A stretch of 64,000 bases of DNA, taken from NCBI GenBank assembly GCA_963674945.2, contig CAXXWQ010000001.1:192001-256000 (forward strand), read 5' to 3'. This document shows positions 1 to 64,000 of the stretch, in pieces; position 1 is the first letter of the stretch; every line of letters begins with the position of its first letter. Source of the DNA: an uncultured Desulfosarcina sp. Lineage in GTDB: Bacteria > Desulfobacterota > Desulfobacteria > Desulfobacterales > Desulfosarcinaceae. The notes under the pieces were generated by a model. The model was given only the letters and a program-made list of their open reading frames with translations. It made no database searches and was not told the origin of the DNA. Made by a program: the position numbers and the translations under genes.

Positions 1-3000
1 TTTCATGACGATGATGTTTCGGTTGGTGATCTGGGCGATATCCAGGTCATGGTCCGCAAGGGCCTCAAAGAGGACGCCTTCCAGCCGTTCGCTGATGCGA
101 CTGGTGCCCACGGTAACGGTCTTGGCCTGATGCTTGATGGCGTCCACCGGCCGGGACATGAGATTGATGGATTCGCCCAGCACCCGGAACAAGGTATTGA
201 GAATATTTTTCGCCGTTCCCTTGATGCCGAAATCCAATTCGAAATCGGTGAGGGGCAACCGCCCCGACAGATACTTGAAAAGCAGCGTCAGATCCGATGC
301 ATTGGTGATTGCCGTGGGAAATTGCGCGGCACTTCGCCTGCTCCGGAAGGCCTGGTAAAAACCGGCGATCTTCTCCCGGAATCCCTTTTCCAGCACCACC
401 TCGTAGACATCCAGTCCCTGGGCTGCAAGATCGTCGAGGGTTTTGTAGATGGATTCCCGCACCTCGTGGAGAAACCGGGATCCTTCGTGGATGGCCAGGG
501 CCGCATGGTACCCCCAGATATGACCCACGAGGGTGTTCAGGATCGGTGCGAATTGGGGGCTCACCTGGGGAACGTGGAACACGTCCTCGGCGTAGGGCGC
601 GAATCTCTCTTCTCCCTCGTCGGCGATGATCACCGGTGCGGCCTTGTGGGCCTTGAAGATGGCGGTATCCTTGATGATGTCCCCGATGACGGTCCCCTTG
701 GACCCGGCGGCACATACGATGATGAGCGGTTCCGAGGAGAGATCGATGTGTTTTTTGTCTTCCACGAAATCGGACGAGATCGTTTTGTAGCATAACTCAC
801 TGAGTTTGATACGGATTTCATCTGCAGAGGATTTGTTGGGTCCGCTGCCCACGGCGGCCCAATAGGTCTTGGTGCCCGCCAGTCGCCGGGCGGATGCCTG
901 AATGGGTTCCTGCATTTCCAGGATGCTGCGCATGTGATCGGGAATTCTGAGCAGTTCGGCGATCTGATCCGAAAGAAATTCCGAAGAGCGCTTGCCCCGA
1001 ATGCTGGCCACCTTCAATCCCAACAGGGCGCCGGCGACGATCTGTGAGTAGAATGCCTTGGTGGAGGCCACGCTCATTTCGATGTCCCGGCCGCTGGAGG
1101 TATACAATACGCCGTCCACCTTGAAGGTGATATCCGAATCCCGCCGGTTCACAATGGCCAGGGTGTGTGCGCCACGGGCCTTCACCATGTCCACGGTGCG
1201 GTTGGTGTCCGTGGTGGTCCCCGATTGGCTGATGGCGACGACGAGCGTATCGGTCATGCTCTTTTCATCGTCCCCTTCTTTCAACTCGAATCCGGAAAGC
1301 TCCGAGGCCTTGAGGGCACGAAGCTGCATGGTGGGATCGGAAAGATACGATTTCAATATGTCCGCACATGCCTGGGCGGCGATGCCGGCGGTCCCCTGGC
1401 CCACGAAGAAGACCCGCCGAATCCGATTTTCGGAAAAAGCCTTTTCCAAAGATGGGGGGAACATCTTTTCATCCAGATGGATCACGTAACGCTGGCCCTC
1501 TCCTTTGTCGATGATTTTCCAACGATTGAGAAGGGTACGTTCCACCGACAGGGGCGCTTCGGAAATTTCTTTCAGGAAGTAGTGGGGAAATCCCTGGCGG
1601 TCGATGTCCCGGGAAGTGATCTGCGTCTGTTTGACATCATCGTCGGTGAGGGAAAGGGGCGTTCCATCGTAGTACATGGCCTGGATGCCTTTCGTGCCGC
1701 CGGTGGATCGTTGATCCAAAACGAAGATTTGCCCCTGGGTGTTACCGGATTTTCCCGCTACGATCTTTTCGCCGTCCATTTTCACGAAGGCCTGTGTCTC
1801 CTCGATGAATCCGTACACCTCGGATGTGGGCATGTAGTGGTCGCCTGCCAGTCCCACGAAGACCGCCTGACCGCTTCCCTTTTGTGCCAAAAAGAATTTT
1901 CCCGGCGCCAGATCCGTATGCATGGCGATGGCGTGGGACCCCTGGAAATCGTTTACCGCCAACCGAAAGGCCTCCGTCACCGTCACGCCCTTTTTCAGGT
2001 GATGCTCGATCTGCAAAGGGATGATTTTCGTGTCCGTGGTGATGGGGTCGGGGATCCGATTCCCGCACGATTCCATGGCCGCTTTGAGTTCCATGTAATT
2101 GTCGATGTCGCCGTTGAGGCAGGCGTGGATGATGGGTCGATCCTTCAACGTTGCCCCCGCTGTCGTGTTGTCCACCGGATGACAATTGGGTTCGGTGATG
2201 GCTCCCACGGAAGCCCAGCGGGTATGGGAGGAAACCGTGTGAAAGTCATGATCGGCGGCTGCGATGCGTTGCAGGATGTCGTCCTGCCGGATTTGTCCGC
2301 GCAAAAACCGAATGTTGTCCCCGAGGCTTCCGATTTCTGCGGCGATTTTGTAAACCAAGGTCACGGCGACCATTGACCTGCCGTCCTCGCCAATGGAACG
2401 GTTGCGGCTGATGCTGGTATTGCCCAGAACATCCTTGTCCATGCGACTTTCGAATTTCGCTGCCAGATTTTTTTGTTCCAGCTCTGTAAAGAAATGTTCA
2501 TAGGCGTCTTCCGAAAGGAGGAACATGATGGAGATGCCCGCGGAATCCCGCCCCCGAACTTCCAACCGATCGATGCTGTTGAGTACCGCGTTGATCTGCC
2601 GAAGGACTGTCGTGTGATTTTCAGACAGAGGCTCACCGTCATCGGGCATGAGGTCACGGATTTTTTCGATGTTGCCGGCCAGTTCCACGTTCAGGCACCA
2701 GATGATGTCTTTTAGCGTCTCGATACTTTTGGAAACGGCGTCCACCGTTTGACTTTCCAGACTGCCCGCCTGTTCGGCCAGCAGCGTCTGCTCACGATTC
2801 AATAGAGATGACAAGGTTTCGCTCAGATCAGAAAGTTGCTTTTGCGCTCCCGCATCATTGAAGAGGCGGAGAAACAGTGCCTCCTGTTTGAGAGTGCGGA
2901 TCCGATCCAAAAGGGTGGCAAGGTTCGTTTCCCCGCCGAGATAGCGATCGACGATGTCACCCGTGCCATGGGACAGGGTCTCCAGGCCCGCGCTATCGGC

Positions 3001-3252
3001 TGCCGAAACGAGTTTTACCATGGGCGCGAGATCCATTGCCGCCGCCGGAACCCTGCGGCCTTTCACGGCAATGATGCCGGCCAATCCACAACAGAATTGG
3101 TTGGCAAGGCATGGAAATAGGATGATCGCCGGTCCGTGAACCGTATGTGGATGACGTCCCCATCGGATTCTTGGAAACGGAAAAAGACGATCGCCAATTT
3201 TTCTGAGAAAGTGCTTCATGTGAAAAGCAGCACTCGATTCGTTTCGTGCCAT
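1..3252 (-). CDS. glmS: Giant glutamine--fructose-6-phosphate aminotransferase (GlmS)-like protein, at least 1084 aa; its 3' end runs off the left edge of the window
   Basis: Not in the ORF track because there is no stop in the window. I translated segments by hand in one frame from ATG 3252 (AGAGGG upstream). Motifs found: CCGLAGII, LEVRGRDSAG, SHTRWASVG..NCHP, LNGDIDNY, EMSVASTKAF, IKLSELCY..KKHID and AKTVTVG. These correspond to the GlmS GATase and two SIS domains. Confidence 0.85.
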   Translation of the reverse strand, partial: MARNESSAAFHMKHFLRKIGDRLFPFPRIRWGRHPHTVHGPAIILFPCLANQFCCGLAGIIAVKGRRVPAAAMDLAPMVKLVSAADSAGLETLSHGTGDIVDRYLGGETNLATLLDRIRTLKQEALFLRLFNDAGAQKQLSDLSETLSSLLNREQTLLAEQAGSLESQTVDAVSKSIETLKDIIWCLNVELAGNIEKIRDLMPDDGEPLSENHTTVLRQINAVLNSIDRLEVRGRDSAGISIMFLLSEDAYEHFFTELEQKNLAAKFESRMDKDVLGNTSISRNRSIGEDGRSMVAVTLVYKIAAEIGSLGDNIRFLRGQIRQDDILQRIAAADHDFHTVSSHTRWASVGAITEPNCHPVDNTTAGATLKDRPIIHACLNGDIDNYMELKAAMESCGNRIPDPITTDTKIIPLQIEHHLKKGVTVTEAFRLAVNDFQGSHAIAMHTDLAPGKFFLAQKGSGQAVFVGLAGDHYMPTSEVYGFIEETQAFVKMDGEKIVAGKSGNTQGQIFVLDQRSTGGTKGIQAMYYDGTPLSLTDDDVKQTQITSRDIDRQGFPHYFLKEISEAPLSVERTLLNRWKIIDKGEGQRYVIHLDEKMFPPSLEKAFSENRIRRVFFVGQGTAGIAAQACADILKSYLSDPTMQLRALKASELSGFELKEGDDEKSMTDTLVVAISQSGTTTDTNRTVDMVKARGAHTLAIVNRRDSDITFKVDGVLYTSSGRDIEMSVASTKAFYSQIVAGALLGLKVASIRGKRSSEFLSDQIAELLRIPDHMRSILEMQEPIQASARRLAGTKTYWAAVGSGPNKSSADEIRIKLSELCYKTISSDFVEDKKHIDLSSEPLIIVCAAGSKGTVIGDIIKDTAIFKAHKAAPVIIADEGEERFAPYAEDVFHVPQVSPQFAPILNTLVGHIWGYHAALAIHEGSRFLHEVRESIYKTLDDLAAQGLDVYEVVLEKGFREKIAGFYQAFRSRRSAAQFPTAITNASDLTLLFKYLSGRLPLTDFELDFGIKGTAKNILNTLFRVLGESINLMSRPVDAIKHQAKTVTVGTSRISERLEGVLFEALADHDLDIAQITNRNIIVMK

Positions 3253-3392
3253 GTCGTTTGCCCTCTTCTAAAACGCGTCCATCAAAATAAAGTAAAAGAG
3301 ACTTTCTGTAAAAAGCTTTTCCCATTTTTCCCCATCGGCAAAATAGATGGAAGAATGACCCTCTTTCGTAATATTGTCTGGCCCTCGATGGC

Positions 3393-6046
<2,654 letters not shown>

Positions 6047-6123
6047 GGAGCAGTGGGCGCGTTGGCTTTACGCTTCGGTATCGTTCGTGTTCTGCTTTTC
6101 ATATGGATTGCATCCGAGGACAT

Positions 6124-8046
6124 CTATCCAATCGGTGTGCCGGGTGCCACCGCTTTGTCCAATGTGGCCACGACGGCTCCCTTTTCGTCCGTCGCCGCGA
6201 TGAGCATGCCATGGGACGTAACTCCCATAAGTTTTGCCGGTTTCAGGTTCGCGACGATGATGACCTGTTTGCCCACCAGGTCCTCAGGCGTATAGCTGCC
6301 GGCGATGCCGGAGACGATGATCCGCCGCTGGCCCAGGTCGACTTCCAGCTCGAGAAGTTTTTTCGCCTTGGGTATGGCCTTGGCCGAAACAACGGTGGCC
6401 ACCCGAAGGTCGATCTTGGCGAAGTCTTCGATGGTGATCTCAGGCTTCATGGGCCTGACGGTTTTTTCGGGTTGGGGCGGCTTTTCCGGTTCCTGGTTGA
6501 TTTTATCCACATCGATACGGGGAAACAGGGAAACGGCGTTTCCGATCTTTTGCCCCGGATTCGTGCCTCCCCACCGGGAAAGGCGATCGATTTTGAAAAA
6601 GGCGTCCGTTGCGGAAAAACCCAGGTGCCTTTGCATGGTTATGGCGGTCTGGGGCATTACTGGATAGATGAGGCCGGAGATGATGCGAAGTCCTTCCAGA
6701 AGGTTATAGATCACCGTTTCCAGTTGCCGCCTTTTGTCCTCCTGTTTTGCCAGCACCCATGGTTCGGTTTTCACCACATACTTGTTCATGTGGTCGATAA
6801 ATTCCCAGGCGGCAGTGAGCCCTTTGTGGAAAGCGAAGTTTTCCATGGCTTCCATGTAGGCATCGATGGTGCTGTGGCTCCGGTCGGAAAGACTTTCCTT
6901 CATATCCTGGTCTGCCTTCGGATCCGGCGACGGGATGATGCCGTCGAAATACTTATGGGCCATTGCGAGGATCCGGGAGAAGAGATTGCCCAGGTCATTG
7001 GCCAGATCCGAATTGATCCGCTGGACCAGGGCCGCCTCGTTGAAGCTGGAGTCCAATCCAAAGGACATGTCCCGCATGAGGAAGAAGCGAAAGGCATCCA
7101 GGCCGTATTTGTTTCTCATGGATAGCGGCTCGACCACGTTGCCGATGCTTTTGGACATCTTGCTGTCGTCTACGTTCCAGTAGCCGTGTACATTGAGATG
7201 TTGATAGATGGGAATCCCTGCGGCCTTGAGCATGATGGGCCAGTAGATGCCGTGGGGTTTGAGGATATCCTTTGCCACGATGTGCTGGGCGACGGGCCAG
7301 TATGTCTTGTACAATTCGCCATCCGGATAACCAAGTGCCGAAATATAGTTGAGCAGCGCGTCGAACCACACGTAGGTAACGTAATCGGGGTCGAAGGGCA
7401 AAGTGATGCCCCAATTGATACGTGATTTGGGTCTGGAGATGCAAAGGTCGTCCAAGGGTTCCCGCAAGAAGGCGAGCACCTCGTTCCTGTAGCGCTCCGG
7501 CCGGATGAAATCGGGGTTGTCGTGGATGTGGTCGACAAGCCATTTCTGGTACCGGCTCATCTTGAAAAAGTAATTGGACTCCTTGATGGTTTCCGGCACG
7601 GTCTGGTGGTCCGGACAGCGCCCCTCGACGAGTTCCCGTTCGTTATAGAAACGTTCACAGCCGAAACAGTAAAGACCTTCATATTCGCTGAAATAGATGT
7701 CTCCGGCATCGTAAATGCGTTGAAGGATGGATTTCACGACGGCCTTGTGGGCCGGGTCGGTCGTCCGGATGAAATCATCGTTGGAGATGTTCAGCTCCGG
7801 CCAGAGGGCTCTGAACAGGCCGCTGACGTGATCCACATATTCGCGTGGTGTCTGATTCTCCTTTTCGGCGGCGCGGATGATCTTGTCGCCGTGTTCGTCC
7901 GTTCCGGTGAGAAAGTAGGTCTTTTCGGTGGACATCTGGTGAAACCGGCGGGAAACGTCGGCAGCGATGGTCGTATAGGCATGGCCCAGGTGGGGCCTGG
8001 CGTTCACGTAGTAAATGGGTGTTGTTATGTAAAATGGCAATGCCAT
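6124..8046 (-). CDS. metG: Methionine--tRNA ligase with C-terminal tRNA-binding (Trbp111-like) domain
   Basis: YITTPIYYVN..PHLGH, GTDEHG, YVWFDAL, KMSKS and a C-terminal DLRVA..ANLKP OB domain. Confidence 0.97.
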   Translation of the reverse strand: MALPFYITTPIYYVNARPHLGHAYTTIAADVSRRFHQMSTEKTYFLTGTDEHGDKIIRAAEKENQTPREYVDHVSGLFRALWPELNISNDDFIRTTDPAHKAVVKSILQRIYDAGDIYFSEYEGLYCFGCERFYNERELVEGRCPDHQTVPETIKESNYFFKMSRYQKWLVDHIHDNPDFIRPERYRNEVLAFLREPLDDLCISRPKSRINWGITLPFDPDYVTYVWFDALLNYISALGYPDGELYKTYWPVAQHIVAKDILKPHGIYWPIMLKAAGIPIYQHLNVHGYWNVDDSKMSKSIGNVVEPLSMRNKYGLDAFRFFLMRDMSFGLDSSFNEAALVQRINSDLANDLGNLFSRILAMAHKYFDGIIPSPDPKADQDMKESLSDRSHSTIDAYMEAMENFAFHKGLTAAWEFIDHMNKYVVKTEPWVLAKQEDKRRQLETVIYNLLEGLRIISGLIYPVMPQTAITMQRHLGFSATDAFFKIDRLSRWGGTNPGQKIGNAVSLFPRIDVDKINQEPEKPPQPEKTVRPMKPEITIEDFAKIDLRVATVVSAKAIPKAKKLLELEVDLGQRRIIVSGIAGSYTPEDLVGKQVIIVANLKPAKLMGVTSHGMLIAATDEKGAVVATLDKAVAPGTPIG

Positions 8047-8049
8047 GTT

Positions 8050-8856
8050 CTAGCTCCTGTCCGTGATGATCTCGTCTCTTTCGATCTCCACCTCCCCACC
8101 GGATTCCAAACGAACCGTAATGCGGTTTCCGATCACGTTGTGTCGGGTGACCTTTCCCTGACCCTTTTGCGTATTCACGACTTTTCCGATTTTCGGGTAT
8201 CCTTTTTTTAGGGCGCGGTAAGTTTCGTTTTCGAATGTCAGGCAGCACATGAGCCTGCCACACTGGCCGGAAATCTTCGTCGGATTCAAACTCAATCCCT
8301 GCTGTTTGGCCATGCGGATCGAAACCGGTTCGAACTTTTCCATGAAGGTGGAGCAGCAGAAAACGCGTCCACACCGGCCTATGCCGCCGCACATCTTGGC
8401 CTGGTTTCGAATGCCCACCTGGCGCATTTCGATGCGAACCCGAAACTGTTTGACCAGGATCTTCACCAATTGCCGAAAGTCCACCCTTCCGTCCGCGGTG
8501 AAAAAGAAGGTCAAACGACTGGCATCGAAGGTGCTTTCCACCGAAAAAAGGTTCATTTTCAGACCCAGTCGCTTTACGCTTTCCAGGCAGAAGGCATGGG
8601 CTTCTCTTTCCAGGGTCTCGTTCTGTTCGACCTGGCTCAGATCCTTTTCATTGGCCTTTCGAAAAACCTTTTTCAGGGGCTTTTTGGGTGTGTCGTCCGG
8701 TTCGATCAACTCCGGTGGCGTTTCCACCGTACCGAATCCCAACCCTTTTTCGGTTTCAACGATCACCTTGTCCCCCACATTGAGGACGAAGGCGCCGCAG
8801 CTGAAATCATATACCTTACCGCCGGTCTTGAACCGGATTCCTACTCGTTTTTCCAT
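8050..8856 (-). CDS. ricT: PSP1/YaaT (RicT) family Fe-S regulatory protein
   Basis: ADGRVDFRQLVK, RIEMRQVG, GRCGRVFCC and NPTKISGQCGRLMCCL motifs; lies between holB and metG. Confidence 0.9.
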   Translation of the reverse strand: MEKRVGIRFKTGGKVYDFSCGAFVLNVGDKVIVETEKGLGFGTVETPPELIEPDDTPKKPLKKVFRKANEKDLSQVEQNETLEREAHAFCLESVKRLGLKMNLFSVESTFDASRLTFFFTADGRVDFRQLVKILVKQFRVRIEMRQVGIRNQAKMCGGIGRCGRVFCCSTFMEKFEPVSIRMAKQQGLSLNPTKISGQCGRLMCCLTFENETYRALKKGYPKIGKVVNTQKGQGKVTRHNVIGNRITVRLESGGEVEIERDEIITDRS

Positions 8857-9904
8857 GTCTCACATCTATATGTGCGCATGTCGCTGCCATCCGCAGGACC
8901 ATGGCATCCAGTGTCAGTCTTGTATTTGTGTTGGACCGAAGGGCGGCCAACGCATGATCCAAAGCTTCGATCATCGAAAGCAGTTGTGCCGGTTCCAAAC
9001 GATTCGCAACGGCGGCAACCATTTCCATTCGATCCCGGTTGACGACCTTTTGGGGATCAAACTTGATCACCAACGCGTCCCGTAGCCATATTGTAACGAT
9101 TTCCAGCGATTCTTCAATACGTTCCTTTCTTTTTGCCAACTTTTCGGAAAGCGCAAGCCAGTATCGAATCTGGGACGAATCGCCTTCGTTTATCCGGTCG
9201 GTGATGGCACCGATGAGCCAATCCCGGCGCTTGGGCCATGGCTCCTTTGCCCATCTCTTCGCCCGGGTGAAGCTGCCGCCGCTCAATCGGGTCCCCAATT
9301 CTACGGTTTCCGGTGTCGTTTTGTCCTCCTTTTCCAACAGATGTCGGATCGCTGCCGGATCAAGGGGAAAAAAGCGCATATGCCGGCATCGCGAGGCAAC
9401 CGTGGGCAGCAGATTGGACGGTTGGTTCGCCGTAAGCACCAGCAAGGTATGGTTCGGTGGCTCTTCCAGTATCTTCAACAGTGCGTTTGCCGCCTGCGGG
9501 TTCATGGCCTGGGCTTCGGACAGGATGACGACCCGTTGGGTCGCTTCATGGGGTTTTAAGGCCAAGGTCTCAAGCATGGTTCGAATCTGGGAGATGGCAA
9601 TGATGGATGATCGAGGCTGGATATGAATAATGTCCGGATGCTGGTTCCCCGCAATCTTTTTACACGGGGCACAGTATCCACAGGCATCGATTTCGTCGAT
9701 GGAAAGATGGTCTATACGCTGCTTTTGTAATGTGTGGCAATTTATGGCCATGGCGAATGCCAGGGCCGTCATCTTTTTCCCTATCCCATCGTCTCCCGAA
9801 AAGAGCAGTGCATGGGGCAGTCTACCATTGGCAATGAACGACTGGAGCAGTCTAATGGGTTGCCGTTGACCAATAATGGCGCGAAATCCGTTTGCCGTCG
9901 TCAT
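8816..9904 (-). CDS. holB: DNA polymerase III subunit delta'
   Basis: HALLFSGDDGIGK, CGYCAPC Zn motif, HPD, AANALLKILEEP and TVASRC. Confidence 0.93.
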   Translation of the reverse strand: MTTANGFRAIIGQRQPIRLLQSFIANGRLPHALLFSGDDGIGKKMTALAFAMAINCHTLQKQRIDHLSIDEIDACGYCAPCKKIAGNQHPDIIHIQPRSSIIAISQIRTMLETLALKPHEATQRVVILSEAQAMNPQAANALLKILEEPPNHTLLVLTANQPSNLLPTVASRCRHMRFFPLDPAAIRHLLEKEDKTTPETVELGTRLSGGSFTRAKRWAKEPWPKRRDWLIGAITDRINEGDSSQIRYWLALSEKLAKRKERIEESLEIVTIWLRDALVIKFDPQKVVNRDRMEMVAAVANRLEPAQLLSMIEALDHALAALRSNTNTRLTLDAMVLRMAATCAHIDVRHGKTSRNPVQDRR

Positions 9905-10006
9905 TTTCTTCTATGGATCCCGGAATCCTGAATCGGCGTTGCCTCCTTCTTCCTTTTCGACCCATATCCAGATGGCGTCGCTACATGGCATTTGGCCCCG
10001 CTTTGG

Positions 10007-10282
10007 TTATCGATCCACCCGTTCTTTTAATTCTTTGCCGGCTTTGAAAAAAGGAAGTTTTTTGGGTTTTATGGTGACCTTTTCTCCGGTTTTGGGATTT
10101 CTGCCCGTATAGCTCTTGTACTCTTTCACGAAGAAGCTGCATAATCCCCGAATTTCAACACGCTCGCCGTCAGCCATGGCATCTGCCATGCTGTCAAAGA
10201 AAATCTGAACCACTTTGGCCGCTTCGGATTTGGAAATGTCTGCTTTGGTTTTCAAAGCGGAGATGAGCTCCAGTTTGTTCAT
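10007..10282 (-). CDS. Integration host factor / HU family DNA-binding protein (IhfB-like)
   Basis: MNKLELI..RVEIRG..GRNPKTGE..FKAGKELKERV; AGGAGG RBS before ATG 10282. Confidence 0.92.
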   Translation of the reverse strand: MNKLELISALKTKADISKSEAAKVVQIFFDSMADAMADGERVEIRGLCSFFVKEYKSYTGRNPKTGEKVTIKPKKLPFFKAGKELKERVDR

Positions 10283-10372
10283 GTATCCTCCTTGAACCAT
10301 CGGTATGATCTACGGGATTGAAAGGGAGTGAAAGTGGATCTATAAAATAGAACTTGATACAATGTCAAGTAG

Positions 10373-10900
10373 TTATGATAATATTTCCGGTAGTTTTTCA
10401 ACATCGTCGGCATCGACGTTGACGGCGGCGAACTGGCCCAGCGCCTCGATGTTGACGATCACCCGACCATCGCCCCGATAACTGGAAAATACGCCCGTGA
10501 CGCCGGTGAAAGGACCGTTGATCACCACCACCCGGTCCCCCTTTTTAAACCGTGTTCCGGTGATCACCTCCTGGTCCGTTGCGACCATGATCTTCAAGGA
10601 GTCGATTGTCGCATCGGGAATGGAGACCGGCCCCTGTTTGCTGCCGATGAGTTTGACCGCTCCGGTGGTTTTTAATATTTCCAGATGTTCGTTGGGGTTC
10701 AGGTCTGTTTTCACGAAAACATAGCCTGGAAAAAGGGGGACGCGAATCATCTTGTGCCGGTCCCTTCGCCGGCTCTTCACCGTGATTTTCGGCAAAAAGA
10801 CGGTGAGCGTCTTCTTGGACAAGCCTTCGCTCACGACGTTTTCGAATCGGCTTTTCGTGTGCAGGGCATACCAGGCGTTTATCAGTTTATCTCCGGGCAT
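10373..10900 (-). CDS. NusG-paralog transcription antiterminator (UpxY/LoaP-like)
   Basis: NGN domain WYALHTKSRFE..PLFPGYVFV and KOW domain GDRVVVINGPFTG. Confidence 0.88.
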   Translation of the reverse strand: MPGDKLINAWYALHTKSRFENVVSEGLSKKTLTVFLPKITVKSRRRDRHKMIRVPLFPGYVFVKTDLNPNEHLEILKTTGAVKLIGSKQGPVSIPDATIDSLKIMVATDQEVITGTRFKKGDRVVVINGPFTGVTGVFSSYRGDGRVIVNIEALGQFAAVNVDADDVEKLPEILS

Positions 10901-10918
10901 AAATGGCTCGATCCTGTT

Positions 10919-11100
10919 AGTGCCTATCCAGAAATGGCCAAGCCAATTTTAACTTTGGCCGATATCGGCGTTGCACCAAAAATTTTATCCTCTGAATATC
11001 AACCATATGCACCCCAAGGGCATTTCCTTCGGGGCACCTGTGGTAAAATTTTTCGTGCGCCTTGATCTCAACCCAATTTGCCTATTTCTGGAAAGAAACT
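10919..11100. repeat. Palindromic intergenic element (MITE/REP-like), related to the 19084/45102/57897 family
   Basis: Imperfect terminal inverted repeats AGTGCCTATCCAGAAAT / ATTTCTGGAAAGAAACT (14/17 match). The internal motifs CCGATATCGGCG and CCTTGATCTC are shared with the other copies. Confidence 0.7.
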
Positions 11101-11290
11101 CTTTATACGTCTTGTATCTGACGATTTTTTCTGTCGTAACTGCCGAATGAAGCTCGTGCGATAAAAACGTCGTGTATCATTGCCCATGGTAAAAGGCAAA
11201 TGGCATTGTCAGTTGAATCGTATTTCACCCAGAGATTCTGCCCCTCTGGGCCAAGTTATAAGATAAATGGCGCTGCCGTAATATTGCATC

Positions 11291-11405
11291 AAGAATCCAG
11301 GAGTCAGAATCAGGTATTCGCCTTCGGCTCAATCATAGGATCGAATCGATGGCGTGAAGCGACATCAATTTCATTCTGGCTCCTGAATTCTGGCTTCTGA
11401 CTCCT
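11291..11405. repeat. Intergenic palindromic repeat, family B copy 1
   Basis: AAGAATCCAGGAGTCAGAAT...GCCTTCGGC...ATTCTGGCTCCTGAATTCTGGCTTCTGACTCCT; its core is nearly identical to 14877-15011. Confidence 0.85.
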
Positions 11406-11476
11406 ATGATTTCCCAGGATTTCAGTCTTTCCCCCTTCGCGGAGAACCCAATATCCAGCCTTCTGGCATCAAATTT

Positions 11477-13843
11477 CTACTGTCCGAAACCGCCGATTCC
11501 CAACAAGTTCACAAGGAAGGAAAACCTGGTGTCTTCTCCCTCCTTTTCGAGAAATAGATCGATGGACCAGCATTGGGCCGTATAAAGGAGGCCCACTCCC
11601 TTACTGATATCTTCCTTTTCCAAAAGATTTCTTTCGTATTCCCCGGTAAGGGCCAGGCGGTCGGTAACCATGACAAGAATTTGTGAATAGATGGATTCGG
11701 TGACCTCTTTCGTATAGCGATGCTCCACCAAAAAGCGGTCCCCCCGCCCATCGGCCGCCGTCGCATTTACGTTGTGACGGGTAAATCTCGCGTCGGACGG
11801 ATCGTACCGGCCGTCGGCCCCCAGGAGAAGATATCGCCCCAGGTTGACATCCAGTTCCCCATAGATCTCTGAAAAGGGCTCGGCCAGGCCCTTTTTTTCC
11901 CTGTTTTCCAACTCCTGGCTGTTGAAGTAGTAACTCTGCTCCAGGTAAAAGCGCAGGAAGCGGTTATAATCGAAGAGCGTCGGGATCGCGCTCTGGGTCG
12001 TCGACTCTTCCGACGGAAGAACGCCCAGCGGCAAAAGGCCCATTTTTGTCCCTGACTCCCGGTTCGATCCCATGGTTGCCTGGGCAGCCGCGTCGGCGGA
12101 TACGGAGGCTCCTTTCGATCGGGCCGTCAAGGTGTTGGTGAGTGCCCAGGTGATGCGATTTAGCCCTTCGATGCGGTCCAGTTGTGTGAATCTGGGCAGG
12201 TCCGACTGATCCTGGTCCGGGATGTATTCATAAATGAGTTGCGGTTTTATGCTGTGGCGCAACCGGTCCGCGGCAGAAACGGGAGAGGCCATCACCTTGG
12301 AAAACTCCGAGGAGAGATCGAGCCGGGCATCATAGATCTGACGAAAATGGGTGCGATCTTCCGTCTCGTCCTCCCATCTGTCCATGACCCAGGTGGTTTG
12401 TCGGAATCCCACCGACGGTTCGAGCGACAGGTAGTTTTCCCACCGCAGGGGCAGATAGGCCCGCGGGTAGAGGTCCGAACGATGTCCCCGACGATTGTTC
12501 CGATTTTCGTCCTGTCGATAAAAATAGGTGTACGCAACGTCCATGTCCCAGTAAATATTGCTGTCAAAGGCCTGCTGTTTCGCGGTACTGAAACCCAGGA
12601 CCGGCAGTCGCTGCAGGGTCATATCCTCTTGTTCCCACCGGCGGTTCGTCACGTTGTCGTTCCAAAGCAGATCGCCGTTGAAGGTGGCTTTCGACCAGGT
12701 CCGGTTGATGTTCAGCCGATTGGTGCGCGTGGATTCGTCGTAGGTGTCGATATCCCGTCCGAAGGTCGCCAGAAAGGCATCCCGGGTCTCATCGAAGCCG
12801 CTTCGTCCCTCCCTGAATTCGGTGAGGTAATCCTGGTCGCTGACGATGTCCAGATCGAGTTGGGCCGTCGCACCCAAGGGAAGTTCCTGGTCGATCTTCG
12901 CCCTTACCCAGTACCGGTCTGTGTTTGGACGGTCATAGCCATCTCCGGCGTATCCCCATGATTTCGTGTTTTCCGGTGTGCCGTCATCGATCTGTCGATC
13001 TTCGAAACCATCGGCCATGATCGTGCCGAATGCGTCTTCGGTGAGGGCGTAGCGATACTCGATGCCGAATTTGGTGCCGCGTTTTTCCATGTAGTGGGTG
13101 GTCAAGGTCGCATCGCTGCTGTCGTTGATGGCCCAAAACAGCGGCTGATCCCAAGAGATTCCCTTCCGGTCCGAATACCCCGCCTCGGGCAGGAGAAAGC
13201 CGGTTTGGCGCTTGGTTTTCGCCGGGAAAAAAAGATATGGGGTGTATAAGACCGGGACATCTTTCGCCTTGAACATGGCGTGGGTGGCGGTGCCGTATCC
13301 CTCGACGGTCACCGCCACGGTTCGGCCGGTGATGACCCAATCCGGCCGATCCCCGTCGCAGGTGGTGACGGCACCATTTTCCGCCCGATAGGTGTCCTTC
13401 CCCGTTTTTTCGATGCGTTCGCCGCGAATGAAGAAATGGTTCTGCTGTAAAAACAAGGTGCCATGGTGAACCACGCCGGTCTCACGGGTAAGGTCAAGTT
13501 TCAGCCGATCGCCGGTCAGGATATCTTTACCCACGGTCAACACTACATTCCCTTCGGCCGTAGCGGTCATGGCCCGATGGTTGAAATCGACGGTGTCGGC
13601 CACCATACGGGCCGCTTCTTTCTCGATGATTACATCCCCCCTGGCATGATAGGTGGATGATTCGGCATCGTAATCCACCGTGTCGGCGCTGATCTGCCAT
13701 GGGACACCGGGGGTGCCGGTGACCTGGTCGATGATGGACTGCGGATAGGCAATGGGCGGATGTGTCAGACAGCAGAGTATTCCGAGGAATAGGCAGAAGA
13801 ATTGAACCGATCGAAAGAAGGCAACGGGTAATGGTTTGCGCAT
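11477..13843 (-). CDS. lptD: LPS-assembly outer membrane protein LptD (start could be 13873)
   Basis: Signal peptide, OstA-like beta-jellyroll N-terminus (ISADTVDYD, TTCDG), RQTGFLLP motif and a beta-barrel ending in AQCWSI. Confidence 0.9.
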   Translation of the reverse strand: MRKPLPVAFFRSVQFFCLFLGILCCLTHPPIAYPQSIIDQVTGTPGVPWQISADTVDYDAESSTYHARGDVIIEKEAARMVADTVDFNHRAMTATAEGNVVLTVGKDILTGDRLKLDLTRETGVVHHGTLFLQQNHFFIRGERIEKTGKDTYRAENGAVTTCDGDRPDWVITGRTVAVTVEGYGTATHAMFKAKDVPVLYTPYLFFPAKTKRQTGFLLPEAGYSDRKGISWDQPLFWAINDSSDATLTTHYMEKRGTKFGIEYRYALTEDAFGTIMADGFEDRQIDDGTPENTKSWGYAGDGYDRPNTDRYWVRAKIDQELPLGATAQLDLDIVSDQDYLTEFREGRSGFDETRDAFLATFGRDIDTYDESTRTNRLNINRTWSKATFNGDLLWNDNVTNRRWEQEDMTLQRLPVLGFSTAKQQAFDSNIYWDMDVAYTYFYRQDENRNNRRGHRSDLYPRAYLPLRWENYLSLEPSVGFRQTTWVMDRWEDETEDRTHFRQIYDARLDLSSEFSKVMASPVSAADRLRHSIKPQLIYEYIPDQDQSDLPRFTQLDRIEGLNRITWALTNTLTARSKGASVSADAAAQATMGSNRESGTKMGLLPLGVLPSEESTTQSAIPTLFDYNRFLRFYLEQSYYFNSQELENREKKGLAEPFSEIYGELDVNLGRYLLLGADGRYDPSDARFTRHNVNATAADGRGDRFLVEHRYTKEVTESIYSQILVMVTDRLALTGEYERNLLEKEDISKGVGLLYTAQCWSIDLFLEKEGEDTRFSFLVNLLGIGGFGQ

Positions 13844-13929
13844 GTACGGCCGTATGCATCGATGGGAAATCAAAATACGGGAAACGGTGGCTTTCGTATG
13901 GGTGACGTTAGGGCGCGAAGGATAACCAC

Positions 13930-13958
13930 TTGCACATATATCAAAAATTCAATATAAA
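13930..13958 (+). promoter_or_regulatory. Putative sigma70 promoter for surE
   Basis: TTGCAC-N17-TATAAA in an AT-rich divergent intergenic region. Confidence 0.35.
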
Positions 13959-14031
13959 GCTATCTTGTTTGAAATTGCAATAATAGTTTTGACGGGTTCT
14001 CTCGTTACTGAGGTGACAAACGAAGGATGCC

Positions 14032-14799
14032 ATGCGGGTATTGTTGACAAATGACGATGGAGTCTTCGCACCGGGATTGCGGGCGCTGTATGGCGCCTAC
14101 CGTGAAGATCACCAAGTGATTGTGGTGGCGCCGGATCGCGAGCGTAGCGCCATCGGGCACGCGATTACCCTGCACCAGCCACTTCGCTACGAGAAGACGC
14201 GTCTGGATTCGGACCTGACGGCCTTTGCGGTCAATGGTACGCCGGCCGACTGTGTGAAACTGGCGTTGGCAGAGATTCTTTCGGATCCACCCGATCTGGT
14301 CGTTTCCGGCGTAAACCCTGGTGCCAACGTGGGCATCAACATCAACTATTCGGGAACCGTGGCCGCCGCCAAGGAAGCCACCCTTGCCGGCATCCCCGCC
14401 CTTGCCGTATCCGTCACCGCCCCGGGTGGCAGGAATATGGATGGTGCAGCCAGATTCGCCGAATCCTTTTCCCGGCAGATGATGGAAAAGCCGTTTCCCA
14501 AAGGGACGTTTCTCAATGTCAACCTCCCCGACCTGCCGGCCGAAGAGATTCGCGGCATTCGTTGGTGCCGGCAGGGAAATGGCATGATCGCCCAGCAATT
14601 CGAAAAGAGGTGGGACCCGCGGAATCGGATCTATTACTGGCAGGGGGTCGACGACCAGCACGCCTATGACCAGCCGGACATCGACTGCGCCGCATTGGGC
14701 GACCAGTTTGTCACCATCACGCCCATCAAATGTGACATGACCGACTACGATACCTTGCAGGAGTTGGCCCAGTGGGAAATTTCCCTTCCCACTTCCTGA
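14032..14799 (+). CDS. surE: 5'/3'-nucleotidase SurE
   Basis: LLTNDDG, VAPDRERS, GTPADCV and SGVNPGANVG..YSGTVAAA. Confidence 0.96.
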   Translation: MRVLLTNDDGVFAPGLRALYGAYREDHQVIVVAPDRERSAIGHAITLHQPLRYEKTRLDSDLTAFAVNGTPADCVKLALAEILSDPPDLVVSGVNPGANVGININYSGTVAAAKEATLAGIPALAVSVTAPGGRNMDGAARFAESFSRQMMEKPFPKGTFLNVNLPDLPAEEIRGIRWCRQGNGMIAQQFEKRWDPRNRIYYWQGVDDQHAYDQPDIDCAALGDQFVTITPIKCDMTDYDTLQELAQWEISLPTS

Positions 14800-14876
14800 C
14801 GACCTCTTTTTTGTCGAGTAAACTTGGTCCTCTGGGCCAGGTCAAAAAATAAATGGCTCTGGTGAATGCTTGTTAC

Positions 14877-15011
14877 AAGAATCCAGGAGTCAGAATTCAT
14901 ACGAGAATCCAGAATCAGGCATTCGCCTTCGGCTCGATCCATCTTATTCTATCGATGGCGCGACGCGACTTCAAATTCGTTCTGGCTCCTGTATTCTGGC
15001 TCCTGGATTCT
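14877..15011. repeat. Intergenic palindromic repeat, family B copy 2
   Basis: AAGAATCCAGGAGTCAGAAT...GCCTTCGGC...TTCTGGCTCCTGTATTCTGGCTCCTGGATTCT; same orientation as the 11291 copy. Confidence 0.85.
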
Positions 15012-15104
15012 ACAGTTTCGAGCGATTATGGCATCCCCTTATAAGGGAGCTTACAGCCGGGATCTCTGAAACCGGATTTTTATTTCATTGCAACGGTGGA
15101 CCCG

Positions 15105-16058
15105 ATGACCAAGCGTTTTGTCTGTGAACTCGAGGCCGGCAGTGCCATCGACGATCTCTTTGTATTGGCTGAACGAAACATGGCCCACAAAAAAGATGGG
15201 AATCCTTTTTTGAATGTGACCCTGGCGGATCGTACCGGCCAGGTGAAAGGGGTCGTATGGGACCAGGTGGAGCGCATCAGTGAGGCGGCCAGTGAAGGCG
15301 ATTTCGTCCATGTCCGCGCCCAGATCGGAGAATACCGCGGGGCGTTGCAGCTGGTGGTCAAGGATATGGCCAGGGTTCCTGCGGATCAGGTAGATCCTGC
15401 GGATTTTCTTGCCACCACCGCCCGCGATATTTCCAAAATGGCGGACCGGCTCAAGGAGATGACCGATGGCATGCAGGCGCCCCACTTAAAAGCCCTCTTC
15501 GATGCCTTTTGGGGAGACGATGCGCTGGTGACATCCTTTTGCCGGGCCCCGGCGGCCAAGCATATGCACCATGCCTACATCGGCGGATTGCTCGAACATA
15601 CCCTCTCCATGGCTGTATTGGCGATCTCCATCGCCGGACATTACAGCGGCGTGGATCGGGATTTGCTCCTCGCCGGTGTGATCTTCCATGATCTGGGAAA
15701 GGTTCGGGAATTGGCATATGCCAACCGGATCGATTATACGGACGAGGGCCGCCTGCTCAGCCACATCGTTATCGGACTTTCCATTCTGGATGAGAAAATC
15801 CGGCAGATTCCCGATTTCCCCGAGACCCAGGCCAACCTGCTCAAACACATGGTCGTCAGTCATCACGGTTCACAGGAATTCGGTTCTCCCGAACCACCCA
15901 AGACCATCGAGGCGGTTCTGCTCAACTATATCGATGAGATTGATTCCAGGGTCAACAGCATCCGAGAGTACGTGGCCAAGGATCCGTCCGAAGGCACGTG
16001 GACGCCTTACCATCGGCTGTTGGAACGTCATTTTTATAAAGGTGAACAGAGCGATTAG
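15105..16058 (+). CDS. yhaM: 3'-5' exoribonuclease YhaM/Cbf1 family (OB fold plus HD domain)
   Basis: N-terminal OB fold (LADRTGQVKGVVW), APAAKHMHHAYIGGLLEHT, FHDLGK, EGRLLSHI and SHHG. Confidence 0.88.
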   Translation: MTKRFVCELEAGSAIDDLFVLAERNMAHKKDGNPFLNVTLADRTGQVKGVVWDQVERISEAASEGDFVHVRAQIGEYRGALQLVVKDMARVPADQVDPADFLATTARDISKMADRLKEMTDGMQAPHLKALFDAFWGDDALVTSFCRAPAAKHMHHAYIGGLLEHTLSMAVLAISIAGHYSGVDRDLLLAGVIFHDLGKVRELAYANRIDYTDEGRLLSHIVIGLSILDEKIRQIPDFPETQANLLKHMVVSHHGSQEFGSPEPPKTIEAVLLNYIDEIDSRVNSIREYVAKDPSEGTWTPYHRLLERHFYKGEQSD

Positions 16059-16101
16059 CCGTTCGCTGTCGGCAATTGGCAGCATAACTTCAAAGGAAAC
16101 C

Positions 16102-16764
16102 ATGTTTATTACCCTGGAAGGCATCGAAGGTGCAGGCAAGACCACCCAGATCGAGAACATTGCCCGATGGCTGAAGGCCGCTGGTCACGATTTTCTGATC
16201 ACCCGGGAACCCGGTGGAACGCCCATCGGTGGGCAGATCCGTTCGATTCTCCTGCATCCGGAGAATCGGGACCTGGCACCCACGGCAGAACTGTTGCTCT
16301 ACATGGCGGACCGGGTCCAACACCTGGAAACCGTCATCCGTCCGGCACTGACCTCGGAAAAGGTGGTGGTTTGCGACCGTTATTTCGATGCAACGATGGT
16401 ATATCAGGGATACGCCAGGGGCCTGGATAAAGAGATGATCCGTCGGCTGCACCAGTTTACATGCGGCGGCTTTACGCCTTCACTCACCATTTTGTTGGAC
16501 CTGGACCCAGCGGCCGGTCTTTGCCGGGCATGGAAACGGATCGATACCGATGCCGACCATGCCAAAGAATCCCGATTCGAAGAGGAGAAAATGGCGTTCC
16601 ATCATCGTGTTCGGGACGGCTATCTGGATCTTGCCCGCCGGGAACCGGATCGTTTTGTCATCGTCGATGCCGCCGTCGATCCAGGTACCGTGCGCCGGCG
16701 AATCGAAACCGTGCTTTCTGAACGATTATCCCACAAAAAAATGAATCTTTCCCATGAGCCATAG
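16102..16764 (+). CDS. tmk: Thymidylate kinase
   Basis: MFITLEGIEGAGKTTQ, TREPGGT and CDRYFDATMVYQG; AAGGA RBS before ATG 16102. Confidence 0.95.
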   Translation: MFITLEGIEGAGKTTQIENIARWLKAAGHDFLITREPGGTPIGGQIRSILLHPENRDLAPTAELLLYMADRVQHLETVIRPALTSEKVVVCDRYFDATMVYQGYARGLDKEMIRRLHQFTCGGFTPSLTILLDLDPAAGLCRAWKRIDTDADHAKESRFEEEKMAFHHRVRDGYLDLARREPDRFVIVDAAVDPGTVRRRIETVLSERLSHKKMNLSHEP

Positions 16765-19036
16765 CATTTTAGATCACATCGGCAATACCCCGTTGGTGGA
16801 GATTCGGCGGCTGAATCCCAATCCCAATGTTCGGGTGCTCGCAAAACTCGAGTATCTCAATCCCGGTGGCTCCATCAAGGACCGGCCGGCCCTTTCCATG
16901 ATCGAGGCCGGCGAGCGGTCCGGGGAACTTACGGCGGGAAAGACGGTGATCGAGGCCACCAGTGGAAACACGGGCATCGGTCTGGCCATGGTATGTTCCG
17001 TCAAGGGATACCGACTGCTTCTCGCCATGAGTGAGGCGGTCAGTGTGGAGCGGCAGAAGATCCTTCGGGCACGGGGCGCCGAGATTTTGCTGACGCCGGG
17101 TCATCTGGGGACCGACGGCGCCATCGAGGAGGTGTATCGGCTGGCCCGGGAAAATCCCGAGATCTATTTCATGACCGACCAGTACAACAATCCCGCCAAC
17201 TGGCAGGCCCATTACAACGGCACGGCAACGGAGCTGTGGAAACAGACGGACGGGGCAATGACCCACATGGTGGCGACCATGGGCACATCGGGGACCTTGA
17301 TGGGACTGTCCCGGAGACTGCACGAGTTCAATCCCGACATCCGGATCATCGGCGTGGAGCCCTATCTGGGCCACCGTCTCCAGGGACTGAAGAACATGCG
17401 GGAGGCCTACCAGCCGGAAATCTTCGAAAAACAGCTTCTCGACGAAAAGATCAACATCGAGGATGAGCCCGCATTCGAGATGACCCGTCGTCTGGCCAGA
17501 GAGGAGGGCCTCATGGTGGGCATGAGCAGCGGGGCCGCCATGGTCGTGGCCGCCCGACTGGCCGGGACCCTGGACAGCGGAACCGTGGTGGTGGTTTTCC
17601 CCGACGGGGGAGAACGCTATCTTTCCACATCGTTATTTTCCGTTCAGGAGAAGATCGATCTTTCCATCTTCAATACGATGACTCGAAAAAAGGAGCATTT
17701 CGAACCGATCACTCCCGGCAAGGTCTCCATTTACGCATGCGGTCCCACGGCCCATGCCCGGATGCACGTGGGGGAAGGGCGGCGTTTCGTTTTTGCCGAC
17801 CTTCTGGCACGGTACTTCACTTTTCGGGGCTTTGCGGTCAAGCAGGTGATGAACATCACCGACCAGGACGACAAGACCATCGAAGGTTCCCATCGAGCCG
17901 GCATGTCCCTGGAAGATTTTACTTCCATGCACATCGAGTCCTTTTACCGGGATCTTGCTACGCTGGGCATAAAGCCGGCGGATCATTATCCCAAAGCCAG
18001 CGAGCACACCGACGATATGGTGAAGCTGGCCAGCCAACTGGTTAACAAGGGATATGCCTACGAGAAGCTGCACTCCATCTATTTCGACATCTCCCGATAC
18101 AAGGAGTACGGACGATTGTCCGGGATCGATCTCGACAAGATCCGCATCGGCGCCACCGTGGATCTGGAAGAGTACGAAAAGGACAACCCCCGTGACTTTA
18201 CCCTGCTCAAACGGACCCGATTGTCGGAACTCAAACGGGGGATCTACACGAAAACCGACTGGGGCAACATGCGTCCCTCCTGGCATCTTCAATGTGCGAC
18301 CATGTCCATGCACCACCTGGGGGCGTACTACGATATTCACTGTGCCGGAAGGGAACTGGTCTTTCCCCACCATGAAAACGAAATTGCCATTGCCGGTGCG
18401 CTTACCGGAAAGACCCTGGCAAAATACTGGGTCCATTGTGACCGTGTGCTGGTGGATGGAAAGAAGGTGGATGAAGGGGAACCGCTCACCATTCAGGCGG
18501 TGTTGGACATGGGGTATTCGGGGCGCGAGATCCGGTTCTGGCTTTTATCGGTGAACTATCGAAAGCCGGTTCTCTTTTCCCGGGCACGCCTTACGCGTGT
18601 GAGAAAGACTTTGAAACGCCTGGATGCCTGTGTTCACGCCCTCAAACATGTCCGTCATGGAAATGCATGCCCGGATATCGATCAGCTGTGCTACGATATC
18701 AAAAACGGCTTTACGACCGCCATGGACGACGACCTGAACATTTCCGCGGCCATGGCCGCGATGTTCTCCGCCGTCAAACGGATCAATACGCTTATTTTAC
18801 ATGGTGACATCGACACCGACGGCGCCGGAAAAATTCTGGAGACGCTGGCCGGGATCAACCGTGTGCTCAATATCTTCGATTTCGAGGACGAAGCCGAAAA
18901 CCCCACCGTGCAGCAGTTGATCGAGCAGCGCATCCAGGCCCGAAAGGCCAAGGACTGGACATTGGCAGACCGTCTTCGGGCGCGTATCGAAGAGATGGGC
19001 GTGGTCGTGCGGGATGATAAGATCAATGATGCATGA
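16754..19036 (+). CDS. Fusion of a PLP-dependent cysteine synthase (CysK/CysM) and a cysteinyl-tRNA synthetase-like domain
   Basis: N-terminal half: IGNTPLV, NPGGSIKDR, EATSGNTG, GMSSGAA, PDGGERYLST. C-terminal half: YACGPT, NITDQDDK, DFTLLK, WHLQC, FPHHENE, MDDDLN and the anticodon-binding helix ARKAKDW..ADRLR. Confidence 0.92.
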   Translation: MSHSILDHIGNTPLVEIRRLNPNPNVRVLAKLEYLNPGGSIKDRPALSMIEAGERSGELTAGKTVIEATSGNTGIGLAMVCSVKGYRLLLAMSEAVSVERQKILRARGAEILLTPGHLGTDGAIEEVYRLARENPEIYFMTDQYNNPANWQAHYNGTATELWKQTDGAMTHMVATMGTSGTLMGLSRRLHEFNPDIRIIGVEPYLGHRLQGLKNMREAYQPEIFEKQLLDEKINIEDEPAFEMTRRLAREEGLMVGMSSGAAMVVAARLAGTLDSGTVVVVFPDGGERYLSTSLFSVQEKIDLSIFNTMTRKKEHFEPITPGKVSIYACGPTAHARMHVGEGRRFVFADLLARYFTFRGFAVKQVMNITDQDDKTIEGSHRAGMSLEDFTSMHIESFYRDLATLGIKPADHYPKASEHTDDMVKLASQLVNKGYAYEKLHSIYFDISRYKEYGRLSGIDLDKIRIGATVDLEEYEKDNPRDFTLLKRTRLSELKRGIYTKTDWGNMRPSWHLQCATMSMHHLGAYYDIHCAGRELVFPHHENEIAIAGALTGKTLAKYWVHCDRVLVDGKKVDEGEPLTIQAVLDMGYSGREIRFWLLSVNYRKPVLFSRARLTRVRKTLKRLDACVHALKHVRHGNACPDIDQLCYDIKNGFTTAMDDDLNISAAMAAMFSAVKRINTLILHGDIDTDGAGKILETLAGINRVLNIFDFEDEAENPTVQQLIEQRIQARKAKDWTLADRLRARIEEMGVVVRDDKINDA

Positions 19037-19083
19037 TGTTTTTATTCAGATCGAAAATCTGGTTCTCTATATCCGAATTTCCA

Positions 19084-19206
19084 GCGGCTTCGTAAAAAGT
19101 TCGAGATCAAGGATTACGAGCCCCGAGGAATGAGGCGTATACAGAAATACGTCGCAATGACGAGGGGCGAAGCGTAACGAAGATATCGGGCTTTTTACGA
19201 AGCCGC
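19084..19206. repeat. Palindromic intergenic element, family A copy 1
   Basis: Perfect 16-bp terminal inverted repeat GCGGCTTCGTAAAAAG / CTTTTTACGAAGCCGC; core shared with the 45102 and 57897 copies. Confidence 0.9.
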
Positions 19207-19227
19207 CATCCATTGGAGAGAAGTAAG

Positions 19228-20214
19228 ATGAACGTAGCCTACATGCCCTTTACCCATATATCCGAATCCATTGCCCGGCGATTGTATGCCCTCGTCGGGC
19301 CCGTGGCGGTTTACCAGCCGATAAAAAGCAGGATTCCCGAAGCCCTGCCGGCCATGGCTGACGCGGGGCTCGTAGAGATACGAACGCCTGTCCCCCATGA
19401 CGAAGAGCGGCTGACCGCCGCGTTGCGGGAGTTTTTCAACTGGGCGCAGATGAATCCGGCATCTTCATCGGCCGGAGTCGGTTATTTCGGTGCGCGGCAG
19501 GGAACGGTTCCTTTTTTTGACGAAACCGTCATCAACCGGATCCGCACCGATATCCAGCATTATGGCGAATCCGATGGCCGTTCCGACGACCCCGATGCCC
19601 TCTTTCGTGCCCGGCTGTTTTTGGCCCTCGCCCAGGATAACGACATGACCGTCCATAGCCTCCAAAGGGACCTGGGAGAGTTCAGGGCCATGGAGCAGGC
19701 GTTCATCGAAAGCCTCGAAGACACCGACGAAACATCTTTTCGTCGGGGAATGGTGAAAAGCGGCGTGTGGGAGGAGGATGCCGGCGCCAGACACACCTTG
19801 CAGCGGCTTCGCTACTGGGGCACGCTGGCCGCCGTCGATTCGCCGCACATGATGGTGACCACCAGTCCGGCGGCAGTCGATGCCCTTTTGGAGCACCTGG
19901 GCGAGACCACCGGTTTGAAAAAATGGCATCAATGCGAGATTCCACTGCCAGAAGCGGATTCTCCTCCCGCATTGATGCCATATCTAAACGATCTGGCTGC
20001 CGCAACTTCCCCGGAAACGGCCGAACCATCCGAATTGGAGAGATGCATCGATAAGACGACCTCCGGCCCGGTCGCTCCCATGACCCTCTACCTTGCAGCC
20101 AATTGTACACCCGGTCAATTTATTGGGCAAATGATCGAAATATCGCCCCGGGAAGAAGAATGCCAGGGGACGGGACCTTGGCGGCATACCCTGATTCTTT
20201 TGGTTGCCAAGTAA
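19228..20214 (+). CDS. Hypothetical protein
   Basis: 328-aa ORF with a GGAGAG RBS that fills the gap between the fusion gene and ferredoxin; no recognised motif. Confidence 0.75.
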   Translation: MNVAYMPFTHISESIARRLYALVGPVAVYQPIKSRIPEALPAMADAGLVEIRTPVPHDEERLTAALREFFNWAQMNPASSSAGVGYFGARQGTVPFFDETVINRIRTDIQHYGESDGRSDDPDALFRARLFLALAQDNDMTVHSLQRDLGEFRAMEQAFIESLEDTDETSFRRGMVKSGVWEEDAGARHTLQRLRYWGTLAAVDSPHMMVTTSPAAVDALLEHLGETTGLKKWHQCEIPLPEADSPPALMPYLNDLAAATSPETAEPSELERCIDKTTSGPVAPMTLYLAANCTPGQFIGQMIEISPREEECQGTGPWRHTLILLVAK

Positions 20215-20396
20215 AGAAAAATTCCTTCAAATGCCCAACTGACGTGGGATTGCGGTCTGGTCTGGTGATCGTTGAAAAAAACGGTTTCAACGCTTGACTG
20301 GGTGTTTCATTTGGTATAAGGCCTTTTCATGTTGATGACTTTAAATGTTGATAATTGGATCAGCATGAATAAACTTATTGAAAGGAGATCAAAGAG

Positions 20397-20585
20397 ATGG
20401 CTTTTAACCCGATCGTAGATGAGTCCAAATGCGTTGGCTGCGAAGAGTGCGTCGATGTTTGTCCCGTTGAAGTATTCGAAATGCAAGACGAAAAATCCGT
20501 TCCGGTCAACGCGGAAGAGTGTCTCGGTTGTGAGAGCTGCGTCGAAGTTTGTGAAGAAGGCGCCATCACCGTCGAAGAGACCTAA
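20397..20585 (+). CDS. 2[4Fe-4S] ferredoxin
   Basis: Two CxxCxxCxxxC motifs (CVGCEECVDVCP, CLGCESCVEVCE); AAGGAG RBS. Confidence 0.95.
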   Translation: MAFNPIVDESKCVGCEECVDVCPVEVFEMQDEKSVPVNAEECLGCESCVEVCEEGAITVEET

Positions 20586-20610
20586 TTTTCTCGATTCCGA
20601 ATTGATTTTC

Positions 20611-20651
20611 AAACCCCCATCGGCATATTGTGCTGACGGGGGTTTTCTTTT
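20611..20651 (+). terminator. Rho-independent terminator of the ferredoxin gene
   Basis: Stem AAACCCCCATCGGCA / TGCTGACGGGGGTTTT followed by a T-rich tail. Confidence 0.75.
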
Positions 20652-20712
20652 GCCTGTACCGGGCGTTTCAAATTTTCTCGAACAAATCACCTTTTGACGG
20701 GAGGGGCGGATC

Positions 20713-21225
20713 ATGTATCATTATCAAATTGTCGATACTTCCTTTGGATTTGCCGCCGTGGTCTTTGGTGTCGATCCTTTTCGTCTCGTCGAAGTCAGAC
20801 TGCCCCGAACCGACGTCCAATCCCTTCATCACGCCTTCGATGAACGGTCGTGGCAGATGTCTCCCCATCACGATCTGGCAAATGAGATCGCTTCCCTTCT
20901 GGCCAACTATTTTGAGGGGCAACCAATCCATATTCCCTGGTCGGTGATGGATCTTTCCCGCTTTACCCCGGCCCAGCAGGAGGTGTATCGGGCGGTGGCA
21001 ACAATCCCCTATGGCCGGACCGCATCCTACAGCCAGGTGGCCCGCATGGCCAACCTCCCCCGTGCCGCACGCTTCGTGGGGACGACCATGGCGAAAAACG
21101 CCTATCCGGTTTTCATTCCCTGCCATCGTGTGATCCGAAGCGACGGTTCGGTCGGCAAGTTTGGCGGCGGATCGGAGCTGAAGGAGAAGATGCTCGCCCT
21201 GGAGGGGTGGGAGGGAAAAGGGTAA
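20713..21225 (+). CDS. ogt: Methylated-DNA--protein-cysteine methyltransferase
   Basis: IPYGRTASY, AARFVG and the active-site IPCHRVI motif. Confidence 0.93.
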   Translation: MYHYQIVDTSFGFAAVVFGVDPFRLVEVRLPRTDVQSLHHAFDERSWQMSPHHDLANEIASLLANYFEGQPIHIPWSVMDLSRFTPAQQEVYRAVATIPYGRTASYSQVARMANLPRAARFVGTTMAKNAYPVFIPCHRVIRSDGSVGKFGGGSELKEKMLALEGWEGKG

Positions 21226-21363
21226 GGCGGCCCCAAACGTGCCGACTATGAACTTTATGCCCGCCCGAATTTACCCATCGCCGTCATTGAAGTGAAGCGC
21301 AATATGTTCAAGATAGACCATGGTATGCAGCAGGCTTTGGCCTATGCGGAGATGCTGGATGCC
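21226..21363 (+). pseudogene. Fragment of a type I restriction enzyme R subunit (EcoAI-like HsdR N-terminal nuclease region)
   Basis: Hand translation PKRADYELYARPNLPIAVIEVKRNMFKIDHGMQQALAYAEMLD matches the HsdR pattern RADY..P.AVIEAK..G.QQA..YA..LD. There is no start codon or rest of the gene. Confidence 0.7.
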
Positions 21364-21676
21364 TTGACTTACCTTCCAGAGGTTGCCGGGTGTGCCAATT
21401 TTATCAATACCGATCTGATCGCCGCAGAATTGTCGCCGTTGGCGCCGAACCGGTAAATCCTTGCGGCCAGCAGGTTGCTTCTGAAGAAGATTGCGTCACG
21501 CATCGGACAAAGAGAGGACTTTGCCTTTGAAACCACACTGACCGGCCGTGGATCGCTGTATCTGCTGCATGAATGACGGTGATGAACCGGTGATGATCTC
21601 CGAGCAGCAGGGTAAGAGCCGCCATATCCATCATGAATCCTATTTCCAACTGATATCACAGGAGGCCGGAATATGA
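21361..21676 (+). pseudogene. Zeta-toxin-like / AAA P-loop ATPase remnant
   Basis: [56 protein letters not shown], with an in-frame TAA at 21454-21456 and no Walker A. An internal deletion/frameshift leads to the tail [15 protein letters not shown]. Confidence 0.7.
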
Positions 21677-21745
21677 CGACTACCACACCGTCGGAAAACG
21701 GGAAAAAAGTCTTGGAATCCCTGAAAAAAGCCGTTTCCGATGCAA
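21673..21745 (+). pseudogene. Truncated small partner gene of the zeta-like ATPase
   Basis: ATGA overlap with the ATPase remnant and a GGAGG RBS; MTTTTPSENGKKVLESLKKAVSDA then runs into the convergent S8 gene. Confidence 0.45.
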
Positions 21746-21748
21746 TTT

Positions 21749-23161
21749 CTATTCGCCTCCCGATCTTGCCTCTTTCAGTAGACGCAAGATGGTCGACCGA
21801 TCCGCATCGGGATGTTGGTTCAGCAGGTTGGCCACCTGCCGGGCCGTGTACGCGGTGGCGATGGAGGTGCCTGCGTAGGTTCCCGGGTCACCCTTGTACC
21901 CCACCGGCAGTTCCGCCAGACCCGGTGCGGAAACGGCCACGAAGTCGCCGAAATTGGACTGCTCCCATTTTTCTCCTTTTTGATCCAGCGCGCCAACTCC
22001 AATGACGCTGTCGTAGGCGGCCGGATAGACCGGGTTTCCCGAAGGGGTGTTGCCCGCCGCCGCCACGATCACCAATCCCTTTTTTACTGCATAATCGATG
22101 GCCGATTCCAGCAGAGGGCTTGGATTCTCCGTCCCCCAACTCAGGCTCAATACACGCGCGCCGTTTTCCATGGCATGGTCGATGGAGCGGATCAGCGTAT
22201 GGGTGGAGGTGAATCCGTTGTCGTCGAATGTTCGGATGGCCACCACCGGGCTTCCTGTGGATGGCTCGTTTTCCGTTCCCAAAGGATTGACCGCCCCCGA
22301 TGCGATAAGGGCCATTTGCGTGCCGTGGCCGGACTCGTCTCCCACGTCGGCGTCCAGTGCAATGGCGTCGTAGGTGTTCTGAACCAGGGGATTGGTCGCA
22401 TAATCGGGACGAAGTCCGCTGTCCATTACCGCGATGACGGTACCCCCCGTTGACGGTAGCAGTGACGAAGGCGGCGGCGGTGATTCGCCCGGGCGATGCG
22501 TCGGCCGGTCTCCCTCCAGCGGGTAGGCATAGTCCGGCTCGGCACGCTGGATTCCGGGGATGTCACCGATGGATTCGGCGATGGCCGGCACATCACTTCC
22601 ATGGGGAAGGCGCAGCCGAAGGATGCCAAGGGGCTCGTATCTGTCGATGACGCTGGCACCCAGGCGGTCCAAAAGGGTTGCCAGCTTTTTTTGCGACATC
22701 GCGGGACCCACCCGGATCAACAAAATGTCCTGCACGTGAAAGGCGCCATCTCCCTTGTGTGTCACGGCAAGATTGATTCGGTTTCGCAGCGGACGGATCC
22801 GTTCCTCTTGTCCCTTGTAAAAAATGCGAATCTCCCATAGCCGAGGTTCGTCGTCTCCGGACGCCCGGTCTTTTCTCCAGATGAGAGCATAGTCGACGGT
22901 TCGCAGCATGCTGGATATCGCCTGGTCGATGGGACGATCATGAAAGGACGCGGTGATTTTCGGGTTGATACTCGGATCGATGCGGATGCGGACTCCCTGG
23001 TCTGCCAGAGCGTTCAGGAGGGTGGTCAGCGGCTGTTCCTTCACTTCCAGTGTGAGCCGGTCGTTTTGCAAAAGGACCAGAGGCACAAACGCGTGCGTGA
23101 TCCCCGAAAAGGCCGGCAAGAAGATCGCCAGTAAGACGACATACAATTTTCGTCCGCTCAT
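21749..23161 (-). CDS. Secreted S8 (subtilisin-like) serine peptidase with N-terminal STN-like domain and prodomain
   Basis: Catalytic triad AVMDSG / GHGTQMA / AGTSIAT, oxyanion AAAGN and a signal peptide. The N-terminal LTLEVKEQPL..IDPSI..ITASF segment resembles a secretin/TonB short N-terminal domain. Confidence 0.88.
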   Translation of the reverse strand: MSGRKLYVVLLAIFLPAFSGITHAFVPLVLLQNDRLTLEVKEQPLTTLLNALADQGVRIRIDPSINPKITASFHDRPIDQAISSMLRTVDYALIWRKDRASGDDEPRLWEIRIFYKGQEERIRPLRNRINLAVTHKGDGAFHVQDILLIRVGPAMSQKKLATLLDRLGASVIDRYEPLGILRLRLPHGSDVPAIAESIGDIPGIQRAEPDYAYPLEGDRPTHRPGESPPPPSSLLPSTGGTVIAVMDSGLRPDYATNPLVQNTYDAIALDADVGDESGHGTQMALIASGAVNPLGTENEPSTGSPVVAIRTFDDNGFTSTHTLIRSIDHAMENGARVLSLSWGTENPSPLLESAIDYAVKKGLVIVAAAGNTPSGNPVYPAAYDSVIGVGALDQKGEKWEQSNFGDFVAVSAPGLAELPVGYKGDPGTYAGTSIATAYTARQVANLLNQHPDADRSTILRLLKEARSGGE

Positions 23162-23163
23162 GA

Positions 23164-26100
23164 TCAGGGGCCTTTCATTTGTTTTTGAAGGTCCTCTTCG
23201 TTCGTTGGTGTTGTTTTCGTTTTCGATTCACCCGTTGCCAACTCCGCCGCGCTTTCCACCAGTTTGAAGGGGGATTTCAGGGTTCTTTCCATGATTCCCA
23301 AAAGGCCCGTGCCAACGGCTTTGGGGGACATCGTCACAACATTCGGGTTGTTCAGGGTACCCCCCAGGTGCAGGGGGAAGGAGATCAGGGATCCACCGGC
23401 AATATAACCGATGATGGGCAATTTGTTAACGATCCGATCGACTGTTTTCAGAGGCGCGACCAAGAGTGCGATGTCCATCTCTTTATCCGCCAGGTCAATG
23501 CTTCCCTGACCGGTGATCGTAACGGCGTTCCCGTCGAGAAGGATTTCATCGATGACGAGTTTTCCGCCATCGATTCTTGCTTTCGCAAAGATACGGGAAT
23601 ATCCGAACCCCTTTTCCGCCAGGTCGGATCTCCCACCGGTGAAGATTTCTGTGATATTGAGGATGGAAAATACCTTCATCAGTACACTCGCATATACGAT
23701 CCTTCCGTTTTCGGAAGAAAATGTCAGTTCTCCTTTCAGCAATTGCGGGGATGCCTCACGGGTTGGCGGTAGATCAATGGTTCCGCTCAGATCGTATTGG
23801 GCGTTCGCCTCGATCGGGTGTTGAAACAGGCAGCGAAACGTCTTCTCCAGAGAGGCGCCCGTCGTCGAAGGTGTGACGTGCATGCTGAATCCATCGGGGG
23901 AAAAACCAATCTTTCCGATGGTGGCGATTTCGCACAGATCGGCCCGTTTCATCTCTATTTCCGTTGTCGTTCCATCTATCCGAACCTCTGATTCGATATC
24001 CGTCCAGGTATGACCGGCGTAAGAGAGGTCTGCAGCCCGTACGCGAACCGTCCCATGTGCCGTAACGGCCGGAACGGTCGTGTGGGGGGCATTCTCTTCC
24101 GGTTTCTTGCCTTCCGAGGCTGCAAACAGTCCGATCAACTGCTCGCTGATTCGGTCGGTATCCACATCGAGATCGAAGGAGATTCCATCCGGAGCGCGGG
24201 CGAGAAATCCATCTACGACAACAATACTGTCGCAGATGGCAATTTCCGAGGATGTGATGTTCAGCCTGGATTTATCTCCTTTTAAAAAAAAATGGTTGAT
24301 GTCCACGCGATCGAGGTCCCTGGGGAACAGGTGTACGCCCGTTCCCGAAAGCACTCCGGAAAGAGATGACTGGGTGGGTCTCTTCGCGTCGATGGTTGCT
24401 GAAAAATTACCCGTCAATCCACCGGAAAGGACGCGATTTTCCTTGAGAAGCCGGTCGGCGGTCTCTTTTTTGACATTTCCCGAAAAGGTCATCTCGAATC
24501 CTTCATCCAGTTGGCGGCCCGAGATCGTCGCCTTGGAGTGGCCATCCGAGAATCGGATGTCACGGAAATGCCATTTCCCCGACGTGTAGGTCACGTCGGC
24601 GGCAAGGGTCACTCCCCCGGCGGTATCCAATTCACCCATGAAGGAGAACATCCGGTCGTCATGTTTCGCGATGTTGACCCCACGCAAGGTTACGGGTGGT
24701 TTCAACTGAAGACGACGGGGAATGGGAAGGATCGTGCTCAGCCACCCGATGACGGCTTGCCCCATGGTGCCGTCGATGCGCCCGGTTGCCGATCCATGGT
24801 TTGCGATGCCCTGGGATTGGTACGAAGATACGAAACGGCCATCCAGAAAACGAACGCCCACATCCAATGCACTCTCATGATCGGCACCGTATGTCACCCG
24901 TCCACCTGAAAAGCAGATGGGAAAGGGTGTTAGGGGGGTGCTCATCCAGATCTCTTTTGGCGTTCCGGCGATTTCAAGATCCCAGTTTCCCGGTTTTGTG
25001 AGGGGGCCGGAAATCGTGACTGTGGATAGGTGCCCGAAGCCGATGATGGAGGCAATGTACTGTTTGAGACCGGCAATTTCCTCGAAGGAGGTCAACCAAT
25101 TGAAAAAGATTTCCATGTCGACCTCCACGTCCGGTGATGCGAGAAAGAGCGTGGACGGTCCTTCCCATTGGATGGCGCCATCGAGGCCGGCAAAATCGGC
25201 CCCCTTGAATCTGCCGTTGACATCGGAAAAGGTTACCTGCTTGTCCTTGTAGTTTACGTCACCGGTCATCCCTTCGATGTCGGCTTCGATGCCGATGATG
25301 GTGATACGACCGTCGGTCAGATGGCCGGTTGCTCCCATTGTCGTCTCTTCCCAGCCGTCGTCTTGGGACGTGAACGCTGCGAAATAGGTGACATCGGTCA
25401 AAATACCTTCCCGGGCCACAGAAAATGCCGTTTGGATCGAATCCAGATCGCCGAAAAGGTTACGGGTCACGCTACCGGCCACGGCCACGTCCAGCCGGTC
25501 GGCACTGGCACGAAACATCAGTGAGGTCCCATCTTTGTCTTTGGCGGGGCCGATGGTGATGCCGGCGGAAAGATCCAGTGCCGGTTTGGTGCTTTGTATC
25601 CGATCCAGCGAGACCGAGAGTGCCTGGCCGGAAAGATCATAGCCGCCTGACACGACGACCCCTTGAAGATCCAGTGATTGATTCTTTCGTTTGACGGATA
25701 AGGAGGGGAGACTGACATCGATCCGGCCATTCAGCGATTCCGGTCCGTGTATGGCGAACTCGGTTTTCACGGTCGCCAGACCGCTGGCGGTCCCGCGGAT
25801 GCCCCCCGGGCCAAGGTCATCAGCGATGGCATCGTGCTCCGTCAGCGCAGAGAGATTTACACCGGTAAGGGCGATCTTTCCTGTGGCAGAAAGGAAGGCG
25901 GTATCTGCATCCGCACCGATGGAGATTTCGTTTATCGAATCCGATCGACCCTTTACGGCCAGACGAAGGCGCTCACCATCGTTTTCCAAGATCGCATCGA
26001 TGGCGGTTACTTCGAATGTTCCCTTTTTTCGCGTTATCAGGGCGAGCTTTCCTTTGTCAATGTGCACATTCAATCCGGGATCGATCTTGGCCATGGTACC

Positions 26101-26550
26101 AAAGATACCCTGGATGGCCGAGGCAAGGGTTTTCGACAGGGAAGCAAAATCCGTCGGTGGGGTCGGCATCCGTACCGATTCGTCTGCCGGTTGGCGGTGA
26201 ATTTCCATGTCCGGTGAAAGCAGTGTCAGTTGCCGGATGCGAACCTCTCCCCTAAGGAGTGGAAGAATTTGCACATATACGGACAGTTTCTGTGCGTGAA
26301 CCGAAAAGTGATCCGGACGATACAGATGAATTCCTTGCGCCGCCACATGGGGCATGGGGAAATAGCCGATGGTCAGGCGTTCATAATCCAGGGTCCCGCC
26401 CGTAATTTGGGTGGCCTTGGTCTTGATATAGGTTCTTACCATCGTCCGGTTTGCCATGAGGTGGGTGACGACGACGGCGGTGACCACGATGGCCATTGTC
26501 ATACCGGCACAGGAAAGGGCGACGAGGAACAGTTTTTTGGTGCGGCGCAT
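23164..26550 (-). CDS. AsmA-like / YhdP-type periplasm-bridging protein
   Basis: N-terminal TM anchor, long beta-rich body and AsmA_2-like C-terminus (ITGQGSIDL..VAPLKTVD..LPIIGYI..GTLNNP). Confidence 0.82.
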   Translation of the reverse strand: MRRTKKLFLVALSCAGMTMAIVVTAVVVTHLMANRTMVRTYIKTKATQITGGTLDYERLTIGYFPMPHVAAQGIHLYRPDHFSVHAQKLSVYVQILPLLRGEVRIRQLTLLSPDMEIHRQPADESVRMPTPPTDFASLSKTLASAIQGIFGTMAKIDPGLNVHIDKGKLALITRKKGTFEVTAIDAILENDGERLRLAVKGRSDSINEISIGADADTAFLSATGKIALTGVNLSALTEHDAIADDLGPGGIRGTASGLATVKTEFAIHGPESLNGRIDVSLPSLSVKRKNQSLDLQGVVVSGGYDLSGQALSVSLDRIQSTKPALDLSAGITIGPAKDKDGTSLMFRASADRLDVAVAGSVTRNLFGDLDSIQTAFSVAREGILTDVTYFAAFTSQDDGWEETTMGATGHLTDGRITIIGIEADIEGMTGDVNYKDKQVTFSDVNGRFKGADFAGLDGAIQWEGPSTLFLASPDVEVDMEIFFNWLTSFEEIAGLKQYIASIIGFGHLSTVTISGPLTKPGNWDLEIAGTPKEIWMSTPLTPFPICFSGGRVTYGADHESALDVGVRFLDGRFVSSYQSQGIANHGSATGRIDGTMGQAVIGWLSTILPIPRRLQLKPPVTLRGVNIAKHDDRMFSFMGELDTAGGVTLAADVTYTSGKWHFRDIRFSDGHSKATISGRQLDEGFEMTFSGNVKKETADRLLKENRVLSGGLTGNFSATIDAKRPTQSSLSGVLSGTGVHLFPRDLDRVDINHFFLKGDKSRLNITSSEIAICDSIVVVDGFLARAPDGISFDLDVDTDRISEQLIGLFAASEGKKPEENAPHTTVPAVTAHGTVRVRAADLSYAGHTWTDIESEVRIDGTTTEIEMKRADLCEIATIGKIGFSPDGFSMHVTPSTTGASLEKTFRCLFQHPIEANAQYDLSGTIDLPPTREASPQLLKGELTFSSENGRIVYASVLMKVFSILNITEIFTGGRSDLAEKGFGYSRIFAKARIDGGKLVIDEILLDGNAVTITGQGSIDLADKEMDIALLVAPLKTVDRIVNKLPIIGYIAGGSLISFPLHLGGTLNNPNVVTMSPKAVGTGLLGIMERTLKSPFKLVESAAELATGESKTKTTPTNEEDLQKQMKGP

Positions 26551-27216
26551 TTAGTTTCCTTGGGATCGAGCCAGGAATTTACCCACCAACATGGCAATGA
26601 GAATGGTGAGGTACAATTGACCGAGGATGGCGATGAACAGAGACATGGATCGGGCCAGGTGTGAGATCGGCGTGACGTCTCCGTATCCTAAAGTGGTGAG
26701 GGTGACGAAACTGAAGTAGAGGAAATCGTGGGCTTGCGGTTCCCCTTGCCCCGCAAATTGGATGGCATGGCCCCCGGGCGGGTGTTGGAACGTATAGATA
26801 ATATCACATATGCGAAGCATGTATGCGCTCAATAGACCCAAAAGGAGGTATCCGTTAATGGCGCTGAGAATCGTCGTGGCCGTTACATTTGGGTTCCTGG
26901 CGATGTGACGGATCAGCAACACGACGATGCACAACAGAAAAAGCATCGTGCTGACAAAATCCATGAGCGCGATGAGGTCTGTCGCAAAAAAATGGTGGAT
27001 CCATGTGGTTGTTGCCGTCAGCGTACCCAAAGGGAGCAGAATCTTCAGCGTTTTGCCGGAAAAATCCAGGGAGAAGATGCCGGAATACAAGATGGCGGTC
27101 ATGATAATGTCCCGAAGCAGGAACCTTTTGGTGACGATCACGGGAAGCATGAAGACCGTCACCAAAAGGCATACCAAAAGGACGACGTTATTGCGGACCA
27201 GGTTCTTGAACTCCAT
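26551..27216 (-). CDS. Potassium channel family protein (Ion_trans_2)
   Basis: Pore motif LYFSFVTLTTLGYGDVTP; multiple TM segments. Confidence 0.9.
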   Translation of the reverse strand: MEFKNLVRNNVVLLVCLLVTVFMLPVIVTKRFLLRDIIMTAILYSGIFSLDFSGKTLKILLPLGTLTATTTWIHHFFATDLIALMDFVSTMLFLLCIVVLLIRHIARNPNVTATTILSAINGYLLLGLLSAYMLRICDIIYTFQHPPGGHAIQFAGQGEPQAHDFLYFSFVTLTTLGYGDVTPISHLARSMSLFIAILGQLYLTILIAMLVGKFLARSQGN

Positions 27217-28038
27217 CTACTTCAGGTTTTCCAGCCACGACGGATCTTCGATCCACTTGGCCTTGAGTTTGATCAGTTCATCGGATTCCCGCAAGGTATG
27301 CAGAAAGTTATTGAGCCAGTTGGTGAGATGTGCATCCCCCGGTGGGATGGCGATTCCTAACGGTTCATAGGTAAAGGGGGTGATCAGCGATACCAATCCT
27401 TCGTCGGGGTGACGAAGCAGGGACAACACACAGGCATGGTAATCGGCGACCATGGCGTCCACTTCGTTGTCCAGGACTTTTTTCACGGCATCTTCGTAAT
27501 TTTTCGTGGTGACCAAACGTGCCCTGGGCATCAGCGTCTCGATCAGCATTGCACTGGTGCTGCTCTCCAGGGCAACGTAGGCAAATGCCTCCGAATTGAG
27601 TTTCGCTGTGTCCTGGGTTGCCACGAGGGATTTGAATTTGGTCAACAGGGCCTTGCCCGTGATGTGATAGGGGCCGACGAAATCCACCTTGATATTTCGA
27701 TCCGGGGTTATGGTCATGCCGGATATCACCATGTCCACTTCATCGTTTCTAAGAGCCGGCAGCAGATCCGGAAAGGGTTTCACGATCAGGCTCAATTCCA
27801 CGTCCAGTGCTGCGGCCACGTATCGGCCCAAATCCACATCCAGTCCCATGGGCAGACCGGACTTGTCCAACATGTTCAATGGCGGCATGTTGGCCGAAGT
27901 TCCAACACGCAATACGCCGCTTTGGACGATACGATTCAGGTTGGACAAGGGCAACGCATCACCACCGGTGTGGGTGCATGCCATTGTGACCATAGCGAGT
28001 AAGAGTATAAGGTACCAGGGGCCCTTTGCTTGCTTCAT
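27217..28038 (-). CDS. Family-3 (polar amino acid) solute-binding lipoprotein
   Basis: Lipobox-like MAC, LRVGTS..MPPL, GLDVDL, SGMTITPDR and EPLGIA; AGGAGA RBS before ATG 28038. Confidence 0.9.
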   Translation of the reverse strand: MKQAKGPWYLILLLAMVTMACTHTGGDALPLSNLNRIVQSGVLRVGTSANMPPLNMLDKSGLPMGLDVDLGRYVAAALDVELSLIVKPFPDLLPALRNDEVDMVISGMTITPDRNIKVDFVGPYHITGKALLTKFKSLVATQDTAKLNSEAFAYVALESSTSAMLIETLMPRARLVTTKNYEDAVKKVLDNEVDAMVADYHACVLSLLRHPDEGLVSLITPFTYEPLGIAIPPGDAHLTNWLNNFLHTLRESDELIKLKAKWIEDPSWLENLK

Positions 28039-28192
28039 TACAATTCTCCTCACGTGATGGCAATTTTTAAGGAACGAACGATTACCGAAAAAAGTTATGG
28101 GATGAACAATTTGCGCTGTCACCGGGGCTGGTGATGTTGGCTGGACTCACGCAAACTTCGACGGGTTCATCAACTTTGGATACGCAAAAAAT

Positions 28193-28221
28193 TTTCTACC
28201 ACAATGCCCCAAAAGGGTCAA
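28193..28221 (-). promoter_or_regulatory. Putative sigma70 promoter for the SBP-channel-AsmA-S8 operon
   Basis: Minus strand TTGACC-N17-TAGAAA with an extended -10 TG. Confidence 0.3.
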
Positions 28222-28257
28222 TGTGTCGGTTTTATGAAAAGCGTACTTAAACTTCGG

Positions 28258-28911
28258 TCAATCGATTTCCGGATAGATTATCTTTCGGCAGGGGGGACAA
28301 ATGGTATGGGAAAAATCGACTTCGGCGTGTTCGGCGACATATTCCTCGATGTTCCACCAGTTGCCATCATCGTCTCGAATCTTTTTACATCCTGAACAGA
28401 TGGGAAGAAGTCCGCGCAGCATCTGATTTTCCGCCTCCAGTGCCTGTTGATGACTGATGGCGGTTTCCAATTCCAGAAGCAGACGATCACGCTCCATCCT
28501 GAGGGCGTGTTGTTTGGAGATGTTGCGCATGATGCCGAACAATTGGGTCCGATCATTTTCATCTTTAAAGAATTTGGCCGTGATTTCAACCCAGAACGTG
28601 GAACCATCCTTGTGGGTAAGGGAAAATTCCGCCTTGCGTTTGACATTTTTCCCCAATTTGAATTTTCGATGCGCCTCGGTCAGGATCTCCATGGCTCGGC
28701 CAACACTTTGAGAAGCCATCTTTTCCAACAGATCCGGACGGCTGACCTCATCTGTCGTGTAGCCGCTGATCGCTTCGATGGATGGACTGATATAGGTAAA
28801 ACACATGTCTTCGATGTCCACCACCCAGATCACATCGACGATGGATTTTTCGATGACCTGATGCTGTTTTTCGTATTGAGAAATGATTTTTTCGATGGAA
28901 TCATTTATCAT
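28258..28911 (-). CDS. PAS-domain protein with coiled coil and C-terminal Cys-rich domain (start uncertain)
   Basis: PAS/PAC (YISPSIEAISGY, HKDGSTFWVE, RNIS) followed by LLPICSGCKKIRD..FSHTICPPC. Confidence 0.82.
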   Translation of the reverse strand: MINDSIEKIISQYEKQHQVIEKSIVDVIWVVDIEDMCFTYISPSIEAISGYTTDEVSRPDLLEKMASQSVGRAMEILTEAHRKFKLGKNVKRKAEFSLTHKDGSTFWVEITAKFFKDENDRTQLFGIMRNISKQHALRMERDRLLLELETAISHQQALEAENQMLRGLLPICSGCKKIRDDDGNWWNIEEYVAEHAEVDFSHTICPPCRKIIYPEID

Positions 28912-29070
28912 AATTATCTTTCCCTGTTTTGGACGATACGGCACTCGAACGCCGTACCTTATTATTCGACCAATGGCGGACGATCTTGAGAAAAACCAGC
29001 GATCTTTTTCCATGGCCCTTACCCGGCCAGTCACGACTGGGTTGGCATCGGTTGAATTGAAAACGCGATG

Positions 29071-30195
29071 TTATGATTGCAATTTTTTTTCGATCTTGTC
29101 CGCCAGGTCACCTCTGCCGCGGGCCTTCAACGGCTCGATGAGTTCCGTGTAGAAACTTTCTCTGCCACGAATGGTGATGGAAAAGGCATCCAGCCACGCC
29201 GGATCGACCCGATTGTCTGCAAAGGCGCCGGTTTTTCCCAAAAGGCCCAGCGTCTCCAGTTCCAGCATGGTTCGTACGCACTTTTCGCAACGGCCGCAGT
29301 TGAGCTTGTCCGGCACATTGGCCAGGCAGACGCGAAAATTTTGAAAGGCCACGTCCCACCCGGCGACGATCTCGATTTTTTCCATGCGGGACAACGAAAG
29401 ATCCCGATGACGGATGCGCAGGTCGAAGCTTCCGTACTCCGGATCCAGCAAGGGGTGGGAGCCACACGGATGAAGGTGTTCGATATCATAGGAGGAGGCG
29501 AGCCATGCCAGGGCGATGCGTGGCGAGAATGCATGGGCGGTGGCGGCCAGCACCGCCCCGAAGAAATAGTTGAGCCAAAGATCGCGTTCGTCGCACAGGT
29601 GGCGGATGTTCGTGTAGACGGGAATCAGGTTCATGCCTGCGTTTTCGGCCACCGGTGCCATGGCGGCCTTTGCCCGATCGAAGACGTGGTATTTGGCGCC
29701 CCGCTGGATCACGCCGCCGATATCGAAGCCATGGACCAGCAGGGCGTCTTTGGGATATCCGGGATGGTCCTGCGAGTATCGGTCCATAAGTCGCTTCAAT
29801 GCAGCCAGAGAATCCATGCCGCCGGACAAAAAAAGGGCGCTGTTTCGCTGCTTTTCGCCGTACCTGGGCGTTCGGGCGATGGGTGCTTCGATGGCAAGGG
29901 GGGTAAATCGCCCGCCGGTCCACTTTTCCATCAGGGCCATGACCGTTTCCAGCCCCTCCAACAGGCGGGGGCAGATGGTTTCGGAAATGGCCAGCCGCTC
30001 TTCTTTGAAGTGAAGCGCCGGAATGATGCAGCCTGCGGCAAAGGCGTGGGGATTGGCAGCGATATCATCGGCAAATGTCGATTCGGTCTCGATGAAGACC
30101 TCTTTGGGGGCAAGGTCGCACGATTCGAAGTGAACCAGGGCAGAGACCCGGGTCAGGCCTTCGGTCGTTCTTTCATGCAGATCGGACAGGATCAT
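29071..30195 (-). CDS. Uncharacterised PP-loop (adenine nucleotide alpha-hydrolase superfamily) protein with Zn-binding motif, QueC/MurL-like
   Basis: LFLSGGMDS PP-loop and RVC...NCGRCEKC motif; ATG 30195 overlaps the RimK stop (ATGA). Confidence 0.75.
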   Translation of the reverse strand: MILSDLHERTTEGLTRVSALVHFESCDLAPKEVFIETESTFADDIAANPHAFAAGCIIPALHFKEERLAISETICPRLLEGLETVMALMEKWTGGRFTPLAIEAPIARTPRYGEKQRNSALFLSGGMDSLAALKRLMDRYSQDHPGYPKDALLVHGFDIGGVIQRGAKYHVFDRAKAAMAPVAENAGMNLIPVYTNIRHLCDERDLWLNYFFGAVLAATAHAFSPRIALAWLASSYDIEHLHPCGSHPLLDPEYGSFDLRIRHRDLSLSRMEKIEIVAGWDVAFQNFRVCLANVPDKLNCGRCEKCVRTMLELETLGLLGKTGAFADNRVDPAWLDAFSITIRGRESFYTELIEPLKARGRGDLADKIEKKLQS

Positions 30196-31097
30196 CGGCG
30201 TTTTCCTTCTTTCTGGCGATAGCTGTGGACGGCGAACCGGACGATGCAACCGGCGATATCCATGCCAGTGGCCGCTTCCATGCCTTTGAATCCGGGTGAA
30301 TAGTTGACTTCGACGATATTCGGGTGTCCCTCGGCATCGATCATCATGTCCACCCCGGCTACATCGCAGCCCACGGTCGTTGCTGCGAAAGCGGCCATGT
30401 CTTTCAAATCGGCCGGAAGAGAGATGGGGTGAATCACCGCACCCAGGTGAAAATTGGATCTGAACTCTCCGTCCACCGGTTTCAGGACGCCGGCACAAAC
30501 CACCTCTTTGCCGATGACCAGCGCCCGGATGTCTTTTCGCCCGTCCGGTGGCAGGTAGCGCTGGAGGATCAGCCCCTTGCGACCATCCAACAAGGGCAGC
30601 GCGCGCGCCATGGCATCGTCTTGATCTGCGATACACATGACCCCTTCGCCCTGGCGCCCACTCGCCGGTTTGACCACTACCGGATAGCCGCCCAGCCGCC
30701 TCACCCCCTGGAAGAAACCCCGGGAACGGTTGATGAGAACCGTGTCGAGACAGGGCAGGCCGGCATGGGCAAGCACCTGGTGGGTGAGAAATTTATCCCT
30801 GGCGATGAAAATGGCTTCCGGTCCGTTGATCATATGAAGGCCCATGAAACAGAATTGACGGATCAGGGCCAGGCTGGATTCACCGATCTGTGCACCCTGA
30901 CGGGGCAGAATCACCTGGGGCAGGTCCGTGACAGTCTTCCCGGTGACGGTGAGTCTTTTTGCGATCACGTGGGGCCAAATCTTGTAGGGATGGATGAGGA
31001 TTCCCTCGAACCCTGCATTGACGGCCGCTTCCAGCAGCCGGCGATTGGGATGGTAGTCCGGGTCGCGGACGGAGACGATGCCGATACGGACGGTCAT
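30192..31097 (-). CDS. RimK/LysX family ATP-grasp amino-acid ligase
   Basis: RDKF, GGYPVVVKPASGRQGEGV, DIRALVIG, FRSNFHLG, AGVDM and EVNYSPGFKG. Confidence 0.9.
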   Translation of the reverse strand: MTVRIGIVSVRDPDYHPNRRLLEAAVNAGFEGILIHPYKIWPHVIAKRLTVTGKTVTDLPQVILPRQGAQIGESSLALIRQFCFMGLHMINGPEAIFIARDKFLTHQVLAHAGLPCLDTVLINRSRGFFQGVRRLGGYPVVVKPASGRQGEGVMCIADQDDAMARALPLLDGRKGLILQRYLPPDGRKDIRALVIGKEVVCAGVLKPVDGEFRSNFHLGAVIHPISLPADLKDMAAFAATTVGCDVAGVDMMIDAEGHPNIVEVNYSPGFKGMEAATGMDIAGCIVRFAVHSYRQKEGKRR

Positions 31098-32320
31098 GGA
31101 TCAATCATCCATTCGGGCATCCAGATGCCCACCGGTTTTCCGGCCTTTTCACTGAAATAGGTGGCCACTTGACGGGTGCGATTGCGTCTGGCGATGATTT
31201 TCGTTGCTTCGTTGTCTTCTGCGATGACGGAAAAGATCTTGCGATCTTTGGCCCGCTCGGTCAGGCCGGCGAGCAGACCGGTTCCGAGGCCAAGCCCCCG
31301 GTACTCTGGCCTCACCGAGGTGTATCCCCGCTCCAGATAATCGGTAAGATCCAGCCCTGATTGTTGTCGAACCCGATCGATATACTGAGATCTGGGATTC
31401 TTGAGGCTGGAGTTGGCAACGATGACTCCCTTTTCCATGACATACCCAATGAGATGGGCCCTCTCCAGGTTGGCGCGGACATGGGTGGTGGCCACCGTTC
31501 CGCCGGCGGCCACCATGTTGCAGATTTCGTCCAGATAACCTGCGGGAAGTTGGTGCGGCGGTTCGAAATGGTAGCGAAGATCCGTTCCGACGGTATAGAG
31601 ATGCTCGCCGTCTTCATCGACACGCATTCGCAGGAGCCGGTCTTTGTTCAACTGGTCGACGAGCAGAAACCGCTGCACGGGATCACTGGCGATCTGCCAC
31701 AGGGGCCGGCCGGGAAGGGGGCGGACCTGGGTGTAGGCCATGTTTCGGATCTCTTCGTGCCCGACGGGTCGGGTCGTCTCCCAACTGTGAAGAATATTGG
31801 GCTGGGTTACCGCGGCTTGCAGGGCCTTTTTGCCATGCGTTTCATCATCCAGTACCAGATGGTTCCATACCCCGGCACCGGAAAACGCCTTGAAATAACC
31901 AAGATCGGGAAGTGGCCGTCCGCCCTGATGCCACTGGATCTGAACGACGGTGTTGCTTTTTTTTTTGCCCCGAACCCAATCGAACGCGCCACGTCCGTCA
32001 AGCCTGCAGCCTATGGAGATGCGCAGGCCATGATTTTCCATTTTTTCCAGCCTGTGAAAGATATTTTCCATTTCATCGGCAGGGAATGTCCTGTCGACCA
32101 CGAGATGGCGTCCATGACAGTCGGCTGCCAATTTACGGATGAGAGCGACAAACGATCCGGTATCCACAGCGGTATGGTTTTCAGGTGCATTCCAAAAAAT
32201 GTGCGCCTCATACCCTTCTTCGAGCATCTTTCGTATCTCGGCCACTGTGTGCGGTATTGTCTTGCCTGCGGGTTTTCTTGCCCGTACGATGCGAATGGAG
32301 AATGAATGGTTTCCGGTCAT
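31094..32320 (-). CDS. Protein with C-terminal GNAT acetyltransferase domain and uncharacterised N-terminal domain (start uncertain)
   Basis: GNAT motif A (TSVRPEYRGLGLG) and motif B (DNEAT); its stop overlaps the RimK start (ATGA). Confidence 0.72.
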   Translation of the reverse strand: MTGNHSFSIRIVRARKPAGKTIPHTVAEIRKMLEEGYEAHIFWNAPENHTAVDTGSFVALIRKLAADCHGRHLVVDRTFPADEMENIFHRLEKMENHGLRISIGCRLDGRGAFDWVRGKKKSNTVVQIQWHQGGRPLPDLGYFKAFSGAGVWNHLVLDDETHGKKALQAAVTQPNILHSWETTRPVGHEEIRNMAYTQVRPLPGRPLWQIASDPVQRFLLVDQLNKDRLLRMRVDEDGEHLYTVGTDLRYHFEPPHQLPAGYLDEICNMVAAGGTVATTHVRANLERAHLIGYVMEKGVIVANSSLKNPRSQYIDRVRQQSGLDLTDYLERGYTSVRPEYRGLGLGTGLLAGLTERAKDRKIFSVIAEDNEATKIIARRNRTRQVATYFSEKAGKPVGIWMPEWMIDP

Positions 32321-32565
32321 GGGCAATATCGACTTTTTTGCTTTTTGAGGAAACGAGACGAATGGTACCGGATGTATGTCCGAGCCTAAACGGTAAGCAA
32401 AAAACGGTACCGTGTCAATCGACAAGGGAACCAAACCACGGGGCGTGAGATTGGTTCAAGTGAGCGTATGCTGAAAAAATGGCCGGGGCTTGCCAATTAC
32501 CGCCAATTTCAGTAGTAATATACCTGTCCAAGGCGTTCCCTCCAAAAAAAAGGAACTCTTCTGCC

Positions 32566-33576
32566 ATGAAGATCGCTTTTCTGATGGATCCGCTGGAGAC
32601 CATACAGCCGGAATACGAAACCACAAGCCATCTCATGTACGAGTGCAACGAGCGAGGTCACACGGTTTATTTTCTGGAGTCCCACGACGTGTATATCCGT
32701 CGGGACCAGGTGGTGGCCCGTATGCGCAACATCACCGTCAAACCCGGGTTGTCCATGGAAGCGTATTGGCAGGAACTGATTCGTTGCACCAAGCAGGACC
32801 ATCTTATCTTCGAAACCATCACCGAACTCGATGCCCTGTTTTTGCGCAGCAATCCACCCCTCAACTACCAGACCATAGAGTTTTTGCAGACCGTCAACGA
32901 TCACGTCTTCATTCTCAACAGCACGACCGGTCAGATTTTGGGAAACAGCAAACTCTATATCCTCAACTTTCCCGAGATTATTCCCGAGACCCATGTTTCG
33001 AGAGATCCTGCCCGACTGCGCAAGATTATCGACGATTTTGGCGGTGCCATGGTGGTCAAACCCCTGCAACGGTTCGGTGGGGAGGGGGTGATCAAGGTGA
33101 GTACCCGGGATCGGACGAATCTCAACTCCCTGATTCATTACTACGTCAAGGCCTATAAAACCTATGCCCAGCGCGAACCCATCATGGTACAGGAATACCT
33201 GAAAAGCGTCAGACAGGATGGTGACATTCGCATTCTTTTGCTCAACGGTGAAATCATCGGCGCCATGCGGCGCAAACCCAAAGACGGGGACTTTCGTACA
33301 AATGTTCACGCCGGTGGTCATGTATTCGCCCATCGGGTGACGGCCAAGGAGAGGCGGATCTGTGAGACGATTAAGGATAAATTGATCGCCGACGGCCTCT
33401 ATTTCGTGGGGATCGATGTCATCGCAGGAAAACTGGTGGAGGTCAACTGCGTCAGTCCGGGGGGGGTACCGCGAATCAACCAGCTCAACGGTGATCACAT
33501 CGAAGCCAAGGTCATCGATTTTATCGAGCAGAAGGTGAGATTCCTCCAGTCTTCACCCGCGGCAAAGCCGGCATGA
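32566..33576 (+). CDS. gshB: Glutathione synthetase (GshB)-like ATP-grasp ligase
   Basis: MKIAFLMDPL, ETTSHLM, FLRSNPP, VVKPL..FGGEGV, GDIRILLLNG, FRTNVHAGG, FVGIDVI and EVNCVSPGG. Confidence 0.85.
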   Translation: MKIAFLMDPLETIQPEYETTSHLMYECNERGHTVYFLESHDVYIRRDQVVARMRNITVKPGLSMEAYWQELIRCTKQDHLIFETITELDALFLRSNPPLNYQTIEFLQTVNDHVFILNSTTGQILGNSKLYILNFPEIIPETHVSRDPARLRKIIDDFGGAMVVKPLQRFGGEGVIKVSTRDRTNLNSLIHYYVKAYKTYAQREPIMVQEYLKSVRQDGDIRILLLNGEIIGAMRRKPKDGDFRTNVHAGGHVFAHRVTAKERRICETIKDKLIADGLYFVGIDVIAGKLVEVNCVSPGGVPRINQLNGDHIEAKVIDFIEQKVRFLQSSPAAKPA

Positions 33577-35294
33577 TGGCAACGCGGGAGCCTAAAATCT
33601 ACCGTCTGCTCCTGTGGATTGGACTGCTTTTGGCCCTATCGGCCTGCAAAGAAACAAGACCGAATACCGTATTGCGGATCGGTTTGGCGGAAGAACCCCG
33701 CACCCTCAACGTCTGGCTGGCAAGCGACGCCAATTCCCGAAAGGTGCTCAGTTTGATCTACCAGCCGCTATACGTGATCGATCCCGTCACCCTGGACCTG
33801 ATACCATGGTTGGCCCGGTCCCTGCCGGTTTACGATCCAAGCCGTTTCACCTATACGGTGCACTTGCGATCCGCCCGGTGGTCCGACGGATTGCCATTCA
33901 CATCCAGGGATGTGGCCTTTACCGGATCACTCATCCAGGCCTTCAAGGTTCCCCGTTACGCTTCCAAATGGCGGTTCGTCGACCGTGTGGAGACACCCGA
34001 TGACCAAACCGTCGTTTTTTGCCTGAAAAAGCCCATGGCCACCTTTCTCACCGGTACCCTGGCCACTCCCATCGTGCAGGCCGACCGGTGGGCCGCCGTG
34101 GCCCAAAAGGCAAAGACGACCCAAAACCCTTTGTCCACATTGATCAACCACCGGGTGGAAAGCCCGGTGGGGACCGGTCCCTTTGTCCTGAAACAGTGGC
34201 GGAAAGGGGCCTTTTTGCACCTTTCCCGCAATCCCTATTTTTTTGGAACGGGTGAAATGATCAACGGACGAAGGCTCGGTCCCTTCGTGGATGACCTGGT
34301 CTATTCGGTGTTCGGTACCTCCGATGTGGCCATTCTGGCACTGAAAAAAGGAAGCATCGACATGTTCTGGTGGCCCATCCAGCCCGGATATGTGGCGGAT
34401 CTGAAACGGTCCAAAGAGATCCGGCTGTTTACCAACGAGAAAAACGCCCTCTACTTTCTCGGTTTCAACCTGCGGCACCCTCCGTTCGAGGATCTGGCCC
34501 TTCGCCGCGCCGTTGCCTATCTCATCGACAAGGATTTCATCGTTTCACGGATTCTTCAGGGGCAGGGCACCAAGATGTTTTCGGTGGTGTCGGCGGAAAA
34601 TCGTTTCTGGTGCTGTGATACGGTGCCGCGATACGGAGACGGCATGGACCGGAATGCGCGCATCCAGGCCGCCTACCGAATCCTCACCGATGCGGGGTAT
34701 AGCTGGGAGACGCCACCTGTGGATGCCCAGGGCAACGTGCAGCCGGCAACGGGGTTTCGTCTGCCGGACGGGCGCTTGATGGAGCGATTCACGATCCTGA
34801 CGCCGCCTGCGGATTACGACCCCCACAGGGCCACCAGCGGACTGATGATCCAGGAGTGGCTCAGACAAGTGGGGATGCCCGCCTTTGCCCGACCCATGGC
34901 CTTTTCGGCTCTGCTTGCCAGGATCAAGGGCAATCGGGACTTCGATGCCTTCATCCTTGGATACGGAAGACTGAGTCTGGACCCGGGGTACGTGCGTAAC
35001 TTTTTTCATTCCACCAACGACAAGCCACGGGGATGGAACATGAGCGGATACCATAATCCGACATTCGATGCCGTTGCCGATCGATCCACGAGCGAGATGG
35101 ATCCTGAAAAGCGTCGGGCATTGGTAATGGAAATGCAGATGATGATCGCCCGGGACCTGCCCTATATTCCCCTGTACAAACCCTCCGTGGTGGAAGCGGT
35201 GCGAAAGGACCGTTTTGCCGGGTGGGTGGAGATGATGGAGGGAATCGGGAATATCTGGTCGATGTGCATGGTGAAACCAATTGAAAATGGATAA
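33573..35294 (+). CDS. ABC transporter family-5 (peptide/nickel) substrate-binding lipoprotein
   Basis: Lipobox LSAC, RWSDG.PFTSRDVAFT, GTGPFVL, RRAVAYLID and DLPYIPLY. Confidence 0.92.
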   Translation: MMATREPKIYRLLLWIGLLLALSACKETRPNTVLRIGLAEEPRTLNVWLASDANSRKVLSLIYQPLYVIDPVTLDLIPWLARSLPVYDPSRFTYTVHLRSARWSDGLPFTSRDVAFTGSLIQAFKVPRYASKWRFVDRVETPDDQTVVFCLKKPMATFLTGTLATPIVQADRWAAVAQKAKTTQNPLSTLINHRVESPVGTGPFVLKQWRKGAFLHLSRNPYFFGTGEMINGRRLGPFVDDLVYSVFGTSDVAILALKKGSIDMFWWPIQPGYVADLKRSKEIRLFTNEKNALYFLGFNLRHPPFEDLALRRAVAYLIDKDFIVSRILQGQGTKMFSVVSAENRFWCCDTVPRYGDGMDRNARIQAAYRILTDAGYSWETPPVDAQGNVQPATGFRLPDGRLMERFTILTPPADYDPHRATSGLMIQEWLRQVGMPAFARPMAFSALLARIKGNRDFDAFILGYGRLSLDPGYVRNFFHSTNDKPRGWNMSGYHNPTFDAVADRSTSEMDPEKRRALVMEMQMMIARDLPYIPLYKPSVVEAVRKDRFAGWVEMMEGIGNIWSMCMVKPIENG

Positions 35295-35398
35295 TGAAGA
35301 ATTAGTAAAACTACTGGTTTCCATCGTAAAGACATCACGGAATAAAATTTGATGAAATCCGTTTCTAATTTTCAATTTTCAATTTTCAATTCTCAATT
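35279..35398. repeat. AT-rich hairpin element built of degenerate 7-mers, overlapping the end of the SBP gene and the start of the permease gene
   Basis: Left arm AATTGAAAATGGATAATGAAGAATT; right arm (AATTTTC)x3-AATTCTC-AATT. Confidence 0.65.
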
Positions 35399-36368
35399 AA
35401 GGCGGTTCATATTCCGGCGGTGTATCGAGATCATTTTGATCTTTTTCGTGATCATGACGGTGCTCTTCGTTCTCTTTCGCCTGGCGCCCGGTGATCCGGT
35501 GGAACGAATGGTGGATCCATCCATGACGCCGGAAGATGCCCGGGTCCTCACCGAAACCCTGGGGCTGGATCGGCCTGTTCTGACCCAGTACCTATACTAC
35601 CTGAAAAACGTCGCTTCCGGGAACCTGGGGGTCTCTTTTCATTATGGCGAGCCGGTGATCCACATCCTGATGAACCGTCTGCCCAACACCATCTTGCTCT
35701 TTACCACCGCCATCCTCCTGTCGGCGTTTTTGGGGGTGTTTTTCGGAAAGATCGCCGCGTGGAAAAAAGGATCGCCCACCGACACCTGGATGACCATCGG
35801 TGCCGTTTTCTGTCACACCCTGTTTCTTCCCTGGTTGGCGCTGATCATGATCTGGTTTTTCGCCTACCGGGTGGGGTGGTTCCCCATCACCGGCATGGTG
35901 TCACCACAGGTGTGGATCGATCCGGATGCAGGTTTCCTGCGAAAGGCCCTGGATGTGCTGCACCACCTGGCCCTTCCCCTCATGACGCTGGTGGTGATTC
36001 ACTTCGGCAGCTACCTTCTGGTCATGCGCGGCGGCATGCTCGACACGCTCAAGGAGGACTACATCCTTACCGCCCGTGCCAAGGGGCTTTCGGAAAAGGC
36101 CATCCGGGACCGTCACGCAGCTCCCAATGCGGCCCTGCCCGTGGTGACCAGCGTGGGTCTGAGCCTGGCCTTTTCCATCAACGGTGGCGCCCTGACCGAG
36201 ACGGTCTTTACCTGGCCGGGCATCGGCCGGGAACTCGTTTTTGCGGTCAGCCACAGTGACTATCCCCTGGCCCAGGCCGCTTTTTTGCTCATTGCCATCG
36301 TGGTGCTGACGGCCAATCTGGTGGTGGATGTGCTTTACGCATTCCTGGATCCGAGGATACGATACTGA
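35349..36368 (+). CDS. Opp/Dpp ABC transporter permease (OppB-like)
   Basis: APGDP, LGLDRP..QY, EDYILTARAKGLS and ETVFTWPGIG..DYP..LDPRIR. Confidence 0.92.
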   Translation: MMKSVSNFQFSIFNSQLRRFIFRRCIEIILIFFVIMTVLFVLFRLAPGDPVERMVDPSMTPEDARVLTETLGLDRPVLTQYLYYLKNVASGNLGVSFHYGEPVIHILMNRLPNTILLFTTAILLSAFLGVFFGKIAAWKKGSPTDTWMTIGAVFCHTLFLPWLALIMIWFFAYRVGWFPITGMVSPQVWIDPDAGFLRKALDVLHHLALPLMTLVVIHFGSYLLVMRGGMLDTLKEDYILTARAKGLSEKAIRDRHAAPNAALPVVTSVGLSLAFSINGGALTETVFTWPGIGRELVFAVSHSDYPLAQAAFLLIAIVVLTANLVVDVLYAFLDPRIRY

Positions 36369-36369
36369 C

Positions 36370-37326
36370 ATGTCCAAGACGTCACCCGACAGCCAGTTGC
36401 AGGAGAACATGCCCGAAACGGCGGCGGACCGGCATGGATCCCATTGGGTTCGGCGGTTTTTGGACGGCTGGTCCATCTATCGGCAAAGCATCATCGGTCG
36501 CATCGGTCTCATGCTGCTGGCGCTGTTCGCGCTCATGGCCGCGGCCAGCTTCATTCCCCCCCTGGTGGATCCCATGTACCACCCCATGACCGGCGTGGAC
36601 CCCGAGATATCCTATAGCACAGGACCCAGCCTTCGCCACATTCTGGGCACCGACAACATCGGCCGGGATATCTTCAGCCAACTGTTGGCCGGCGCCCGAA
36701 TCGCCTTCATGGTGGGGATCTGTTCCGCCTTCATCAGCATCGTGTTCGGTACCACCATCGGCATGGTGTCCGGATACGCCGGCGGCTTGACCGATGCAAT
36801 GCTCATGCGTCTTTCCGACATGGTCATGGTCATGCCCACCCTGCTGGTGGTGTTGATCCTGTCGGCGCTTTTCGGCCAACTGAGCATCTGGGTCATCGTG
36901 CTGATGATCGCCCTGTTTCGATGGCCCGGCGTCGCCCGGGTAATCCGTTCCCAGACCCTTTCTTTGCGCCACAGGCCCTTCATCGACGCGGCACGGGTCA
37001 CGGGTGCATCTCACCTTCGCATCCTCTTTCGGCATATCCTGCCCAACGTGATGCCCCTTTCCCTGCTCTACATGACATTTCGGGTCACATCGGCCATCGT
37101 CATCGAGGCGGCCCTGGCGTTTTTGGGCTTCGGCGACCCGGGTACCGTGAGTTGGGGCATGATGCTGCAGTGGGCCTGGAAGACGGGACACATGTTCCAG
37201 GCCCCGTACTGGCTCATCCCTCCGGGTATCTGCATCTCCCTGATCACCATGGCGTTTTATATGACCGGGCGGGCCATGGATGACGTGCTGGACCCCCGAC
37301 TGCGCAAGACGGAGGCCGGAAGATGA
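36370..37326 (+). CDS. Opp/Dpp ABC transporter permease (OppC-like)
   Basis: HILGTDNIGRDIFS, FIDAARVTGAS..RHILPN and FLGFGDP..SWG. Confidence 0.92.
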   Translation: MSKTSPDSQLQENMPETAADRHGSHWVRRFLDGWSIYRQSIIGRIGLMLLALFALMAAASFIPPLVDPMYHPMTGVDPEISYSTGPSLRHILGTDNIGRDIFSQLLAGARIAFMVGICSAFISIVFGTTIGMVSGYAGGLTDAMLMRLSDMVMVMPTLLVVLILSALFGQLSIWVIVLMIALFRWPGVARVIRSQTLSLRHRPFIDAARVTGASHLRILFRHILPNVMPLSLLYMTFRVTSAIVIEAALAFLGFGDPGTVSWGMMLQWAWKTGHMFQAPYWLIPPGICISLITMAFYMTGRAMDDVLDPRLRKTEAGR

Positions 37327-38297
37327 CGACGCCTCTGTTGGAAGTGGAAGATCTGAGCATCGGATACCGTTCCGGAAACGAAGTTCACCTGGCCGTGGAA
37401 AAGGTCTCCTTTCGGGTGGACCACGGCGGCGCATTCGGCCTGGTGGGAGAATCCGGTTGCGGCAAGACCACCATCGGCATGGCTCTCATGGGATTGCTGC
37501 CATCCAATGCCAAGGTCGTCTCCGGCAGAATCGGCTTTCAGGGCCGGGACCTGACCGCCATGGACGAAGCGGACATGCAAAAGATCCGATGGCGGCAGAT
37601 TTCCATGATTTTCCAGGCCGCCATGAATGCCCTCAACCCGGTACATCGGATACAGGATCAGATTGCGGAAGCCATTTTCCTGCACGAACCGGAACTGTCC
37701 AGTCACGCCGTGGCTCACCGGACCCGCGCACTCTTCGAACTGGTAAAGATCCCGCTTGACCGGCTGCGGGACTATCCCCACCAGTTCTCCGGCGGCATGC
37801 GCCAGCGGGTCGTCATCGCCATGGCCCTTGCCTGCAACCCATGTCTGATCATCGCCGATGAACCGACCACGGCGTTGGATGTCATCGTCCAGAGTCAGAT
37901 ATTGCAGGCCATCTGCAATTTTCAAAAGGAGATGAACATCGGCATGGTTTTCATCTCCCACGACATTGCCGTCGTCGGGGATGTGTGCTCTACTATCGGC
38001 GTCATGCATGCCGGTCGCCTGGTGGAGACGGGCCAACGGGAGGAGGTTCTGGATTGTCCGGGCCACCCATACACCCAAATGCTGGTGGGCAGCATGTTGA
38101 GGCTTTCGGAACAGCCCGCGGACCTTTCGGACACGACCTGCCACTGCGATGACCGCAGTGGCGGTGACGACCGGGGGTGTCCCATGTACACAACCTGTAC
38201 GAAACGGATACCGGCATGCCGTAAGGAACGTGTCGAGTGGGTAACACTTACCGAAACCCACCGGGTCCGCTGCCACCTGGCAGAAAAGGGGCGATAA
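37323..38297 (+). CDS. Opp/Dpp ABC transporter ATP-binding protein (OppD-like)
   Basis: [29 protein letters not shown] and a C-terminal Cys cluster. Confidence 0.94.
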
Positions 38298-38298
38298 G

Positions 38299-39273
38299 AT
38301 GGATGCCCCCCTTCTCACCATCTCGGCGGTGACCAAGGTGTTTTCTGCCCAGGCCTCTCTTTTCGGCCAAACCGGAAAGCCGGTGGTAGCACTGGATCGC
38401 TTCTCACTTGCCATCGACGAGGGTGAAATTTTCGGGTTGGTGGGAGAGAGCGGGAGCGGCAAAACCACTGTGAGCCGACTGATCGTCGGCCTGGAAAAAC
38501 CCGATTCGGGAGAGATACGCTACGAAGGAAAACGGATCACGGGGCTTGCCGGGCGGGCCCGAAAAGACTTTGCCAAAAGGGTCCAGATCGTCTTCCAGGA
38601 CCCCTATCAGAGTCTGAACGCCCATCTTTCCATCTTCGATACCGTCTGCGAACCGTTAATCGTTCATGGGATCAAGGGGAGAGCCCATCGTAAAGAGCAG
38701 GTGGTCCAGGCATTGGCGCTCGCCGGACTCACCCCGGCCACGATCTATCTGGACCGGTATCCCCATCAACTGTCCGGGGGGCAGCGGCAGCGGGTGGCCA
38801 TCGCCCGTGCCATGGTGCTCTCGCCCCGGTTTCTCATCGCAGACGAGCCCACCTCCATGCTGGATGCCTCCATATCCTTTCAGATCTTCCGGTTGCTGCG
38901 AAGGCTTCGATCGACTGCCGGCGTCACCATGCTGTTCATCACCCACAGCCTGGCGGCGGCACGAAATCTTTGTGACCGGGTGGGTGTGATATACAACGGG
39001 CGTATCGTGGAAGTGGGGTCGGCCGAGCAAACCATCATGGACCCCATGCACCCCTACACCAAAGCCCTGCTGGATGCCCATCCCCGGTTCGGAAGCAGTT
39101 ACCGTCAACCTTACGGTACCCTGCGCCGGATCGAACGTCCCGTGCCGGAAACCGACCACTGTCCGTTCTATCCCCGCTGCCGATCGGCCTTACAAGACAC
39201 CTGCAATCAAAAAATTCCGGACTTGACACGGTTGGATGATGGCCGACGGGTCTCCTGTTTCCTTTATGGATAA
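38299..39273 (+). CDS. Opp/Dpp ABC transporter ATP-binding protein (OppF-like)
   Basis: GESGSGKT, LSGGQRQR, ADEPTSMLD, HPYT and CPFYPRC. Confidence 0.94.
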   Translation: MDAPLLTISAVTKVFSAQASLFGQTGKPVVALDRFSLAIDEGEIFGLVGESGSGKTTVSRLIVGLEKPDSGEIRYEGKRITGLAGRARKDFAKRVQIVFQDPYQSLNAHLSIFDTVCEPLIVHGIKGRAHRKEQVVQALALAGLTPATIYLDRYPHQLSGGQRQRVAIARAMVLSPRFLIADEPTSMLDASISFQIFRLLRRLRSTAGVTMLFITHSLAAARNLCDRVGVIYNGRIVEVGSAEQTIMDPMHPYTKALLDAHPRFGSSYRQPYGTLRRIERPVPETDHCPFYPRCRSALQDTCNQKIPDLTRLDDGRRVSCFLYG

Positions 39274-39378
39274 AGACCGGCCGTTGCCTGGGATGAAGAT
39301 AGCCCTTATGTTGGTAAACAATAAACCACAATGGCCTCAGATTCTTCTAAGGAATGATTCAATCAAAACAGTTAACGT

Positions 39379-40833
39379 ATGAATACCGTTTCCATGAACA
39401 ATACGCCATCGAGACATCATTTCCATAAAAATGGAAAGGGACGGGGGATCCGAGAGATTCTGCTGGCCGGTGTGTTCTGGCGAATTCTCGCCATCGAGAT
39501 GATCCTGTTGGCCTGGTCGGTTTTCTACAAGCTGTTTTCCGAAGACGCCAGTGGAGAGCAGTTGTTCTGGTACGCCGTGCGTATCGTCGTTTTGGTGGCA
39601 ATTATCATCTTGTTCATGATGGTCACCTTACGGCGATTTCTGGAAAGGAAAATCATTCGCCCCATGGAGGCGGTAGCAGAGGCCAATCGCCGGCTGGATG
39701 TGACCCTTCCGGAGTTGGACAAGGTAACCGTGGAAGAGGACGCGGCCGTGGAAATCCGGGAGGTGGTTTCCACGCGTGCACGCATGCTCGAAGAGATCCT
39801 CACGGTTTCCAACCAGCGTCTTCAACTGGTGAATTTCATCAAGGATACCTTCGGCCGGTATCTGAGCCGGGAGATCGTGAACGAGATCCTGGAGTCTCCC
39901 GAAGGACGACGGATTGGTGGGCGCCGCCAGACCGTAACCGTTCTCATGTCCGACCTTCGCGGTTTCTCGGATCTGTCCGACGCCCGCGACCCGGAAGATA
40001 TGGTCCAGATTCTCAACCGCTATCTGGCGGCCATGACCCGGGTGATTCAGCAATACGACGGCGTTATCGATGAATTCATCGGAGATGCCATTCTTACGGT
40101 GTTCGGCATACCGGAAGAAAAACCAGACGATCCGGCCCGGGCCGTGGCGTGTGCGCTATCCATGCAGCAAACCCTGGTCGATCTGAACCAGGATCTGCTG
40201 ATGGAGGGATTGCCGGCCCTGGAGATGGGAATCGGGATCAATACCGGTCCGGTTGTGGTGGGAAATCTGGGATCCGAGGTTCGGACCAAATACGGAATTG
40301 TCGGCGCCGTGGTCAATACTGCTTCGCGCATCGAATCCAATACAGTCGGGGGACAGGTGCTGGTGGGCGAAACCACAAGGGAGTGTCTCGGGTCGCTTGT
40401 CACGGTCGAGCAGCCCATGACGGTCATGATGAAAGGGATGAATCGGCCGCTGGTCTGTTATCCGGTGACGGCCATCGGATTACCATACAACATCAGTTCC
40501 TTCCAGCGGCCCGCAGACCCCATGGTGGACCTCAGACTTCCGTTTCAACTGTGGCAGATGGAGGAAAAGCGTGTCGTGGCAGGTCCTTTCACGGGAGAGA
40601 CGCGCCGACTCAACGGGGCAACCATCATCGCGCATATTGAACAGGATTTAGAGACGTTGACAAATGTGAAGCTTCTGTTTCTCTTCTGCCATGCGGCCCA
40701 CTGTTTCTCCGATGCCTATGCAAAGGTGGTCGGCTGTGAAGACGACGGTCGGATGAACGAGTACCGTCTGCATGTCACCTACATGGACCAGGAGGACAGG
40801 CAATTGCTGGACAAGTGGATATTGGCCGTCTGA
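39379..40833 (+). CDS. Membrane-bound class III nucleotidyl cyclase (2 TM, HAMP-like region, catalytic domain, C-terminal extension); probably a guanylate cyclase
   Basis: LMSDLRGFS, IDEFIGDAI, GIGINTG and RTKYGIVGAVVNTASRIE. Confidence 0.9.
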   Translation: MNTVSMNNTPSRHHFHKNGKGRGIREILLAGVFWRILAIEMILLAWSVFYKLFSEDASGEQLFWYAVRIVVLVAIIILFMMVTLRRFLERKIIRPMEAVAEANRRLDVTLPELDKVTVEEDAAVEIREVVSTRARMLEEILTVSNQRLQLVNFIKDTFGRYLSREIVNEILESPEGRRIGGRRQTVTVLMSDLRGFSDLSDARDPEDMVQILNRYLAAMTRVIQQYDGVIDEFIGDAILTVFGIPEEKPDDPARAVACALSMQQTLVDLNQDLLMEGLPALEMGIGINTGPVVVGNLGSEVRTKYGIVGAVVNTASRIESNTVGGQVLVGETTRECLGSLVTVEQPMTVMMKGMNRPLVCYPVTAIGLPYNISSFQRPADPMVDLRLPFQLWQMEEKRVVAGPFTGETRRLNGATIIAHIEQDLETLTNVKLLFLFCHAAHCFSDAYAKVVGCEDDGRMNEYRLHVTYMDQEDRQLLDKWILAV

Positions 40834-40872
40834 TCCAATCAACTTCACATCCGCGACGCAAGGAGGGTGTTT

Positions 40873-41790
40873 ATGTCTGACACAAGCCCTGCACCTTTGA
40901 AATCGGTATCCGTTCATGGGGGCTTGCCCGGGAACTTTCGGCTTTTTCGAAAGTGGGTCTGGCTCGTCATCATCTTCTGGTGTTTCTGCGGTTTTCCCTT
41001 GCCGTCTTATGCCCAACATCAAAAAACCATCGTCAACGACCTGAATATGACGTTCGCCCTGATTCCGGCCGGTATGTTCGTCATGGGAAGTCCTTTGACC
41101 GAGGCCCATCGGGGGGAGTCGGAGACGCAGCATCCGGTGACCATCAGCGAACCCTTTTACATGCAGACGACGGAAGTGACGGTGGACCAGTGGCGGATGG
41201 TCATGGGAAGGCGCATATTCGCCCGGAAGAGAGGCACTGGAGACATGCCGGTGGTCCGGGTCTCCTGGTACGACTGTATGAAATTCATTGAAAAGCTCAG
41301 TCAAAAGACGGGCCATCGCTACAGTTTGCCAACCGAAGCCCAATGGGAGTACGCTGCGCGGGCCGGCAGCACAACGGCCTATTTCTGGGGGGACCGAATC
41401 GACTGTTCCCGGGCCATGTTTGCCAACTATCCAAAAAAACATGACGATTGTGTTATCCGCAATCAGGCCATGGGCATTCCGCCTGGCGGTCCCGCACCGG
41501 TCGCCGGTTATGCACCCAATGGGTGGGGGCTGTACGATATGCACGGAAACGTCTGGGAATGGTGTCTGGATCTCTTTTCACCGTACGGCAGGACATCGGT
41601 GGTGGATCCCTGCCAAACCGCTTCCGGTACAAACCGGGTGCGCCGTGGAGGCGGCTGGTTTGGTCCCGGCTATTCCTGTCGAAGTGCCAACCGCGCCCAC
41701 GGCCACCCCATGAGCCGTTTGAATCATACAGGCTTTCGACTGGTCATGGCGTTGCCCCAAAAGGGCGCCGAGAAACAACACGATCGATGA
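40873..41790 (+). CDS. FGE-sulfatase (SUMF1/EgtB/PvdO-like) domain protein, exported
   Basis: IPAGMFVMGS, TTEVT, LPTEAQWEYAARAG, NGWGLYDMHGNVWEWC, RRGGGW and GFRLV; AGGAGG RBS. Confidence 0.9.
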   Translation: MSDTSPAPLKSVSVHGGLPGNFRLFRKWVWLVIIFWCFCGFPLPSYAQHQKTIVNDLNMTFALIPAGMFVMGSPLTEAHRGESETQHPVTISEPFYMQTTEVTVDQWRMVMGRRIFARKRGTGDMPVVRVSWYDCMKFIEKLSQKTGHRYSLPTEAQWEYAARAGSTTAYFWGDRIDCSRAMFANYPKKHDDCVIRNQAMGIPPGGPAPVAGYAPNGWGLYDMHGNVWEWCLDLFSPYGRTSVVDPCQTASGTNRVRRGGGWFGPGYSCRSANRAHGHPMSRLNHTGFRLVMALPQKGAEKQHDR

Positions 41791-41878
41791 AGGGACGCGA
41801 AATCCGACTTTGTTCGAGTTGATCAACATTGAAAAAAGAGACTGAATATCACAAGGTGTTGGAAAGGGTACATCCGAT

Positions 41879-44800
41879 TTGGCCATTCGCACACTGATCC
41901 GCCGCTGGTTTGACATCCATGAAGAGGAGATCGGCCTTTTTTTATGGTCCCTGATCCTTTTGTTTCTCGTTCGCAGTTCCGGGATTTTGCTGAACAACTA
42001 CGCCGAAACCACCTTTTTGAAACGGTATGGCGTCGAATACATGCCCATCGTGACCATGATCAACGCCGTGATGACCTTCTTCCTAATGGGCCTGATGACC
42101 GGCTTCATGACCCGGGTGCCCGGTGCCCGGCTTCTTTCCCGTCTCTTCGTCTTCTGCGGATTGTCCGTCGCCGGACTCAGGGCCATTATCCCTTTGGGTA
42201 TCGACCTCATCTATCCGGCCCTGTTCATGCTCAAATCCCAGTATGAAGTGCTGCTTGCCCTGCTGTTCTGGAATCTTGCCAACGATCTGTTCAACACACG
42301 GCAGTCCAAACGTCTTTTTCCCCTGATCACGGCCGGCGGCGTTGTCGGCCAGATTCTGGGCAGTTTCGCAACGCCTGTGGTGGCACGATGGTTTCACCTG
42401 GACAACCTGCTGATCGTCTACGTGGCCACCGCCTTTTCCGGTGCCTGGGCCGTTCATGCAATGGGCAGGCGTTTTCCCACCTTGCTGTTCCAGCAGGAAA
42501 AAGGAGGAGAAGAGAAGAAAAAGACCAATATGGTAGAGGAAATCAAGACATTGCTGCCGCTGATCCGTTCTTCTCTTTTGTTTAAGATTCTAGTGGTGCT
42601 CACTTTCATGCCCAACGTGGTGATCCCCATCATGAATTATCAGTTCAATTTCGCCGTGAACGAGCAGTTCGCCACCGAGTCGGGACTCATCGCCTTCTTC
42701 GGGTATTTTCGCGGTGTGCTCAACATCGTCAGCCTCGTGATTCTCCTGTTCGTGGGCAAGCTCTACGATCGCTTCGGCCTTTCCGTGGCCCTGATGTTTC
42801 ACCCGTTCAATTACCTTCTGGTCTTTCTGACGTTTCTCTTTCGGTTCGATGCCGTGGCGGCCATGTACGCAAGAATGTCATCCAACATCATCCGTACCAC
42901 CATCAACATTCCGGCGACGGCGGTGGTGACCGGACTGTTTCCCGACAGCTACCGTGCACTGGTACGGCCATTTCTCCGGGGCACCGTGGTTCGCATCGGT
43001 CTGTTTTTGGGGTCCGGGCTGATCCTTATTTCCGAAAACCTGTTTCACCCGCGTTACCTTTCTTTGGTGGCCATGCCATTTGTACTGGCCTGGTTGATCA
43101 TGCCTTTCGTGCTGAAACGACGCTATGCAGACATCCTGTTGGATCTGATCGAAGATGACCGAATCGATTTTCGCTTACTGGATGAGGCACAACTGGAGCA
43201 GGTATTCCGGGACAAGGCGGTGCAAGATCGCCTGTTGCAACGATTTATGGCCGAATTCGGAGAAAACCGGCTGTGGTATGCGCGGTTTTTGCAATCCATC
43301 GCCTTTCCCGGTCTCGACACCCACCTATTGAAAGCCATCGGTGAAGAGACGGACAATTCGGTCCGGTTGGGTCTGGTCCGTCTGCTTTCGGACCAGGCGG
43401 GACAGGAGGCCATGGCGGTTTTCGGCCGGTGGATCCAAGAGGCGGAGTCCGACCTGGCCGTTGCCATGATCGATGCCGGTCACCGAATGTCTCCAACGCT
43501 TTTTGCCCCCATGAATCGACAGATATTCGAATCCAAGATGCCCCTTGCGGTGCGCGCCCACGCCGCGGGGGCTCTTTTCGCCGTGGATCCGGAGCGGTTC
43601 GGTCCGATCATCGAAGGCTGGCTTTCGGCCGGGGACAAACAAACCCGACATGCCGGTATCCTCGCCGCCGGTGTCTGTCGGGACAAGCGTTTCGAAACCC
43701 CTTTACAGGGCCTGTTGTCTGCGGATGACCATACGCAGCTGCTTGCCTTGGAAAGCTTGCACGCCCTTGGTGCGACCGGCCTCAACGACCTGGTGGTTCA
43801 TCGCCTCGATGACGCCGATCCGCGAATGCGCCATGACGCATTGGAAGTATTTTCGATTCGGGACGAGACCGATTTGAAGAAGGTCATTTCCCTGTTGGGA
43901 GATCGATCCAATGCGGTCAGGGAACTGGCACGGGAGAAAATTCGGAGTGCCGAATACCAGAACAGTCAGCGACTGATCAAGTCCCTTTCCCTGCCCCGGA
44001 AAAGGGTGCGAGAATCATTGTATGAACTGCTTTCCGATATGTCCATCAAGGATCTGGATGTGTTTCGGTTCGTCGCGTCCCAGGCGCGCGCATGCTACCT
44101 GCTGATCATCCAGGCCGATGCAGTAAAAATACTTGCCGATAGCGGGATCTGCCGGCTCTTGGAAACTCATCTTCAAGAACGGGTCTGGTTCACGCTGCAA
44201 ACCACGATTCGGGTTCTGGCCGTACAAGATCGATCGGGACGGATGAATACCGTTGCCAAGGGGCTCTTCTCGTCAGACAAACGACAGCGGGCCAACAGCC
44301 TGGAAGCCATGGACGATATACTGGATAAGGGGACCTTCCGATTGCTGGTACCGCTTCTGGATGATTCTTCCCCGGTGGACCAGATCCAAGCGGGCCAGCT
44401 GCGTTTCCCCAACGAGTTGAAGATACCGACGCCGTCAGAAGTAATCGACGGTCTTCTGAAGAGCCGGAGCTGGGTCTCCCTGGTTTTGACGCTTGCCATC
44501 ATCGAGGATGGGACGGTAACGCCACCACCGATTGAGCGAATCGATGAACTCGTTGGCCACGAGAATGTCTATGTTTCCCAAACGGCGAAGCGTCTGCAGA
44601 GACGTCTGACACAGCGTTCATTATCACAGGAGCAGGATATGAAGACGGAACCCACGATTGCGCTGACGGATAAGATTCTTTACCTGAGAAAGATCGAAAT
44701 TTTTTCCGACCTTTCCATCAATGAGCTTGCCGCCATCGCTTCAGTTACCGAAGAGGTGGTTTACGAAGAACTGGAGACGGTCTTTCATGAGGGAGAAAAA

Positions 44801-45103
44801 GGCGATACCCTTTTTCTCATCGTCGAGGGTGATGTGTCCGTTCTCAAGGATTTAAAAGGGGACAATCCCTTCGAACTGGACCGCATCGGCGCAGGTGACT
44901 ACTTTGGGGAGATGGCGCTTTTCGGTGACGACCGACGATCCGCCACCATCCAGGTGAGAGAATCCGCCCGATTCCTCACACTCGAAAAACAGGAATTTCA
45001 GGAAATCGTCCGTGAATTCCCGCAGATCGCTCTGCACGTGTGCCGGGTTCTCACCATGCGTATCCGCCACCTGCATGGCAAATTGTCCGAACATACCTGT
45101 TGA
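41879..45103 (+). CDS. NTT/TLC-family (ADP/ATP carrier-like) MFS transporter fused to HEAT repeats and a cyclic-nucleotide-binding domain
   Basis: About 12 TM segments with FWNLANDLFNTRQSKRLFPLI, a helical HEAT region, and a C-terminal cNMP domain (FHEGEKGD..GDYFGEMALF..RRSATI). Confidence 0.88.
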   Translation: MAIRTLIRRWFDIHEEEIGLFLWSLILLFLVRSSGILLNNYAETTFLKRYGVEYMPIVTMINAVMTFFLMGLMTGFMTRVPGARLLSRLFVFCGLSVAGLRAIIPLGIDLIYPALFMLKSQYEVLLALLFWNLANDLFNTRQSKRLFPLITAGGVVGQILGSFATPVVARWFHLDNLLIVYVATAFSGAWAVHAMGRRFPTLLFQQEKGGEEKKKTNMVEEIKTLLPLIRSSLLFKILVVLTFMPNVVIPIMNYQFNFAVNEQFATESGLIAFFGYFRGVLNIVSLVILLFVGKLYDRFGLSVALMFHPFNYLLVFLTFLFRFDAVAAMYARMSSNIIRTTINIPATAVVTGLFPDSYRALVRPFLRGTVVRIGLFLGSGLILISENLFHPRYLSLVAMPFVLAWLIMPFVLKRRYADILLDLIEDDRIDFRLLDEAQLEQVFRDKAVQDRLLQRFMAEFGENRLWYARFLQSIAFPGLDTHLLKAIGEETDNSVRLGLVRLLSDQAGQEAMAVFGRWIQEAESDLAVAMIDAGHRMSPTLFAPMNRQIFESKMPLAVRAHAAGALFAVDPERFGPIIEGWLSAGDKQTRHAGILAAGVCRDKRFETPLQGLLSADDHTQLLALESLHALGATGLNDLVVHRLDDADPRMRHDALEVFSIRDETDLKKVISLLGDRSNAVRELAREKIRSAEYQNSQRLIKSLSLPRKRVRESLYELLSDMSIKDLDVFRFVASQARACYLLIIQADAVKILADSGICRLLETHLQERVWFTLQTTIRVLAVQDRSGRMNTVAKGLFSSDKRQRANSLEAMDDILDKGTFRLLVPLLDDSSPVDQIQAGQLRFPNELKIPTPSEVIDGLLKSRSWVSLVLTLAIIEDGTVTPPPIERIDELVGHENVYVSQTAKRLQRRLTQRSLSQEQDMKTEPTIALTDKILYLRKIEIFSDLSINELAAIASVTEEVVYEELETVFHEGEKGDTLFLIVEGDVSVLKDLKGDNPFELDRIGAGDYFGEMALFGDDRRSATIQVRESARFLTLEKQEFQEIVREFPQIALHVCRVLTMRIRHLHGKLSEHTC

Positions 45104-45228
45104 TGGTTTCGTAAAAAGTCCGATATCGGCGCCTGCGCTTCGCCCCTCGTCACCGCGACGTATCCAACCATACGCCTCATTGCTTAGGGGCTCGCAATCC
45201 TTGATCTCGGACTTTTTACGAAACCGTC
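45102..45228. repeat. Palindromic intergenic element, family A copy 2 (inverted relative to copies 1 and 3)
   Basis: GATGGTTTCGTAAAAAGTCCGA...TCGGACTTTTTACGAAACCGTC; begins within the TGA stop of the NTT gene. Confidence 0.9.
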
Positions 45229-45288
45229 GGAGTTACGGATTTTTAGAAGTTCATCATACCTGTAAAGAATTACAGTGGCGTATAGGGC

Positions 45289-46203
45289 CTAAACTAATTT
45301 AAGCTGTTTTGCCTGCTCCCACAACTTTTTCGCCAGATGGACCGTGGCCTGGTCCACCATGCGCCCATCCACGGCAACGGCCCCCTTTCCCTGGTCCCGG
45401 GCGGCCGCATTGGCGTCCAGGATCCTTTTTGCCTGCTGGATCTGTGTTTCCGTCGGGGAGAAGACCCTGTTGATGATACCGATCTGATCCGGGTGAATGG
45501 CCCACTTTCCGTCACAGCCCAAGGCACACGACATGCTTGCCGAGCGCTCGAGACCGTCGGGGTCCTTGAAGTTGCCGTAGGGTGCGTCGATGGCCATGGC
45601 ATTATTGGCCTTGGCCGCCATTACCATGCGGCTTATGGCGAAATTCCAGCGATGGCCGGGGTAAATGGACTCCTCGTTTTCGCCGTGACCGGAGATGGAG
45701 ACGATCCGGGCACCCACCGAGGCACTGTAGTCGGCGATGCCGAAGACAAGGGTGCGGATTCGCCGGCTGGCCCGAACGATTTCACTCACCCGCTCCATGC
45801 CTTGGGCGGTCTCGATGGAGGCCTCTATACCGATGGGATCGGCCATCCCCTTATCCAGTTCGATGCCGGTCAACAGCCGGTCTACGAAATGGATATCGCC
45901 GGGATCATTCACCTTGGGGATTACCACCGTATCGATCCGGTCCCCTGCCTTGGTGACGATCTGTAAAAGATCCCGGTATCCAAAGGCCGAATCGATGCCA
46001 TTGATGCGAACGGTGATGGTGCGTTCTCCCGCGGGCTGATCCATCAGGGTTCGGATCACCTGGTCCCGGGCATTCTCTTTGGCGTCCAGCGGGACCGAGT
46101 CTTCCAGGTCCAGCATCACCACGTCGGCAGCGCCGGTCATGGCTTTTTGGTGCATCTTTTCGATGTGGCCGGGAACCGAGAGGATCGATCGTCTAGATTT
46201 CAT
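45289..46203 (-). CDS. HpcH/HpaI aldolase / citrate lyase beta (CitE, malyl-CoA lyase-like) family protein
   Basis: RSILSVPG, LDLEDSV, VRIN, IETAQG, FGIADYSAS, GKWAIHPDQI and GRMVD. Confidence 0.9.
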   Translation of the reverse strand: MKSRRSILSVPGHIEKMHQKAMTGAADVVMLDLEDSVPLDAKENARDQVIRTLMDQPAGERTITVRINGIDSAFGYRDLLQIVTKAGDRIDTVVIPKVNDPGDIHFVDRLLTGIELDKGMADPIGIEASIETAQGMERVSEIVRASRRIRTLVFGIADYSASVGARIVSISGHGENEESIYPGHRWNFAISRMVMAAKANNAMAIDAPYGNFKDPDGLERSASMSCALGCDGKWAIHPDQIGIINRVFSPTETQIQQAKRILDANAAARDQGKGAVAVDGRMVDQATVHLAKKLWEQAKQLKLV

Positions 46204-46574
46204 GGGACGTCCTTTCCGATTTTCATTTTGAAATTTTTTCTGGGTAACATTGATGCACAATCCGAATCGCAAAGAAAAAATCAGGCTCTCATGGTAACAG
46301 ACAGCCGCAATGTAAGGCCCGCGTCGTCATGGACTGCGGTTTTCATTTTCTAACCATAGTTTTTCTCCGTTTACAATTCAATCACCTTGTTCATATCCTT
46401 GACAATGACCAACGAAACGATTTATCCGTTGTATACCGCTTTGCCTACCTGGTGGGAGACTACGAAATATCAACACAGATTCTTAGCGTCGGGCGTCCAG
46501 ATCGGGCATATGAAATCTTCGCCCATGGATTGAACGAATCACCATCGTCTATTTTTCAAAAAAGGAGGCTGAAA

Positions 46575-47114
46575 ATGGCAACCGCTTCAAAGGAAGAGAG
46601 AAGGGAAAAGGTCGTCGAAGTGTTGAACAAGGCCCGTGCCATGGAGCTTCAGGCCATCATCCAGTATATGAACCAGCACTACAATCTGGATGACATGGAC
46701 TACGGAGAGCTGGCCGCCAAGATCAAACTCATCGCCATCGATGAAATGCGCCACGCCGAGCAGTTTGCCGAGCGGATCAAGGAACTGGGCGGCGAGCCGG
46801 TTTCGGGCCACGACGGCAAAATCGAAAAAGGGCAGGAAGTGGACAAGGTTTTCTCCTTCGACGCCGATCTGGAAGACGACACCATCGATACCTACAACCA
46901 GTTTCTCCTGGTGTGCAGGGAAAACGGCGACAGCATCAGCATGAAGATATTCGAGCAGATCATCGACGAAGAGCAGATCCACTTCAACTATTTCGACAAC
47001 GTAGACGGCCACATCAAGAAACTCGGCGACACCTTCCTGGCAAAGATCGCCGGCACTTCATCTGCGACCGGATTGGGGAACAGCGGGTTTGTCGTAAGTG
47101 GTGAAGGCGAATAA
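46575..47114 (+). CDS. bfr: Bacterioferritin (Desulfovibrio type)
   Basis: ELQAIIQYMNQH, IDEMRHAEQFAERI and IIDEEQIH ferroxidase ligands; AGGAGG RBS before ATG 46575. Confidence 0.9.
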   Translation: MATASKEERREKVVEVLNKARAMELQAIIQYMNQHYNLDDMDYGELAAKIKLIAIDEMRHAEQFAERIKELGGEPVSGHDGKIEKGQEVDKVFSFDADLEDDTIDTYNQFLLVCRENGDSISMKIFEQIIDEEQIHFNYFDNVDGHIKKLGDTFLAKIAGTSSATGLGNSGFVVSGEGE

Positions 47115-47417
47115 ACCAGAAAAGATACCTGGGAGAACAAAAGGCGGATCCGGATTCCGGCCAAGGGGCGTATCGACCGGGTGAAGCGGCGACCGAAGAC
47201 GGTTGATTCACGGCGGTTCAAAACGCCCCACGGCTGTTTCAACGATCTTACGGAAAGCAGGGCACGGGCATGGGTCTGGTGACAGTGTACGGCACCGTGA
47301 AGCAGGCATGGAGAAAATATCTGGGTTGAAAGTAAGCAGGGAGAGGGCTCCGCTTTCGATTCAGCGTGAAGGCATTGCCTGCTAAAGTGAGAGAGGTGTT
47401 GGATACATCGTGACCCG

Positions 47418-47978
47418 TCAGTTTTCCACGAGTATTGCCAGTTTCATGAGTCGGGAGCTTAGTTTCACCCCCTGCCGGTCCACAGTTTTCGGATTGATCT
47501 CAAAATGAAATCGATCGTTCTTCTTGAAGATGTTGACGGCGCCGCCGTGCCGGATGAAATCCGGTTTTTCGCCGATGGTTAAAATCGCTTTTCCCTTGGC
47601 GGCCTCCAATGCCTGGGCCAGTTGGGCGGCATCCACCATTCGGCCAAAAAATATCATATGGACAGTATCGGCCGATTCCGTAAATCGAACCACCAGCTTT
47701 CGCTTGCCGACGTGTTTTTGATGGATCCCGGCAAATGCTTTCCGGATGGTTTCGTCTCCGAATACCAAAAGCTCGATGGGAGACGACGGTTCGACGAAGG
47801 CATCATCCGGCCAGGTGGTGTAACGGGCGAAATTGTAAGTGAAGGCGGCCTTGATCTTCTCTTCCGACAGATCGTCGGCCCATGCGTTGCTCATCGTCCA
47901 AATCACCAACAATGAAAACAGGCACAAAGACCCGTAGGCCCGGTAGCGTATGGTATTTGTCTGACGGTTTTGTCGCAT
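47418..47978 (-). CDS. YfiR family (DUF4154) periplasmic protein
   Basis: IKAAFTYNFARYTTWP, ILTIGE and FEINP..LSSRLMKLA. Confidence 0.88.
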   Translation of the reverse strand: MRQNRQTNTIRYRAYGSLCLFSLLVIWTMSNAWADDLSEEKIKAAFTYNFARYTTWPDDAFVEPSSPIELLVFGDETIRKAFAGIHQKHVGKRKLVVRFTESADTVHMIFFGRMVDAAQLAQALEAAKGKAILTIGEKPDFIRHGGAVNIFKKNDRFHFEINPKTVDRQGVKLSSRLMKLAILVEN

Positions 47979-47982
47979 GGCC

Positions 47983-49995
47983 TTAAAATGCAAAGGTGAT
48001 TTTTCCGTACACCGCTCGCTGGATCTCGGTGGGAGGGGAATACATCTCTTGCACCGACTCCATGTGATGCGGTGAAAAGAGATTCTGACCCACCAGGGAG
48101 ATCTCCACCAAGGGAACGGGGCGCCAGGCCAGACGAACATCGGCGGTCCAATAATCGCCGATGTAGTAAACAAATTCCGGCTCATCTGAGCGCATCGTGG
48201 TTGCCTCGTCCATGTATCGAAGCCAAAGATCCAGTTCCAGATCGTCTATGATCGTGTACGCCGAACGAAAAGAGAGCTGATGCCGGGGTGCGACGCCCGC
48301 CTGCAGTCCCTGTTCGAAATTGCTCATCAGGTACGTGTATGAGAGATCCAGCTTCATTTCATCGAATGGTCGCCATGCGACGGCCAGTTCCGCACCGTAG
48401 GCCCGGGTTGTGAACTCGTTGGTAAAATTGACCGGAATTACAATGTAGGTTTCTTCCAGTTTCGGAGTGTCCTGTTCGGACATTCGTAACCAATCATAAT
48501 CATTATAGAAAATGGCAATATCGAGGGAAAATGCCGGTTCCGGTAAGAAACGGTAGCCAACTTCGTAAGCGACCAATTGCTCCGAATCGAAATCTTTGTT
48601 GCCCAACACCCTGCCTTCCGCCGGCGGTAATTGTTCATCGGCGAGACGCAGCACCGCGGTGGCGAAATCGCCATCGGTTTCCATACGGGATGGTGTGCGC
48701 ACCGCCCGTGAGACGGCGGCCCACAACCTGTTCCGGTCATCTACGGCCCACAGCAGCCGGACACCGGGTTGCACCTCTGTCCCGGAATAGTCGTTGTGTT
48801 CGATCTTCGATCCCACCGTGAGCCACAGCCGATTCCGCATCATGGCAATTTCGTCCTGTACAAAGGCGCTGAAGAGGTTGTCCCATCGGCTGTCCGGTTC
48901 TACGATCACGGTCGGCGTGATGTCGAACTTGTCATGGGAGCCGCGGTACCGAAGGCCCCATATCATATCATGATTGCGGCCTGCCGCCAGATGATGCTGA
49001 AAATCCAGGTCGATGATATCGTACTGCTGACGGAAGAACGCCTCCTCCCGTACAAACCGGTCATAGTAGGCCTGTAGCGTCACATCCGATTTGAAGGAGA
49101 TGCTTCGCTGCCAGCGTGCCAGCAGGTTTCCGCCTGCAACATCGGCGTCGTCGTGGACCACCTGCGCGGGTGGAGCGGCCACCGACGGCACTGCCAGCGT
49201 CTGTTGAATATCCCCCTCGTAGATATCCCCCTGGACGGTCAGTGTGTCGGCCTCCGCCAGCTGGCTGTCCCAGCGAAAACCGCCCTGGCGCATGCCCCAT
49301 TCATCGCCGGCATCGGCACCGTTTTCGAGTTCGTATTCGTTCCTTTCGAATCCTTTGGCATAGACGCGCCCGTGGCCGTCATTGCCCCATTTACCACCGT
49401 ATCGGACGCCGGCAAAGGCCTTCTCGAAACTTCCACCGCCGATGGTAACCAGGCCCCCTTGTGTGTCTTTGGCCGATTTCGTGATGATGTTGATCACTCC
49501 GTTGACCGCGTTGGCGCCCCACAAGGTGGCGCCGGGTCCCCGGATCACTTCGATGCGCTGAACATCTTCCAGCATCACGTCCTGTACTTCCCAATAGACG
49601 CCGGAATAGGAAGGCGTATATACGCTGCGACCATCGATGAGCACCAGCAGCTTATCGGAAAACCGGGAGTGGGGGCCGCGGCTGTTTACCGCCCATTTGT
49701 TGGCGTCGATGCGGGCCACGGTGAGGCCGGGCACCATCCGCAGGGCGTCGGGCACATTGGTCACCCCCGATCGCCGCAAATCGTCGCCGGTGATGACGAA
49801 GATTGCCGCCGCGCTTTCGGAAAGTGGCTTGGCCTTCTTGGTGACCGAAGTCACTTCGATTTCCATCAACTCCTCAAGGCTCATTTCGGTCAGATCGATA
49901 TTGACGGCGCCAACATTCCGGCTTGGGTTGTACAATGCCAGAAAGACAAAAAGAAATAACCACAGGAAGCTTTGTTTGTGGATTCTTTTTGTCAT
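47983..49995 (-). CDS. TonB-dependent receptor (YfiR-associated type)
   Basis: MSLEELMEIEVTSV, ALRMVPG, LVLIDGRSVY, RIEVIRGPGATLWGANAVNGVINIITK and a terminal Phe. Confidence 0.93.
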   Translation of the reverse strand: MTKRIHKQSFLWLFLFVFLALYNPSRNVGAVNIDLTEMSLEELMEIEVTSVTKKAKPLSESAAAIFVITGDDLRRSGVTNVPDALRMVPGLTVARIDANKWAVNSRGPHSRFSDKLLVLIDGRSVYTPSYSGVYWEVQDVMLEDVQRIEVIRGPGATLWGANAVNGVINIITKSAKDTQGGLVTIGGGSFEKAFAGVRYGGKWGNDGHGRVYAKGFERNEYELENGADAGDEWGMRQGGFRWDSQLAEADTLTVQGDIYEGDIQQTLAVPSVAAPPAQVVHDDADVAGGNLLARWQRSISFKSDVTLQAYYDRFVREEAFFRQQYDIIDLDFQHHLAAGRNHDMIWGLRYRGSHDKFDITPTVIVEPDSRWDNLFSAFVQDEIAMMRNRLWLTVGSKIEHNDYSGTEVQPGVRLLWAVDDRNRLWAAVSRAVRTPSRMETDGDFATAVLRLADEQLPPAEGRVLGNKDFDSEQLVAYEVGYRFLPEPAFSLDIAIFYNDYDWLRMSEQDTPKLEETYIVIPVNFTNEFTTRAYGAELAVAWRPFDEMKLDLSYTYLMSNFEQGLQAGVAPRHQLSFRSAYTIIDDLELDLWLRYMDEATTMRSDEPEFVYYIGDYWTADVRLAWRPVPLVEISLVGQNLFSPHHMESVQEMYSPPTEIQRAVYGKITFAF

Positions 49996-50271
49996 CGAGT
50001 ACCTTTCAGATCTGTTCTGGATTCGTATTCAAGTGGACCTTTTCGCTCATTTGTGCACAGGTATCGGACAGTTCATAAATCGGTTCTCATGGATATTTCT
50101 TTATCATTTTTGTAATTTCGTGAGGATGAACGCGGTTAAGAAATAATTCCATCGCAATGGCGGTTTTTGGCCATGGGCGACAGCGGTGATGGGTGATGGA
50201 TCATCGGCGAGGGCTTTCAGGCGGTATTGGGTTTGAAAAATGAAAACAGCGTTCCACCCGACAATACCGGT

Positions 50272-50925
50272 TTAAAAGCCCATCTCCTCGTTAATCAGGA
50301 TCACCTTGATCCGGTGCTTGGGAAAGCTCTTTTCCGTTATCGTCCAGGTGTTGCATATGCGGTCCGGGCTGCTGCAATCTTCGCATCGTCCGGTCTGCCC
50401 GCAGGGGCTCTTCTTGTCCAGGCGCATCACATTGACCGGAGCCACGTAGTTTTTTATCCGTGCGAAAGCTTTGTTAAGATCCGGAACGATTTTATTTCGC
50501 CCCACCAGGACCAGCACCTGCTTGGGGCCGAAGGTCAATGCGCCCACCCGGTTACCGATCATATCCAGGTTGACCAGTTGGCCGGCTTCGGTGATGGCAT
50601 TGGTTCCTGTAATGAAAAGGTCCACCAGAAGGGCTTCCCGCCGTCGCTGGAGGCTTTGTTCCGGCGGAAGGTGCTTGTCGAAGGTATCCAGCACCGTGTA
50701 TGTGGCGTCATTTTTCAGCGCCTCGTAAAGGCGGGTGCCGACAAAGGTCATGGATCCACCCCAACTGATGGTCTTGGGGGCGACGGCCGGGATGATGGTC
50801 TCGTGGGCGATTTTTTTTGCCTGGTCCTTATTATCGGCCAAATAGACTTCGAATCGATTGGCCTCCAGCGCTTTCTTCGTCTGCTGCAGCCGAATATCCC
50901 AGAAATTACCAATGGGATTGTCCAT
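50272..50925 (-). CDS. LUD (lactate utilization C / YkgG-like) domain protein
   Basis: WGGSMT, ITGTNAIT..GQLVNLD.IGNRV, GRNKIV, PC..TGRCEDC.SPDRIC and EEMGF. Confidence 0.85.
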   Translation of the reverse strand: MDNPIGNFWDIRLQQTKKALEANRFEVYLADNKDQAKKIAHETIIPAVAPKTISWGGSMTFVGTRLYEALKNDATYTVLDTFDKHLPPEQSLQRRREALLVDLFITGTNAITEAGQLVNLDMIGNRVGALTFGPKQVLVLVGRNKIVPDLNKAFARIKNYVAPVNVMRLDKKSPCGQTGRCEDCSSPDRICNTWTITEKSFPKHRIKVILINEEMGF

Positions 50926-51212
50926 TTTTTCCTCCTTTCCGTGAAGTTTGCTGAAGGCGTTTTTATCTTTCTTATGGTAGCACGTCAAGGTATTAAACCG
51001 GCAGTTAACTATCTCCGCTTCCAGCTGTCGGTTTTTCTCGAAACTACGGCCTATGCGGGTTTGTCATAATAAGGTTCGGAAACGGTTGCGCTATTTTGTT
51101 GCCGGTTTACGATGTAGGCTGGCAAAACCGAAATCCTGACGATTGGTGCCCTATCGGAGACGCAGGATACCGCTTTACCGCTATGGCGCCTCAATTGGTA
51201 AAAGGCGATACT

Positions 51213-52079
51213 GTGGATTGGCTCTCTCTTTCCCTGCTTTGTGCATTTTTCGTGGCAACGGTGGATGCACTCACCAAACGGTATTACAAGGAACAATCCC
51301 CCTTTGCCATGGGACGAACCCGCTACCTTTTTGCCCTGCCGTGGCTGGTGATCGCCCTGTTCTTTATTCCCATGGTCCGACCGGACGGGGTGTTTTACCT
51401 CTGTCTGGCAGTTGGTTTGCCATTGGAGGCGCTGGCCCTTTATTGCTACATGAAGGCGATTCGGTCTTCTCCCCTTTCCCTCTGTCTTCCCTTTTTCGCC
51501 TTCACCCCTGTCTTCATCTTGCTTACGGGAAAAGTCATGCTAGGGGAAACAGTGGGTGTGGGGGGAGCTGTCGGCATCGTGCTGATCGTGATCGGATCTT
51601 ACGTGATCAACCTGTCCAAAATCGAGACAGGACTTTTTTCCCCCATACGGGAGATATTTCACCAGCAAGGGTCAAGGCTCATCCTCACCACCGCCTTTTT
51701 GTATTCCATTACCTCGGTAATCGGGAAGACGGCGGTTTTGCATTCCAATCCCTATTTTTTTGCCGTCGTCTATTTCTTGGCATTATCGCTGATGATGGTG
51801 TTGCCAGGACCTTGGCTGGGGGAAAAAAAGGGGAAGCGGAAACCCGGACCTATGTTGCCCGGCCTTCTCATCGGCATGATGATGGCGATGATGATATTCA
51901 CCCACATGCTGGCCATCTCGAAGATCCAGGTCGCCTATATGATCGCCATCAAACGGACCAGTCTTTTGTTCGGTGCGGCCTATGGCATCTTCTGGTTCAA
52001 GGAGGAAAGGGGGATGCTTCGGCTCACCGGTGCCGCCATCATGCTGGTCGGGGCCATCTTCGTGGGCTGGGCCGGATAA
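51213..52079 (+). CDS. DMT/EamA family transporter
   Basis: About 10 TM segments with a duplicated EamA pattern (SPLSLCLPFFAFTPVF..LGE; IKRTSLLFG..FKEE). Confidence 0.85.
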   Translation: MDWLSLSLLCAFFVATVDALTKRYYKEQSPFAMGRTRYLFALPWLVIALFFIPMVRPDGVFYLCLAVGLPLEALALYCYMKAIRSSPLSLCLPFFAFTPVFILLTGKVMLGETVGVGGAVGIVLIVIGSYVINLSKIETGLFSPIREIFHQQGSRLILTTAFLYSITSVIGKTAVLHSNPYFFAVVYFLALSLMMVLPGPWLGEKKGKRKPGPMLPGLLIGMMMAMMIFTHMLAISKIQVAYMIAIKRTSLLFGAAYGIFWFKEERGMLRLTGAAIMLVGAIFVGWAG

Positions 52080-52096
52080 AAAAGAATCGATAGTGG

Positions 52097-52597
52097 ATGG
52101 CAATGATTGCATTAATGGAAGGGACGAAGCGTCGGCTGTATACCTTGATTCAGGTTTTACTTTCCGGGACGCTCATCGGAATTTGCCATGAAAGTCTGAT
52201 CGGTTTTGCCGGATGGAATGCACCCGGCATGGGCGGTCTTATCGGCGTGATTCATGGTTTTACGAAATCCACCTTGATCGGGCTGCTGGAAATCTTCGCC
52301 GTACGAACGAAAATGGGGCGTCGTTTACAGCGGGCGCCATTCACCATGATTGTGGTCGTCAAAGGGTCTCTCTATGGTATGGTCATCGTTGCGGTCGAAC
52401 TCGGCCAAATTGGTGAACGCCTGATCATGGGGTATGTGAAAGAGCCACTATTCCAGAATCCAATGTGGCGGATGACCATTGTCTTCTCCGTTGTGTTTAC
52501 ATTCGTGTTCATTTTTGTGCTGCAGGTCAGCCAGCTCGTGGGAAGGCAAACGCTTCGTGACCTTGTACTCGGGCGTTATCACCATTCACGGACCGAA
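52097..52597 (+). pseudogene. Truncated membrane-bound adenylate/guanylate cyclase (TM domain only)
   Basis: Four TM segments ending in LVGRQTLRDLVLGRYHHSRTE, the linker that normally precedes the catalytic FLFxD motif. The frame then continues into the antisense of the convergent kinase gene until 52696. Confidence 0.65.
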
Positions 52598-52625
52598 TCG
52601 CCTGCCTTTTTGTTGAAGACACGTT

Positions 52626-54899
52626 TCACACCTCGTCTTTTGCCAACGCTCTTTTTATGGCTACTCCGAGTTCTAAAATCGTGTATGGTTTCTTGATGTA
52701 TTGGCCGGCACCCAATGCCTTGGTTTGTCTCACCCTTTCGGTTTCCGCATATCCACTGGCGATGATCGTTTTTTGTTCGGGACAAAATTGTTTGATACGT
52801 CGAAAGGTCTCATAACCGTCGATTCCCGGGTCCATAATCATGTCCAGAATCAGAAGGTCGGCGGAGTTGTTCTTAAGATATTCGATGGCCGCCTCCCCAC
52901 TGGCCACGGAAGTTGCAGTATAGCCAAGTTTCGTTATGATACCCGTGGCGATCTCCCGTTGTACCGCCATATCGTCGACGACGAGAATCGACTCGCCACG
53001 GCCGGTAACGTCAGAAGATTCATGTTCTCCATGGCCCGTATCGACATGGTCCCGTGTGGCGGGAAAAAAGAGGTCGATCGTCGTCCCCTGCCCCTCTTCG
53101 CTTCGAAGGTCGATATAGCCACCATGGTCCTTTATGGTTCCCCACACCACGGCCATACCGAGGCCCGATCCGTTTCTACCCATTATTTTTTTTGTGTAGA
53201 AGGGTTCGAAAATCCGATTTCGATCCGTTTCGGATATTCCCACGCCGGAGTCGGAGATGGTGACCACGGCGTACTCCCCCTCTTCCACCACATCGAATCC
53301 GGTGACTTGTTTGTCCGCATATCGGTTGGCGGTGACGATTTCGATCCTGCCGCCATCGGTAATGGATTCCACGGCATTTGTGATCAGGTTGCCGATGGCC
53401 TTCATGATTTGAACCGTTGAACCGTGTACGGAAAGCAGATCGGGACACTGATCGGTGGAAACGTTTATGGAAGGGTGTTGATTCAAAAGGAATTGGATGT
53501 CGGCGGAGTGAAGACAACTGGTGATGAGGCGGTTCAGATCGACCAATTCGCTCGTCTGGACTCCGCGACGCGCCAGGGCCAGCAGATCCTGGACCACGGC
53601 CGTGGCGTTTTCACCGGATTGCTTGATGGTCATCAAAGGTTTTCGCAAGGAGCTATCTTCCGAAAGGTCCATCAAAAGCAACTCCGGGTAGCTGACGATG
53701 CCGCTTAGGATATTGTTCAGATCATGGGCCACGCCACCTGCCAAGGTTCCCAATGCCTCCATTTTCTGCATGCGTACCAGTTGTTCTTCTAAAAGCTTCG
53801 AGGCGGTAATGTCTACCAAAACACCTTGAATTCCCCTTTTATGAGCGTTTTCCGATATGGGACGGGCGCTGATACGACACCATTTGATTTCGCCGGTTTT
53901 GGTGAGAAGCCGGTATTCACGCTGTTCGAGATTTCTTCTCATTGCCAGATCAAAGTCACTTCTTATCTGCTGTCGATCTTCTGGGTGCACGTAGCTACAA
54001 AAACTTTTTCCGAGCATTTCAGCGGTAAGGTGCCCCAGGCTTTTCTCGATGACCGGACTGATGTAGGTGATTTGACCGTTGCCGTCTATGGCATAAATGA
54101 CATCATTGATATTTTCCACCAGATCCCGGTATTTCTCCTCGCTCTTTTGAAGCTGTCCGTTGGTATTGATCAACTGGGCCGTCCGCTGGTCGACGATCTC
54201 CTCGACCTTCTCTTTCTGACGACGCAAGTCTGCCTGGGCTGCCTTGCGCTGATGAACCTCGTGGCGGAGATGATCGATTAAATCTTCTCTTTCGTATTGC
54301 AACGTCAACAGGTGAAGAATATTTTTATGCACTCTTCTTGCCGCCAGGCTGATCACGACCAGAAAGAAAATGCCCATGGCCCCCACCGCGGCATGGATTT
54401 CGTCCCCTGTCATCAAAAACCGGCCGATGAGAGGAGAAAGGGTGGGGATGGAAAAGAGGTAGAAAGCCGTCATGATGGAGGAAAACACCCCCACCGCCCC
54501 GGCCACCATGCCGGCTACGATGATGGCCATAAATGCCTGATGGCCGGTGGAACCAGCTGGATATAAGAAAATCGCAGTCGATCCCCAAAAAAGGCCGGCA
54601 AGGAATATGGTCGCGTTGAACCAATTGTTCCAATATGCCGGATTCGAGAATTGTGTCGCGGACTTCTGGTAATGCCTATTGCATGTCAAACGGATGATGA
54701 TAACCAATAGTGCCGCGACCAGCCATAGGGTAAGGGCAACAGGGGAAACATGTCTTCTGACGATAAACGCCAGGATGATACTTCCGACCATGGTTGACGT
54801 CACGCCGAGAGTTGTATTGGCGTATTGTATACGAACCTGTTCCGCAAACAGATGGCGCTTTTTCTGGGACGATATCTGGTAATGGGAATCGCTTTTCAT
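52626..54899 (-). CDS. Hybrid sensor histidine kinase (membrane sensor, PAS, HisKA, HATPase, REC)
   Basis: GGVAHDLNNIL, NLITNA, DSGVG, FEPFYTKK..GSGLG and the receiver motifs VVDD..LDMIM..KKPY. Confidence 0.94.
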   Translation of the reverse strand: MKSDSHYQISSQKKRHLFAEQVRIQYANTTLGVTSTMVGSIILAFIVRRHVSPVALTLWLVAALLVIIIRLTCNRHYQKSATQFSNPAYWNNWFNATIFLAGLFWGSTAIFLYPAGSTGHQAFMAIIVAGMVAGAVGVFSSIMTAFYLFSIPTLSPLIGRFLMTGDEIHAAVGAMGIFFLVVISLAARRVHKNILHLLTLQYEREDLIDHLRHEVHQRKAAQADLRRQKEKVEEIVDQRTAQLINTNGQLQKSEEKYRDLVENINDVIYAIDGNGQITYISPVIEKSLGHLTAEMLGKSFCSYVHPEDRQQIRSDFDLAMRRNLEQREYRLLTKTGEIKWCRISARPISENAHKRGIQGVLVDITASKLLEEQLVRMQKMEALGTLAGGVAHDLNNILSGIVSYPELLLMDLSEDSSLRKPLMTIKQSGENATAVVQDLLALARRGVQTSELVDLNRLITSCLHSADIQFLLNQHPSINVSTDQCPDLLSVHGSTVQIMKAIGNLITNAVESITDGGRIEIVTANRYADKQVTGFDVVEEGEYAVVTISDSGVGISETDRNRIFEPFYTKKIMGRNGSGLGMAVVWGTIKDHGGYIDLRSEEGQGTTIDLFFPATRDHVDTGHGEHESSDVTGRGESILVVDDMAVQREIATGIITKLGYTATSVASGEAAIEYLKNNSADLLILDMIMDPGIDGYETFRRIKQFCPEQKTIIASGYAETERVRQTKALGAGQYIKKPYTILELGVAIKRALAKDEV

Positions 54900-55063
54900 C
54901 GTTACTTTATTATCGGAAGATTGTAGCCCCGTAAACAGGAAAATGGTAAACGGTTCGAGAGGGATCGTGGCGGATGCGCCGGTTTTTCGTCCACCATCGT
55001 TGACCCGAGGCGTCTATCCCCCTATTTTTTTAAAAATCTTTGAATTCTCAATAGGCGGTTCAG

Positions 55064-56446
55064 ATGGACATTCAGGCAGAACGCATCTCAGAGCTCAATA
55101 CGAAGGGGGTTCGAAAGGGAGAGTGGGTCCTTTACTGGATGCAACAGTCCCAGCGGGCCCATGACAATCCGGCACTGGAATATGCCATCGATGAGGCCAA
55201 TCGCCTGGACCTTCCCGTTTTGGTGCTCTTCGTACTCACCGACGATTACCCCGAGGCAAACGGTCGTCATTACCGATTCATGTTGGAGGGGCTGGCCGAT
55301 ACCAGAAAACTGTTGGCCAAACGCCGAATCGGCCTGGTTGTTCGAAAGGGTTCCGTCGAAACGGTGGTCCCCCTCCTCTCGAAAGAGGCGGCGCTGCTGG
55401 TATGTGATGTGGGCTACACCCGGCATCAGCGTCTCTGGCGGCAGTGTTTGGCACAATCGGTATCATGCCGAACCGTGGCCGTGGAGGGTGATGTGGTGGT
55501 ACCGGTCCGGATGACATCGGGCAAACGGGAATATGCGGCCCGCACCATACGCCCCAAGATCCAGCGTCAGATACAACAATTTTTGGTTCCCTTTCCACGC
55601 TATCGCCCCAGGTATGCGTCCGTGGAAACGGGCCTGGAGAGTCTGGACCCGGAAAACATCGAAGGCATTTTGGGGCAATTGGCCATCGATATGTCGGTCC
55701 CGCCCGTCTCCGTCTTTTTTAAAGGCGGCCCCTCGGAGGCCAAGAAGCGCCTTCGCCGATTCATTCGCAAGCATTTGGTGAATTACGAGAAGAATCGAAA
55801 TCAGCCCCAGACCGATGATATTTCTCAGATGAGTCCTTACCTGCACTTCGGTCAAATCGCACCGGTGCGGTTGGCACTGGAGATCGAAATTTCCGGCATG
55901 GGAACCGATAAGGACCGGGCCGCCTACCTGGAGGAGCTCATCGTTCGCCGGGAACTTGCCATCAATTTCGTATTTTATACCGACGATCACGATCGATACA
56001 CCTGCCTGCCCGATTGGGCACGAAAAACCCTCGCCACCCACGAAACGGACCGACGTAAAAACATCTACGACCGGCGGGAACTGGAAGACGGCCACACCCA
56101 TGATCCGTACTGGAACGCGGCCATGTCCGAAATGCGCGATACCGGTTTCATGCACAATTACATGCGCATGTATTGGGGAAAGAAGATACTGGAGTGGTCT
56201 TCTTCCCCTCAAACCGCCTATGAAACGGCAATTTACCTGAACAACCGGTATTTTCTCGACGGTCGCGATCCAAATTCCTATGCCGGCATCGGATGGATCT
56301 TCGGCCTGCACGACCGTGCCTGGTTCCAGCGGGAGATCTTCGGAACGGTGCGGTACATGGCGGCATCGGGGCTGGAGCGAAAATGCGATATCGGCGCCTA
56401 TGTGGACAAGGTACGCCGACTTGGACGATTGGTCCGGGAACGATAA
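55064..56446 (+). CDS. phrB: Deoxyribodipyrimidine photolyase, class II
   Basis: YWMQQSQRAHDNPAL, EYAARTIRPKI, SPYLHFGQI, EELIVRRELA, MHNYMRMYWGKKILEW and DGRDPNSY. Confidence 0.93.
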   Translation: MDIQAERISELNTKGVRKGEWVLYWMQQSQRAHDNPALEYAIDEANRLDLPVLVLFVLTDDYPEANGRHYRFMLEGLADTRKLLAKRRIGLVVRKGSVETVVPLLSKEAALLVCDVGYTRHQRLWRQCLAQSVSCRTVAVEGDVVVPVRMTSGKREYAARTIRPKIQRQIQQFLVPFPRYRPRYASVETGLESLDPENIEGILGQLAIDMSVPPVSVFFKGGPSEAKKRLRRFIRKHLVNYEKNRNQPQTDDISQMSPYLHFGQIAPVRLALEIEISGMGTDKDRAAYLEELIVRRELAINFVFYTDDHDRYTCLPDWARKTLATHETDRRKNIYDRRELEDGHTHDPYWNAAMSEMRDTGFMHNYMRMYWGKKILEWSSSPQTAYETAIYLNNRYFLDGRDPNSYAGIGWIFGLHDRAWFQREIFGTVRYMAASGLERKCDIGAYVDKVRRLGRLVRER

Positions 56447-56465
56447 GACATCTTCTCCAATTGTC

Positions 56466-56987
56466 TCATTGTTTCTGCAGAACCGGTGGTTGGATCGAGA
56501 CACGGTCTCCCTCTTCGATGCCACGTGTCCGGAACCAGTTTTGATTCACCTCAAGGGCATAGACCGCGGGCTTTCTGGAACGGTACCGGATTTCGGTTTG
56601 GTCGGGCTGCATTTTTTCGATGTTGATGATTTTTCCCGAGGCGTCGAGAAATGCGATGCTTAAGGGGATCTTCGTGTTTTTCATCCAGAACACCAGATCC
56701 CTGGGGGACGGATAGACGAACAACATGCCCCGATCTTCATCGAGGGAAAAGCGGCCCGACAATCCGCGTGAACGGGATTTCGGGGTGTCGGCCCATTCCA
56801 CGAGCAATTTCATTCCGTTGATGGAAATTGTGGTGGTGGTAAGCGAAAGCGGGCAGGCAGTGAAAGAATCGGCTTTGCCGATCCAGGCGATGAGAATGAG
56901 AAAGAGAAATGCGACTTTCACACCATCGGTGGCAGTGACGTACCGTGATTTTGAATTTCTATTTTTCCGAGTTGTAGAATCGATCAT
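56466..56987 (-). CDS. DUF192 domain protein, exported
   Basis: ADTP..RSRGL, GMLFVY..FWMKNTKIPLSIAFLD and YALEVNQ; ATGA overlap with larB. Confidence 0.85.
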   Translation of the reverse strand: MIDSTTRKNRNSKSRYVTATDGVKVAFLFLILIAWIGKADSFTACPLSLTTTTISINGMKLLVEWADTPKSRSRGLSGRFSLDEDRGMLFVYPSPRDLVFWMKNTKIPLSIAFLDASGKIINIEKMQPDQTEIRYRSRKPAVYALEVNQNWFRTRGIEEGDRVSIQPPVLQKQ

Positions 56988-57778
56988 TCGGCTTTTTCCG
57001 CTTCGCCGCCGGTTTCGGCCGCCGCACGGTCCGCGATGCGATTGATGGTGGCTGCCGCGTAACCGGCGCCGTAGCCGTTGTCGATATTGACCACGGTGAC
57101 GCCGTTGGCACAGGAGTTGAGCATGGTGAGCAAGGCTGCGATGCCGCCGAAGCTGGCCCCATATCCCACACTGGTGGGGACGGCGATCACCGGCTTGTCC
57201 GTCAGGCCTGCCGCCACACTGGGCAATGCACCGTCCATGCCCGCCACGGCCACCACGACGCTGGCCGCCTCGATTTTGTCCCGGTTTGCCAGCAGTCTGT
57301 GGATCCCGGCCACGCCCACATCGGCGAGCCGCACCACCCGGTTTCCCATCACCTCGGCTGTTACGGCCGCCTCCTCGGCTACCGCAATGTCCGAGGTGCC
57401 GGCGCACATGACCAGGATGGTGGTTCGGGTCGGCTCCACGGCTTTTCGGTTTATTACCACGATCCGCGCCGCCTCGTGATACTCCACACGGTCGCCAAGG
57501 GAGGCGAGGGCTTCATAGACGCAGCGGTCCGCCCGGGTGGCCATAATATTGGCATCCTTTTCCATCAGTCGGCGGGCGATGCCGACGATTTGATCGGTTG
57601 TCTTTCCCGGGCTGTAGATGGTTTCCGGATGGCCGGTTCGAAGGGCGCGATGATAGTCCACCTTGGCATACCCCAGCTCGGCGTAGGGCAGGTCTCGAAG
57701 CGCCGCCATCGCCTGATCCACCGGCATTTCGCCGTCTTTTACCTGCTGTAGAAGCGTCTTTAAACGGTGGGTGTTCAT
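56984..57778 (-). CDS. larB: Nickel-pincer cofactor biosynthesis protein LarB
   Basis: D.HRALRTG.PE, AGTSD..VAEEA, DVGVAGIHRL, AGMDGALPSV, AVPTSVGYGA and LNSCANGVTVVNIDNG. Confidence 0.92.
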   Translation of the reverse strand: MNTHRLKTLLQQVKDGEMPVDQAMAALRDLPYAELGYAKVDYHRALRTGHPETIYSPGKTTDQIVGIARRLMEKDANIMATRADRCVYEALASLGDRVEYHEAARIVVINRKAVEPTRTTILVMCAGTSDIAVAEEAAVTAEVMGNRVVRLADVGVAGIHRLLANRDKIEAASVVVAVAGMDGALPSVAAGLTDKPVIAVPTSVGYGASFGGIAALLTMLNSCANGVTVVNIDNGYGAGYAAATINRIADRAAAETGGEAEKAE

Positions 57779-57896
57779 GGCAATTCCTTTTGTCCTGGAA
57801 CACACTGGCACTGGCAACTGATTTTATAGGGCAAACAGGGATCGGTAAAGCAAAAATCGAAAGAAGAGTGATCAACTCGTAAAAAGTCGGGTTTCG

Positions 57897-58041
57897 GACG
57901 GCTTCGTAAAAAGTTCGAGATCAAGGCTTGCGGGTCCCGAGAATACCGTTATCGCGGGTGCCGAAGGCAGTGTATTTTCGATACGTCGCAGTGACGAGGG
58001 ATGAAGCGAAACGCCGATATCGGACTTTTTACGAAGCCGTC
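57897..58041. repeat. Palindromic intergenic element, family A copy 3
   Basis: GACGGCTTCGTAAAAAGT...ACTTTTTACGAAGCCGTC; an extra partial arm (CTCGTAAAAAGTC) lies at about 57876-57888. Confidence 0.9.
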
Positions 58042-58085
58042 AACGAAACAGGGCCGCCTTCCCATGGTGAGGGAAGACGACCCTG
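58042..58085 (-). terminator. Rho-independent terminator of the PFOR gene
   Basis: Minus-strand stem CAGGGTCGTCTTCCC / GGGAAGGCGGCCCTG (with G-U pairs) followed by TTTCGTT. Confidence 0.65.
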
Positions 58086-58115
58086 ATGGTTTTCGAAAAA
58101 GAGCCTTAAGAGAAC

Positions 58116-61817
<3,702 letters not shown>

Positions 61818-61959
61818 TCAGGGGAGATCGCCGCCAAATCAACGATAACGGCACAGCAATGTGTGAGATAGCACGGATATCGATAACGTGGCCTATTTGC
61901 CATCGTATGATTTAAAAAGATGCAAATAGATCATATTATGACAGATTTGGCAAGCAGTT

Positions 61960-63849
61960 TTATTTTGTATCCGCCAGTTCGTCGAAACGGCATTTGAGCA
62001 TCAGCGCATCTCCATCGAAGGAGGTGACCACCTTGTAGGGGAGTGTTTTGAACAGGGCGATCATGGCTTTGTTTTGGGGCGACGTGTAGGCGATCAATCC
62101 GGATATGCCGTTTTCACGGGCGGCCCTTGCCAGTTTACGGATGAACAGCTTTCCCAGTCCTTTCCCCTGATACTCCTTCGAGATGGAGAAGGCCACTTCG
62201 GCGATGTTGCTCTCCATTAGGAGCAGGTACTCTCCGACGCCCACCACCTTGCCGTAGCCGAATTCGCCCACCACTGCGACGAGCGTGAGATCCTTGATAT
62301 AGTCGATCTGGGAGCGGGTCTCCACGACGCTGCGGTCGAAGCTGATCTTGTCATGAAAGAAACGAAGCTGAACGTCCTTTTTATCCAGTGAGTAATAGTG
62401 TTCCTGGATTCGTCGTTCATCCACCGGTTTGGAGGGCCGAATGGTGATCTCCTCACCGTCGCGGGTGATGGTCTCCTCCAGATGGATGGGATAGATACCC
62501 TTGGTGGCCTCTCCCAGGCGGCGGTCACTGCCGATCAGTTTTGCCTCCTTGGCCGCATCGAACAGATAATCCCGATGGTCGGGGTGGGCGATGCCGATCA
62601 TTGCCAAGACCCGTTCCTGGAGACTTTTGCCCATGAGATTCACCGCACCGTATTCGGTGACCACATAGTGAACGTCGCCCCTGGGAACCACCACGGAGGC
62701 GTGATCCAATACCGGCACGATATTGCTTTGCTTGCCGTCCAGGGATGTCGAGTAGAGGACGAGGATCGCCTTTCCGCCCTTGGACCTTTTGGCACCGCGA
62801 ACGAAATCGGGAATTCCGGAAACCCCTGCGTATAAGGTGTGCTCGGCGGCTTCGGCGGCGACCTGTCCCGTCAGGTCTATGGAGTGGGCGACATTGATGG
62901 AGATCATGCGGCGGTGCTGAGCGATGATAAAAGGGTCGTTCACGTAATCCGACGGCCGGAAATCCACGCCTGGATTGTCATGGAGAAATTCATAGAGGTT
63001 CTGGCTGCCGATGGCACACGAGGCCACCAGCTTGCCCTCATTGATTCCCTTTTTGCGGTTGGTGATTACCCCCGCGGCGTATAGGTGCATGACATGATCG
63101 GTGATGTACTGGGAGTGAAATCCCAGGTCGTTCTTGTCCTCAAGGATTTCGGCCGTGGCCTGGGAAGCGGCATCGAGTCCGATCTGGAGGGTGGATCCGT
63201 CCTCGATGAACCGTCTGATGTGTTTGCCGAGGCGTTCGGCGGTTTCGGTTCTCTCCCGGGGCGTGATGGTCAAGATGGGCTCTTCATATTCTACGATCAC
63301 ATGAACGTCGTTGACGTGAATGAAGCTTTCCCCCATGGTCCGGGGCATCCTGGGATTGACTTGGGCAATGACCAGGTCGGCGCTCTGGGCGGCGGCCAGG
63401 GTGATGTCCACGGAAATACCCAGACTCATCCAACCGAAGTCGTCGGGCGGCGATACCTGAACCAGGGCAACGTGGATGGGAAGCTTTCGGGAATGGAACA
63501 TGCTCGGTACTTCCGACATGTTCATGGGGGTGATAAACCGCATGTAGCGGGCGATTTTTTCCGTGTCCGCCGATCCCAGGTAGATGGTGCGGATGTTGAG
63601 GCTGTAATCGTGGGTTTTGTCGGCAATTTCGGACAGGGAGATGGTTTCCCGGCTCATGAGCCGGACAATTTCCAATCCGTTGATCCTAAAGGCAGCCGCT
63701 GAAAGGGCACGAACCAGTGCCTGTGGCTCGCCGCAGGCGCTTTGGATGAATACCCGTTTGCCCGGGCGAATCATGGCGATGGCCGCCTCTGGTGATCGCC
63801 TTTTTTCCACGTAGGTATCGGCCCAATAGATTGACCGTTTCATCGCCAT
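61960..63849 (-). CDS. Acetyl-CoA hydrolase/CoA-transferase fused to a C-terminal GNAT domain
   Basis: QVSPPD, GSTLQIG, IDLTGQV, DFVRGA..SKGG and VVTEYG, then GNAT motifs AEVAF..YQGKGLG..NKAM. Confidence 0.9.
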   Translation of the reverse strand: MAMKRSIYWADTYVEKRRSPEAAIAMIRPGKRVFIQSACGEPQALVRALSAAAFRINGLEIVRLMSRETISLSEIADKTHDYSLNIRTIYLGSADTEKIARYMRFITPMNMSEVPSMFHSRKLPIHVALVQVSPPDDFGWMSLGISVDITLAAAQSADLVIAQVNPRMPRTMGESFIHVNDVHVIVEYEEPILTITPRERTETAERLGKHIRRFIEDGSTLQIGLDAASQATAEILEDKNDLGFHSQYITDHVMHLYAAGVITNRKKGINEGKLVASCAIGSQNLYEFLHDNPGVDFRPSDYVNDPFIIAQHRRMISINVAHSIDLTGQVAAEAAEHTLYAGVSGIPDFVRGAKRSKGGKAILVLYSTSLDGKQSNIVPVLDHASVVVPRGDVHYVVTEYGAVNLMGKSLQERVLAMIGIAHPDHRDYLFDAAKEAKLIGSDRRLGEATKGIYPIHLEETITRDGEEITIRPSKPVDERRIQEHYYSLDKKDVQLRFFHDKISFDRSVVETRSQIDYIKDLTLVAVVGEFGYGKVVGVGEYLLLMESNIAEVAFSISKEYQGKGLGKLFIRKLARAARENGISGLIAYTSPQNKAMIALFKTLPYKVVTSFDGDALMLKCRFDELADTK

Positions 63850-63858
63850 CCTCCTTAT

Positions 63859-64000
63859 CTATATCGCACTTGGTTCGAGGATAAATCGGCAGTCCGCCAC
63901 CGTGACGCCCTTTCCCTCGGGATGTACCAGCAACGGGTTGATGTCCAATTCCTTGATTTCCGGATGGTTCGTCACCAGATCGGAGAGCCCCACCAGCATG
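63859..64000 (-). CDS. 3' end of an ADP-forming acetate/acyl-CoA ligase (ATP-grasp domain), truncated by the window edge
   Basis: Hand translation ..LSDLVTNHPEIKELDINPLLVHPEGKGVTVADCRFILEPSAI*. Confidence 0.8.
   Translation of the reverse strand, partial: MLVGLSDLVTNHPEIKELDINPLLVHPEGKGVTVADCRFILEPSAI

Follow-up and report, generated by a model that had tools for sequence, protein, structure and literature searches.

A CysM-type cysteine synthase joined to a cysteinyl-tRNA synthetase-like half with a decayed ATP site in Desulfosarcina and its relatives

The 64,000-nucleotide stretch of DNA from an uncultured Desulfosarcina sp. analysed here (the window) contains a gene (16754..19036, + strand) in which a CysM-type cysteine synthase is fused to a pseudo-cysteinyl-tRNA synthetase (CysRS), raising the question of what the synthetase half does. 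The single 760-aa open reading frame described in an earlier note is indeed free of stops, and Pfam recognizes both halves, establishing the domain layout: PALP at residues 5-284, tRNA-synt_1e at 316-616, DALR_2 at 653-708, and CysS_C at 717-756. The protein scores above the cut-offs of both TIGR00435 (cysS; 356 versus 340 bits) and TIGR01136 (CysK/CysM cysteine synthase; 357 versus 344 bits). TIGR01138 is the best subtype for the synthase half, yet its score of 354 is below the cut-off of 394. A predicted model of the fusion has a pLDDT of 90.5 and a pTM of 0.69, and its PDB matches assign each half to its own family. The motifs named in the earlier note are all present, HVGE and KVDEG at the positions it gave: SIKDR at 16871, YACGPT at 17732, HVGE at 17765, KTIE at 17873, WHLQC at 18281, FPHHENE at 18362, and KVDEG at 18464.

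The upstream context is a housekeeping one. A thymidylate kinase gene (tmk; 16102..16764, start approximate, + strand; PF02223) overlaps the start of the fusion by 11 nt, and a tmk homologue lies upstream of the fusion in 47 class-level loci. Downstream lies a conserved gene without Pfam or NCBIfam family (19213..20214, + strand). At 50 class-level loci and one further locus, a homologue of it adjoins the fusion; its tie to the fusion is positional only. No neighbour conservation was found at fusion loci beyond the class, where tmk and this gene of no family are the neighbours, and a promoter and terminator scan gave chance-level results.

The Rossmann and CP domains of the CysRS-like half (aa 303-616; 17660..18601, + strand; PF01406, E value 5e-78) were aligned to the sequences of 1LI5 and 8QHP. 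In the predicted model, the fold of canonical CysRS is retained, with TM scores, by target length, of 0.92 to 8QHP and 0.85 to E. coli 1U0B. In the alignment to the 1LI5 sequence of E. coli CysRS, HVGE falls on H37-I38-G39-H40 and KVDE on K266-M267-S268-K269, which bears out the earlier reading of HIGH and KMSKS as degenerate; the former is followed by a family-specific G-R343-R344 (17765..17785, + strand) and the latter occupies 18464..18478 (+ strand). A third ATP-site change, missed at the time, affects the ribose loop, where GGGSD (225-229) has become CAGRE. The fusion also differs from canonical CysRS in its N-terminal synthase, in a change of Q241 to I, in a tail shortened after D451, and in a CP-domain insertion (R487..L490..L493 K494 R G496; 18212..18241, + strand). 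What the earlier note regarded as retained is present: the segment WHLQC..HCAGRE..FPHHENE (18281..18382, + strand) supplies C514, H539, and E543, which complete the Zn/cysteine pocket with C329. Of their E. coli equivalents, we take H234 and E238 to act as Zn ligands together with C28 and C209. The DALR and anticodon-binding domain, placed by Pfam and alignment (18710..19021, + strand), has all six anticodon residues, R726, R730, W735, D739, R742, and D754, corresponding to R423, R427, W432, D436, R439, and D451 of E. coli; in the available text of PMC12684709, the first four of these contact G34.

This pattern of loss and retention is common to the family. We compared 107 fusions (67 class-level and 40 non-class; three of 70 class loci, L056-L058, were frameshifted or cut and had been dropped) with 46 standalone CysRS. 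ATP-site positions hold the canonical residue in 322 of 856 cells (38%) among the fusions, none of which is fully intact, versus 368 of 368 in the standalone enzymes, all 46 of which carry H[IVL]G[HN] and KM[SA]KS. The class-level fusions display 40 different 4-mers at HIGH, and none has KM[SA][KR]S; over all 107, H37 is kept in only 54, E, R, or D is the usual residue at the K269 position, and in several the KMSKS loop is deleted or lengthened. KMSRS is kept by 10 of the 40 non-class fusions, four of which also have HLGN. Anticodon positions, by comparison, are canonical in 637 of 642 cells (99%), with R423, D436, R439, and D451 invariant in 107/107. Zn/cysteine positions are canonical in 642 of 749 cells (86%): all four Zn ligands are present in 77 fusions, while certain lineages, nine fusions in all, have lost both Zn cysteines. 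H206 is found in 104 and H234 in 105 of the 107, and R42, D48, D69, and N237 are invariant. R344 is present in 106/107 fusions at a position that is S or T in 46/46 standalone CysRS, and the CP-insertion residues, 92-100% conserved in fusions, are different or absent in the latter. A further 80 loci gave the same picture, with exact KMSKS in none, R423/D436/R439 in 78 of 78 scorable, and three more cases of kept KMSRS.

The motif decay, which runs in parallel across lineages within one clade, is no artefact: aligning the orthologous fusions at HIGH and KMSKS revealed that they share it, and this, together with dN/dS, rules out a sequencing error or a pseudogene. For close pairs (dS below 0.5, more distant ones being judged saturated), dN/dS is 0.11 for the CysRS half (eight pairs) and 0.12 for standalone CysRS (six pairs), so the CysRS half is under purifying selection and is not a relic. 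A first run with 21 pairs up to dS 1.2 had given 0.31 versus 0.19, below 1 as in the later run. Constraint is tightest in the CP domain (0.06); the HIGH region and the KMSKS loop give 0.19 and 0.20 in fusions versus 0.05 and 0.09 in standalones. These regional values come from small numbers of substitutions (8 and 26 nonsynonymous). The KIIK motif does read KTIE, as noted earlier, but this is no sign of decay, since only 11/46 standalone CysRS have K76 and some intact sister enzymes read KTI[KR].

The fusion is not the sole cysS of its genome, in which a second, canonical copy with HVGH, KIIK, GGGKD, and KMSKS was found at C3:2267423. Of 151 class genomes, 140 carry an orthologue of the fusion; 120 of these 140 also have an orthologue of the canonical cysS and 16 another CysRS type with intact motifs. 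A normal CysRS thus coexists with the fusion in 136 of the 138 fusion genomes examined. The idea that the fusion is the only CysRS in the 22 genomes without a close cysS orthologue was dropped after 20 were checked, as 16 of the 18 fusion-bearing ones have another CysRS; in the other two, both drafts (G128, 90% complete; G113, 410 contigs), no standalone full CysRS was found. The count covers fusion genomes, and metagenomic loci with a split form lie outside it. At these loci, the pseudo-cysS has cysM directly upstream in 13/13 cases, with a gap of up to about 10 nt or an overlap, so the genes are coupled even when split. Three of 11 complete split copies end before the anticodon domain. Given the Zn-less and anticodon-less lineages, the CysM partnership is the sole constant. 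One CysM-CysRS fusion with intact motifs, P0251, is labelled Nanoarchaeota; an Atlas search with it returned only Thermodesulfobacteriota fusion clusters.

The synthase half (aa 5-296; 16766..17641, + strand; PF00291, TIGR01136) is intact, as the earlier note had concluded from the SIKDR lysine: K42, SGNT, Q143, GTxGT, and S258 are present, and K42, S70-T73, Q143, G177, T178, G180, T181, and S258 are kept in 107/107 fusions. It resembles the CysM/O-phosphoserine sulfhydrylase group in its PLP lysine, its SGNT loop, a CysM-length active-site loop, and a basic residue at CysM position 210. At this position, which the available parts of PMC9547175 and PMC3805590 link to the use of thiosulfate or O-phosphoserine, a gapless alignment places K213 (17390..17392, + strand), and the residue is Lys in 107/107 fusions rather than the Arg of enterobacterial CysM; the coupling to a pseudo-CysRS is the other difference from this group. 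Because 31 fusion genomes have no cysE match, O-phosphoserine is the likely substrate, rather than O-acetylserine, as far as can be judged from the genomes. In 33 of the 151 genomes, no cysteine synthase match other than the fusion turned up, and 25 of these 33 also gave no cysE match. In the single-contig genomes G003 and G038, CysE, MetX, JAB, and SepCysS were not found, one of the searches behind this having run without a positive control in the same run. Both genomes carry SerA and SerC, as do all five genomes tested, and SepCysS is absent from all five. Absence of the fusion shows no significant anti-correlation with absence of cysE, which is missing from 1 of the 11 genomes that have no fusion. 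A MoeB/ThiF gene follows two of the 13 split loci, and certain lineages may therefore use a sulfur carrier as donor.

The earlier note had left two options for the fusion, product channelling through an atypical synthetase or a repurposed module that binds tRNA or cysteine. The second fits. The first is unlikely for the Desulfosarcina fusion because the ATP site drifts without converging on a new motif, although it may describe P0251. Judged by its residues, the CysRS half likely no longer charges tRNA. As an explanation with about an even chance of being right, we propose that it is a regulatory subunit of the synthase that senses cysteine and tRNA-Cys, much as HisZ acts on HisG but with a tRNA input as in GCN2. 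The CysRS half would dock on the CysM dimer through the CP-domain insertion, a candidate docking surface in view of its conservation, would bind tRNA-Cys by the GCA anticodon, and would hold cysteine, free or attached to tRNA, in the Zn pocket. Uncharged tRNA-Cys might then turn synthesis on, with cysteine or Cys-tRNA turning it off, a direction suggested by analogy only. GCN2, a kinase of eukaryotes, senses uncharged tRNA via a synthetase-like domain; this domain is of class II, and GCN2 is not known to read tRNA in an amino-acid-specific way. HisZ, for its part, is not known to have an anticodon-binding domain, which most members of the fusion family keep. It is a HisRS paralogue and regulatory subunit of the ATP-phosphoribosyltransferase HisG and, as far as the available text of PMC9437257 goes, likewise a synthetase paralogue without adenylation (a predicted property in the fusion), tied to an enzyme in the biosynthesis of its cognate amino acid, with a normal synthetase alongside. 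The fusion half differs in having the class I CysRS fold rather than a class II HisRS-like one, in being usually fused, and in acting at the last step of its pathway; HisZ-type regulation is attributed to it by analogy. CysM proteins that share the loop type of the fusion also stand alone, with no partner known, and this counts against a regulatory subunit.

As neither sensing site is universal (9/107 fusions are Zn-less and 3/11 complete split copies anticodon-less), a purely structural role also fits: the CysRS half may stabilise, assemble, or activate the CysM oligomer, with tRNA or cysteine binding being secondary or serving localisation to the translation machinery. The CysM partnership, R343/R344, and the CP insertion alone are constant over fused and split forms, and the CP domain is under the strongest constraint. 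A predicted complex between the CysM dimer and the CysRS half lends weak support to this reading and to the regulatory one alike, with a score of 0.43 versus 0.00 for the best control. Of 157 solved pairs, 116 reach the mark applied, as do 2 of 215 mismatched ones; at 0.60 or below, it is reached by only 18 of the 157 and by both mismatches. These runs had a pLDDT of at least 83 and shared at least 87% of contacts but yielded no interface. A scaffold, however, would have no need of the surface residues R423, D436, R439, and D451, yet these are invariant, and we regard a purely structural role as improbable. ATP-independent chemistry is also rather unlikely in our estimate. Here, the CysRS half would bind tRNA-Cys acylated with Cys, Sec, Ser, or phosphoserine and either deacylate it, in trans-editing against selenocysteine for instance, or present it to the PLP site, as a bacterial parallel to SepRS/SepCysS. 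The near-complete retention of the anticodon residues, H206, and H234, the invariant R42, D48, D69, and N237, a synthase half that likely uses O-phosphoserine, and the selenocysteine machinery and two UCA tRNAs of the fusion's own genome (G000) are in its favour. Judging by the enzyme family, on the other hand, the invariant SGNT loop, which binds the carboxylate, makes a free amino acid a likelier substrate than an ester on tRNA, SepCysS is missing from the five genomes, and Zn-less or anticodon-less lineages persist although chemistry on Cys-tRNA should need both sites.

The view that the fusion still works as an aminoacyl-tRNA synthetase, its ATP site remodelled and new cysteine channelled onto tRNA-Cys, gains from the passed TIGR00435 cut-off, the intact predicted fold, P0251, and the basal members with HLGN and KMSRS. 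Loss of KMSK alone is no proof of a dead enzyme, since in the available text of PMC10655014 E. coli CysRS K266A, K269A, and K266/269A kept their protein-synthesis activity in a cell-free assay. The many HIGH variants without a replacement motif, the frequent loss of H37, the KMSKS-loop indels, and the normal CysRS in nearly all fusion genomes nevertheless make it quite improbable. We give still less credence, and very little in all, to the view that the CysRS half is devoted to making cysteine persulfide, with the synthase half feeding it. Persulfide synthesis by CysRS reportedly requires neither the Zn cysteines nor aminoacylation (PMC10655014, available text), and the K73 and K266 equivalents are present in the Desulfosarcina fusion; against this, lysines 73, 76, 266, and 269 all matter according to the same text, and the K76 and K269 positions are both E here and unconserved in the family, with K76 in 6/107 fusions and K73 being K in 71 and R in 29. 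The earlier remark linking KIIK to persulfide synthesis is uninformative, as KIIK variation is common in intact CysRS.

Kinship with other known systems was considered as well. CysRS* of Desulfobacterales is a second CysRS-like gene besides the normal cysS in the same order; it has no anticodon domain and lies behind selB*, as far as described in the available text of PMC5389517. A CysRS*/selC*-selB* partnership is not supported for the fusion, which follows tmk, has selB* on another contig, and keeps the G34-reading residues and the anticodon domain. Relative to CysRS* and MshC it shows the converse pattern, with the ATP motifs lost and the anticodon domain mostly kept; MshC is an ATP-dependent ligase, and no cluster for an MshC-like secondary-metabolite ligase was found at the fusion locus. 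SepRS/SepCysS resemble the fusion in linking phosphoserine-based cysteine synthesis to tRNA-Cys (available text of PMC5424206 and PMC8762117), but the proteins are unrelated to it.

In the openly accessible literature searched, including the available text of PMC7609411, PMC5424206, PMC2922099, PMC9437257, PMC5388404, PMC5389517, and PMC8762117, we found no description of a CysM-pseudo-CysRS fusion. Databases label these proteins cysteine--tRNA ligase or cysteine synthase. Since an estimated 2,100 or so stored stretches of the GTDB species collection carry the patterns of the family, it is probable that a protein found widely in sulfur-cycling bacteria bears the wrong label. A further-reaching version of our proposal, which we consider possible but would not bet on, is that an O-phosphoserine-using synthase, gated directly by tRNA-Cys charging or acting on a tRNA-bound substrate, is the main cysteine route of many Desulfobacterota and arose from an active cysM-cysS pair, with P0251 and the HLGN/KMSRS members as surviving stages. 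On that version, a class I synthetase would have been turned into a tRNA-specific control, acting at the protein level, of an enzyme of amino-acid biosynthesis. The natural series of intact, HLGN/KMSRS, fully drifted, Zn-less, anticodon-less, and split forms offers ready-made variants for the transition from synthetase to regulator. If the regulatory reading is true, HisZ would gain a counterpart that is of class I and reads tRNA. The fusion would also account for how Desulfobacterota without CysE/CysK make cysteine, and control its making, in sulfide-rich habitats.

The open reading frame at 16754–19036 on the forward strand encodes 760 residues, and the motif positions that an earlier note had read in it are all borne out. 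Residues 5–296 form a PLP cysteine synthase (Pfam, NCBIfam; TIGR01136 above its cut-off), for which CysM is the best NCBIfam subtype at a score below the CysM cut-off; the CysRS catalytic, DALR, and anticodon domains follow (Pfam, NCBIfam). The AlphaFold2 model of the fusion (pLDDT 90.5, pTM 0.69) has separate PDB matches to CysRS and to cysteine synthase, and no single structure spanning both halves is among the matches listed for it. Where E. coli CysRS has HIGH (37–40), GGGSD (225–229), and KMSK (266–269), the aligned fusion sequence has HVGE, CAGRE, and KVDE; the Zn ligands correspond to C329, C514, H539, and E543 of the fusion, and the anticodon residues to R726, R730, W735, D739, R742, and D754. 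For H234, E238, D229, D451, and the KMSKS loop, the customary CysRS roles are assumed. In the portions of the literature available to us, C28 and C209 are Zn ligands (PMC10655014), R423, R427, W432, and D436 contact G34 (PMC12684709), and R439 is a target in the anticodon domain (PMC13449415).

We compared 107 complete fusions (67 from the class Desulfobacteria, 40 others; 3 broken loci dropped) with 46 standalone CysRSs. The canonical residue occupies 38% of ATP-site cells in the fusions versus 100% in the standalones, and the decay that the earlier note suggested tracing in orthologues is general: none of the 107 retains a fully intact ATP site. Zn/Cys positions are canonical in 86% of cells, with all four Zn ligands in 77 of the 107; both Zn cysteines are missing in nine, which keep the anticodon residues. 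Anticodon positions are canonical in 99% of cells, and the catalytic residues of the synthase half are invariant. Eighty further loci, eight of them with the synthase half cut off by the contig start, show the same pattern. For the CysRS half, dN/dS is 0.11 (8 close pairs) versus 0.12 for standalones (6 pairs). On small counts, the CP domain is more constrained in the fusion (0.06 versus 0.10), and the HIGH region (0.19 versus 0.05) and KMSKS loop (0.20 versus 0.09) have higher values there; a less strict run that took in distant pairs gave 0.31 versus 0.19.

Of the 151 class genomes, 140 carry the fusion, which also turns up in numerous further families of its phylum. Scanning for two patterns specific to the family gives an estimate of ~2,100 stored stretches that carry it; the titles of the 80 loci listed are almost all Deltaproteobacteria or Desulfobacterota, the two outliers lying on short MAG contigs. 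Two copies occur in G096 (L059, L060; three Zn ligands lost in both), G144 (L022, L061), and G136 (L056).

The canonical second cysS about which the earlier note had asked exists in the source genome as a separate gene that keeps its motifs intact and is flanked by ispF-like and uvrB-like genes. An orthologue accompanies the fusion in 120 of the 140 fusion genomes and a different, HIGN/KMAKS type in 16; no standalone CysRS was found in 2 draft genomes (138 of the 140 examined; motifs read from 46 sequences). Unlike the source genome, five same-family relatives, and a sixth with a partial copy, carry the HIGN/KMAKS type with an insertion (L105–L109, L120–L123, L135–L137, and L150–L153 against L075), so the housekeeping enzyme was exchanged while the fusion stayed.

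The source genome also encodes tRNA-Cys(GCA) and a cysE–cysK pair (these and the cysS neighbours named from reading translations), the cysE match falling below the TIGR01172 cut-off. The closest named homologues of the fusion come from Desulfosarcina. The fusion gene overlaps the tmk 3′ end. Next downstream lies a gene (19213–20214, 333 aa) without a Pfam or NCBIfam match that is kept there in 50 class-level loci; conservation of both neighbours is confined to the class. Elsewhere, L072 (C3:570736–572793) holds a selC*-type tRNA (8-bp acceptor, A1:U72, U73, UCA anticodon) directly 5′ of selB*. Such tRNAs are tied to CysRS* in the available text of PMC5389517; tblastn of the genome found no cysS*. 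At L073 (C4:528682–529191), in a sugar-modification/FabH-like gene island, a broken cysK-like fragment is immediately followed by the genome's second tRNA-Cys(GCA), whose anticodon arm is unusual.

In trees the family is one clade, sister to intact CysRSs of the HIGNF-R/TGG[VI]D/KTI[KR]/KMSKS type, so KTI and T at position 225 were inherited; HLGN and KMSRS survive in scattered lineages. On this placement, R344 and the changes at H40, G226, and K269 are peculiar to the family. A profile search of cluster representatives revealed unfused members, P0248 (cluster of 58) and P0250. In all 13 metagenomic P0248-group loci cysM adjoins the pseudo-cysS, ending within ~10 nt of its start or overlapping it, and is 60–65% identical to the fusion's synthase half; a MoeB/ThiF gene follows two. 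Three of 11 complete split copies, which could be decaying, stop before the anticodon domain and keep the Zn ligands. Partnership with CysM is the one constant across fused, split, and reduced forms.

P0251, labelled Nanoarchaeota archaeon, is a CysM–CysRS fusion with HIGN, TGGID, and KMSKS intact (TIGR00435 517 bits versus 356 for the window's fusion) and a candidate bifunctional channelling enzyme. With thin outgroup sampling, the synthase half of P0251 is placed adjacent to that of the family, and its CysRS half branches within the sister clade without being the family's immediate neighbour; as the single such sequence, P0251 fits one origin or two. P0300 is a motif-intact, 711-aa CysE–CysRS fusion with both halves above NCBIfam cut-offs. 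A third CysRS-like paralogue (L124 in G024, L145 in G088, L156 in G113), which may act as an amino-acid ligase on a different substrate, has intact HIGN and KMSKS, no anticodon domain, C209 replaced (IQDAA/VQDPA), YRHHDY in place of FPHHENE, and no conserved neighbours at these loci.

O-phosphoserine is the likely substrate of the synthase half on genomic grounds. The fusion is the sole cysteine synthase match in 33 genomes, 25 of which have no cysE match; where a fusion genome has another synthase match as well (107 genomes), cysE is missing in only 6, two of these having two fusions. CysE thus travels with CysK rather than with the fusion. The single-contig genomes G003 and G038 show no CysE, MetX, JAB, or SepCysS match and have SerA and SerC above cut-off, which also points to O-phosphoserine. 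Fusion K213 aligns with CysM R210, linked in the text available to thiosulfate (PMC9547175) and to O-phosphoserine choice (PMC3805590).

The most economical reading, by analogy, is that the CysRS-like half serves as a regulatory subunit of CysM, much as HisZ, a HisRS paralogue without adenylation, is described in the accessible part of PMC9437257 as mediating feedback on HisG. This half would dock onto a dimer of CysM and report cysteine status via tRNA-Cys and its Zn pocket, the direction of control being taken from the analogy. Complex prediction hints at such docking: the CysM dimer with the CysRS half scored 0.43 versus 0.00 for the best control (pLDDT ≥83; contact agreement ≥87%), a level reached by 18 of 157 solved pairs and by both mismatched pairs that passed.

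Against a regulatory subunit, either sensing site, Zn pocket or anticodon domain, is lost in some members, and E. coli KMSK lysine mutants reportedly retained translation activity (PMC10655014, in the part available). The latter favours a still active synthetase, which we consider quite improbable. ATP-independent chemistry on acylated tRNA-Cys, compatible with the kept anticodon residues and faced with the same Zn-site losses, seems rather unlikely; a purely structural subunit, compatible with those losses and with the constant CysM partnership and set against the near-invariant anticodon positions, is unlikely. Persulfide synthesis by the CysRS-like half is most improbable.

Reviews of synthetase paralogues, as far as their text was available, list CysRS* and MshC, and the fusion family matches neither. 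Literature searches of partly accessible sources returned no account of a CysM–pseudo-CysRS fusion, which supplementary tables of synthetase surveys might list. The fusion is real and conserved; its mechanism we infer, and the family is probably mis-annotated.
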